Source of the DNA: Mobula hypostoma
Taxonomy: Eukaryota
DNA: 64,000 nt
Assembly (NCBI RefSeq): GCF_963921235.1
Contig: NC_086108.1
Span: 41,418,001 to 41,482,000 of the forward strand
Direction: 5' to 3'
This document shows, piece after piece, positions 1 to 64,000 of this stretch. The notes beneath the pieces are model-generated. The model saw only the letters and a program-made list of their open reading frames with translations. It was not told the DNA's origin and did no database searches. Both the position numbers and the translations under genes were made by a program. Numbering within the stretch: the stretch's first letter is position 1; each line of letters opens with the position of its first letter.

Positions 1-2852
1 TCTACACACCTCTTGTTTAGCCACCTCACAGGAAAAGTTAATGGGCTTATTAAGCTGTGTTTATGTATATATGTACATGATATTATACATATACACAGTA
101 TATAATAGTATTTGCCAATAAGCCCTCTGGCACTAACCATTTAATTATCTTAGTATGGTGTCTCATTCCTTTGCAATTCATTATTTGTTGGATTTTAACT
201 TTTGTTAGAAAGTTTTCTTTAATTTTTCTTTCACTCTCGTTATTGTACTTGCTGTATAATTTTTTTATTTGAATTAAATATTCTAAATTGTGCTTCTGGG
301 TTAGAGTTCCACTTGTCTCACTGATAAATCTTCACTTCGACTGGCTGAAGACTCAAGGAGCTGCATGTTTTGTTGGTGCATGCCACAGATTCCAGGTAGA
401 GAGCACCAGTTTAAAAAGGATCACCACCATCATGACCTGTTCAACTCTGAAGAAAGATTGAATGCTGTTATACATGGAGTGTAATTCAAATTGTATTCCA
501 TCACTGTTGATCACAGAATGAGAGAGGAGGGGAGTGGAGTGGGGTGGGGGGGAGACTATTTACCAATTTATTGCCCAACCCACAACTGCCAATGTAAATA
601 CAGAAATGAACCATCTTTCCAACTTACTGCAAGTATTCTAGTGAAGGTGCATTATGAAGTGAAGCTCCATTCGTTCCAGAGAAATAACTTACAGAGTTTT
701 TTCGTAAAGGTTTCATTCATTTTACTGGGACAGAATTGCCAGTATTTAGATGCAGTGACAGGAGGAGAGACAACATTTTTGACGGCATGTAGCTTAGATG
801 GAAAACCTTCATTAATTTTACCTAAAGTCAGAATATGAGATTCACTCTGTAATAAGGTTGAGTAGAACACCATAAGATACAACACATTTGACATAAGTTG
901 AATCTCAGGTTCCCTGTGATTTGGAGTGTTCATTTTGTGAAGTACTTTGAGCCACAGGGAACAGGAAGTGAGTAATTTTGGTCCTGGTCTGTACTGATTT
1001 AACTAACCTCAACTTAATTACTAGGGCAGGGGGGTGCTTTGACAGAACTTAGAATGTTGCAAGGAAGGTAGTTAGAAACTTTATCAAGCTTCTGACCTGT
1101 ATTGGTAGCTAGTAATTCATGATCAATGGGCAATAAATGTATGTATGATATCCGGCATTAGTAGAGATGAGTGAGTGAGTTAGCTCTTTCTTTCTATTGC
1201 CACACTTATACTTGCTATTTCTTCACATTCACATCACTTGTTTAAGGTATCAGGCATCCACTTGATGAACTTTACATGAAGTGTCCACATGAAAAGTTAG
1301 AAAAAACAGGAAAATTTAGCACATAGTAATTAGTGATTATAATATCACTCCTTTATCCTCTTCATTATAGATAACTAATTCATTGAATTTTTTGAAGGGT
1401 TTCATTCAAATTGTTGCTTTAAAATCAACAGAATTTTAGCCATTAAACCCATAGTCATGTTATGTTTGAATGTGTGTCTTATTATAGCAAGTGTTTTTAA
1501 AAAGACAAATGATTTTGGAACAATAAAACTTCAAAGGCATGTCCTCTGAGTCAGAGACAGGATGGACTTGTTTATTTTTATTTTTTTACATTTCTGATTG
1601 AGAGTTTAGGAATCACAATAACTTTGGCTTAGTCATTACTAGTGTGTTTTGAGTAATCAAATGAAAGAAAGCACATGTACAGAAGAAAAATCGACAGAGA
1701 GAGAGCAGCATTAGCACATATCAATGAAATACTTCAATAAAAAACAATTTTCTGTCCTGCATTTATGATCATTTTGGTAACAATACAGAATGATAGCCTG
1801 AAACAAAATTTAGTTGAAAAGCCAGAAGTAACTAGTGGCGATACTGGGAACTTGAGTATGAGATTATTTGTTTAATTGATGTAGTGAAGAAGTGTGCGTG
1901 AAAAAAAACTCCAGATGTTGTTTCCCAGGTGTCAGGCTCAGGGACATCTCAGATTGGATCCATAGCATTATTAGGGAGGAGGGTGAGCAGCGGGATGGTG
2001 TGGTACACATTAGAACCAATGGCAGAGGTACAATGACGTAAGTAGGTCCTGAAGAGTAAATGAGTGGAGCTAGGTAGGGAGTTAAAAGCAGAATCTCAAG
2101 GGTAGATATTTCTGGATTGCTGCCTGTGCTATGTGTCAGTGAGGGTAAGAGTAGAATGATTTGGCAACTGAATACGGCTGAACAACTGGTGGAGGGGATA
2201 GGGTTTCAGATTTGTGGATCACCGGGATCTCTTCTACGGAAGGTGAAAAAAAAGGGTTACACCTGAATTTAAGTGGAACCAGTGTCCTTGTGAACTGTTG
2301 GGGAGGGTTTAAGCTTGGTTGGTAGGGAGAGGGGAACCAGAGGATGGAGCACTTGGTGTAAGGGTAGATGCAATGTGTAGAGAGACAGTGAGGAAGGATA
2401 GGCAGGGACAGAGAATAAATGCAGTCAGTTGGATGGCTTTAAAATGTGTCAGCTTCAATATGAGAAGTATCAGGAAGAAGGATGATAAACTTGGAGCATG
2501 GGAATGCAATGCTGTGGGCATTATAGGAATGGTTACTGGATATCCTAGGGTTAAGATAATTCAAAGCAGACAGGGAGGGAAGTAAAAGAGGTGAAGGAGC
2601 AGCATTACTAATAGGGAATAGTATCACAGCTGCAGAAAGGGAGAACGTAGTGGAGGAATCATCTGCTGAGTCAGTATGGGCGGACGATAGGAACAGGAAG
2701 GGAGCAATCACTCTATTGGGAGTATTTTATAGCTTGGTTTCCCACCCCACCCCCACATCATAGCAGCAGAGAGCAGATCAGGAGACAGATTTTGGAATGA
2801 TGCAAAAATAGCTGTGTTGTTGTCATGAGTGAACTCAACCTCCCTATACTCT

Positions 2853-3455
2853 GGTTCAGAGGCTGATGGTTGAAGGATAATAGACGTTCCTGAACCTGGA
2901 GGGTATGGGTCCTGAGGATTCACCACCTACCTCCTGATGGCAGCAGAGAGAAGATAGCAGCACCTGGACTGTGGGGTCCGTGATGGTACATGGTGCTTTC
3001 CTGTGACAGCATTCCTTGTAGATGTGCTCAATCGTGGGGAGGGCTTTACCCATAGAGGGTAAACTACTCCTTGTAGGATTTTCCATTCAATGGCATTGTT
3101 ATCTCCATGCCAGGCTGTGATGCAACCAATTAGTACGCTCTCCACCACACATCCATAGAAGTTTGTCAAAGTTTTAGATGACACGACGGATCTTCACAAA
3201 CTTCTGAGAAATAGAGGTGCTTCCATACCTTCTTCATAATGGTGCTTACATGCTGGAGGCAGAACCTCTGAAATGATAACGCTGAGGAATTTAAAGTTGC
3301 TCCACCTCTAATCTCCTGATGAGGACTTGCTCATGGACCTCTGGTTTCCTCCTCCTATAATCAGTAATCATCTCTTTGGTTTTGCTGACATTGAGTGAGA
3401 AGTTGTTGTTGTGGCACTATTCAGCCAGATTTTCAATCTCTCTCCTATATGCCAA
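2853..3455 (-). mobile_element. Rex1/Babar-like LINE fragment (RT C-terminal region) inserted in the CR1 endonuclease
   Basis: ORF 2927-3184 MSSKTLTNFYGCVVESVLIGCITAWHG matches the same motif in the copy at 26410-26500. Confidence 0.75.
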
Positions 3456-4199
3456 TTCAGGTGTTAACTTTCTCAGTGGATGAGCATTTCAGAAACAGTA
3501 ACCACAACTCCCTGACCTTTAGTTTAGCTTTGGAACTGGGACATGAGCAGATAGTATGATAAGGTAAATGGGGGGAGGATGAACTATGATTCGGCAAGAA
3601 CCTGGGATGTAAACTGGGAACAGATGTACTCAGGGAAATGTACAATGGAAATACGGAGGTATATTAGAGAGCACGCATTGGATTCTGGTTAGATTTGTCC
3701 ATTGAGGCAGGGAAAGGATGATAGGGTGAAGGAATCATGGTTGGCAAGTGAAGTAAAACATCTATTCAAGGGAAAGAAGGAAGTAACACTGAAGGTTTAG
3801 AAAGCAAGAAACAGACAAGGCTCTTGTGAGTTATAAGATAGACAGCTAGAAGGGGATATGGTAAGGTTTTGGTGAGTAGGATTTAAAAAACCCACAGGTG
3901 TTCTACATGTACATGAAGGACAGGAGGATGACTAGAGTGAGGACAGGAACAATCAGCGATATAAGGAGGGAACATGTGCCTGAAGTTGGGAGAGGTAGGG
4001 GAGGTCCTTAATGAATATTTTCCTTCAATATTCACAAATGTAAGGGACCTTGGCAAATGTAAGGACAGTCTAATATGCTGGAACACGTCAATGTTAAGAA
4101 AGAGGGTGTGCTAGAAATTTTGATTAACATTAGTATAGATAAGTTGGAGGGGCCAGATAGAATATACCCCAGATTACAATAGGAAAGACATTGCTGCAA

Positions 4200-5081
4200 C
4201 AGGGAAGAGAGTCCTGTTAAAGATGCTGCTGTTGAGACACAGCGATGCTTTAAGCCAGCAAACAAAACTACTCACCATAATATTAATTACACTTTTCCTC
4301 GACTGCGATCACTGCAATCCACAGCAGTAGTTTTCCTGTGGAGCTGTGCTTTTGAACCATCTGTACGTTCCAGCATTTTTTCAGTATGCTGAAGGATTCA
4401 GCGGTGGATTCTCGAGAGTTCAGGTACGGCCTTGTGGCTAGTGCTGGAGTGAACTTGGGGCTGATTGAAGCAGTGGGGCCTGAGACAAAGAGTGAAAAAT
4501 GAACCGACATTTGGTCATTGCTGGAGCAGACCTGGGGCCAGATCGAGGTGATGGGACCCAGGCCCAGGAGTGAAAAATGAATTAATGTTTTGCCAACTTA
4601 AACACCAAGCAAATTGTCAAGGTTAAGGGTGAAGGACAAACATGAAGTTTTCTCGTCTCAGCTGTGGCCTGCAACCATCAACACTCGTCTTAGCCCTGAA
4701 CTGGCTCATGGTTGTGAACTGTAGCCATTGGGCTCCCAGACCAGCTTCACTCAGCTCAGCACTGAAATGGATCTGTGACTGTGGCCTGCAGCCATCGGGA
4801 TTCAGGGCTGGCTGCAACACTGAACTGGCTCCATGGCTATTTTGGGGTATCTGCAGTTCATGTTCTGTGTGATTTTTGTTTACTATTTTATTACTCGTAT
4901 GATTTGTTCTTTTTTTTCACACACTGGGTGTTTGATGGTCTTTGTTGTGGGAGTTTTTAATGGGTTCTATTGAGTTTTCTTGTTTTGTGACAGCCTGCAA
5001 GAAGATGAGTCTCAAGACTAAATATAGTATAAATACTTTGCTAATAAATGTGTCTTCAACCTCATAAACTTTGTACTTTGA
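4200..5081 (+). mobile_element. Non-coding non-autonomous retroposon with a Rex1-type 3' terminus
   Basis: Interrupts the CR1. Ends in GCAAGAAGATGAGTCTCAAG..AATAAA..ACTTTGTACTTTGA, similar to the end of the Rex1-like copy at 27150-27227. Confidence 0.6.
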
Positions 5082-6165
5082 TGATGATCTTTGCATCGAC
5101 ACTGGCCACAGAAGAAGTGAAGGACTGAAGGATGGCAAACGTTGTTCCTTAGTTTGACAAAGGTAATAGGTACAGTATAGTCCAGGAAATTATAGGCCAG
5201 TGAATCTTATGTCAGTGTTGGGCAAACAACTGGAGAGGATTTTAGAGACAGGAGTTGCAAGAATTTGGAGAAGCATAGACTAATTAGGGATAGTGAGTGT
5301 GTCCTTGTAAGACATAGGTCATCCCTCATGAACCTGTTTGAACTCTTCGAGGAGTTGACAAGGCAAATTTAGTAAGGCTTTCAAACAAGGATCCCCATGG
5401 TAGGCTCATTTAGAAAGTTAGGACACATGGGGTCCTGGAAAACTTGGATGTGCGGATTCGGCATTGCCTTGCCTACAGAAGGCAAAGAGCGTTTGTAGAT
5501 GAAGCATATTCTGCCTCGGGGTCAGTGGCCAGTGGTTCTCCAGGGATCTGTTCTGGGACTTGCTCTTGGTGATTGTCATAAATGACATTAGGTGAGGAAG
5601 TGGTCGGGTGAGTTAGTAAGTTTGCAGATGACACAAGGGTTGGTGGAGTTGTGGATAGTGTAGAGGTTGGCATATGTTACAATGGGATATTGACAGGATA
5701 CAGAGCTGATGGAGTTCAATACAGAGAAGTGTGAAGTGATATACTTTGGAAGGCCAAACTTGAAGCCAGAGTTCAAGGTTAATAGGAGGATTCTTAGCAG
5801 CAGAGGAAAAGAGGAGTATTGGGGTTCGCATTCATCGGTCCCTCAAACTTACCATGCAAGTTGATAGAGTGGTTAAGGCAGTGCATGGTGCTTTGGCTTT
5901 CACTGATTGGGAGATTGAGTTCAAGAGTCATAGGGAAATGTTGCAGCTCAAGAAAACCCAGGGTAGGTTACATTTCGAATGGAGTATTGTGGTCAGTTCT
6001 GATCACGTCATTATAGGAAACACGAGGAAGCTTTAGAGAGGGTGCAGAGGTGATTTGCCAGGATGCGGCACGGTTTAGAGAGCATATCTTATGAGGAAAG
6101 GCTGAGTGACCTAGGACTTTTCTGTTTGGAATGAAGGAGGATGAGAGGTGATTTGATAGAGTGTA

Positions 6166-7820
6166 TAGGCTCCAGAGATAAGGACAACAAGGAGTTAGTC
6201 ATGGGAGACAGAGGAGCAGGTACAGCACTGCCAGAGTTGGGGGACTGAGCTGTGTTCAAGGACTCATCAGGGGATCTGAATAAATACACCATAGATGTCA
6301 CGGACTTCAGTAAAACAGTCATAGACGAGTCTGTCCCACAAAGTCATTCAGAGTCTTCCCCAGCCAGAATCCCTGGATGAACCATGAGATCTGCAATCTG
6401 CTGAGAGCCAGATCACTAGAACTCAAGTCTGGAGACCAAGTAGAATACAAGAGGTCCAGTTACAATCTCCAGAAAGCTATCTCATGTGCAAAGTGCCAAT
6501 TCCTGACCAAACTAGAATCACTGAAAGATACTTAACAGCTGTGGCAAGGCTTGAATAGGCTTGAATGCTATCACCTCCGACAAAGAGAAACCAAGCCTCA
6601 TTGGTGACAACAAGTCATCGTTTCCAGATGAGTTCAATGCCTTCTCAGCTCGCTTTGACCATCAAAACATGAAGGAACCTTTACCAACTCCCACAGCCTC
6701 CAATGGCCCTGTGCTTTCAGTCTCTGAGGCCAGCTAAGTGCATACTTCAGGGGGTGAATACAGGTAAAGCATCCAGCCCAGCTGGAATATCTGGCCAAGT
6801 ACTAAAGACCTGTGTGGATCAGTTGGCTGAAGTGTTCATCCATATCCTTAACTTTTTGCTTCGGCCGTCTGAGATTCCCTTCTGCCTCAAGCAGGCTTCA
6901 ATCACACAGTGCCTGAGAAGAACATGGTAACCTGCGTCAATGACCATAGTCCAGTAGCACTTACATGCACTGTGATAAACATAGAAACATAGAAAATAGG
7001 TGCAGGAGTAGGCCATTCGGCCCTTCAAACCTGCACCGCCATTTATTATGATCATGGCTGATCATCCAACTCAGAACCCCACCCCAGCCTTCCCTTCATA
7101 CCCCCGATCCCCGTAGCCACAAGGGCCATATCTAACTCCCTCTTAAATATAGCCAATGAACTGGCCTCAACTGTTTCCTGTGGCAGAGAATTCCACAGAT
7201 AAGTGCTGAAGTGATGAAGTGCTTTTTCAGGCTGGTGATGAAACTTATCAAGTCCTGCCTGAGAAGTGACTTGGATCCACTCCAATTTGCCTAAAGTCAC
7301 AATGGGTCCACAGCAGATGCCATTTCATTGGCTCTTCACTCAACCCTGGAACAACTGGACAGCAAAGGTGCATACATCAGGATGCTCTTTATTGACTACA
7401 GCTTGGCAATCAATAATACCATCCCTCAAAACTAATCAATACATTTGAATACCTTCTTGTACAATTGGATCCTGGATTTCCTCACTTGCAGGGCCCATTC
7501 AGTTTGGATTGGCAACAACATCTCCTCCACAATCTCCATCAGGACAGATGCAGCACAAAGCTGGGTGCTTAGACCCCTGCTTTACATGCCTTACAGTTAT
7601 GGCCGTGAGGACAAGCACACCTACAATGCCATGTTCAAGTTTGCTGATGACACCACTGTCGTAGGCTGAATCAAAGATGGTGACGAATCAGCATATTGGA
7701 AGGAGATTGAAACTCAGGCTGAGTGGTGCACAACAGCAATCTCTCACTCAACGTCTACAAGACCAAGGAGCTGATTATCAACTTCAGGAGGAAGTAACCT
7801 GAGGTCCATGAACCAGTCAG
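6166..7820 (+). mobile_element. Rex1/Babar-like LINE fragment (linker and RT domain), degenerate
   Basis: ORFs give KASSPAGISGQVLKTCVDQLAEVFIHILN and LYNWILDFLT..LRPLLY..KFADDTTVVG. Confidence 0.85.
6977..7200 (-). mobile_element. Short 5'-truncated young CR1 3' end inserted in the Rex1-like element
   Basis: (CTATGTTT)n tail; LWNSLPQETVEASSLAIFKRELDMALVA; roughly 90% identical by eye to 47569-47790; GTGAT on both sides (6972-6976, 7211-7215). Confidence 0.9.
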
Positions 7821-9825
7821 AGAGACTGAGCAGTCAGCTAATGACGGCACCATTCAGAATAAAATAGACACCTGGCATTGTCCCAGATAAAAGGTTGGAC
7901 TCAACAACTTTGTCTTATTGCAACACGTAGAAAGCAATGACAGTTGCAGCTGGAAAGACATTTTCCCTCCCCGTTTAAAATCTTCAAACTCACATTCCAA
8001 TCCTCTATGTAAGAGACCAGGCAGATGAGTTGCTGGTTGCCTTCTCTGCTATTTACTGATCTGTAATCAGCCACCACAAGAAAAAACTTGGGCTGCAGAT
8101 ACTATTTCCTGTTATTACTTTCAGTTCCTTTTCTGGCAATAACCTCTGCTTAATAATCAGTTTTCAGAATTTTGCTAATCTGTCAATTCGACAGAATTTC
8201 ATCTGATTTTCCATTGGCACACTCTTTGGAATCCAGATTGCTTTTGCCAACCATGGGACAAAATTCTCACCAGGTCTTAAGGTGAGACTCTGATATGAAT
8301 TGCACAAAAGGGAAAGAGAAGAGATGGGGAACTGCCAACTATAATGTGGACAGCTGCTCTGACCGTAGACAGAATTCACATGGAAGTAGAAAGAAAATGT
8401 CTTCAAATTATAAATCTATCCTGAATTAAACAAATCTGACTACAAACGAATGAAAATAACAGGACATCTGTAATAAATTTTGATTTGAAAAGTGAACGGG
8501 CTGCTGGTGAGTGGATTACAAGCCATTTCTCTCATATGCTATTTCTTTGTTTCACACCCCTAAATCAGAATGACTCCTCTTTAAAAGCAAAATGTTTTTT
8601 TTGAATCATTGTCATCGGAATGTGCTCTCAGCTTGTATTTCAATTGGATTTTATATTTGCATCTTCTAATCTCAAAAGAAATATAATGTTCCTTGGTATT
8701 TTTCTTTGAGCACTGTTGGCAAGCAAATCTGAAAGGAAACAATTGAGCTTTCTTTTCAGACTCTAGTTCTTGCAGTTCTTCTGAATACAGGTGTGTGGTC
8801 CTATTGATTCTGCAAATTGCTGAGCCTCATTTTGAAGGCTGCTTTTCTGTTTCAAAGATTGTGATTCTGGACTTGGATGACCTTGGGAAAAGAAAAGCAT
8901 GAAGCTTCTCTGGAGAAGTGGAATTCCCTATTATTAAATACTTCTTTATGCTCTTCCCTTCTTTCCCTCTATTTTATAATGTTCTCCTTATACTAGAAAA
9001 TTGTAATAATTTTGTACAGCGGTTTCTTTCTCTCAGTGGTTGCTATGCAACAATGTGTAGCTATCTGTGGCCCTGGTACTGCGGTACAAAATAAGCAGTG
9101 GAATACTCAGCCTCGTTGTATTCCTCTGCTCTTGGGGTTTAGACTACACCAACTCTATTCCTGCAGCAGTTTTCAAACAAAGTATTGTTACCTCACTTGA
9201 TATTTCCTTTCTCCAATTTATGGCAGGCCCTGAAATTTTTAAAAAGACAAAATTCTGCATGAAAAGCTTTGCGAGGAAATATGGAGGTACACTGTACTCC
9301 AAATGCAAAGGCTTGTTTTTGCCAAGTGCTTACTTCTTACTGGTTTACTTTTTAATCTCTGTTCAAGATTCACTATTGACCCCAAACTGCTAGCAAGGCG
9401 CCTTTCCCCGTTCTAATTTTGCATTGTTGAACCACAGCCAGTTCCTCGGATAAAGTACAGAGGCTACTCGTACAGTTGCTTTCAAGTTGCTTCAAAATAC
9501 AGATGTGATTTTACACAAGAAAGTTAATATTTTATCAGGAGCACCCAGAATTATTTGTACTTTGAATCAATATCTTCATTTACATTAGTTTTAAATGTGA
9601 GTCGTCAACTTGTAGCTTGACAGCAGAATAATTAAGAAGAAAATATCAAGGTGATAATCCTGCTTTACTTTGCATCAAACAATATTGAAATTATCTTAGG
9701 CAGTCGATCACACCAAATATATCCTCACTAATACTTGTATCTCATGGGAAATGATTATTTTGTGTTACTATAGGAAGGAACTTACCCAGCAGGTCACTAC
9801 AGAATGAGTCCCAGACTAAGTGAAT

Positions 9826-10740
9826 CATAAGACCATAAGACATAGGAGCAGAATTAGGCCACTCGGCCCATCGAGTCTGGGCTGCCATTCCATCACAGCT
9901 AATTTATTATTCCTCTAAGAACATAGAAACATAGAAAACCTACAGCACAATACAGGGCCTTTGGCCCACAAAGCTGTGCCAAACACGTCCTTACCTTAGG
10001 ACTACCTAGGCTTACCCATAGCCCTCTATTTTTCTAAGCTCCATGTACCCATCCAGGAGTCTCTTAAAAGTCCCTATTGTTTCTGCCTCCACCGTTACCG
10101 GCAGCCCATTCCACGCACTCACCACTCTCTGCGTAAAAAAATCACCCCTGACATCTCCTCTGTACCTACTTCCAAGCACCTTAAAACTATGCCCTCTCGT
10201 GCTAGCCACTTCAGCCCTAGGAAAAAGTCTCTGACTATCCACACGATTAACGCCTCCCATTATCTTGTACTCTTCCATCAGGTCACCTCTCATCCTCCGT
10301 TGCTCCAAGGAGAAAAGGCCGAGTTCACTCAACCTTTTCTCATAAAGCATGCTCCTCAATCCAGGCAACATCCTTGTAAATCTCTTCTGCACCCCTTCTA
10401 TGGTTTCCACGTCCTTCCTGTAGTGAGGCGACCAGAATTGAGCACAGTACTCCAAGTGGGGTCTGACTAGGGTCCTATATAGCTGCAACATTAACTCTCG
10501 GCTCCTAAACTCAATCCCACGGTTGACGAAGACCAATACACCGTATGCCTTCTTAACCACAGAGTCAACCTGCGTAACAGCTTTGAGTGTTTCAACCTCA
10601 TTCTCCTGCCCTCTCCCAGTAATCTTTGATGCCCTGCTTAACTAAGAACCTATCAAGCTCTGCTTTAAATATACTCAATAAGTTGGTCTCTACAGCCGTC
10701 TCCGGTAATGAATTCCACCAATTCACCACCTTCTGGCTAA
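9826..10740 (-). mobile_element. Older CR1 3' end split into 9826-9916 and 10591-10740 by a younger CR1
   Basis: CATAAGAC tail repeats and a GGCC..GGCCC 3' hairpin region. The 3' UTR/ORF end resumes at 10591 (GAATTCCCACAATTCACCACC) and resembles 49847-50060. Confidence 0.7.
9917..10590 (-). mobile_element. Young 5'-truncated CR1 with an uninterrupted ORF2 C-terminus (10012-10560)
   Basis: 182-aa open frame with LYRTLVRPHLEYCAQFWSP, RRMRGDL, TRGH and FFTQRVVSAWNGLP; (CTATGTTT)n tail. Confidence 0.92.
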
Positions 10741-11018
10741 TTCAGAATCACTGTAGGAGAGACTAATGCCCCTGTGACATGAGTTACCTGAAATGAAACA
10801 TCTTTCTGTCTGGGTCATTAGAAAAGCAACCACTTCTAACATGGCTATTAGGAATGAATATTTTTTAACATGGATCATCAGAGAAGCTCTCTCTCTTCAA
10901 GAAGCAAGTTGTTTTCAAAAGGTATTTCAAAATATTCCAGATATATTTGAGTAAATTCAAGCCTTTAATCATGAAAAATGGATGTCAATACTGATCCCAC
11001 AAGTGAGGTTACATATTT

Positions 11019-11148
11019 GTCCTGAAGAAGAGTCCCGGCCCGGAAAGTGTTTATTCACTTCCATAGATGCTGCCTGATCTGCTGAATTCCTCCAACATTT
11101 TGTGTGTGGTGCCTTGGATTTCCAGCATATGCAGAATTTCTTGTGTTT
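11019..11148 (+). mobile_element. Solo Penelope-like terminal (pLTR) remnant with a damaged hammerhead motif
   Basis: CTGAAGA(11022-11028)..GAAA, then CCATAGATGCTGCCTGATCTGCTGAATTCCTCCAACATTTTGTGTGTG, homologous to 62214-62350. Confidence 0.75.
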
Positions 11149-13009
11149 ATTATATATTTGATGCTGCTTTCCCTGTTTTCTAACCTGATTAGTTTTGCAG
11201 CAAGACATAACTTTGCATCAGCATCTTGTTGCCACTGCTCCATCAGTTCGGAAATGAAGAAATTGGCTTGCTCTCCTGACCTGAACCAACTTGCACAAAA
11301 GTGGAGCTTTTGATGTATGATGTCTAAAAATGCTACTTGATAATGCAAATCCACGAATACTATAATTTAGCAGAGGCTGCTCAGGAATCTTACACCCAGT
11401 TAAGGGCCCGCATTAAAGCATACCGTACTACTGGACTCAATTCATGATGCAACAATATGGCTTGCTAGTAGAATGGACACTGAGGGACTGAGCAGAGGTT
11501 GTGGGCCATTGAAGGCAATTTAAATCAGGAGCTTCTCAGTGCTTCTTCTGTAATCTCCAAGCAGAAATTGTATAATTGTGGCTGGAATTGATACAGAAGG
11601 CAGGCTTTGATTTGGACAAAGTAAACAATTGTTTCTCAAGCTACTTTCTCTATTGCTTATCTTCCCTTGCCCAACCTTGAAAATCTTGTCAATGATGAAC
11701 AGGTAATTGACTGTACTTGGAACAATTGCTCATGACCAAAACTTTAGCAGCACCTTATCCTGCATTATTTACATTTTAGACATCAGAGCCATTATTCTGC
11801 AGCATAAGCCTGGACAGCTAATTATCAATTAAACACAGGGGTTGGTATTACACAGGGCTGTACAACAGGTACGTGTGTCAATGTCCACTGTGTCATCTCT
11901 ACTGATACTTTCTAGATACAAGTTTATGAACACACAAATGAAGATTATCCTCAATTCCATTGGTTGAGCTTAAAATCTGAGGAACTCTCCAAATGCATTG
12001 CTGAGGGAGTTGTGTATCTTTGGATGTGCCATCTTTCATCTGTGATGGTTCATGTTTCATAGACAGCTGACATAGATTCCATGGGACTGATATGTTATTG
12101 ATCGAGGAGTTCTTTCTGACATCCAGCATATCATTTGCCTTCAAACAATAGTGATGTATATATTATTTGTTCATTCCCATGTTGCTATGGATTGAATTTG
12201 CCACATACAATTTGGATGGGACATCTCTGACATTGCAAGTGAAGTGATTACACTCCAAATGTACATTAGCTGTAATGCTTTTTGGAATGTCCTGAGGCTG
12301 AGAAACATACTATAGAAGCCCAAGTAGTCCTTCAGTTTTCTGAGCACTCTGACAGCTGTGGATGTAACAGGATGATTAAGTAAAAACCGCCTTGCTAACT
12401 ATAACCAGCTTCATACCAGCCAAAAGAGATTTGTATCAAATACTAGGAAAACAATGTTGGGCTCTTACAGTCCATATACCTGAAAATGAGTGGCAATGCA
12501 TGCCCATCAGATGTGTGTATATTGACATCCTGTTAAGCAAAGGTTTAATTTTCAAAATTGTTGACATGTTCTTTCTTGGCTTCACCGCTCTCTATATCTT
12601 CAGACTTCTTTGTCCACAATTCTTTGAAATGTTTGTGCTAAACTTTTGATCAGCTTCAATAATTAAACATTTGTGGCTGTGTCTTCAGATGCCAAGGTCC
12701 TAAGCCTTTCCTAAGTCCTTCCTTAATCCTTTCTGTCTTTCCACCTCCTTAAGGATCTTCTCAACTCACCTCTGTAGCTATCATTTATCACAAAATCTTG
12801 CATAACTCGATGTCAAATCTCACTCCTTTTGGTGCAACGTAGAACATTATACAACAGTAAAATAAATAGGAGTGTCAATCTAGAATTGAGCAAGGCTCAA
12901 TCTCTACTCCACTTGCCAAAAGTATCTGGATAAGGATTGAACCCTGTACTTTTGGCTCAGAGGCTTCTGCTACTGACCCAAACACTTGCTCCAATTTAAT
13001 TTTGTGCCT

Positions 13010-13089
13010 AGCACAGATTAGCAGGAAGTCCATTAATTTGAACTAGTAATGACTAGTTCAAACTAATGGACTTCCTGCTAATCTGTGCT
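13010..13089. repeat. Near-perfect inverted repeat (38-bp arms, 4-nt loop, 1 mismatch)
   Basis: AGCACAGATTAGCAGGAAGTCCATTAATTTGAACTAGT-AATG-ACTAGTTCAAACTAATGGACTTCCTGCTAATCTGTGCT. Confidence 0.97.
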
Positions 13090-14349
13090 TGCTGAAGTGT
13101 GAATTTGCTATGCATTTTAGTCACTCAAAACTGAAAGCAGATGAAGGCACCTGATGGGGTACAAACCAACCCATATCTACCGTTTCCTCGTTTGTTATAC
13201 TAAAATAATTTTTTTAATTTGATAGTTTCGAAGCCATTCTTGGATAGGAGTCATTGTCAATATATGTGCAAGAGTTTTACAGTAAAGTTTGTAAATCAGC
13301 ATATGTAATAGGCTGTGTGTTTTGTTTAGATAGTGTAAATCATTAACCAAAGATATGGGAAGTTTTGTCTCTGCCTCCTGAGCATTAACTTCTCTCTGGG
13401 TACATCACAAAAATCAAAATCTTGCAGGAAAGTCACCACCAAAAACAGAATTAGCTTGGGAAACCTTTCAATAAAATTATTGAAATAAAAATTTCAGAGA
13501 ATTACATCAGTGGCATGCATTCTTTGCTAATTAATATCTCCTTCGAGTTGTCCCTATTCAAGAAAAGATAACTGACCTAAAAGCTTGCTCCATTTCACAT
13601 TCCACAAAAGCTGCCTGATATGCTGACAGTTCTTAGATATTCTGTTTTATTTCTTATTTCCAGCAGCCACAGTATTTTGGCTTTTGTAAGAGGAGGTTGA
13701 GTTTTATTAGATTTCACAAATAGAAGCAAAGCTATGAAGTCTAATATCCATTCTGAGAAACAGCATAAGCCTCTCCGAGATATAGGAAGTTACAGTCCAG
13801 ACTCTGTGGTCACAAGTATGGAAAACAAATTGAATCCACACCTTGCCAGCACAGGAGGAGTGCAACTACTGACCAATACTGGCACAGAAAATAAATTTTC
13901 ACGGAGCCATCACCATGTGTAAAGATGAGAAAAGAGGAAGAGAAACCTCGTTCTACCAATTATAATTGTGACCATTACAAAACTCAACGGTTGTGCAATC
14001 AATTAATGGAATGTTTGTAAATACCCATGCTGATGAAAGTAGTCATTCTCCCTTATTGATAACCAATATTTTACGTTCATCCAAAAGCACTTCCACAATT
14101 CTCAAACCGTTAAGTAATGATCCTGATAGTCAAAGATAATGCAAAATAGCCTTAATAGAGATTTGGATAAAAGTTCTAGGATGGCACTCCAGATCAGCAC
14201 TGAGCCTTGCCTTTCAGATGGCAAAACAGAGGGCAAAATCAGTTTGACTGAAAAAGAGCATGTAATATTTTGAAGAAAAACAGTGTGGCTATCTCAATGT
14301 CCTGCTCAATAGTTTTCTCACTTTCAACATCTAAAGCAGATTATCTGAT

Positions 14350-14475
14350 CTGATGAAGGGTCTTGGCCTGAAATATCAACTCTTTATTCCCTTCCATGGA
14401 TGCTGTCTGACCTGAAATGAGTTCTTCCAGCATTTTGAGTGCATTACCTTGGATTTCTAGCATCTACAAAAGCTC
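14350..14475 (+). mobile_element. Solo Penelope-like pLTR remnant with hammerhead core boxes
   Basis: CTGATGA-AGGGTCTTGGCCT-GAAA-TATC followed by CCATGGATGCTGTCTGACCTG..CCAGCATTTT. Confidence 0.75.
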
Positions 14476-15558
14476 TTGAATTTATCAGATCTTTATGTCG
14501 CTTCTGTTTGTGGTATCTGATGGAGCATGGTGTTTTGCAGAATTTCCATGGTGTAACAGTAAAAATAATCCAAAATGAATTGCTTGATTTTCCAGAACAA
14601 ATTTTCACTGACGTGTTCATTTTAAAAAGTAGCATTTTACAAAAATGAACATTTGTTTTTTTTATTTTTACAGCTTTAGAACTTTATCTAGAAAACAAGC
14701 TCATTACTTAGAACTTCCTGTTACTAGCTGAAATAGTTATCATTTAAGGCTCATGGTATCGAGATTGGGCCTAATCCATTTAGAGAAGTTTGATGTTTAG
14801 GGTTCATATTTAGAAACTTCACCAATTTTGAGTTAACACTTTGTGCACTGAAGAAGAATTGCAGCTTTGAAGTCCAAATTCTTTTTCCGTTAATGTTCAT
14901 TACCAGTGTTGTGATGAATGGCCTGACTTTGCAAAGTTTTAATTTAGCCCAAGTCCCATATATCATATCAATTCACCTATGGTATCTGTTGTACTATAGT
15001 GATTAGGAACAGCAAAATGCAGCAAATGACGTTTGTGTAGTGCTTCTCAGAACCACAGAAAATCCAAATGAAATTTGCAGCTATTTTGAAGAAATTTCAC
15101 CATGACTGCTTTCTAGGCAGGCTGTCAAATTTTAGGCTGACTTGTTTCCACTACAGAATTTTGAGTGTGAAAGAATACTGTGAGTGATTTATTTTAACAC
15201 TGAGTGACCATTGCACACTGGCTACTGCATGGTCTTGACTGAGTGAGGTCTTGATCCAATGTCAAGGAGGTCACAGATAACTAAACACCATGCTGTGCTC
15301 AAAAGACTAGGCACAGACACACATACACTGACTTCATGTGTACACCCAGCACATATTCTAACCATATACAGCTGCACTCTTACTATACATGCTTTATTGG
15401 GTAAACACATACACACACACAATTTTCTCAACTACGCCCTCTTTCTCAACTGCACTCCCAACTTTAATACCCGCCTTCAGTCTCCTCTTCCTTAAAGCTC
15501 CCTCCCATTGTCATCTCCCTGTCAACCCCTTCCCTCTTTACTCACCCCTCTCTCTGAC

Positions 15559-15870
15559 TTGCTTACTTACTGCCGGTTATGCCTGCTGGCATTTAGGGCA
15601 GCAACGAAGGTCCGCCATCTCTGTCTGTCCTCGGCCATCATTCTTCATTACTGTTTCCATAGTAATTAAATTTGGCCAATCAGGATTGTTAGCACTGAGA
15701 TGAACCCCTGAACCTGGAGGACCGGTGGATCACTCTTAGTCTGGCCTCTACCCTTTAACTTGCTTGGCAAGGGTGACCCCACCAAAAGCCACAACGTAAA
15801 GCCCTGACTCCAGGCAGCATAGTTCTCTGGGTCATTGAAGCACACAAGCCTTCAAACCATGACAAGCCTG
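15559..15870 (-). mobile_element. Bipartite non-autonomous RTE derivative (5' UTR piece joined to 3' end)
   Basis: Minus strand reads CTTGTCATGG..GGCTTG..TCAATGACCC..GGGTCACCC..GGCCAGACTAAGAG (resembles RTE/Expander 5' UTRs), then TGGCCGAGGACAGACAGAGATGGCGG..CTGCCCTAAATGCC and a (TAAG)n tail. Confidence 0.6.
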
Positions 15871-17651
15871 TGGTCCTCTTGGAGCCTTCCCTCAGACCCT
15901 TTCCCCACAAATCCCCCTTCACGCACTCCGCTCATAATGAGAAAAATAGACCAAATGTTTTCTACCTTCAAATAGTTGTAATGATTTTGCCTCTGATCTT
16001 TGAATGTTCTACCATTAGAGGACATAGTGAAGAGGACAGTCAGAAGCAATCATTAGCATTCACCATTGTTGAACTTTTAATAACTTAAGTCAACTTCTCA
16101 CCAAAGCAAAGCTCCTGATTTGAGGTCATACCATTCAAGGGATCTATTTGTCTAGCTGTGTATTTTATAAGCAGCTCCCTCTTTGTTAATGGACTGAATG
16201 GCCTCATTCTCTTTTCTGATAACAGTATTCTGAGTTCACCACCATAATACCAAGCAAGAGCGATCTTCGCTTTCAAGAACGAAATAAAAATGTTTACTAA
16301 TAGTATTATCACCAGATATTTAAAAAATCAACTTCCCACATAGTGCCACCTCATCCTCCTCTGCACCAGTGTCAACCACAATCTGCTGCATTTTAAACCA
16401 AATTGCACCAACGCACAATTTTACCATTTGCCAGAAGGACAGAATTTCAGGAAAGTTTTCAGAACATTTTGTTCTCGAAACTAGGTATGACCAGAAATAT
16501 TCTCCAAAGTGGTGACCCTGCAGTTTTATTTCAGGTATTAAAATGTACACTCACTTCTGAAATCCCCCCTTGCAAGATAGTTCTTAGCAATATAGCTACC
16601 AGTGAGTGTTGCACCTCCTCTCATGGGTTCATTAATTCAAATCCGCAGCATGGCAAGGGTTTTCAACTGTTTGTACTTAGCATCTCAGAGAGCTATTTAA
16701 AATACTGGAAAACTGTAAAATTTAAGACATGCAGAGAAGCATACAGACCTCTGACCCAGAAGATTATGGTGCTGGATAAGACCTAAAATAGTACTGTATT
16801 AATCAATCTGTTAATATGTAGCCTTGAGACTACAGTTAGTAATGCAGTGTGACGCTGAATCCTAAAGTGATCAATTAATATTCCAAGTAATAGAAAGAAA
16901 TCCAACATGGGATATGCTTAACACTTTATAATACCCCAAAAGACAAAAGCACTGAAGCAAATCAAGGTATGAAGGGAACATGCTGACAAATTTTAAAGTA
17001 AGATTCTCATAAGTGAGGAAGACTAGATAGCACGCAATCTACCAAAGGTCATTTGATTTATGATCAAATCATATAAATCATAATTATTATTTTGTAATTA
17101 CACAGAGGCTACAAACTTGGTGAAAGAAAAACAGACTCGCAGGTGAAAAGCCAAACAAATTTCACACGGGGCTGGGACCAGTATTTGTCTTTCATTAAGT
17201 TTACTTGCAAATTTTATTTATATCATTTCATTACAATTTAAAATGGAGAAGAAACTTGCTCAGTACAAGGTTAATTTTGGTCTTCTGTACCAGCCACTTT
17301 TAAATTTTAGCAGTACACCCGCACTTCCCAGATGAGCAGCCCAGCATTCAATGCAGTGAAATATGACTCACAGAAGGGGAATGCAAGAGTGAGCCTCTGT
17401 GCATATGTACTGTGTATTAGGCATTAATTGGGAAACATTGTTTTGTTCAGGTAATTTTTTTTTCTATATAGCCACAGTTGCAGGATGTCTCAAACCACTT
17501 TTAGTGGTGTACTCTTATGAAGAAGCATTTGGGAACATAGCTGCCAATTTATGCACACAAAGATCCCACAAACCACAAGGTGTTAACAAACAGAAACAGT
17601 TTTAGTAATATTGATTGAGATATCCACATTGTTCATGACATTGAGAATAAA

Positions 17652-18270
17652 TCATAGATTCATAGAGTCATTCAGCATGGAAATAGGCTCTGTGACCCAC
17701 TTATCCACGCTTACTGTGTTAACCAGCAAGCTAGTCCCATGTGCGTGCATTTGGCCCATAGCCCTCTAAACCTCCCCCATCCATACGCTTATCTAGATAT
17801 CTCCAATGTGGCTATTTCAACCGCTATATCTGGCAGCTCATTCCAAGTATGAAGAAGTTGTCCTGCCTGTCCATTTTGAATCTCTCGTTTCTCTCTTAAA
17901 CATGTGGTTTCTTGTTTCCAGCATCCCCTCCCCAAGAAAAAGATTATGTACTTTCACCCTGTCTATGCCCCTTGTGATTTACATACCTCTGTCAGATCGC
18001 TCTCAATCTCCATCATTTCAGGGAATAAAGTCCTCGTCTATGTAACCTCTCCTTGTAACTCAGGCCCTTAAGTCCAGGCAACATCTTCTCTGCACTCCTT
18101 CTTTAATAACACTTTTCCAAAACTGTTTACAGAATTCCAAGTTCAGCCTCACAAACGATTTATATAACGGCCAGATAATTTCCCAAATCCTGTACTCATT
18201 GCCCTGACCAATGAAGGCCATTGTGCCAAACATTGCCTTCACCGCCTAGCCGCACATTACGCGGCTTTCA
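17652..18270 (-). mobile_element. Degenerate CR1 3' fragment
   Basis: ORF 18060-18242 LYKSFVRLNLEFCKQFW; CATAGA-type tail at 17652-17670. Confidence 0.75.
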
Positions 18271-18859
18271 GTGAAATATTCACTTGCAAGCAAGGCCTTA
18301 TCATTTACTTTTCATAAAAGATGCATCTGTCTTATAAAGGTCACTCCTACCTCAGTAATTCTAAGTTTCCAGTGTCAAACAGTGTTAGAGATGCCGTTGT
18401 ATCAGGTTTTCTTCAGAGATCCTTTAATACTAGTTCTAAAGCAGTTCTGGTGGCCTCCCTCATCCAATGCTTTTCTGCTTTAAGGACAACAGATGTCATC
18501 AGCATCTCTCCTCACAGCCCTGACCTCAAGTAGCAGCTTCCAAAGGATCACACTGCTGTAGAACCTGTTGGCTACCTAGGAGCTTTGGCAAGGGATAAAA
18601 TATATTGCAATGGTGGGATGAGTGTGGCAGAGGAACCCATAGGTATTTCTGAAGAAAGCTGCATGCAGGAGACAGCTCATGTGGAAGGAGTGCTCATGAT
18701 AGGAAGTTGCCGGGTAGGTGTTTGGAAGGGTATGGATGCCTGTGCTTTGAACACTTTTCTCTACAGCCAAATGCCCCTTCCACATGTTCATTGCTCGAAG
18801 CATAAGCAACCCTCCATTTGCCATTTGAACTTCTGTTTTTTTAACTTCTGTGATACAGC

Positions 18860-19150
18860 AGTGGGAATGGGCGGTTAGTGCAGCGCTGTTGCCGCTCGGG
18901 GTGCCGGAGATCAAAGTCCAATTCCAGTGGCATCTGTAAGAAGTCTGTACTTGCTCCCTGGGTTTTCTCCAGGTGTTCTGGTTTCCTCCCATAGTGCAGA
19001 CGTTCAGGTTAGTAGGTTAATTAGTCACTGTAAATTGTCCCGTGATCAGGCCAGTGTTAAATCATAGGTTGCTTGGCGCCGTGGCTCGAAGGACCGGAAG
19101 GGCCTATTCTGCACTATATCGCTAAATAAATAAGTAAATAGATAGATAGG
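18860..19150 (+). mobile_element. tRNA-derived V-domain SINE (HE1-like) with a LINE-derived tail
   Basis: Degenerate tRNA head; V-domain TGGGTTTTCTCCAGGTGTTCTGGTTTCCTCCCA; GGTTAATTAGTCACTGTAAATTGTCC; GAAGGGCCTATTCTG; (TAAA)n tail. Confidence 0.75.
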
Positions 19151-19899
19151 TAGACTGTATGACAATATCAACAGAGGCACTTTGCAAAATTCGTGAAAAA
19201 GAGAGTGAGAGAGCCCCTGACATCGATCAGTAACCTCCTTGGATTTGTTTACTCTTTGAGATTTGATTGTGGCCTTCATAATGCCTGCACTGCCCGTAAA
19301 TTTAAAGTCAAGTCAACCCTCACTTTGGCAAATCCCTCTTATTATTGTAGCCGGGCGCTCATTCCTTGCCACTCAGTAACTGAAATGCTCCCATGCACAG
19401 TCCCTGTGTTGCTGAGCAGCTGGAATTAATTCTTTGACAGAATTTTAATATAATTTTGAAATTAAGCCATTATAAATTTGAAATCTATTTTAATATAATT
19501 GCAAAATACCCTGTAAATAAAATGATATGTTGAACTATGTGCTTAGAAACAAAGAATCTGAAGAATAGTCAATCCTTGTTGACATTGTTGGAACACTTCA
19601 GGCTTCCTGTGTTGACAGCCTTATGAATTCAATCAAATGTAAGTTCAGAAATAGACAAGAAATGGAAGATTGGGATGATCTAATAAGGATTAAGATGTAT
19701 CTTTCATATGGATGCAAAATTAATCTGGACAGTGTTTATGGATTTGTAATAAAGACCGATGAGAAAAAGCTGATGAAGCATGAAAGATTGTCTTTGTGGT
19801 ACTCTATTTCATTATACCCTTCAATTAATAAATGAAATCAAAAGTATGCAATTTTTCAATTAAAAAATTGAAAAATAAATTGAAGCATTCTGTACGTGA

Positions 19900-20130
19900 A
19901 GTGAGAATTCTTAGATGCAAATGCAGTGGGATGAGAACCAGAGGGCTAACGGAGCAGTTGTGGAGAAAGATATTGTGAAGCCTACATACAAAGTCAGGAA
20001 TCAAAAGGGTGAGCATGGTGGAACTAATGCTCTGAGTTGTGTATATTTCAATGCAAAGAGTATTGTAGGAAAGGCCGATGTGTTTAGGGCATGGATCAGC
20101 ATGTGGAATTATGACATTGTAGCCATTAGT
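19900..20130 (+). mobile_element. CR1 fragment, endonuclease N-terminus
   Basis: LSCVYFNAKSIVGKADVFRAWISMWNYDIVAIS. Confidence 0.8.
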
Positions 20131-21112
20131 TATTGTGACTCATTAATCAACATAAAATCTCCCCATCATTCCTTATTATTTCCTATTTGTATTGTTTCTG
20201 TACTTCTGCACGAATCAATCCCACATCAGTACACACATTTGTTGTTAATTTATGTCATGAGGACTTCTTTACTTTAAAGAGTCATTTCCTTGTTCAGGTG
20301 ATACACATAAGTAAATAATGGAAATGCAACATGTTGCCCTCATCCAAATAACGCTCAAAAAACTGTCCGGTGTTTTCACACTAACAGTGAACTTCAGTAT
20401 AATTTGGATCATCATTGATAATTTATCATTTTTTTAAACAGGGTTTCTCTGGGATTAGATTACTACAATAGAAGACATGTTATTCAGAATAAAGGTTATT
20501 CAATGTTATTGCTTAATAAATCCTTTAATTTCATGGGTCTTGTCCTGCTATATTTCTGTGAACTTGCTAAGACTTTGATTGCAACCACAATGAACAAATG
20601 ATGAAATCATTTGTGTGACCCTGAATTGCAGTTTGTAAGTCTTTGCATTTACTTAGACCACAACAAATCTTTATTTATCATTGTGAAAAAAATGCAACTA
20701 TATCCCTGAAAGGAAATTGGAGCAGAATTCCTCCAAAATATATGTTTTCAGCATATTGTTTAGGGATATGATTTACTGGTCCTAAAAATATGGGGACCAG
20801 GCAAAGGATAAATTATTGGTTTGAGAGGCTGAAAGGTATTATAGTGAGTAGCATTTTGTATGGGAAAGGAAGGAAATGGTCATATACTCAGCGCAGGAAG
20901 AATGAAACCAGACAATGAGATATGGGTGATGCACTCGTAGCAGGACATCCTTATTTAGACATTTCCCTGACCCGGTTTTGCAGTCCAGTGATTTCCTCAG
21001 ATAGTTATCACACTATGGACTTATCTGGTCCCATATGAGTGAGAGTATGGGACCAACTGCACCATTACCCTGTCACGCCAATGAACTAACATTTATCTTG
21101 ATTTTCTTTCAG

Positions 21113-21181
21113 GTTAAATTGTTCCAATGCAAGCAACAGGCTTATTGTTGAAGAAAAGGAAGAAATACCAGATACAGCATT
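21113..21181 (+). CDS. Candidate internal host exon, 69 nt (LNCSNASNRLIVEEKEEIPDTA); gene not identified
   Basis: Branch point ACTAAC (21085-21090), polypyrimidine tract, TTTCAG acceptor, donor GTATGT at 21182 (alternative GTGAGG at 21186). Only one frame is open. Confidence 0.4.
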
Positions 21182-21589
21182 GTATGTGAGGAAAAGTAAT
21201 ATTTTGAATTATTATAATCTATAATAATTCAAAATATTATTTACAATTATTAATTGAAAATCAGGTAAGAGTCAAGGCCAAGTGAAGTCAACAAAATTAT
21301 GTACAATAATAGACTTAAAGGTGCCTTTTATCAACATTGTAGGTCTTTATGGCAAAATAATGTTGAGTTCTTTCATATAGAAAACAGTTTTTAAGGAATT
21401 GCAGCTACAAATTAAATTATTTTTTTTCCTTACAGATCATTCACAATTTTCATTTTATTTGGAGTTGACAGTAAGAAGCAGATCCAGGTTTTATGAGAGC
21501 AAATAAAGTGGTAAGAAGGCAGCCAACAGCCAGGTTACAAACATCTGATGTCGTCTGGAATATAGAGTTTATTTGTTTTGTATTTTCAG

Positions 21590-21617
21590 GGCTCAGGAAA
21601 TACAACAGCTGCCCGAG
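21590..21617 (+). CDS. Candidate 28-nt micro-exon (AQEIQQLPE or GSGNTTAAR depending on phase)
   Basis: TTTGTTTTGTATTTTCAG acceptor and GAG|GTAAGG donor; open and phase-compatible with either donor of the 21113 exon. Confidence 0.4.
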
Positions 21618-21806
21618 GTAAGGACAGCTTCAGGCAGAAGCTGACAGCATCGCAGCGCTGGCTGTGAGCTAGGAGAACCAGGACTCTAACTTCACTACGT
21701 TCCAGAACATTCCGACCTTAATACAAGCCCCATCATGAAAACAGACTCTTGCCTGGGGTTTGGCAATGGTATTGGTATTGATACTTGCTTATTATTGACA
21801 CATGTA

Positions 21807-22360
21807 GCAAGATAGAGTGAAGATCCAAACTCAAGACAATATGGAGGGACAGCAACATCACCATGAAGTACAAGATCAGACTCCTGCGTTCATTGGTATT
21901 CTCCATCTTCCCGTACGCAGGAGAGACATAGACCCTCACAGCAGAGCTACAGAGGAAGAAACAAGTATTGGAAATGAGATGCTATCGCCACATTTTAGGC
22001 ATCTCATACTTGGACCACATCACAAACAAGTAGGTCTGCAACACCATCCAGCACCACATTGGCCCCCATGAAGACCTTCTCACAACGGTGAAGAAAAGAA
22101 AGCTGAGATGGTACGGCCACGTAACAAGATCCAGTGACCTTGCAAAGACTGTTCTACAAGGAACTGTGGAGGGGAAAAGAAGGAGGGGTAGACAGAGGAA
22201 AAGTTGGACAGACAACATTAAAAAATGGACAGGGAAAACATTTGCAGTGACCCAGGCTCTGGCACACAAACGCAACAGATGGAATAAACTGGTGCAAAGC
22301 TTGTCATGACGGTGTCACGATGACTCCACCAGGAGTTAAGGGCACAAGGCAAGGCAAGGC
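21807..22360 (+). mobile_element. RTE/RTEX-like LINE 3' fragment
   Basis: KKRKLRWYGHVTRSSDLAKTVLQGTVEGKRRRGRQRKSWTDNIKKW; (AAGGC)n tail at 22346-22360. Confidence 0.88.
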
Positions 22361-22564
22361 ACAGTTAGAACTTGTCTTGCATACTATTTATACAGATCAT
22401 TACACAGTGCATTGATCTAGAATTAGGTAGAACAATAGCAAAGTAGAATAAAGTGTTAAAGCTACCAAAAAAAACTGCAGTACAGTTAATCAAGGAGAAA
22501 CTGAGTGAATGGTTACATCCAAGACCCTCCATCAGATATGATGCATTAACTTCTCACCCACAAA

Positions 22565-22660
22565 ATGGTAACTCTGTTTCTCTTTCCACAGGTGCTCCAT
22601 GATCTGCTGAGAGTTTCCAGAATTTTCTGTTTTATTTCAGATTACTAACATTTGCATTAT
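22565..22660 (+). mobile_element. Old Penelope-like terminal remnant (similar decayed pieces at ~13590-13685, ~32920-33002 minus, ~35121-35225)
   Basis: TAACTCTGTTTCTCTTTCCACAGGTGCT..CTGCTGAGAGTTTCCAGAATTTTCTGTTTTATTTCAGATT resembles the pLTR downstream segment. Confidence 0.5.
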
Positions 22661-23319
22661 ATCTTATCGTCTATTTAAGCTCTACTATATGTAATATCCC
22701 AAAATTTTGCAGTCCAGTGCTGCACTTTTCACAAATTACTCATATAAGAATGTCCATGTTTTGATACCTCAAAAGTTCTGAAAAAAATCTACTGGCAAGA
22801 TTCTGAGGAAACTCTATAAACACCAAGCAGAGGATAACTGTTCTCTCTCCCCCCTGGAAGCTCCTGCTGCTGTGTATTACACAGAGACATTGTGACTTGT
22901 TCATCTGCTCTTTCTGCCAGAGGAATAAGTGTGACAAAGATAAATCATGAGACAAGAGAACAAAAGAGGGAGCATGTCTATAAAATTTATGCAAAATCTC
23001 TCAATGAGTTCAGCTAATTTCTGTAGAAGCAGATGAAGTGTCAAACTACAGAGTCTCATGAACTTATTAACTGAGATCTAATCACTAATTTCAAGATGTT
23101 CACTCCCTAGAAATGAATTTACCACAAAATTTGACCAAATCAGAGTAACTGTGCCACAGTTGTTATTAATTTTAAACTGAATATTATTTCAAAAACTTTA
23201 AGAACTGAAGGATTTGTTGGCCACGTACTGTGTCCAATGTAAAGGCAATTGAATGTATTTAGGGATGTCAGAAATGCCATTTCAGTATTGCTTGTAGTTG
23301 CGTTAATAATTTATTCTCA

Positions 23320-24175
23320 AGGTGAATGCAGAGGGGGTCGGCGCTGTCTCCCAATGGAAGAGCTCAACAGCTGGATCAGTGCATTTGGGCCTGGAGTGGC
23401 AGAATTTGGACCCAGGTCAGCGGTCAACCTTTACGGAAGGATTGAGTTCTCCTTGTATGCAGATGAAAAGACGTTTCCCATATTCTGAGATTTATGTGAC
23501 AATTAGACTGTACTTTATGAGAATCAGAATCAGAATCAGGTTTATCATCTTAGCAGCAGAGGTACAATGCAATACATAGCAATATAGAAAGAATAAATAA
23601 ATAAATAGTATTGTAAGTGTGTGTGTATAAGTATATATATAATATATAATAGATTAAAAATACTGCAAAAACAAAAATAATATACAGTATATTGAAAAAA
23701 GTGAGGTCGTTTTCATGGGTTCAATGTCCATTTAGGAATCATATGGTAGAGGGGAAGAAGCTGTTCCTGAATTGCTGAGTGTGTGCCTTCAGGCTTCTGT
23801 ACCTCCTTCCTGATGATAACAATCGGTGGGCAGGTGATCTGTTAATTTTTTTCTGTGTATGAGGGGGATTGGGGGTTTGGTGCTACTGTCGCTGTTCTTT
23901 TCTGCAAATGAGGGGACAGGGATTGTTATTGTGGCTGTTCTTTTCTGCGAGTGAAGGGGTCAGTGATTGCTATTGTGGCTGCTTTTTGCTGTGGGAAGGG
24001 GATTTTGGGGTTTGCGAGTTTTCTTTTTCGTGCCGGGGGGGTAGGGATTGATGTCTTTTCTTTCATCAACACCCATAGTCTTTCTGTACTTAATGGCTAT
24101 TTGGAAAAGACAAATATCAGAGTTGTATTGTACATGCATACATTGACAATAAAATAAACTTTTGAACCTTTGAAA
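23320..24175 (+). mobile_element. Non-coding retroposon with a Rex1-type 3' end, interrupted by an antisense Rex1-like tail
   Basis: Ends in GGCTATTTGGAAAAGACAAATATCAGAGTTGTATTG..AATAAA..TTTGAACCTTTGAA. The 5' boundary is uncertain. Confidence 0.55.
23520..23822 (-). mobile_element. Rex1/Babar-like 3' end
   Basis: (AGAATC)n tail on the plus strand; GGGGAAGAAGCTGTTCCTGAA..CCTTCAGGCTTCTGTACCTCCTTCCTGATG is shared with 39557-39960, 52110-52440 and 62734-62940. Confidence 0.8.
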
Positions 24176-24611
24176 GGGCCATATATATTTATATTGAAAA
24201 ACTGCAATCAATATTTGTTGTTAAAGTACCTTTTGGCTCAATAATTTACAGTTACTGGAAGCAGATACAGCAGTTTCATTGGAACATGAACAATGGCAGC
24301 AGCCTGTAATAATGCAGTATTTTTGCCATGGCAAATTCTCTGTAATTAGAATTAAACAAGGCAAAGTGAGATTTGACGGATAGATAATTCAAGGTGAAAG
24401 ATGTGTGTCTGAAGAAGGAGGAGGAAGTGGAGAGAGAATTCCTGAATGTGGTCACCTAAGGCCACTCAAGTTTAACAACAGAGTTTGTGAAAAGATTTGG
24501 TACAGCAGAAAAGGGAACAGGAGTGGAAGTTGGTTTTAGAAAAAAAAGTGAGGGCCATTGAAAGGAAAATGGTTCTATGAAAATGATAAAAACCTCATTC
24601 TATTTTCATAG

Positions 24612-24650
24612 GAAACAGGAACAGCAAGCAACCAAAGCAACTGAAGTGAC
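24612..24650 (+). CDS. Possible terminal coding exon start (ETGTASNQSN* or NRNSKQPKQLK*)
   Basis: CTCATTCTATTTTCATAG acceptor. Either phase from the 21590 exon reaches a stop within 13 codons. Weak. Confidence 0.2.
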
Positions 24651-24789
24651 AGAACATTGGTTTTGAATTATTTTACACGTAGGTGTAATTATTTTACATT
24701 ATAGGTGTGGGGAATTAGGACTCAGTTTATATCAGAATGAGAAGGGCAGGGAGGAAACAAAATGTGGTGCTGAATAGGCAGAAGTGACA

Positions 24790-25003
24790 CAAGAGAGACT
24801 ACAGATGTTGGAAACCTTGAGCAACACTTACAAAATGGTGGAAGTACAGCAGCTACGTAGGGCAATAAACAGTCAACTCTTCAGTCTGAGACCCATCATC
24901 AGGACTCAATGAAGATCAGTGATGAAGAGCCTCGGTTGAAATGCCAGCAGTTCATTTCCTTCCATAGATGCTGTCTGACCTGCTGAATACCTCCAACATT
25001 TTA
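24790..25003. mobile_element. Divergent (inverted) pair of Penelope-like pLTR remnants
   Basis: Minus copy 24790-24906 (AGTC-CTGATGA-TGGGTCTCAGACT-GAAG-AGTT-GACT); plus copy 24917-25003 (GTGATGAAGAGCCTCGGTTGAAATG..TCCATAGATGCTGTCTGACCTGCTGAA). Confidence 0.7.
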
Positions 25004-25391
25004 TAAGAGTTGAACAGGCAAAGGGCAATGTTGGATTAGATTATAAATTGTTATTTTACATGTGCTTTAACTTACTTTGTATTTGTTTATATGTTTGTAT
25101 AATCACCTGTTTGTATGTACAGTAACAATGCAATGCATTTTCAATAATCTGTACTATAACTGTTCTGTTTATTTGTCAGTAAGTCTGAGATGTGATGACG
25201 GTGTAAATCAAGACTGCTCTTGTTGTCTCATTGGCTGTTTTAATAAAAAAGAAATTCTTTTATCTGTCCAGCTTGAACCAGTTTTCAGTATAAAGAAAGA
25301 GCATGAGGCAGATTCTTTGTTAGAGTGAGTTGGTTACAGTTAGAACAGATAGAAGGGAGAATGAAAATCTAGCACAGTGGTGCCACAACAA

Positions 25392-26181
25392 CAGACATCC
25401 CACCCTGCAAAAACTCATTTCAGGGAGGTAGCACCATCAATTTGCGGGAGACTCCCAGAACTTCCAGGAGAGGTGTGATGTCTGCAATAGAGTAGCTCCT
25501 TAGCAGCTAGCCAGCTAGTTTAAATAACGTTAGCTATGCTAATGAACGAATGACACCTGTTAAACTCACCTCAACATGTCTTTTACAGACTTAACCCACC
25601 ATGGGCAATAGAAAAGTCACTGTTGCAAACAGTGCAGCGAGCAACACTGTCATTATTTTTGACCCCTATTAGGCAGGGGTACAGTTTAGTGTAGTCTGGG
25701 GTACGTATGTTTTATAATTTTCTTTTTTTGGAACATCCTCCCATGGCGCGCTCTCACTCTCTTTCTTTCTCTCTCTCTCTCTCTCTCTCTCGCTCTCTCG
25801 CTCTCTCTAGCATGCTCTCTCTCGTTCTCTTTCTCTGTCACTCTTGCTTTCGCTCTCACTCTCTCTCTCACTCTCGCTCTCTCTCTCTCTCTCTCACTCT
25901 CACTCTCTCTCTGGCTCGCTCTCTCTGGCTTGCTCTCTCTCACTCTCTCTCTCGCTCTCTCTGGCTCTCTCTCTCAATTTCTGTCTCGCTCGCTCTGTCT
26001 CTCGCTCTCTCTCTCACTCTCTCTCTCTCACTCTTTCTCTCTCATTCTCTCTCTCTCGCAAGCTCTCTCACGCTCTCAAAAAAGTTGATTTCCTTGATAT
26101 TGTATATAATTTGCGGGCATCAAGGAGCCACTATTAATATGCAGGAGACTCCTGGAACTTCCGGGAGAGGTGGGATGTCTG
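25392..26181. mobile_element. Non-autonomous DNA transposon with perfect 13-bp TIRs (hAT-like CAG termini)
   Basis: CAGACATCCCACC (25392-25404) and GGTGGGATGTCTG (26169-26181); flanked by CAACAA on both sides; splits a Rex1 coding sequence cleanly. Confidence 0.85.
25750..26077. repeat. Imperfect (CT)n microsatellite inside the DNA transposon
   Basis: About 330 bp of CT dinucleotide repeats with CG/CA interruptions. Confidence 0.98.
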
Positions 26182-26630
26182 CAACAACAACCTGTCACTC
26201 AATGTTATCTAATCTGAGGAGATTATTATTGACTTCAGCTGGAGTCCATGAGCCAGTCCTCATTGGGAGATCAGAGCTGCAAAGGGTCAGTAACTTTAAA
26301 TTCCTGAGTGTTATCATTTCAGAGGACCTGTCTTGGGTTCAGTATTTAAGTGCAATTATGAAGAAAGCATGCCAGCTCCTCTTACTCCTTAGACATTTGC
26401 AAAGATTTGGGATGTCATCAAAAACTTTGACAAACATCTATAGATATATGTTGGAGAGTATATTGACTGGTTGCATCGCGGTCTGGTATGGAAACACCAA
26501 TACCCTTGAATGGAAAAATCCTACAAAAAGTGGTGAATACAGGCCCTCCCCATCTACACCAAGAATTGCTGCAGGAAAGCTGCATCTATCACCATAGACT
26601 CCCACCACCCAGGCCATGCTCTCTTCTCAC

Positions 26631-26835
26631 TGCGTGCGCAGGGGAGGGGGATTTGGGGGTGGATGTGCCTATTCTGTTTTTGTTTGTTTTTTTTGTGCAG
26701 GAAGGAGAGATTTGGGAATTGACGATCGTGCTGCCGTTCTTTTCTTTTCTTTCTCGGTTTCGTAGCTATCTGGAGAAGAAGAGTTTCAGAGTTGTATATT
26801 TTGAAAATAGATGAACCTTTGAAACTTTAAACCTC
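26631..26835 (+). mobile_element. Short non-coding retroposon 3' fragment with a Rex1-type tail
   Basis: GCTATCTGGAGAAGAAGAGTTTCAGAGTTGTATAT..AACCTTTGAAACTTTAAACC; body resembles 23980-24175; the host Rex1 resumes at ~26836. Confidence 0.6.
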
Positions 26836-29531
26836 TAAAGCCTCAGGGCCCATAAGATCAGGTTCAGGAACAGATATTACCCCTCAGCCATCAGGCTCTT
26901 GATCCCAAAGGGGATAACTTCACTTGCTCCATCATTGAACTGTTCCCTCAACCCATGGATTCACTTTCAAGGACTCTTCATCTCATGTTCTCAATATTTA
27001 TTGCTTGTTTATTTATCTTTTATTACTTCTTTATTTTCTGTCTTTCTTTTTGTATTTGCACAGTTTGTTGTTTTTAGCACATTGGTTGTACTTCCATCCA
27101 ATTTAACATGGTCTTTCATTGATTTTATTGAGTTTCTTGTATTTACTGAGAATGCTCATAAGAAAATGAATCTCAGGATTGTATATAGTGGCATAAATAT
27201 ATCTTGATAATAAATTTACTTTGAACTTAGAGTTAGTAACCTACCGTGTTACGCGCTCACGGTGCTTATTTGTTATTTCCTTGTTATGAATATCTAATAA
27301 ACTAGCTATTAACATAAAAGCCTCATACTTGATTTAAAAAGTCCTTCTTGACAATATTATCTAAGCCCAGATCTAACAACAGTTTTAGTTAAGTTTTCCA
27401 GAAGGCACATGTTCAAGGGCTGTGCGAGCAAACGTTGGTAAGTGGAGTTCTCAGATGTCAAAGGCATTTTCAAGGATATTATCACTATATTTACTGAGTT
27501 ATTGATGTGGAGAAGAAAGTACCTTTCATTTGTGATGGCGATGAAACTACACCGGATGCAGAGTTCAAGCCCAAATGGGTTTGTGAGCAGTCCAATTCAG
27601 CTTTTGACACAGGGTATAGAAGATAATACAGCATTTGTTCAGGACTGAAGACAATGGCTTACCAAGATCTTTCTAAATACTTGAATAGAAAGACACAGTC
27701 CAGCAAACCTTTTTATCTTAATTTAGTTTTGGAGATGTAGGAATCACTGGCAAAGCCAATGTTTATTTCCCATCCCAACAGCCCATGCAAAGATGGTAGT
27801 GAGACACTTTCTTAATCAATCGGTGTTTGAAGGCACTGCAACAGTAGTAGCAGATGGAAAGTTCTGCATTTTGGATAATGAGGTGATAGAAGATTAGATG
27901 ATTTACACCAAAGGAGAAAGAACAACCTTTAACATGATCTAGGGGGTCTGCCTTCTGCCTCTGCCTAGGCCTGAGTCAACGTAGTAGTAGTAGTAGTAGG
28001 GGATGAAGCCAACATTTTTATGAGGCTGCTGTAAAAGCATTTGAGCCACTTTGAGAGCATAAAGGGATATGCTTTTTTTTTATCTTTGTCAACAAGATGA
28101 AGTGACTGGAGAACATATAACTGGAGAAAAATATGGAATTGGATCAAAAGCAGGTTAAAGCTGGGGCCATCCTCAAGGCGTACACTGATTGGATCATGTT
28201 TGAGCAATAATCAGAGCCTTCTCCAAGAACTTTACAACTTATAATGGCTCAGAGGAAATTTTAAAAGGTCACATTTAATGCTGGTAAATATGAAGTTTGA
28301 TGTTAGCAATATCCTGGAGATGAAATTTTAATTACTGGAGGCTCTAAGCCAATCTTGGAAAATGAGCAATCCCAAGGTTACCTCATAGGTTTAGTCTAGA
28401 AAGTTTGGCACATACATACTTTGAGCCAAGTTTTAAATTTACATCAGGATGGGATTCTTAACTCTTTTTCAAGTGTGAACCGTGAAGAGACAGTTGAAAA
28501 TCACACTCACCTTTCCCCTAAACAGCATGTTTCATTTGTCCCACTGCCTCTTATTTCCCTTGGTTTAAGACATCATGGTCCCATTCTCTGAAAGAAGTCC
28601 AAATGTACAGCTACAGCTGCACAGTCCTCCAGAAAGTGATGGTACCTGAGTATAAAAGGAAAATCCTAATTTTAATCCTGGTATCTAAAGCAATTTATTG
28701 AGGCAACAGTAAGCCCAGCAATTCCTTCAATTGGTTTTACATACAGTCTACTTTGATAAAAAAAAATGGGAAAGCTAGACAAATGCTCAATGTTTATATA
28801 ATATTGCTCAACTAGTCAACACTGGCAGTACAATTCTCCCAGCTCCCCAATTGGTTTCAACTGTACATATATATATGGACTAGTATGGCAAGTACCTGGC
28901 ACTTTGTTTAAGGCAGTAATTCAATTCAAGGATTTGACTAAGGTTCATAAACCACTCAAGCCTGCTTCTGCAGTTTATGACACTAGAGCCATTCAGCTGA
29001 CTTACTGCTCTCGCACTTGCTGTCCTCTATCTATTAGCCTGTACATAAAGTAAATAAAATATTTTATCTCCTCAGTATTTTCTGAAAAGGAGATCTAGCT
29101 GCATCAAGCATTGTTGTAACTCATATTTGCAATTTTCCTGATTATCCATCATTTGACATATAATAGCTGCAGTCAGTAATAAAGAAAATGGAATGAAAAA
29201 TCCTTCAGCAGTTGAATTCATGGAATGCTAAAGGCCATTCAGCGGAGCAAAGAATGTATTTCAGACTTTAATATGCACTCTAATTTAATAGTGTGCACAT
29301 TGTACTTAATTTTTTTTTAAATGTCTAGCATTTTGCTCTTGACAATTATGAAGTTTCTTGTAAGGACCATTTGGTAGCTGCTATAATTTTAGTTTTATGG
29401 TCCATTACATAAAATTGAATTGTATGTTATAATTTACATGTTTAAGTGCTATTTGTAGTGGCATCTCCACTGAGGCCTCACCATGCCCTTCATATTCTCT
29501 ACAATATTCTTAGTGCAACAGGTAACGAAGT

Positions 29532-29951
29532 TGGAAGTAATTCAGAAGATGTATAGCTCAGGTGGTTGATGGTTGGGTTGAGTTGTTCTCCCAACTTGGC
29601 AATTTACTTGCAAAAGTTTCATCGCCATGTGAGGAGACATTAATCCTATTTATGAGCCAATGTGGGCAAAATTCCAGTCCACAGTGCATGAAGTTCACCA
29701 CACAGCCAATCAGTGACAAGATTTCTTCCCCACATCACAACTGAGCTTCCAACATGATGTCCAATCAGCTGATTGAAAAGTATATAAAGGCCAAGCATTC
29801 AGAGGACATAAGCTGGGTGCCAACCGCCGTATAACAAGAAGAAGAAGAAGAAGAAGACACTCCACACTCAACAACGCACTGACTATGTCTCCTTGCATGG
29901 TAACGAAACATTTGTAAGTAAACTGTCAAGATCCGAGGACAACTCAACCCG
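29532..29951 (+). mobile_element. Mini Penelope-like element with inverted arms, CCAAT/TATA boxes, a degenerate hammerhead motif and 15-bp flanking direct repeats
   Basis: AACAGGTAACGAAGT (29517-29531) and AACAGGTAATGAAGT (29952-29966); inverted arms ~29575-29642 vs ~29884-29950; GCA-CTGACTA..GAAA-CATT-TGT at 29876-29915. Confidence 0.7.
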
Positions 29952-30330
29952 AACAGGTAATGAAGTATTTTGATTTTAATGCTTTATTTCTAACCTTCAA
30001 GTTTTGACATTTAAATTGCAAAGTGATCAAACAGACATAAATATACTGTGGTACATATTGCCAATTGAATGAAAGGGCAGAGCCCTGCAAGTTTATACTT
30101 AAACATGACCCCAAGCACTAGTCATTGACTAGTGCTGAGGCTGCTAACCATGAGTAATAGCTTCTTTCAGATAAATGTTTTTCCAAATCCAAACAGAATT
30201 GAGAAGTAATGGTTCGTGCATACTATTCATGCAGTGCATTGTATTACTTTACTCTTTTATAGAGAGATATGGGATTATTTCAACCCAGTTTTAACAGTGT
30301 ACTTTTTACCATCGTAATATCATCACTGTT

Positions 30331-30630
30331 TTATAGGCATCCGTGAATCTCATGAGACCATGGATTTGCACCTTGGAAGGTTTCCAGGGCGCAGGTCTGG
30401 GCAAGGTTGTATGGAAGACCGGCAGTTGCCCATGCTGCAAGTCTCCCCTCTCCATGCCACCGATGTTGTCCAAGGGAAGGGCATTAGGACCCATACAGTT
30501 TGGCACTGGTGTTGTCACAGAACAATGTGTGGTTGAGTGCCTTGCTTAAGGACCCACGCTGCCTCAGCCAAGGCTCGAACTAGTGACCTTCAGATCACTA
30601 GACAAACGCCTTAACCACTTGGCCACGCGC
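30331..30630 (-). mobile_element. tRNA-derived SINE with a CORE-like segment and probable RTE-derived 3' part
   Basis: A-box TGGCCAAGTGG (30625-30615), B-box GTTCGAGCC (30580-30572), then GTCCTTAAGCAAGGCACTCAACC. Confidence 0.75.
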
Positions 30631-31235
30631 TGTAAATTACCTTTAAGTTCTGTAGGTGTGTATGAGCATCCCAGTATTTATCTTGTATCAATGGCCTGAA
30701 GTTGGGGTTCTCAACACCTCAGCAGAGACTGCCATTGATTAAGAATAAACCTAAGCCATATCAGCCTGTACCATTCATCAATAATCCATTGCAGAATAGA
30801 TCCAAACAACAACTTCACTAAGGTAATTTTTCAGTGGGCATGTTGTGGTGCATTAAGTGATCCCAGCCAATGTGTTACACTGCATTTCACTGGCAATAAA
30901 CCTTAGGAACTGGGAGATTAAGTGCAGGAGGAGTATAGTTTGGTAGTTATAATTTTACTGAAAAAAAGTAAAAGACAAAATGAGATTCTCAAATGCTGTA
31001 ATCGGGCTAAATTTCTCATATGTGTAAGAGTATGTCTGCTGCTAAAATTCACAGATTAGCAGTAATCATTATCAAGAACAGGAAGCTAGACATCGAACAC
31101 ATCCCACTCCCCTCCCTGTATCTTCACTACATCAAATACTACATATTATTTATGAAGAAATGGGTTGCTGTAGATGTATTCTTGGTATCAGAGTCATTAT
31201 GAATGACTTCTTATGAATTTGTTATGAATGTGTAG

Positions 31236-31351
31236 GATGGTTGGGTTGAGTTCTTCTCCCATCTTGGCAACTTACTAGCAAACGTTTCATCTCCATGCGA
31301 GAAGACATTGATCCTATTTATGAGCCAATGCGGGCAAAATTCCAGCCCACA
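31236..31351 (+). repeat. 116-bp diverged copy of 29568-29683 (left arm and junction of the mini Penelope-like element)
   Basis: Equal-length alignment from GATGGTTGGGTTGAGTT to GGGCAAAATTCCAG(T/C)CCACA with scattered substitutions. Confidence 0.9.
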
Positions 31352-31497
31352 ACGATAGATGAATGATCCAATTACTGGCAAATACAGTATATGTAGAAAT
31401 TTTCCTTCAATGCTGTTGGGTTTTGATAGCATGGGATTGAGCCTTAATTGCAGCAACTGTATATTAGTTTGCAGAATTTGTTGTGGCTTGTTGTCAT

Positions 31498-32490
31498 TTC
31501 AAATTCAAGTTCAAGTTTAATTGTCATTCAACCATACGCATGTATGCAGGGGGGAAGTTTGGCGCAGTGGTAATTACCAGTGGATCAGTAATCCAGAGAC
31601 CCAATTATACGCTGGGGACAGGTGTTCAAATCCCACCACGGCAGATAGTGAATTTGAATTCAATAAAAATATCAGATGACTATGAAACCATGTCGATTGT
31701 CGTTAAAGACATCTGGTTCACTAAAATCCTCTAGGGGCTTTCCTTACCTGGTCTGGTTTATATGTGATTTCAGACCTACAGCAATGTGGTTGACTCTTAA
31801 ATGCCCTCTGAAATGGCGTAGAAATCCATTCAGTTGTATCCAATAATAAGAAATGACAGATAATTCCCTCGCTAACAGCACTGTGGTTGTACCTACACCT
31901 CAGGGACTGCAGTGGTTCAAGAAGGCAGCTCATCACCACCTTCTCAAGGGCAACTAGGGATGGGCAATAAATATTGGCTTAGCTGGCGACACCCACATCC
32001 CGTAAATGAATAAATAAAACAAAAACAAATGAAGCAGCTTTCCTCTGGGGCCAGGGTGCAAAGAACAGCACATACAGTCACATGCAGTAGTGCTTGCACA
32101 TACAGTCACAAAAATAATGTAAGCACAAGTCCCTGAGTAGTGTGATGGTGCATGCAATGTTGTGCTCGAGTCACGTTTCTGCAAGGACGAGTACGCAGCA
32201 GTTCCTCATCTTGCACTGTGTCAGCTGCAACTGAAGGATACCTCACTCTGTGTCAACGGCAGATGAGGGTAATCCAGATTGTCTTCCAGGGAATGAACAC
32301 TGGAGAGCAGTACCGACAGGAGATCTGGCCTGCAGGGACCAGCCCCAACCCAACAGGATGCCTGCCGCCCCTCTTTTGTCTACCCTCACCACCTCCAGCG
32401 CCGCTACCCCTGAGTGGCTGTAACAGACGGCGCACGCCATGAGGGCCTGGTCCATGCAACCACGCAGCTCCGCCGCAGTCAGCCACACCA
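31498..32490 (-). mobile_element. Non-coding retroposon with a Rex1-type tail, split by the SINE at 31549-32019
   Basis: (TTCAAG)n tail and TTTAATTGTCATT at 31498-31530; GC-richer body resumes after 32020. Boundaries approximate. Confidence 0.5.
31549..32019 (+). mobile_element. tRNA-derived SINE with a CR1/L2-type LINE 3' tail
   Basis: A-box TGGCGCAGTGG (31560-31570), B-box GTTCAAATCC (31624-31633); tail GGTTCAAGAAGGCAGCTCATCACCACCTTCTCAAGGGCAACTAGGGATGGGCAATAAA..TGAATAAATAAAA. Confidence 0.8.
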
Positions 32491-34374
32491 AAGAACCGAT
32501 GACATGGGCTAGCTGTATTTTATATAACCAATGTCCTACAGGGTCTTGTGATCATAGGAAAAGTGTTTAAGACACACATTTGCAACATTTGTTGGACTAC
32601 TGCAACCAAGAGGGCTGCCATCTTCCCAGAAGTCAAACCAAACTCTGTAACCAGATGAGCATGCAGCTGGTACCATTGCTAAATGACTCTCCTATACCCT
32701 GATAAAAAATTACTTCTCTAACTTGGAGGTGGGAGGGTTTGGGGCAGTCGTAATCCACATAGCTGACAGCATGGTGTCCTGTCTGGCAGCAAGTTATTGC
32801 TAAAACCAGAAGGCACAGAGAGAATAACAACATAAGGCAATGCCAATAAAGCTTCCATTAGCCTGATAATTACTATTTTTCAAAGTTTTAACCTATTGTC
32901 AATGGGATTTGATTTGATTCCATTGGAGTATTCAGCACCTCAGGTAGCATATGTGAAGAGAAGCAGAGTTTATGTTTCAGGCTGAGTACTTGTATCAGAA
33001 CCAGACAATAATAGAGATGGAGAAGATCTTACATTGCAGAGGAGGGGACCGTAAAATAATATCGGGAAGAACAAAAGAAAACATCAGTAAAGGGATAAAT
33101 TGTGAGAGGGATTAAAGTGAAAAGGAAAAATGAGACTTTTTAATAATTTCCCTTGAAATAATATCCCTGTATGGAGTAACATAAATATTCCTGTCATGAA
33201 ACTAGGTTAGTAACTTCAGCCATGAAAACCATAAGGCTGACTGGAGCAGAACAAAGGAATAGCACAAAGGCTGACTTCCCTTCCAAGGCACGTGTAATGA
33301 TATAATGCTGCAATAGAGCAAAGACAGCTTTGGACAGGATGCAACCACTGCGCTGCCATACCTGAAGTGGAAGTGTTCCCATCTCACAAACTGTCATCAC
33401 TTAGCCTGACGAGCAAAATCTGTCATCAAAACATATTTATCGAATACTTTCATGCATTTTTCTCTGAAACAAATTGTCCGTGCTGCGTAAAAAAGTTGTT
33501 AGGTAAACTGCTTTGAAGGAAAGAGTAATGTTATGAGTAGTGATGTACATAGAGATATGGTCACATGCACCATTTATCTTCCCCTTGGTCAGACAAGTAT
33601 TAGCCTTGACTTAGATGTAAGCATGCAATTATAAGTTTCCTATTGATAGATCTGTAATATTAACAATTCACTGCATTATCAGATGAGAACAGATTCATTC
33701 ACTGTTTAGCTTCAAGCAGGGCAATCTCCAATTTTTGATGACAACAAATCTTCAAGCTTCCCAGACAGAGAGAGTGCTGTGCTTTTATATATAAATGCAG
33801 AGCAATTTTGGGATGTTTGTCACCTCACGCAGTGGTAGATACTAGTCCTCAGTTTTTCTGCCTTCATGTAAAAGCCAGAAGGAACAAAATCTCAGAATTA
33901 TCCACTTGACACTCATCAACCAAGGCTCTGTCAGTGCCAAAGTAGTGTCTTTGTAAAAAGTTGTAACATGTTTCCTACTGAAACAAAAAAGGAAGTCCTA
34001 TTTTACAAACTCAAACCCAAATTCCAGTCCAATGAGACATGGAAAATAATATGCTTTGTTTGAGATTATGTCACTCATGAAAGTGGCACACTGAGAGATC
34101 AGAAGTGGTTTGGTGTCTGTTTCTATTTCTCGAACAAGTAACTTGAACTGAATCTGAGATTTGTAATAAGTTGACATGCACTAACATTCTGAAACCTGCA
34201 CTGAAATGAAATCTAATACCAAGAACGGTTACAATCAGAATGTTTAATATTATATGATTAAATTATGTAAACGTGGCAACATCTTTTCGAATGATAGTGG
34301 AGGAGTGGAAACAGGAAACCGTGTTGCAGGAGAAATAAATGATTGTACTTTCAATCATTAATGATGAGTAGAAG

Positions 34375-34705
34375 CATAGAGAGGAACTGCATTGAAACTG
34401 GCCCTTCAGCCCATCAGCCTATGCCTAATCCTACCACAACCCATTTTATTCTCTTGACATTTCTCGCAGCTCACTCCAGATTCTACCATTCACGTAGACA
34501 TTAGGGGCAACTTACAGTGGCCAGTTAACCTACCAGCTCTGTATCTTTGAATGTGGGACAGAACCAGAGCACCTGGAAGAAACCTATATGGCATCACAGG
34601 GGCAATGTACAACCTCCACACAGACAGCATCAGAGTTTGGGGCTGATCCCCAGTCACTAGAACCATGAGGTAAAAGCTCTACTGGCTGTGCCAAGCTGTT
34701 GTCCA
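34375..34705 (-). mobile_element. Degenerate V-domain SINE
   Basis: Plus strand TGTGGGACAGAACCAGAGCACCTGGAAGAAACC is the reverse complement of the V-domain; GGGGCAACTTACAGTGGCCAGTTAACCTACC also matches the 18860 SINE. Confidence 0.65.
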
Positions 34706-34732
34706 GAAATTATTTTAGGAAGAGACATTTAT

Positions 34733-34935
34733 AGGTTCATAGAGCCCTACAGCACAGAAACAGACCCTTTGGCCCACGAAGACCAGGCTGATTTGTTTCT
34801 CTCCCTAATTCCATTTACCTGTACCTGGACCAGAGCCCTTTCATCCATGTACTGATTCAAATGTCTCTTAACTGTTACAATTGAATCCATATCCACCACT
34901 TCCGCTGGCAGCTCATTCCACGGCCACCCCTCCCC
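34733..34935 (-). mobile_element. CR1 3' end fragment
   Basis: WNELPAEVVDMDSIVTVKRHLNQYMD followed by the GGGCCAAAGGGTCTGTTTCTGTGCTGTA 3' UTR. Confidence 0.75.
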
Positions 34936-36410
34936 TTGAGTGAAGATGGGGTGCGAAGAGAGCAAAGGCAAGATCTTTGAGAGGGTAGAGACTGAGGCAA
35001 ATAACCTCGGTGCAGGTTATGAAGCAATGCAAGAATCTCTTGGAGAATGAGAGTCATAGGCAACACAGATAACCAGTTTCAGATTTCAGCAATTTCAGAT
35101 AACCAGTTCTTAACTGGTTAGTTCTGATGAAGGATTGTTGAACTAAAACAATAAATATGTATTCTGTTTTCAAAAATTTTGCTTAACCCACAAAATTTTC
35201 CCAGCATTTCTATTTTAATTGCAGAAATAAAAGTTGGTTCTATACATCCACAAATAGTTTTGTATGTATTTTAACACAATTAACAGAATTGATTACCAAA
35301 ATTAAATCACAAATTTAGTTAAAATCCTCTACATAGAATTGAAATACATCTCACCATTTAAAGCTCACCCAGAATACCATTATAAATCCACAACATCACC
35401 ATGAAAAGGTTCTGCCCTTATCTGCAAGACCTCTCTCTATAACAGGACATATTGTGTGCTTGTCATACTAAAATCAATTGCTTTTTATGCCCATATAAAA
35501 ACAATAAGAGAGCTCTAGAGTTGTGTCTGTATACTGAGCCTGGAATAGCAATATTTTCCAGCACCTGAGGAATTCTTTCCGGTCCTTCAGATCAATAAGT
35601 GCTTGCTTTTTTTTCCCTAGACGATTTAGTATTCAATACAGCTGTCATCTGTTTTAAAACATAGGTGGTTTATATACATTTGTTATTGGATGTTAACTAA
35701 GATTTATATAGTGGACGTTGGCCACTGAGGACAAGGTACTTTGCTTCTTTTCTTTGTTCATTTATTGACAGGAATTGGTGTTGTGCTGATCCATCACTGA
35801 GTGTCACTACTTGGAGCTCCTGACTGTGAACATTTAAGATGAAATATAGGAACACACCAATACACTATATGATGACTGCCGGTGGTTTTGAGTAAACCAT
35901 GTTACTTATAATTAATGAATTAAGTCATTTGGTTCAAGTTGAACATGAGCTCGTAAAAATTCTGAGTATTAAAACTGATTGCATCAATAGTGAGTTGAGG
36001 AACAAAACCTGGCAGGCTATAGAAGTGAGATATTAATTATAATTAAAATAAATTTTCAAAAATTGAATCAGAAAGGACGTATGGAAGAGGAATCTCTTTT
36101 CCTTCCTGCTTTTAACAAATCAGTTTATCCCAGTTTAAGTGAATATGAATCAAATTTATAATAAATCATTTGAGTTAAAAGATGCTTCTGATTGCATCCT
36201 TTTTATATTATATCCTGTTTCATTCATTTTTGCCACCTCTCTATTTAAAATTCAGTTCATAGTGTCCGGTGAAGTTCCTCCGTGTAAGTCAGATTTTCAA
36301 TGGCACACCACTTGCCTCTCCACTAAGTCTTTTTCTGATCAGTCTATGTTCTTCTACACAGTTCTCTTAGAATGTTCTTCATAAGATTGGGTTTGAATTA
36401 TTTCTGTCTG

Positions 36411-36969
36411 CACTCAGTGGCCAATTTATTAGGTACACCTGTGCACCTGCTTGTTAATGCAAATATCATATCCGCCAATCATGTGGCAGCAACTCAATGC
36501 ATAAAAGCATGCCAACGTGGTCAAGAAGCTCAGTTGTTGTATAGACCAAACATTAGAATGGGGAAGAAATGTGATCTAAGTTACTTTGATCATGAAATGA
36601 TTGTTGGTGCTGGACAGGGAGGTCTGAGTATTTCAGAATTGCTGATCTCCTGGCATTTTCACGTACAACAGTCTCGAGAGTTTACAGAGAATGGTGTGAA
36701 AAACAAAACAAAAATCCAGTTATCAACAGTTCTGTGGGGAAAAATGGCTTTTTAATGAGAGCGGTGAGAGGAGAATGGCCAGACTGATTCAAGCTGACAG
36801 TGACTCAAGTACCCACATGTTACCACAGTGGTGTGCAGAAGAGCATCTCTGAATGCACAACACATTGAATTTTGAAGTGGATGGGCTGTAGCAGCAGAAG
36901 ACTTCGAATATACCCTTCATGTCCACTTTAATAGGTACAGGAGGGACTTAATAAAGTGGCCACTGAATG
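36411..36969 (+). mobile_element. Internally deleted Tc1-like DNA transposon
   Basis: TIRs CACTCAGTGGCCAATTTATTAGGT and ACTTAATAAAGTGGCCACTGAATG|TA; transposase N-terminus remnant MGKKCDLSYFDHEMIVGAGQGGLSISE. Confidence 0.85.
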
Positions 36970-37587
36970 TATATCCATTAGTGTCAATGAAGGGTTATTA
37001 ATAAACAAAATATAAATTGTGGATTTTGTGTGTAAACATAGTTTTTGCTGAGTTTTGTACCAGATGACAATTTTTTTAAAGAGATGCACTGTATAGCTCC
37101 TTGGTAAACTAGGCAGCTGTGGAGTAGAATGCTAATACTAATAAATTGTTAACAATAGTGATATAGAAATGACTGCACTGTGCAATTTAAAAATTGTAGC
37201 TGGGTGCACAAACACAGAATAAGAAAAAGTTTCCTTAACTTTTTATGACAAAATACTCTTTGAACTTTCAAAGAGTTTGCCTGTTCATTCGCAGCACTGC
37301 AGCAAATACATAGATGCAAAATGGTTTGACAGGAATATACCCAATTTACCCTTCTGCAGTCTTCTCAATAACATATGATGTACATACCTCTGAAATATTT
37401 TGCTAAAATTTATAGACAAATTGACTAAATTATGTCATGCCCCACTGAATTTATTTTCATCTCTTATCTTGTATATAATTCTTTTCCACACCTTTTCCCA
37501 GTATCAATAGATGTGATGAAAAACTATGGTTTCCAATAGTCTTCACCGGAGAGCACTACTTGTACGTTGTACCTGAGTGCTCTCTAA

Positions 37588-38054
37588 AGGCTGATTTATA
37601 CTTGTGCGTATGGGCTACACCGTAACTTACGTCATAGCCTACACAAGTGACCTACGCCATTGTGAGCATTTATACTTGAGCGTTTGTGTGTCTGCGTCAC
37701 TCTGCAGTTCACCGCCAAAACGCTAGTTGGCGGTGGGGTTTCTATGCCACAATGTTGAGTTTCTTCCTATACTTCAAACAATGGTGATTGAAACTGAACG
37801 TATCATGTCAGAGTTGGAGCTAATAAATGTTGAACAAGAGTTTCTTCTCTCTCAATTCTGAAATGGCGGAGAAGAAGAAGCAACCGGAAATGCGATACTA
37901 CCAAGCGGACCAAACACAGTAGTTGCGGTCTGCGTCGCCGCAACGCGTAGTTACATTTTGGGAGAGGTGCGCGTTAGGCCACGGCGTAGAGTACAGCGTA
38001 GGGTACACAGCTACGCCATAGGCGTACATTTGACATAGAAGTATAAATTGGGCT
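37588..38054. mobile_element. CpG-rich non-autonomous DNA transposon, possibly PIF/Harbinger-like
   Basis: Imperfect TIRs AGGCTGATTTATACTT and AAGTATAAATTGGGCT; sub-terminal CTACGCC/GGCGTAG repeats at both ends; sharp CpG enrichment relative to the flanks. Confidence 0.65.
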
Positions 38055-38218
38055 CAACCCCCACCTCCTGCCTTCTAACCAATGAATAAAACATGGAAGA
38101 GATTCAACTCAGTTGCATTGCGTTCTCCAGAAATTGGCTAAGTCAGTCTAATGCATTGGAAAATTTCATTCCAAGATACACTAGCTAATTTCCTGTAGTT
38201 TCTGAGTTATTCAAATAT

Positions 38219-38476
38219 ATGATGATGATGACGTCAACTCAGACCTGAGAGGCCAGCATCGGGCATTCTCATGCCTTACAAGGCGCAATTCAAAAGGCTG
38301 TGTGGGGCGCCACTCCTCACACAGACATTTCACAGTATTATTTTTATGAGGCCAAGTTGCAAGCTCGACATCAACCCAGCGCGGATGGAGAGTGCACACG
38401 GGGGCGGTCTGTCGCTGGATCGAACTCGGGAACATCCGTTCTCGAGTCTGGCGCTGATCTCACTGCGCCACTAGCC
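38219..38476 (-). mobile_element. tRNA-derived SINE with a probable RTE-derived body and (CAT)n tail
   Basis: A-box TGGCGCAGTGAG, B-box GTTCGATCC (38425-38417), GGGTTGATGTCGAGCTTGCAACTTGGCCTCATAAAA motif, CATCATCATCAT tail; TA-rich flanks. Confidence 0.75.
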
Positions 38477-38578
38477 GACATATATATATATATACACAGT
38501 ATATAAAACATATGAAATCAGGCTCTGCTCAGAAAACTGATCCTTCTCCAAGATTGAATTAATCAGCATGGCAAATTA

Positions 38579-38660
38579 AAGAGTATCATTTAAGGCTTGT
38601 AACAGGTAATTGGCAAACTTTTGCTAATACACCTGTTTGCAAGCCTTAACTGATACTCTT
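38579..38660. repeat. Imperfect ~82-nt inverted repeat / hairpin
   Basis: AAGAGTATCA-T-TTAAGGCTTG..AACAGGT..ATTGGCAAA pairs with TTTGCTAAT..ACCTGTT..CAAGCCTTAA-C-TGATACTCTT. Confidence 0.88.
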
Positions 38661-39556
38661 CAAATACAACCTTTTACTTTCCAATGTTAAATTTACTCAA
38701 TTTACCAAGCAACTAATTATATTACAGCAATAAAACTAGTAGGTTTTTTGGTCTAATTTTTTTAAACCCTTTTTAATTATCTAAATTTGGGCCACTCATG
38801 AATGAAATTAATGTTGTAATTAATCTAATTCTCGCTGTATCTATAAAATTGCATGACATACTTTCTCTTGAAGGCTCCAAGGAACATTTTGCAGGCAAAG
38901 AAAAATTTAAGCTGCCCAATTCTGCTGGTTTGCAGAGGTTTTCATGCTTATAACCATGAAATTTGTTTTCGATAGAAACGAGCTGTAACTTACAAAACTG
39001 GAACTATTAGCTGATGTTGCCCGATTGCAAACTCTCAGCTAAGATCTAAATGTTGCTGTACTCCTCAAAATGTTCAATTAAGTCAGTCAGTTGTGACCAA
39101 CCTTCACTTGACTTTCTCTGTCTCATACTTGTTTAACTTTTCAGTTGTGATGTTCCTGTTTCAGCACATAGTTTAACTTTTCAAGAGCAGCATTTTTTTA
39201 CTGATGTGCAGAATGTTGCCTGAAGAAGCAGACTAATGACTCCAGGGAAGTGTGGCTATGAAGCTGGTAGTGTGATAGTAATACTTTATACATCTTGTGT
39301 GATGGTAGAGAGAAAAGGATCACCATCTCTGGAATTCAAATATTTTATTTAGAGATAAATTAAAAGCGAAATGATGAAAGTTAAGTACAGATGGCTCCTT
39401 AAGTTTGTCCTGTCCTGGTACCTCGACTTCCAAGCCAGAATGATCATTTTCCTGTCGTTTTTTTAAAACAATTTCTTGTTTCAAATTGTTTTACTACAAG
39501 ATGCCGCGTGTACATCAAATTTGAGTTAAAACCAGACAGCATTAAATTGAGGTTTC

Positions 39557-39960
39557 CAGAATCAGAATCCGGTTTATTATCACCAGCATATGCTTGAAAT
39601 TTGTTAACTTTGAGGCAGCAATACAATGTAATATGTACATGATAAATATAGAAAAAAATCTGAATTACAGTAAGCATGTATATTAAATAGTTAAATTACG
39701 AAAAGTAGTGCAAAAGAAGAAACTAAAAAAAAATAATGAGGTAGTGTTCCTGGGTTCAATACCCATTTAGGATGGCAGAGGGGAAGAAGCTGTCCCTGAA
39801 TCACTGAGTGTGTGCCTTCAGGCTTCAGTACCTCATTCCTGATGGTAACAATGAGAAGAGGGCATGTCCTGGGTGGTGGGGGTCCTTGATGATGGAAGTC
39901 GCCTTTCTGAGGCGGTACTCCTTGAGGATGTCTTGGATACTACGGAGTCTAGTGCCCATG
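39557..39960 (-). mobile_element. Rex1/Babar-like 3' end
   Basis: (CAGAAT)n tail; homologous to 23520-23822 and extending into the ORF C-terminus. Confidence 0.8.
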
Positions 39961-40631
39961 AATTCAAATGGGACACTTTCACTTTCCTTTGATTTCCCAG
40001 TTTGCTGAATTACCTTTTTGTAATTAATGCCCCCTGTTCCTGCTAGTCCTGTGATTAAATAACTGGAAGGCAGTGATGCAGAAGTGGAAAGTTTTTTTAT
40101 GCTGACATTCTACTTCTTGAAGATAATGCATTAGATTTAAATTCTCATCCAATATGTGGCTTTAAAGCAACATATGTGTACATTCATGAGTGACTAAGAA
40201 CACAAAGAATATCAATGAAATTTTGACAGAAATAAGACAACATTTTAGACCTAGTTTAGAAGCTACTTTCAGTAGATTTTAACTCAAAATTTAAATTTAA
40301 CTGAAGGCAACATTTTTGAAATAGTAAATTGAGTAGAAAACATTCATCTAACCAGGGGAAGATTTTGTTTGTGAATTTTTAAAGCATAACGATTCTGTCA
40401 CAGTATTATTTCCTTACTGTTGAAAGAAACAATCTTAAGTACGGTCCGATTGAATGGAATGGTAGGAGATCAGGACTTGTTAGTTAGAATGTATAGCAGG
40501 GAAGATTCTATGAAACAATATACTCTATCTGGGGAAATTTTCCAGTGGGCAGATAATCTGATAAAGGTAGTGCAAATTTGTGTATTTTTCCCATGCTTTA
40601 CATTAAAATGTAGATTGTAAATGTTATTGTT

Positions 40632-40735
40632 TAGCAACACACAATCTGCTGGAAGAGCAGAGCAGGTCAAGCAGCATTTGTAGGAGAAAAGAAACTGCCA
40701 ACTTTAGGGGCCAAAACTTTGCATCAGGACTGAGA
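40632..40735 (-). mobile_element. Decayed Penelope-like pLTR remnant
   Basis: AGCAACACACAATCTGCTGGAAGAG..AGCAGGTCAAGCAGCAT..CATCAGGACT is the reverse complement of the pLTR family. Confidence 0.6.
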
Positions 40736-41929
40736 GTGGAGAGGTTGAGATGACCAGTTTAGAGAGCAGAAACATTTTCATTGTTTAGTTGAGTTTACTA
40801 TGGCATGATACCTAGTGGGGTTAGTTTTTATGCTGTGCAAGATCCAAGCCCAAGTTCTGCAGAATGGAACTTTTAATAACTGTGCCCTTAAATCCCCAAA
40901 GGTAGCAGGCTTTATAAGGTCAATCACAAAAAGATGACCACATTGAAGACTAGAAATTTTATGCTGACTTGCAATTGCACAACTAGCAAATATTGATTAC
41001 TGAAAAATATTTGGAGGCTTGCATCACTAAAGTTGCTTACAAGGGGTATTCCATCAGGTCAGCTGAAAACAGTTAAAGCCATTTTGTTTTGATGATGAAT
41101 AGCCCTCCCTTGACAGATTGTTCTTTTCTACCTAAAGCTGCAATTTGTACCTTCCTTTAGGCCACAACCTATATGATTTTCTTTTAGGATGACAGATTTA
41201 TTGCTATCTTTTGGAGGAAAAAATAACGAATGAAAATCTTGGTTAGAATACAGAATTAAAATATTAAAGCACAAATCCAGCAGTATTCAATTTTCAGTTG
41301 TGCTTTTTACACCTACAATGCATTATATTTTGTGCCAAATAATATAAATTGTGTGTATTTATTTCTCTAATATTTGGATCCAATCACTTCTGACACTTTA
41401 AACTCCTAATCAACTCCTTATTTTCATATCTCATGATTTTCTGAAACTTCTCTTTTGAAATTGAACCAGCCTGAGCTATGTGGTGAGCTGCCGCATTATT
41501 CAGGCCAGTATACACCTTACTAGTGACACTAAACCACTTATGGAGCTAGGAACCTGAAATAATAACTATGACCCCTCTGGCTCAAGACTTTTGCAGCATA
41601 GTGATGGCTTTTATTTGATCCTATAACCCACAACAGTCAGATACCCATTCCTTTTAAAAGAAATGACTAACTTTAAAAAAACTACAGAGCTGGATGTTCT
41701 CAAGTTTAATGCAATTTCAGTACATTTTCAGTGCTTTACACTAACCCCACACATGCCATCCATTTAAGCTACGGAGAAATAACACTGTTCCTTCATCTTT
41801 CTTGCAAATGCCATACAGCAGGTATATCTAATAATTTTTGCAGAGAAGGTTATGCATTTGATAGTAGACCAAAAGATAGCTGTCACTTGTTGTGTTCAAT
41901 TAATCAGGCAAATGAAGACCTCCACAACT

Positions 41930-42454
41930 AAGTGAGAAAGTAAACTCTGAAGAAGTCACAATGGAATATTCGTCAGTTAAATAATTAGGCAGACATTGGC
42001 AGATGGAGAATAGTATAAGAAAGAGAAGAATTATCCTTTTTGGTTGGAAAGATAGAAAAGAAGAATAATAATGAAAGAATTTAGAATAAGTTTGTTGCTC
42101 TTAATTTATAAATCATGAAGAGTTAATAGGTTTCAATCGGTAGATTTAATGTCAGAGAAATGTATACAATATACATACAGAAATTCTTTTTCTTTGCAAA
42201 CATCACCGAAAACAGAGGAGCGCCCCAAAGAATGAATGACAGTTAAACATTAGAACCCCGAAGCACACACCAACACCCCCCAGCTCCCCCCTCCCACGCA
42301 CAAGCAGCAGCAAGGGAACAACCCCCAACCTCACCAGCAAAAAAGCATCAGCACCCCCCACCGAGCACTCAAGCGTGCAGCAAAGCATCAATAAAGTCAC
42401 AGACTTGCAGTACCCCAAAGACTACTCGTTCACCCGGTAATTCGACATACCACA

Positions 42455-42489
<35 letters not shown>

Positions 42490-43050
42490 CCGAATTAGGG
42501 AAAAAGAAGTGTCCCCGTTTCACAGTGAGGGGGGAGACGTAACAAACAACTCGTTAATTTATGACATTAAAAGTCTGTTGAGTCACTTTTTTCGAGCTCT
42601 GCGTTTTCATTATTTTGCAAAATATGCATTTTGCAAACAATGAACAAGGCAAAGTATGTGTTGGTCTTTACTGCAAGACAGTTGGGATACAAAACAAAGA
42701 AAAAATTATGTGGAGAGTTTTGTTCTCAGGACACGTTATGGTTGATTCTTGAGATAAGACCACTGTTCTATCAGTTGAAGTTCGCTAACATTTTGAAGAA
42801 TAAGAGATTTGGGAGGTTGTTTCATCTAACATGAGGCTACAGCTAGGTAGTATTGTTTCACTTAAATGATTGACTAATTAGGACTGAAACTAGGATTTCT
42901 TCACAAAGAAAGTTATGAACCTTTGGATTTCTCTATTCTAGAGAACTGAGAGTTGTTGAACAAGTTTAAGACATTGGATCTAAAGAGATGAATAAAATGG
43001 GGGTAGATTGAGAAAGTGTTGATACAAAAGGTTCAGCCATTGTTTCATTA
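41930..43050 (+). mobile_element. Very old CR1 RT/3' fragment interrupted by 42128-42600
   Basis: TGGCAGATGGAGAAT..ATCCTTTTTGGTTGGAAA (WQME..ILFG-like) and TTCTTCACAAAGAAAGTTATGAACCTTTGG (FFTKKVMNLW). Confidence 0.55.
42128..42600 (-). mobile_element. Non-coding retroposon with a Rex1-type tail and an internal (CT)n tract at 42456-42487
   Basis: Minus-strand end GTTTGCAAAGAAAAAGAATTTC..GTATATTGTATACATTTCTCTGACATTAAA..TTGAAACC; CpG-containing body. Confidence 0.6.
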
Positions 43051-45577
43051 ACACAAAGGTCAGTCTTTAAAAGTTCCCTGACCTATGCCTACAGAATCTT
43101 CTGGTATTTTGTTCCAAGGCAATGATTCAAAGTCCTGATTTAGCTTTTTCTTGCATTATCGCTGCATTTTGCCGTAAGTCTTCCTTTCACCATGAATCCC
43201 CATATGAATTGCCAGAGGAGACTGAGCACTAATCTATCGATGGAGGTGCAGCTGGCACACTTGACCTTCTGAAAAGATGTCATCACATCACTTCAATTTT
43301 GCATTCTCAATTCTTCTCGTCACTACACAGTTAGCTCATCTTTCAGCTATCTTATACCCTGAATGGCTGAAAGTTAAGACATTTTGTACCATACTTTCTA
43401 GCACTCCCATTTATTAATCTTTCTGGCTTTAACCTAACAATTGGGTTGCTAATACTAATAGCTGTTAAGATTAGAGCTGTTGATACATTTAATGAAAGGC
43501 ACTTAGCACAAACTACACTATGCAGCTTTTTTGGAATTATTGCATATTGCATATCCAACTGCAGGTGGGGTGCAGAATTAGTCTAACATCTCGCCAGTAG
43601 TCTGCAGTTGAGTTCCATTGATTCTGGAACATCAAAGCAGTTTCTGAAAATGGAAGTTTGAAATATTGGAATACCAATGAGTGAGATCATTGGAAGCCAT
43701 TCATAATTGAGGAACCTGGAAAATGACATGCTGTTAAAATTCTAGATAAGGGCGATTTGGAAAAAAAATAAGTTTTGTAAAATGATTTAATATAAATACT
43801 ACCATGACAAAGAAAATATGTCCAATTATTCTGAAATCATAAGTATCTCAAAAAGCCATGAATTGCATCTAATTCGAGAGGAATGTCATTTAAAAAGATA
43901 ATCAGATACTTCTTTAAGATCTTCGTGCAAATCAGTATAAATGATGATAATATATTTTTAAAAACCTGCTACTTTTGGAAAGTCCATTATGACCATCATG
44001 AAGATTAGTAACGCAACAAGATGAGAAATACTAATTTTTGAAGAACATGTAGAGTTTAACTTCTGATGTGCTGTCAGCCTATTCATGCTTGCTAAATTCT
44101 TTTTTTTTTGTTTGCTTCAGAAGAAAAATAAATTTCCCAAGCAACTGCAAAGTATTTGCAAATAGAAGTACTTCTCAAATAATCTTGGTGGAGAAATCAT
44201 CCAACACAATGGTAATAGTAGCTGAGTATCTTCAAGAAGCCTTTGGTTTAACTCTGGTCTTGTGCCACTGGCAATGGACATTTTTTCCTCGAAGCAATTG
44301 ACTCCAACACATTACTGTTTATCAAATAAAGGCTGCACAAGAGATGGTCAGTGCTGGCAGTGTTGTGATTTCCCAAATGAAGGTCTGTAATGGATAATGG
44401 GTGAAAAGTGGAAGTAGAAATTACAGTGAAATGACTATGTGTGTGTGCAGATAACTAAGTTCTGAAGATTCTTTTAGTCTTAATAATATCATGGTATTTA
44501 TGCTAATTGCTGTTTATTTTGTGAGCTAATACATGGCTTGCAAAATGTTAAGTACAATTTCTTTCAGCAATTGTCATAGTAACTGCCAATTATGAAAACG
44601 GCAAAAGTATTGTGTTTAAATTCTTAAAGCATGATTGGTAGCCTTTTGGCTCATGGTGACTGTGACATACTTTTAAAAAATTAATGTAATTACATAAATG
44701 TATTTATGTGACCTTTGAACCTGCACCTTTCCTTGTTCAACTTATCAAAATAAATCTATTGTTTTCCCTCTCATATATGCCTACCTGACTTACCCTTAAT
44801 AGTATCGCAATTTATCATTGCAGCCATGCTAGGAGTATCACATTGATGACACAACTAGTTCTGAGCAAAGATTCCTCTGAATTTCCAAGTAGATATCCTG
44901 GTGACAAAATTACAGTGATGGTACCTAGTTTCACTCCACCCTCCAAGGGGAATGATTCATTCTGTGAAAACCTTAACAAATCTATTCAATCACTCATAGG
45001 GTCATTAAAAAAAGTACAGCACGGAAACAGGCCCTGTAGACATCTGATTCCACACCAAACTTCAAGCACTCTATTTTATACTAACTCAGTATATTCATCC
45101 CACATTCCATCAACTCCACCCCCTGCCCTGCCACTTGTCTACAAAAATTGGCCAACTTCCAATGACCAATCAGCCAATCAGTCTTCTAACCTGTATAGAG
45201 AGCCGAGACCAAAACATTTCACCCATTCATGGGATCCATGACACCTCAATATTTGTATCATCCTTGTAACACATACTCTTGTGCATCCATTCCTATTTTA
45301 TTGCCTTTACATTTGTTGACAGAAGCATACTTTTCACAATTAAACAATTCAGATTCATGATAATCAGAATCAGGTTTACTATCACTGGCATGCATTGAAT
45401 GTTGCAAACATAATTATTGAATGTTTGTCTTTCCTTCTTGTAGTTGTCGAACTTCCATTGAAGTGAATAGGCTCATAGATCCTACATCAAGCTTAAATGG
45501 AATCTGTCAACAAGATTGCGATTTCTGCATGTGGATAAATGTGTGCCAGATTTATTTGCATTTATGGGGTTGATCAC

Positions 45578-45800
45578 CAGAAAGTCTGTACATCCTCCCC
45601 GTGGAATGGATGGATTTTCTCCAGGTCCTCCTGTTTTACTCCCACAATCCAAAGACATAACTGGTGGGTAACAGATCATTGTTAATTGTCCAACAATTAT
45701 GTTGTCGTTAATCAGCTTTGTCGGGTGTTTCTGGAGTGACATGCTCGAAGGGCTGGAAGACCCTACTCCACACTGCATCACCAAATAAGTAAATAAACTA
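45578..45800 (+). mobile_element. 5'-truncated V-domain SINE
   Basis: TGGATTTTCTCCAGGTCCTCCTGTTTTACTCCCACAATCCAAAGAC; tail similar to 19080-19150. Confidence 0.65.
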
Positions 45801-45836
45801 AATAATTCATTGTGGAGTATGTAGAGATACAACATT

Positions 45837-46357
45837 CACTCAATGACATCTTTAATAGGTACACCTGTATATCTGCTTATTAATGCAAATTTCTAATCAG
45901 CCAATCATGTGGCAGCAACACAATGCATAATAGCATGCAGACATGGACAAGAGGTTCAGTTGTTGTTCAGACCAAACTTCAGAATGGGGAAGCAATGTTA
46001 TCTAAGTGACTTTGAACATGGAATGATTGCTGGTGCCAGATGGGGTGGTTTGTGTATATTAGAAACTGCCGATCCCCTGGAGTTTTCACACACAATAGTC
46101 TCTAGAGTTTACAGAGTGCAAAAAAAATCAACATCCAGTAAGCACCAGTTCTGTGGCCAAAGATGCCTAGTTAATGAGAAAGGTCAGACTGGTTCAAGCT
46201 GACAGGAAGGCAACAGTAACTTAAATAACCAATCTTTACAACAATGGTGTGCAGAACAGCATCTCTGAATGCACAACTGTTGAAATTTAAAGTGGATGGG
46301 CTACAGGAACAGAAGACCAGGAGTTTACAATCAGTGGTCACTTTATTAGGTACAGGA
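45837..46357 (+). mobile_element. Second copy of the deleted Tc1-like element (right TIR missing)
   Basis: Collinear with 36411-36940; MGKQCYLSDFEHGMIAGARWGGLCILETA. Confidence 0.85.
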
Positions 46358-46379
46358 GTACAGGAGAGATCTGTCCAGT

Positions 46380-46678
46380 ATGGAAAGACAAAAATGGCAA
46401 GGGAAGGGAGAGATGGGTAATTTAGTCAGGAAGGAAAATAAAGTATATTTAAGTATATTTATGGCTTATGAAGCTAAAATCTACCAGAGATTCTCAGGTT
46501 TATAAAGAAGCCAGAAAAGAACTTCAGAAAGGAATTAGAGCCAAGAGGGGCCATGAAAAATCCTTGGCAAGTAGGATTAAAGAGAGTCTCAAGGTATTCT
46601 GTACATACATCAAGAACAAGAGCATAACTAGAGACCAGGTAGAACCACTCAGTTATGATGGAAATACAACCTATTGAG
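46380..46678 (+). mobile_element. CR1 ORF2 linker fragment
   Basis: YKEARKELQKGIRAKRGHEKSLASRIKESLKVFCTYIKNK. Confidence 0.75.
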
Positions 46679-46679
46679 G

Positions 46680-47280
46680 ATGGAGCTCTACTGTATCTGG
46701 TGCTCCCATCTACATCAGTGAAACCTGATATAACGAGGAGACCACTTTATCAAGCGCCTTTGGTCTCTCCGCAACAGGCAGGATTAATTGGTGGTCAGCA
46801 TTTTAATTCTACTCTCCATTCCCATTTCAACGTTTTGGTCCACGGTTGCATCTACTGCCACAATAAGGTCACACTCAGGTTAGAGGAGCAACAGCTCATG
46901 TTCCATCAGAGTGGCCTCCAACCTGATAGAATGAACATTGATTTCTCTAACTTCCGGTAACTTCTCTCCCCTCCCCCCTCCCCCCGCCACCTACTCTCTT
47001 TTTCCATTTCTTATTCTGGCTCCCCTCTCACCCCTTCTCTTCTCCTCCTTCTGGTGCCCTTCCTCCCACTCGTTCTCCCACGGTCTACTCTCATCTCCTA
47101 TCAGATCCCTTCTTCATCCCTTTACCTTTACCACCTATCACCTCCCAGCTTCACACTTTATCCCGCCCTCCCCTACCAACCCACCCTCCCCTTCACCTGT
47201 CTTCATTTATCATCTGCACAGCCTGTACTCCTTCTCCTCTACCCACCTTTTTATTCTGGCTTCATCCCCCTTTCTTTCCA
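46680..47280 (+). mobile_element. Penelope-like element fragment (GIY-YIG region and pyrimidine-rich 3' UTR), truncated just before the hammerhead motif
   Basis: HFNSTLHSH..LRLEEQQLMFHQSGLQPDRMNIDFSNFR; collinear with 61660-62214. Confidence 0.8.
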
Positions 47281-47558
47281 AATAATGTCTGCTCATGGCT
47301 TCACTCTATGCGTATTCCTTATCCCATTGCTTTGTGTGTACAGCACATCCCTTTTGGCTTGGGACACGTCTGCTACCCACTGCTAGACACTGCGGCTCAG
47401 CTGCCTGGACAGAGAGGACAGGGTAACAGCTTAGGGTAGAGGACATGATATAATAGTGCAATGTAGAAAATAAGCAATGCCAAAATACCTTTCCAAGGTC
47501 TCATCATCCTGGGCAACACTACTATTCCTTCATCATCACTTTCAAGTTCTCACTTCTC

Positions 47559-49716
47559 AGAACAATAGAAACATAGAAACATAGAAAATAGGTGCAGGAG
47601 TTGGCCATTTGGCCCTTCGAGCCTGCACCACCATTCAGTATGGTCATGGCTGATCATCCAACTCAGAACCCTGCACCAGCCTTCCCTCCATACCCCCTCA
47701 TCCCTTTAGCCACAAGGGCCATATCTAACTCCCTCTTAAATAGAGCCAATGAACCGGCCTCAACTGTTTCCTGTGGCAGAGAATTCCACAGATTCACCAC
47801 TCTCTGTGTGAAGAAGTTTTTCCTAATCTCGGTCCTAAAAGGCTTCCGCTTTATCCTCAAACTGTGACCCCTCGTTCTGGACTTCCCCAACATCGGGAAC
47901 AATCTTCCTGCATCTAGCCTGTCCAATCCCTTTAGGATTTTATACGTTTCAATCAGATCCCCCCTCAATCTTCTAAATTCCAACGAGTTTAAGCCTAGTT
48001 TATCCAGAACTAGTCCAGAATCTAAAGAGTTTTGAAAAATTATCACTAACGCATCTACTGTTTCTTGGGCTACTTCCTTAAGCTCTCTGGGATGCAGACC
48101 ATCTGGCCCTGGGGATTTATCTGCCTTTAATCCCTTCAATTTATCTAACACCGCTTCCCTACTAACATGTATTTCACTCAGTTCCTCCATCTTACTGGAC
48201 CCTCTGTCCCCCTACTATTTCCGGAAGATTATTTATGTCCTCCTTAGTGAAGACAGAACTAAAGTAATTATTCAATTGGTCTGCCATGTCCTTGCTCCCC
48301 ATAATCAATTCACCTGTTTCTGTCTGTAGGGGACCTACATTTGTCTTAACCAATCTTTTTCTTTTCACATATCTATAAAAGCTTTTACAGTCAGTTTTTA
48401 TGTTCCCTGCCAGTTTTCTCTCATAATCTTTTTTCCCCTTCCTAATTAAGCCCTTTGTCCTCCTCTGCTGAACTCTGAATTTCTCCCAGTCCTCAGGTGA
48501 GCCACTTTCTCTGGCTAATTTGTATGCCTCTTCTTTGGAATTGATACTATCCCTAATTTCCCTTGTCAGCCACGGGTGCACTACCTTCCTTGATTTATTC
48601 TTTTGCCAAACTGGGATGAACAATTGTTGTAGTTCATCCATGCGATCTTTAAATGCTTGCCATTGCATATCCACCGTCAACCCTTTAAGTGTCATTTGCC
48701 AGTCTATCTTAGCTAATTCACATCTCATACCTTCAAAGTTACCCTTCTTTAAGTTCGGAACCTTTGTTTCTGAATTAACTATGTCACTCTCCATCTTAAT
48801 GAAGAATTCCACCATATTATGGTCACTCTTACCCAAGGGGCCTCTCACGACAAGATTGCTAATTTAACTCTTCCTCATTGCTCAATACCCAATCTAGAAT
48901 AGCCTGCTCTCTAGTTGGTTCCTCGACATGTTGGTTCAAAAAACCATCCCGCATACATTCCAAGAAATCCTCTTCCTCAGCACCCTTACCAATTTGGTTC
49001 ACCCAATCTACATATAGATTGAAGTCACCCATTATAACTGCTGTTCCTTTATTGCACACATTTCTAATTTCCTGTTTAATACTATCCCCAACCTCACTAC
49101 TACTGTTAGGTGGCGTGTACACAACTCCCACCAGCGGTTTCTGCCCCTTAGTGTTATGCAGCTCTACCCATATCGATTCCACATCTTCCCAGCTTATGTC
49201 CTTCCTTTCTATTGCGTTAATCTCCTCTCTAACCAGCAACGCCATCCCACCTCCTTTTCTTTCATGTCTATCCCTCCTGAATATTGAATATCCCTGAATG
49301 TTGAGCTCCCATCCTTGGTCACCCTGGAGCCATATCTCTGTGACCCCAACTATATCATATTCATTAATAACAATCTGCACTTTTAATTCATCCACCTTGT
49401 TACGAATGCTCCTTGCATTGACACACAAAGCCTTCAGGCGCGCTTTTACGACTCTCTTAGCCCTTACACAATTATGTTGAAAAGTGGCCCTTTTTGCTGC
49501 TTGCACTTGATTTGTCGGCCTGCCACTTTTACTTTTCACCTTACTACTTTTTGCTTCTACCCTCATTTTACACCCCTCTGTCTCTCTGCACTGGTTCCCA
49601 TCCCCCTGTTGTGAACTAACCTCCTCTCGCCTAGCCTCTTTAATTTGATTCCCACCCCCCAACCATTCTAGTTTAAAGTCACCTCAGTAGACCTCGCTAA
49701 CCTCCCTGCCAGGATA
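47559..49716 (-). mobile_element. Young CR1 LINE, 5'-truncated, with endonuclease and C-terminus but the RT core deleted
   Basis: ORFs 48859-49662 (LCVNARSIRNK, VGVTEIWL, IMGDFN), 48192-48848 (SDHNMV) and 47663-48190 (KSPGPDG..SLDSGLV fused to LDKLGLNSLEFRRLRGDLIE); (CTATGTTT)n tail. Confidence 0.93.
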
Positions 49717-49846
49717 GGGATACCTTCCCCTCACAGACTGTGGAAGTTCATAAGTACAACTGCCTTCCCTTGTGCTTTTATTCACAGGAAGATTTTTATA
49801 AGTTTAAAGCATATTATGCATTGTTCTAACTAATGTAAATGTTATG

Positions 49847-50142
49847 ACCATAAGACCATAAAATATAGAAGCAGAATTTGACCATTTTGGCCCATCAAGT
49901 CTTCGCTGCCATTTCATCATGGCTGATCCAATCTTCTGCCTTCTCCCCATATCCCTACATGCCCTGACCTACCATCAACCTCTGCCTTAAATAGACAGAA
50001 ACACTCGGCCTCCACAGCTGCCCGCGGCAAAGAATTCCACAGATTCACCACTCTATGGCGAAAGAAATTCCTCCTCATCTCCATTCTAAAAGGACACCCT
50101 TCTATTCTGAGGCTGCATCCTCTGGCCTTAGACTCTCCCATG
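49847..50142 (-). mobile_element. CR1 3' end, different subfamily
   Basis: EMRRNFFRHRVVNLWNSLPRAAVEAE; GACCATAA tail repeats. Confidence 0.85.
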
Positions 50143-50849
50143 TGACATTTCTGTTTCTTTGCCAGGCTATTTCAATACCTACCTGGCCAGACAGTGTTAA
50201 AATCTACTAACCTCAATCAACCTGGGCTCATCCAAAATTCTGCTGAACATGTTCTAAGTTACATGAACAAGTCCCACTTATACATCACCATTGGGTTCAT
50301 TGACCTCTCGTTGAAATTCCTCCCTGGTTTGCCCTTCCCTATCAGCACAAGTGCTGAGTGTTCTCTGAACTCAGCGGTGGAACACTCCGGCATGCACTGA
50401 GCTTACAGTGTGTGTGTTACAAGTTCACTGAATTTAATATTTTCAGCTGTGTGCATTCCCTGAACCCAACAGTGTGAACCCTTTGACCGACTGACAATGA
50501 GTGGATCGAATTACATATTGCAAAGATTTTGAGCGACCCTGCAACAGACAGGATCAAATTATCCATTTTAGCCAACTGTGGGTTTAGTTGTGCACACCAT
50601 GGGCGCAAGTCAATATTCTCATCCAGTTTCACTTCTGCTACAAATAGTGCTGAAAGGAATGAGGATGGCATTGATCTTTTAAGATTTGAAAGAATGAGAG
50701 TAAATGTATGTCAGGGTTCTCTTCATCCAATTATTTCTTGCAAAATCAATTGTGTCTCAGGATTCTTACAAAGAAGCCATTTTTATTCAATGCACCAGAG
50801 TGGGATATGAACCCAGAGCCAAGTTGCCTAATATTATGGTATTAAGATA

Positions 50850-53250
50850 CCATTGAAAATTTATAGTGCAGAGGACAACCAATTAGCTCATAGGGTCAGT
50901 ACCTGTCAGAGATTTGGTAACCAATGGAATTGCAGTTCCCAGCCTTGGTCCACAGACCTCTGAGTTCACATCCAGGTTTCTGCTTGCCTTACCCTTTTTA
51001 AGCAGAGTTCAAGATATCTATCATCCTCTGAGTGGAAGACTTTCTTGACTTCTCTCTAATCCTATTACCATTTTTCAGTCTATGATCCACTGGTTTAGAA
51101 ACCCTCAGTTGAAAGGAATCCCTTCTTACTCTTGAATCTGTATAAGTCTTCATAATGTTGTAAAATTGAAAAGGATTTTCCCCTCAGACTCCGTAGCTCC
51201 ATAGAAAGCAACATTTAGCTTTTCCTTTCTTTTCCTTTAACTGCAGTTTTCCAGTCCTGCTAACATTTTAATTCAGCCTTGCTGCACCCTCACCAGTGCA
51301 ATCACATTTGGTAACCAGAATGATAAAAATTGGCCTAACTATACTTTACACCACAATGGCATAACCTCCTAATCTTATGTTCTGTGCTTCAACAACTAAT
51401 GGAAAACATTCCTTTTGTCTCCGTTACCACCTTATTGACTTGGCCTGCAACATTTAATAATCTGTCAGCATCTCTGTTCCTCCACAACATTCAATTTCCT
51501 GATATCTATTGTGTATTCACTTGACTTTTTCTACAGCATTACCTCATAGTTCTTTGATTAAATTACATGTCATCTTTCTGCTCAAATAACCAAATCATCT
51601 GTATCTTCTGTGGTCCAAAACTTTCATCATCACTGTCAACCAAGCAGTTTCTGAATCATCACCAAACATTTTTCGAAGTGCCTTTTATGTATTGAGGTCT
51701 GAATTCTTAGTGAGCATTTCATGAAGTAAGATACTCCAGTCTTTACCCCGTTGTACCCCATTGATAATAGTCACAAATATGCCTAGCAGCAATTAACATA
51801 TGCATCCTGCCATTGAAACAATTTTGAATCTAATTTGCAATTATCCCCTAGATCTCATGTGCTTTTACCTTTTTGTCTTCAATGTGTGAACTTATCAAAG
51901 TCTTGGCAGAATTCACGTAGACTACAAGACCGCATCAAGTGCCATACCTTCATCAACGATCAATGCCACTGCCATAGAAATCGCAAACAACCTTGATGGA
52001 CATGACCAGCACTTAAATAAAAGCATCCATGCTGTGAAATGGTTTCTTATTTATTAAGATTTATGGTTCTTTGAAATAGATTACAATAATTTGCCCACCA
52101 CCAAAGACAGATCAGAATCAAGTTTATTATCATTGGCTCATGTCATGAAATTTGTTAACTTAGCAGCAGCAGTTCAATGCAATACATAGTATAGAAGAAA
52201 GAATAATAATAAACCAATCAATTACAGTATATGTATATTGAATAGATTAAAAATCGTGCAAAAAACAGAAATAATATATATTAAAAAAGTGAGGTAGTGT
52301 TCAAGCATTCAATGTCCATTTAGGAATCAGATGGCAGAGGAGAAGAAGCTGTTCCTGAATCACTGAGTGCGAGCCTTCAGGCTTCTGTATCTCCTGCCTG
52401 ATGGTAATAGTGAGAAAAAGGCACGCCCTGGGTGCTAGGATTGTTAATAGTCGTTATCTTGCCTTCTTTATAGCTGCATCGATATGTTGGGACCAGGTTA
52501 AGTTCTCAGAGATCTTGACACCCAGGAACTTGAAACTGCTTGTCTCTCCAGTTCTAATCCCTCTATGAGGATGGGTATGCGTTCCTTCATCTTACCCTTC
52601 CTGAAGTCCACAATCAGCTCTTTCGTCTTACTGACGCTGAGTGCCAGGTTGTTGCTGCAACACCACGCCACTAGTTGGTACATCCTGCTCCTGTACGCCC
52701 TCTCATCTCTATCTGAAATTCTACTGACAATGGTTGTATCGTCAGCAAATTTATAGATGGCATTTGAAGTATGCTTAGCCACACAGTCATGGATATGGAA
52801 AGAGTAGAGCAGTGGGCAAAGCACACACCCCTGAGGTGCTCCAGTGTTGATCGTCAGCGAGGAGGAGATGTTATCACCAATCCGCACAGATTCTGGATCC
52901 GCCAATCTCTCCTGTAGTTATTTAATGCATCTTTTCCTTCCTTTTGAATAAACATTAGCAGTGTTTCAATCCCCTGGTACCACTTATACAGCAAAGGAGG
53001 ATTAAAAACTACAGTTAGAGCCACAGCATTTTTCTTCCTTGTTTTTTATATACATTGCAATATACTCCATCTGGGTCTGGTAATTTATTCATTTCTAAAG
53101 AAGGTAAACCTCTTAATATTTCTACTTTTACAACATTTACCTTGTCCAGTCTTTCACAGTTATCCAACCTAACAGCAATTTTCTGTGCTGCGCTGTGACA
53201 ACCAGTAAAAGTGTTCATCAGGAATTTTACCTACATCCATTTCCACACAC
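50850..53250 (-). mobile_element. Highly decayed CR1 interrupted by a Rex1-like insertion
   Basis: Minus-strand remnants of VYVNSAKTLISSH-type, FGDDSE and KLPDPDGVY motifs. Boundaries approximate. Confidence 0.5.
52110..52905 (-). mobile_element. Rex1/Babar-like LINE: 3' end (52110-52440) plus RT segment (52450-52905), with an internal deletion between them
   Basis: NTGAPQGCVLCPLLYSF..IYKFADDTTIV..WCCSNNLALSVSKTKELIVDFRK; AGAATC tail. Confidence 0.88.
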
Positions 53251-54559
53251 AAGTAATCTTCTTGATCCATAATTGCCTTTGCGACTGCATTTCCTGATCC
53301 CATTCCAACATATATTTGCTGTAAGTTCATTTGTTTTTTCTCTATTGGTCTACAAATTACAATTCATTTAGCTCTTCATTTAATTGTTGTCGCTGCCTGT
53401 TTTCCTAACATGTTACTTTACTCATGGTACCTGCAGGGTGGGTACAAAACTACAAAGACCTCATATAAACTTATCTGGGGAAGAAAGCCTTATGATAAGA
53501 TTATCTTGAACTCTTCTGGTTTTGCTTTTTAATTGGCTGCCTATAATACCTATTGCCTTTGTTTATCAAACAATTGTTGATTTTTCATCCTGATAGATCA
53601 GAATTTGTATGTGGTGAAGGCATACCGAGCATTTTTGTGATGAACTGACTGATGGGTTCCACATGGCTTCTGCTCAGTTTTAGTTCCAAAAGGGCAAAGG
53701 CCAACTATAGAAATTGATGCAATGTGTCGATTTCTCTCTCAATGACCCGTTTTGCCTCAGGATGATGCCATTTGCCCATTTGTGGGGTATTGGAGTGCTG
53801 TTTGCATTTCCCCATGCCCTCCCATGCTTTTGAACCATTGCATGATTTGAGGGACAATATGTTCAGCACCAATGAATCCAAACTTTTGTGCAAATATTTG
53901 GTCACTAATTTATCTGCCTCATTCATATTCTTTTCTGTAATGTAGATTAACACATTTTAGCATTTGACAATATTTGTAAATAATGTGATATCATACTGGC
54001 CATCTGTAACATACATCTGAAAAAATACTAGAATGGCATAAAACACTCCTAAAGTGGTGTATTTTTGGATAAGTGGAAATTCATTTCTGATTCGGGTTCT
54101 GTTTGTACCAAGCTTATATGCATTAGTTCAGTCCTGGTAGGTGCCCTCCAGACCGTCATCTACTGAATCAGATGTTATACATTTACAAGCCACTCCAGGT
54201 CTTCAACACATAACCTCAGTCATCAGGAGGTGGCTGTCCTGCAGAAAAATGCTGTCTTTCACCTGAAATGGCCAAACTGAGATGGACTGGATTTTCCCAT
54301 TCTACTCAAAAAGAGTGACTCAAACCTAAGAACATGGTCATGATTTTCTCCCCCAAAATTACAACCAGTTCCTGGAAGCAGCTCAAAGCATATCATGTCC
54401 AATGAACATTTTCCTGAAATTATTTCAGCACTTATCTGAAATAAGTAATGCCAAAAAGTGAACCTAGGTCAATTCCAAGACCCACACTGACACTTCTTGT
54501 ATTGGTAAAATTATTGAGGGTTGTGCATTTAAGTAGGTATGATATAAACCAGTTGGTCA

Positions 54560-55375
54560 TGTTGGACAACCGAAATAAACATATACATAGAGAGGACGAA
54601 AGGCCTACAATGGTTCCATGGTTCTCTGAGGCAGAGAATCCCAAAGAGAAGAAGCTGCTGTTTTTCCACTTGGAAGGGGTAAACCTGTATCCTGAAATCA
54701 TATACCCTGTACCCTAGTTCTAAACGACTCCACTGGGGGGACACATAAACTCAGCAAGGACCCTATCAATATCCCTCAGACTTTTATATATATCTTAGTG
54801 AGATCACCCGCCATTCTTCTGTACTCCAATGAATATAGGCTCAATCTGTCTTCCTACTTCAACCTCTTTGTCCCAGGGAACAAACCAGTAAATCTTCTCA
54901 GGACTGCCTCCACTGCATGTAAATATGGTGGTCAGTTTGTGTTCAGCAAAGTGCCACCAGCATTAATGAGATTAAATACTCATTATTGGTCAAAAAGAAT
55001 AGCACACATATACCCAATGATCGCTTAAGAAACAAGAGCAAGTGTAATTGATCCCTCAAGTGTGCCCCACCAGACAATAAGGTCATGAATGATCCGATCC
55101 TGGGCTTAACACCACTTTCCCATTCCTTCCCTTTAGGCCTTGAATCCCTTGTTACTTAAAGATCTGTCGATCCCCAACTTAAATATATTCAATGACTTTG
55201 CCTTCGCTGCTCTGTAGGGTAGAGAATTCCAACACCCATCCAAGCGGAGAAGTTCTTCCTTATCTCCACCTGAAATGGATGGCTCTTACTCTAAGATTAT
55301 GACCCCCCAGTTCAAGTTTCCCCTACTATGGTAAATTTCCTCTCAGCACCTACCCTGCCAATTTCACTCAGACTC
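54560..55375 (-). mobile_element. Two decayed CR1 3' fragments (~54560-54925 and ~55025-55375)
   Basis: GAGATCACCCGCCATTCTTCTGTACTCCAA (RMAGDL antisense) and GGGTAGAGAATTCCAA (WNSLP antisense). Confidence 0.6.
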
Positions 55376-55384
55376 TTTTTTGTT

Positions 55385-55690
55385 CCTGCCATCACCTTCC
55401 TCTGGTGCAACAGCCCCTCTTCCCTTTCTCTCATGGTCCAATTTCCTCTCCTATCAGATTCCTTCTTCTTCAGCTGTTTACCTCTTCCAGCTATCACCTT
55501 CTCACTTCATACACCCCTCTTTCACAGCCACCTGCCCCCTCACCTGGTTTCACGTATCACCTACCAGGTTCTACTGCTTCCCCCTTTCTTTCCAGTCCTG
55601 ATAAAAGGTCTCTTCCTTAAACCTTGAAATTTTATTTCCCTCCATAGAGGGTGCCTGACTTGCTGAGTTACTCCAGCATTTTCTATGTGC
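55385..55690 (+). mobile_element. Penelope-like 3' UTR/pLTR fragment with a decayed hammerhead motif
   Basis: Collinear with 62020-62310; CAGTC-CTGATAA-AAGGTCTC at 55593-55612. Confidence 0.75.
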
Positions 55691-58600
55691 TTTGCACAAT
55701 GAAATTATTTTGTTTTCTTAATGTCACCATTCTGCTACAAACATTTTCATACCTCTTTTTCAAAAGAGTATTGGAACCTTTGGTGGCCAAGGAGAGTGAT
55801 TTGTCAGCCTAGACCACTGTTTGATTTTGAACACAGACTCTGGAACAGAAATGAACACCTCTATCTATATGTAATCACGTACATATACAAAACCTTCACT
55901 CCTGATGTAGCACTGATTAGACAGGCAATTTGTATACTATTTGTCAACTCAAAAGCTGCTCGCCTTCATGATTTAATCCTCAATTTGATGTGCCAAGTGA
56001 AAATTGTCAAGTAGATTGTGAAATACTATCATTATTTTTATATTCCATTGATGTAAGTGAACATAAATCCAGTGAGATGATACCAGGTTTGTTGAAAACT
56101 CAGATGAAGATCTTAAGCCATATCTGATATAGACAGCCATGGTTACCCTCACTGAAGGGAGGGTATACCGTAGCCATCTACTCTTCAGACACTAGATCAC
56201 TTCCCTGTTTATTCTCCAGGGTGAGTTTAGCTGCCAAAACCTGCTATTTGACTATCTGAGCGCTGGATTCCCCCCACGAATAAGGAGGAGATACTTCCAG
56301 CTAACAAAGTAGTTTTAACAAAGTTCATTTACGTTTAGTGATACATGCTTAAATCCAGACAAATTTTTTCTAAAATACATTTGAACACACAGAATTTTTT
56401 ATCTTTAAAACAGATTTCCAAATTACAAACAATTTCTTAACACAAACGATATCCAAAACCCAGGTACAATTCCTATAAGCTAAAAAGGCGTATCAACAAG
56501 TTGCAGACAAAGAAATCATCCATCACAGTTATCAAAGGCAGAGGAATGTATTCTGGTCACCCCATCTTTTTGTCATTCTTCTTGCTCTTCTGTAACCATT
56601 CCTCACAAGTCTGACTACTCTCTAATATTTTTACTCTTTTTTTGCCACTTGGGTGATTTCAACACATGTGATACATTTTCATATACCTTTTCACACAGGT
56701 GGTCTAAAGCTTCTGAGGGCAGAGTTCCCAGATATCCATAATGCTATAAAGCTGACTCTGAGCACACAAGCCTTCCAACTATTTATACATGGGCTACTCG
56801 AGGTTCTAAATGATTGTATCAATCTGGTCTGCAAGCTTCCTTGAACTAATAACTTTGGCAGCATTAGCTGGTTTGAAACAGGCCAATTAGTATAACCCAA
56901 CTGTCTTTCACTGCAACTAGCCCCATGCTGTGAACCAGCATCCTGTGCTCTATAGACAGTGCTGTTTGTTTGCAAAGCTATCCTTTTAATTTCATACTGG
57001 TTATTGCTTGCCATTTACAATAAGAACTGAAGATTGGCTCCCGTTTATGACAAGCAGCTGAACAAAAATATTTGTTGGAAGTTCAACTTACTCAAAAAGA
57101 ACTCTTTGATCTCTACAAACTGAGCTTGGCAAAAAAGGGTCTGTGGCCCTGGACAGTGAATGTCCATCACACAAGGTACAGCACTGCACAAATGTTAATT
57201 CTATTAAGGAATGTATTATTACAGCCGAGAAACTTGTATCTTATTTTCTATCTGCAGCTCCAATATGTATGAAACAACAGGTTGTTTTCTTTATGTCCTT
57301 TAACCTCTGCTTCCAAAAAAAATACACATTTATAAGGAGTGGAATATACAAGTAGGGTAACTATTTTTCATAAGACTGTATCAGGCTGAAAAAAATTACC
57401 CAAATCAAAACTTTTTTATACAATTATAAAAAAAAAGTGCATAAAGCAGTAATATCACTGAAAATAATGTTACATTGATAGTCTCTGGGCTATGCTAATG
57501 AACCATTGTTATTGTGTAACAATGCTGGCATTTCCCTTGAGATGTTAAGTATGCTGTAAGTTCTGTCAGTATTATCTGGTTAAATATTAAGGCTCAATTC
57601 CAATCAACAATTGCTGCACAATTAAGTCTGGGTGAGAATATGGGGTCTTTTGTAGGTATTCGAAATGTAGGTGCACTTTGTTTGCCATTTATTTTCATTT
57701 TGTGGGCACAGATCTACAAATGAGGCCTTTCGAACTTGAGCAGCAGCATCTTGTAACCTCTTCCTTGTTAATCTGATTATCGTGGCATGTCATCTCATAG
57801 TTTGTGTGCAACATGCAGACGGAAGACTGTCAGCCATTTATAAAAGGGCAAAGGTGGCTGCTTTTACATTGCTTGGCTCTAGATGATAAACTTCAGCAGA
57901 GTAACTGACCTGCTGAAGAGGGGTTGTTCAAATCTCTTTGATTGCCATTGCTAAGTGACTTTTTTCTCAGCCTGAGCCCCACTCCAAACGAAGATCATTT
58001 AGCCAGTTTTATTTTATTAACAAGGGACAGGTTTACAATCCCAAGAGAGTTAAAATTTGATGTCTGGGTCCTCTCTCAATTGGATATTGTCACCTGGTAA
58101 CTATACTGCAGGAATCCTGTTATTGTTAAAGCTGTAAATCATTGCACTGTAAGTGTTAAGGTTTATTAATTATTTCCAATGGTGGCATTTATTATTTCAG
58201 CATAAAGTATATTTGTAGTAAAGAATGTTTGTGAGTGCCAGGTCCTGTTGCTGTTTTAGTACTTTTAGTGCAAACATGGCTGACAGGTTAATGGTTAAAC
58301 ATACTATTTGCACTGCCATTAAATCAACTAGAGTGGCACAATAGTAATGGCTGATGAAAGTACAGGCTTATGAAGAAAGGACAGTTAAGTACTGGACCTT
58401 GCTTTAATGTGCCCATCAAAAGCACACTGTACAACTGACCAAGCGCATTTGATTAGTTAAAAATATTGAATCTGCATAAGAGTCATAGGATATGAATTCC
58501 ACCCAAACTTATTTCCTTTATGTAGACAACAAAAAGAGCACAACTCACAAATCAAACAAATGTATACTAGGATTATAATTACTATGTCAAGTTGGAACCC

Positions 58601-60149
58601 CTCTTGTGCAAGACAAGGAGAGTGAAAAACAGCTCTTAGCACAGTGATCTCGCATTAATTAAACCTAACACAGTGATGGTCAAAGTGCATACATCAGGTT
58701 ATATAAACCTGCCCTCTGTGTGGATTGGTTATATTGGATTTATGAAGCTCAGCGTTTTGCATCTGGATTTGAGAGTCAATTCTTTATAGCTAAACGAAAA
58801 GTTATCTCAGAATCATGGCTCAAAAGCATCAGAGCTTAAAGCAAAAAAAAATTCCTCTGGTTCATATGGTTGTTAATAAAAGATAATTGCCAGAAGGAAT
58901 TTATTGAAATGGTCATTTTTCAAACCTCTTTTGCCGACTTTCTTAGTGATACTGAGAACCCCAGCACCTGGTAGTGCAGATAAGGTATTTTACAAAGCAC
59001 AATCAAAAGAGGGTAAATATGCCGACATTTTATGGTGCTAATAATTAAGCGAATATTGCTGGATCTCCTGGTGGAAAGTGTGGAGGGCCAACAAGACCTG
59101 TTATTATGTTGTCATCCTGCACATTGTCATCCATCTGAACCAGGAGACAGCCATTGTGACTAAATGAAAATGTGAACCAGAGGGAGTTTAGGTTGCTGCA
59201 TTTTCCCTGCCATGGATACCATTGTGAATATCCTAACTGGACTACACCAGAATTATAGTTGTTTGTATGGAGGTCAATTAGCCCAAATATTCCTATGAAG
59301 TTATCAACAAGACCAAATTAAATATCACTTTTACACATCATTCAATATTGCTCAGCAGGAACTTCACTGGAGATTTAAATTCAGCACCAGAACTGATCTT
59401 GTCAATTTTCCAACTAATAGGTTAAATTAAAATGTCATTATTTTTCAGCTGGAAGGATTTGTTTTTGCACGATTACCAAGGTCACACTCAGTGGTGCTGC
59501 AAACATTTGAATAAAGTTTGACTTGGTTTTGGCTGTTACAGACTCTTTACCATCCACTTTTACAGCTGTGCTGTTTGCAGTATCATCCACTAAGTGGAAT
59601 TTTAAGCATGAATGAACAAATAACAGCCATTTAACCAACCCTTCTCTGTATTGTCATTATTCCCAAAAACCAACTCAGTTTGTTTATTTTAAGAGAAAAG
59701 GTAGAATAATTTTTGCTCCGAAAGATCAATGGAACAAAAATCCAGGATTTTTACTCATCCTTCTCTTCTGCTATTCACCGTTAGTATTGTAATTCCATAG
59801 TCCCTGTGGTTAGCAATGAATATATTCAAAGAAATGTTCTTCCCTTCTTATTCATTGTAACTTGCAATGCCATTCTTAATCAGCTACTTAGCCTCCTCCC
59901 TTCTAAAGATTTCAGACAGTGAATCAACAATTTTAGCTGTAAGTTTAAAGTGCACTTCCAGTGCTCGTGGAGTATAAGTAAAAGACAAACTAAATTCTTG
60001 CCCATTTTATGTCCTTATCCTCAAATGCTGCTTCATATTGGTTTTAAAAATATCCTTTCTCTTATAAACCTGATCTCATACTTTGCTTAGCCTTCTTTTC
60101 CCCCAATGGAAACAAATTCAGCTCTTTGAACTTTATTTCATGATTTTCT

Positions 60150-60385
60150 TTTTATTTTATTTAGAGATACAGCAGGGTAACAAGTCTTACCAGCCCAACA
60201 AGCCCATGCCATCCATTTACATCCATGTGACCAATTAATCCACAAACCCATATGCATTTGGGACGTGGGAGCAAACTAGAGCATCAAGAGGAAATCCACA
60301 TGGTCACAAGGAGAGCATACAAACTCCTTACAAAGAACGTGGCTCACTGACACTGTGGCAGTGTTATGCTAAGCACTATGCTACA
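60150..60385 (-). mobile_element. Degenerate V-domain SINE
   Basis: GTGGGAGCAAACTAGAGCATCAAGAGGAAATCCACA is the antisense V-domain; (TTTA)n tail at ~60150. Confidence 0.6.
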
Positions 60386-61060
60386 ACTTGAATCCCAAAA
60401 TCTCCTGCTTCAGTCTATGTTATGTTCTGAAAACTGTGAGTCACATTTGAAATGTCCTTTCAATAATGATTTGTGCAAGATTCAAACAACTTGATTCAAT
60501 TTCCAGTTAAGTACCTTGAGATGGATTCAGAAACAGCATTAGATTCATTATCACTGACTTACATAACTTGAAATTCGTTGATTTGTGAAAATTTTGACAT
60601 GATAAAATCAAAGATTCCAGTGCCTTGTTAATCTGCTGAACAGATCCAAACTATACTTTTTTGTCATGAGCAAAGGTCAAAAATATCACATCAAATATTT
60701 TCCAATTCCAATTCCCCCTTTAGATACACACACATTTCAAGTATCCTCTCATTAAATTTCCTTTTTCTAATGCTTAAAATGATTATGGTTGATTTCTATA
60801 CTTTCTTCTGTAACTACCTTTTCCTGTAATAACTATCCTTAACTGAATTTAGATATATATTTTATTTTAAATATGTCTTAACAAAATATGCCTCACATGC
60901 AACTCTCTTTACCTATTCTCAAATGAGTATTGTGGGATTTGTTTATCAATGACATCTTTGGTTAATTCAGAATGATTCCATCTGATCTGTTGTCTTTAAA
61001 AGCCAGAAGTTATCGCCAGCATTTGTTTTAACGCCAGTAAAGAAACAGTAACACTTTAGT

Positions 61061-61160
61061 AGATACATCAAAGTTGCTGGTGAACGCAGCAGGCCAAGCA
61101 GCATCTATAGGAAGAGGCGCAGTCGACGTTTCAGGCCGAGACCCTTCGTCAGGACTAGGT
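61061..61160 (-). mobile_element. Well-preserved Penelope-like pLTR segment in inverted orientation at the 5' side of the element at 61200-62350
   Basis: Reverse complement is homologous to 62214-62310, with CpGs retained. Confidence 0.8.
61120..61157 (-). ncRNA. Minimal type I hammerhead ribozyme motif with intact catalytic core (Penelope-associated)
   Basis: Minus strand UAGUC-CUGACGA-AGGGUCUCGGCCU-GAAA-CGUC^GACUG. Stem I is UAGUC/GACUG, both core boxes are intact, stem II is short, stem III is the palindrome ACGU and the cleavage triplet is GUC. Confidence 0.8.
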
Positions 61161-61199
61161 GTCAGTTGTTGCCAGTCAACCAGGATGTATCACATAAAC

Positions 61200-62350
61200 C
61201 TTCTCAGGAGGGTTTTCTGTGACATCAGAGATGTCTTCCTTCTTCATAGAATGGGGTTTCCCTTCCTCCAGTATTGATGCTGCCCTCACCCACATCTCCT
61301 CCATTTCCCGAATATCCACGCTCACAACACTCTCCAGCCACTGTAATAGTGGTAGAGTTCCTCTTGTCCTTATCTACCACCTCATCAGCCTCTGCATCCA
61401 ACACAACGTTCTCCACAACTTCTGCCATCTCTAAAGGGAACCTACCACTAAACATATCTTTACACCCCCACCCCTCTGCTTTCTACAGGGATTACTCCCT
61501 CCATGATTCCCTTGTTCATTCATACCTCTCCACAGATCTCCCTCCCGGCACTTATCCCTGCAAGTGGCCTAACTACTACACCCGCCCCTACACCTCTTCC
61601 TCACCTCCGTTCAAGGCTCCAAACAGCCCTTCCAGATGAGGCAACACTTCGTCTACGAATCTGCTGGGGTCATCTATTCTGTCCAGTGCTCCCAATGCGG
61701 CCTCCTCTATATTGGTGAGATCCATCTTAAATTGGGGGACGGCTTCATCGAGTACCTCTGCTCCATCCGCCAAAAGCGGAACATCCCGGTGGCCAAATAT
61801 TTTAATTCCGATTCCCGCTTCCATGCCAACATTCAGTCCATGGCCTCCTTTTGTGCCAAGATGAGGTCACCCTCAGTTTGGAGAAGCAACACCTTATATT
61901 CCTTCTGGATAGCTTCCAACCTGATAGCATGAATATCAATTTCTCCTTCGAAAATGTTCAAAAATGTTTTTCCTTCCCCCTCCCCTCTTCTTCTATTCCC
62001 CACTCTGGCCTTTTACCTCTTCTCACCTACCTATCACCTCCTCCTTGGTCCCCTCCTCCTTCCCTTTCTCCTATGGTCCACTTTCCTCTCCTATCGATTC
62101 CTTCCTCTCCAGCCCTTTACCTTTCCCACCCACCTGCTTTCACCTATCACCTACTAGCTAGCATCCTTCCCCTCTCCCCACCTTTTTATTCCCACTTCTT
62201 CCCCCTTCCTTTCCAGTCCTGTTAAAGGGTCTCGGGCCGAAATGTCGACTGTTTATTCATTTCCATATATGCTGCCTGACCTGCTGAGTTCCTCCAGCAT
62301 TTTGTGTGTGATGCTCTGGATTTCTAGCATCTGCGACTTTTTCATGTTTA
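61200..62350 (+). mobile_element. Penelope-like element 3' portion (linker, GIY-YIG endonuclease, 3' UTR, pLTR)
   Basis: RVPLVLIYH; GTYPCKWPNYYTRPY; GVIYSVQCSQCGLLYIGE..LGDGFIEYL (GIY-YIG); LEKQHLIFLLDSFQPDSMNINFS; terminal CAGTC-CTGTTAA..GAAA-TGTC-GACTG at 62214-62251. Confidence 0.88.
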
Positions 62351-62733
62351 TGATTTGTCACACGCCTCTTGTATTGTTAAGAAATACCTGTGATTGGAAG
62401 TTTATTCTGTGCACAGCAGCTGGCCATCGCAGTGCCGAGCACAGTTATTGTTGGTAGATGGAACCTTGTTAACCTGGGAATGACCGGTTTTTCAAGAACA
62501 ATGATCTCTTAATTTTCATTCAGAGGCTTTAGCGGGAGACATGATTAGAGATGTGAAACTGTTATACGTTTAGATAGGAGGTTCATTATTTGCTGTAGTA
62601 GTAGAACTAGATGCACCATGTGCCGTCATGCACAGATGGAAAGATAATCAACTACAAAAGTGATGGTGCAGAGCAATGTCAAATCTTGTCCCTCTCTTAC
62701 ACAGCACACCAGCTGTAACAGATGCACTTTTCG

Positions 62734-62940
62734 GAATCAGATGAAGAATCAGTTTTATTATCACTAACCAATTTGTTCTTTTGCAGCAGTACAGTGCAAA
62801 CAAATAAAAATTACTATAAGTTACAAAATAAATGAACAGCACGAAAAAAAAACTAGCAAAGTAGTGTTCATGGGTTCATGGATCATTCAGAAATCAGATG
62901 ACAAAGAGGGAGAAGCTGTTCCTAAATCATTGAGTGTGTT
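62734..62940 (-). mobile_element. Short Rex1/Babar-like 3' end
   Basis: GAATCAG tail and GTAGTGTTCATGGGTTCATG..GAGAAGCTGTTCCTAAATC, shared with 23520-23822. Confidence 0.7.
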
Positions 62941-63355
62941 AGTGGCAAATTGTTCCAAAAAGGTGCAATTAAAAACAAGGGGCCACTAATCCAAATATGA
63001 GATACACAGGTCAAATTTTGCTGGCAGAGTCCTCCTGCCCAAGCTGACCATCTATTCTCCACACATTCTTAATTGCCTGGCCCAAATGCAATAAGTCAAT
63101 CTCATTGCCAGTTAGTATCCCACAATGCAGCAGCATGGCCTGAGCTTTGCTGCACATGGAAAGCCCATCTCTGACAGTGCTTTATAGCTGACCAAAATGC
63201 TACCCTCAGTCAGACTTTTTGAAAATATTGTGAGGGGCATTTTGGTGCTTTTGACTTACCACAAATGTTCAGAAACATTTAAAAAGCTCTAGCAAATAAT
63301 ATAAAAATAAGAATATTGCAAAGTTCACTAAATGTTAATAACTAATTTAAACATT

Positions 63356-64000
63356 GAAGGAAGGAGGAGAAGACGGTGGCGCGACGCAGCGCACACAGCT
63401 GTTCCGGATAATATCGGTATGTGTTAACTAGGGGGCTGTGCACAATCCTGATTTGATGGAGACGGCCGTGAGAAGCATAGAGGAACACCTGGAGAAACTT
63501 CTGAAATGCCCGCTTCACTGCCGCTGCCACTGTGCAATCGAGAATCTCCGGAGGGGAAGGCCCCAAATCCTCGGCTTTGCCTATTGCCTGTTGCCGGGGC
63601 TGGGGTCGAAGCGCTTGGCAGAGATGGTGCTCGGTGTTCGGTGTCAGAGAGCTGGTCGGAGGCTCGGAGTTTTCGGACGGACTCGGAGTCGGACTGTGGT
63701 CAGATGCTTCCAGGATGCTGCATCGGCAAGTTTGCAGTGCTGGAGGTTTACCGTCTGCGTGAGGTGATGGGACTTCCGAGAGGCTTTGAGACTTTTACCT
63801 TGCCCATGGTCTGTTCTTATCAAAATACGGTATTGCTTTGCACTGTTATAACTATATATTATAATTATGTGGTTTTTGTCAGTTTTTAAGTCGGTTTGTC
63901 ATGTGTTTCTGTGATATCATTCTGGAAAAACATTGTATCATTTCTTAATGCATGCATTACTAAATGACAATAAAAGAGGACTGCATGTCCTCATAATCTA
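63356..64000 (+). mobile_element. Young GC/CpG-rich non-coding retroposon ending at the window edge
   Basis: Abrupt switch from AT-rich to CpG-rich sequence at GGAGAAGACGGTGGCGCGACG; T-rich 3' region, AATGACAATAAA and a probable TAATC tail starting at the edge. Confidence 0.6.

Follow-up and report, generated by a model that had tools for sequence, protein, structure and literature searches.

The closest described systems are the minimal hammerheads (min-HHRs) of metazoan Penelope-like elements (PLEs). These loopless motifs have been described in PLE pLTRs, and mostly as solo motifs from truncated PLEs; the monomer was inactive and the dimer showed low activity (Cervera and De la Pena, 2014, PMC4209133). 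The same source describes an unpaired A before stem II for this class and calls a G-C pair at 10.1-11.1 highly conserved. A tandem layout may help dimer formation (PMC6765202). In a PLE of Anolis, the element's protein is required for cleavage, RT initiates internally on the RNA at a point downstream of the hammerhead, and the template is mainly uncut RNA (Frangieh et al., 2024, PMC11167929). The role of PLE hammerheads has been called unclear in a study that uses a CX2-5CxxC linker to mark the Neptune and Nematis clades (PMC8557442). Penelope is listed in whale shark (PMC8455134), and hammerhead retrozymes have been reported in one chondrichthyan genome (bioRxiv 10.64898/2026.07.22.740005). 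The accessible parts of the literature on hammerheads and Penelope in sharks, skates and chondrichthyans do not describe the motif of the family studied here, and the accessible part of PMC6466107 holds nothing specific to it; Repbase or the supplements of PMC4209133 and of the bioRxiv preprint may hold the family.

The window that we analysed is a 64-kb stretch of contig NC_086108.1 of Mobula hypostoma. Its minus strand reads, from 61157 to 61120, as a complete minimal type I hammerhead of 38 nt, and this is the commonest variant of the young subfamily discussed below. We number from the C of CUGA at 61152 (+1), which places the stem I strands at -5 to -1 and +29 to +33. The 5' strand of stem I, UAGUC (61153-61157), is also the 5' end of the insertion, as identity to the full-length element begins here. 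It is followed by the core box CUGACGA (61146-61152) and by a segment (61133-61145) consisting of an extra unpaired A at 61145, between positions 9 and 10.1, and stem II, whose strands GGGU (61144-61141) and GCCU (61136-61133) enclose a CUCG loop. GAA (61132-61130), ACGU (61129-61126) and C17 (61125) follow at 61125-61132 with the architecture given in PMC4209133, and the 3' strand of stem I, GACUG (61120-61124), completes the motif. The core boxes CUGANGA and GAAA are present together with the NUH triplet, and the predicted cut, GUC^G, lies between 61125 and 61124. Stem I has 5 bp including one U-G, and the corresponding pair is C-G in most old copies. Helix III is loopless and consists of the self-complementary ACGU, palindromic at 15.2-16.2. 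An earlier sequence-only reading of the window had given the minus-strand sequence with its intact core boxes, the 5-bp stem I with one G-U, the position of the cut and the loopless, self-complementary helix III, and our check of the sequence agrees with it on each of these.

That reading had left two options for stem II, GGGU/GCCU and AGG/CCU, and only the first is favoured by the other copies. Position 11.1 is C in most old copies. As this C is the older state and removes the A-U alternative, stem II appears to be GGGU/GCCY after an unpaired A, and in the window copy it is best read from the sequence as GGGU/GCCU after the extra A. Here the pair 10.1-11.1 is G-U, as in 17 of 24 young copies, whereas old copies have G-C in 32 and G-U in 18 of 78. 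The fold z-score of the motif is only -1.24. Thus, stability alone is no evidence for the motif.

A Penelope-like origin had been proposed, and it is borne out by a 95-bp identity to the end of an element encoding RT and GIY-YIG. We used the protein of a neighbouring copy to find loci with long ORFs, and 20 of the 150 listed loci were fetched. One of these, L077, holds an intact PLE of ~3.5 kb, in which two identical motifs lie on either side of a 1,039-codon open frame. The single ORF carries RT followed by a C-terminal GIY-YIG domain (DKG at 448, YIDD at 685, GVIY at 942, YIG at 956), and the matches to RVT_1 (E 0.0047) and GIY-YIG (E 0.0011) are both below the Pfam gathering score. A CX4CX2C linker, CKRNKCYTC at 906, lies between RT and endonuclease. 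Judged by this one linker motif, not by a tree, the element is probably an EN+ PLE of the Neptune/Nematis type. Its closest named protein relatives are from cartilaginous fish (65-76% identity; Hypanus 76%, Chiloscyllium 72%, Rhincodon 72%), as the suggestion of a chondrichthyan family had implied, and further best relatives are mostly at 47-57%.

Tandem and inverted arrangements, 5' truncation and an optional tail all occur in this PLE family. Among the 20 long-ORF loci, three same-strand motifs spaced by ~3.5 kb are present in L061 and in L062, and two in each of L065, L068 and L077. The arrays at L061 (1332-8383) and L062 (1487-8550) are head-to-tail full-length PLEs with three identical intact hammerheads each. 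The 3' ends of copies past the cut site form two clusters among the matches listed, at ~+92-106 and ~+129-134.

The motif is extremely abundant. In the 3.48-Gb genome, 49,246 sites match a 33-nt family pattern exactly, against 0 for the reversed control, which shows that the motif is not due to chance. A genome-wide descriptor search had been suggested by the sequence-only reading; a core-only descriptor gave 102,839 matches against 1,243 for the control. Rfam misses this very abundant motif: its search returned no hammerhead match at E<=5 in the window. Within the 64 kb, the copy at 61120-61157 is indeed the only intact one of its family, as had been stated: only one of six loose-descriptor matches has GAAAC-GUH and stem I, and the seven other tail matches are decayed copies. 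It is not special in the genome, however, being one of at least 49,246 exact matches, and 18 of the 24 young copies in an unbiased sample are also intact. The exact 38-mer accounts for 62 of 141 descriptor matches across all fetched loci, a set enriched by the choice of loci. The PLE family makes up ~4.8% of the 800-kb sample described next (38,393 aligned bases, overlaps not removed).

To follow conservation we used 800 kb at fixed positions (L081-L160) and the window, from which 102 copies were collected by their tail alone. These comprised 24 young copies and an old bin of 78, in which the window copy was placed because of its short tail. Intact copies made up 18 of the 24 young but 3 of the 78 in the old bin. 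When the majority letters of the young and old subfamilies were compared column by column over the 102 copies, they differed at 3 of 38 motif positions, 6 of 11 positions of the adjacent downstream spacer and 8 of 48 tail positions. The three motif differences (young versus old) are N7, the terminal pair of stem I (U-G versus C-G) and the pair 10.1-11.1 (G-U versus G-C, so that the young subfamily has drifted away from the conserved G-C). All three are structure-neutral, and every core position has an identical majority letter in both subfamilies. The motif is better conserved than the spacer beside it. The tail comes close to the motif in this respect, and protein binding may thus account for some of the conservation.

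The region from +45 to +130 after the motif in L077 is conserved between young and old copies almost like the motif itself. Complementary words within this tail could pair into a stem-loop, which would be a candidate for protein binding or for the start of RT.

Covariation of the stems had also been proposed as a check. We found no two-sided compensatory changes between the young and old subfamilies, and scattered ones occur only in single decayed copies. The stems are supported by conservation and by one-sided wobble changes only. Some variants change loop II and keep stem II.

Based on these results, we consider it highly probable that the motif is a min-HHR in the pLTR of a young, abundant PLE and that the copy in the window is a 95-base truncated fragment, likely inert. 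We infer catalysis by the motif, and propose the following working. In a transcript of a tandem element (pLTR-ORF-pLTR), the ACGU palindromes of two motifs would anneal and give both a common helix III of 4 bp. With their stem I strands swapped between them, the paired motifs would then be cleaved at GUC^G. A need for a partner in trans had been predicted, and this holds only for the solo fragment; it does not hold for tandem full-length elements, which carry 2-3 motifs per unit, so that the natural partner can be in cis. Cutting is probably slow and aided by the element's protein, since the predictions favour an inactive rod fold over the active one. In the predicted monomer minimum, which is inactive, GACG is paired to CGUC and the core is masked (-11.0 versus -7.0 kcal/mol for the open fold), and for the dimer the active fold is at -11.5 versus -30.3 kcal/mol for the co-fold minimum. 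These nearest-neighbour energies ignore Mg2+, tertiary contacts and protein. The predicted inactive minima of monomer and dimer would be in line with the weak, protein-assisted cleavage that has been published. Finally, almost every genomic copy extends across the cut site, and uncut RNA therefore appears to be the main template. The fragment in the window may stem from an uncut RNA on which RT set out in the tail, downstream of the motif, and halted 95 bases later.

The same folds can be read in another way. The motif of the young subfamily may no longer be a ribozyme, and may be kept as an RNA structure or protein site or simply be carried along and drifting. The G-U at 10.1-11.1, the U-G in stem I and the C at N7, which favours the GACG/CGUC misfold, would then be signs of drift, and the inactivity of the predicted minimum-energy folds and the copying of nearly all copies from uncut RNA would be expected. 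Published work points the same way: hammerhead mutations left insertion in vitro unaffected and none of the reads started at the cut site (PMC11167929), 8 of 9 dimer constructs from Xenopus failed to cleave (bioRxiv 2026.07.22.740005), and Naiad PLEs proliferate without canonical hammerheads (PMC8557442). However, the majority letters of the core are the same in young and old copies while the free position N7 and the spacer have changed, as selection on hammerhead chemistry would predict. We therefore think that loss of ribozyme function is unlikely, although it deserves to be taken seriously.

If the hammerhead cuts in vivo and cleaved RNA is sometimes copied, insertions should start at +29. 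We counted copies by the start of their match, with the three upstream bases all mismatched, and obtained 205 at +24, 206 at +26, 96 at +27, 93 at +28, 581 at +29, 214 at +30, 194 at +31 and 186 at +32. The excess at +29 is ~3-fold (581 versus ~200), is one base wide and lies at the scissile bond. A coarse start histogram, judged by eye on the 100 matches listed of 1,573, had shown no peak. Junction context was then read at 180 loci from seven sites. Among 40 joints at +29, 14 were inverted with at least 3 bases of microhomology, 14 were inverted with less, 6 were forward, and 6 were joined to host or other sequence; at the other sites, inverted joints with at least 3 bases of microhomology were found in 0-4 of 20-30. 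Of the 14 low-homology joints at +29, five allow a GAC-mediated reading as well. The word GAC(T) is found again in the inverted arm, owing to the self-complementarity of stem I. When joints with this inverted end and identical GAC microhomology were counted as a matched control, there were 20 at the cut site versus 47 at +3; the control is imperfect in that ends are more frequent near +3. Microhomology matched in this way explains the peak without cleavage, and we rejected the +29 peak as a trace of cleavage.

Two further counts bear on the same question. Low-homology inverted joints are estimated from small samples at ~200 at +29 (~130 without the five GAC-readable joints) versus 40-144 elsewhere. 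Perfect hairpins centred on the cut site number 75, versus 2 and 7 at two other 6-bp palindromes, with 19, 13 and 11 copies at risk in 800 kb. The hairpin excess is not decisive because GTCGAC itself amounts to 6 bases of microhomology, and hairpins arise at nearby 4-bp palindromes too. It is thus doubtful that the hammerhead cuts in the germ line and that ~1% of insertions, copied from cleaved RNA, left the +29 excess; even if the whole peak were cleavage, only ~1% of copies would be concerned. If it were true, this ~100,000-copy genome would be a genomic record of PLE hammerhead cleavage in vivo.

Other rearrangements were seen at these joints. In L264, L278, L280, L288, L289, L320 and L323 the core has been excised between repeated GAC/GTC words and the stem I strands are joined, an excision that was likely microhomology-mediated. 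L256, L257 and L258, three separate loci, have an identical sequence at the inverted joint, in which a single additional base precedes the +29 start, although their inverted arms differ in subfamily.

The copy in the window lies in a 5'-truncated young PLE insertion of 95 bp on the minus strand (61063-61157), which comprises the hammerhead and part of the tail and is 100% identical over its 95 bp to the 3' pLTR/tail of L077. It lacks an ORF and an upstream pLTR, and its start coincides exactly with the 5' edge of stem I. The 95/95 identity indicates that the fragment is very recent as well as extremely truncated at its 5' end. Starts this short are not unusual: of 44 copies, 5 begin no more than 6 bases upstream of CUGA, and 30 extend more than 40 bases. 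A target-site duplication at 61063-61157 is of at most 3 bases, which is not distinguishable from chance, and no tandem repeat covers the motif site. Neither the ORF listing nor contig joints, both weak tests, found a host exon in the window. The 95-bp copy is likely inert at this spot. The view that it serves the host, being transcribed and cut in trans with another copy so as to affect host RNA, could appeal to its intact parts and to the ~100,000 core-intact motifs that might act as partners. We regard it as very improbable: the fragment is identical to the active family and so very recent, with no sign of host selection; the search for host exons, though weak, identified none in the window; and bimolecular pairing through 4 bp and exchanged stem I strands would compete with more stable inactive folds.

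On the plus strand beside the fragment lies an old PLE fragment (61213-61946), a broken C-terminal ORF remnant with GIY-YIG that matches the L077 protein by tblastn (49% and 71% identity, E 3e-58) with stops and a frameshift. Its decayed hammerhead (62214-62251, plus strand) has both core regions mutated and is 75% identical to the young copy, and its tail runs to ~62339 (tail match 62265-62339). With a motif only 75% alike and a broken frame, this neighbour is an older, separate insertion in the opposite orientation. The idea of one composite insertion, in which the neighbour at 61213-62339 would have the 95-bp piece as its inverted 5' pLTR, draws on their opposite orientation, their spacing of ~55 bp, the many inverted copies seen in the family and the inverted 5' copies typical of PLEs (PMC8557442), but is largely refuted by the difference in age and scarcely credible, because the two motifs are only 75% alike, one piece is 100% identical to an intact young element whereas the other, with its broken ORF, is from an old subfamily, and ~40 bp of unrelated DNA separate them.

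The window holds other repeats. A typical inverted twin insertion lies at 24787-25002, where two old pLTRs from the PLE family of the motif, both with decayed hammerheads, stand back to back and inverted. Further old, decayed pLTR/tail copies lie at 11016-11149, 14347-14480, 40632-40746 and 55573-55696, and an old GIY-YIG remnant with 3' UTR lies at 46772-47280. A near-perfect inverted repeat with arms of ~40-50 bp (12993-13105) is probably a small inverted-repeat transposon rather than a microRNA; Rfam microRNA models matched it far below their gathering scores. Open frames on the minus strand at 10012-10641, 47663-49683 and 52498-52917 resemble LINE reverse transcriptase/endonuclease fragments, which may be CR1/L2-like.

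The single copy matters little. The family, in turn, is a convenient system for asking what PLE hammerheads do. Its youth, its intact tandems and its ~100,000 core-intact motifs give high power for tests of cleavage, of protein dependence and of junction statistics.

How does this family compare with known systems? Animal non-LTR retrozymes carry a type I hammerhead derived from PLE pLTRs, as here, and form short tandem arrays with one hammerhead per unit, whereas the window copy is a solo fragment without a tandem repeat (bioRxiv 10.64898/2026.07.22.740005). The Neptune/Nematis EN+ PLEs, as described in PMC8557442, share with our family the single ORF with RT followed by GIY-YIG, the CX2-5CxxC linker, partial tandems, inverted 5'-truncated partners and an optional tail of 30-40 bp. 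Poseidon PAc of Anolis carolinensis (PMC11167929) has its hammerhead where the pLTR meets the ORF, as here, and in both families copies end downstream of the motif at two clusters ~35 nt apart and appear to be made from uncut RNA. The CX4CX2C linker of our family is of the Neptune/Nematis rather than the Penelope/Poseidon type; protein-assisted cleavage has been shown for PAc and is proposed for our family.

The closest likeness is to the min-HHRs of metazoan PLE pLTRs in PMC4209133, with the same core, the loopless helix III, type I and the pLTR location, so that the assignment to a known class of minimal, dimer-type hammerheads was correct. The accessible part of that source does not name cartilaginous fish as hosts. 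Helix II is 4 bp here and 7-8 bp in the Schistosoma families, the youngest subfamily here has G-U at 10.1-11.1 in place of the conserved G-C, and ~100,000 descriptor matches here compare with ~4,000 in coelacanth and ~9,000 in Xenopus, counts obtained with different descriptors. The copy in the window is an ordinary member of this class described in 2014, in a dead fragment.
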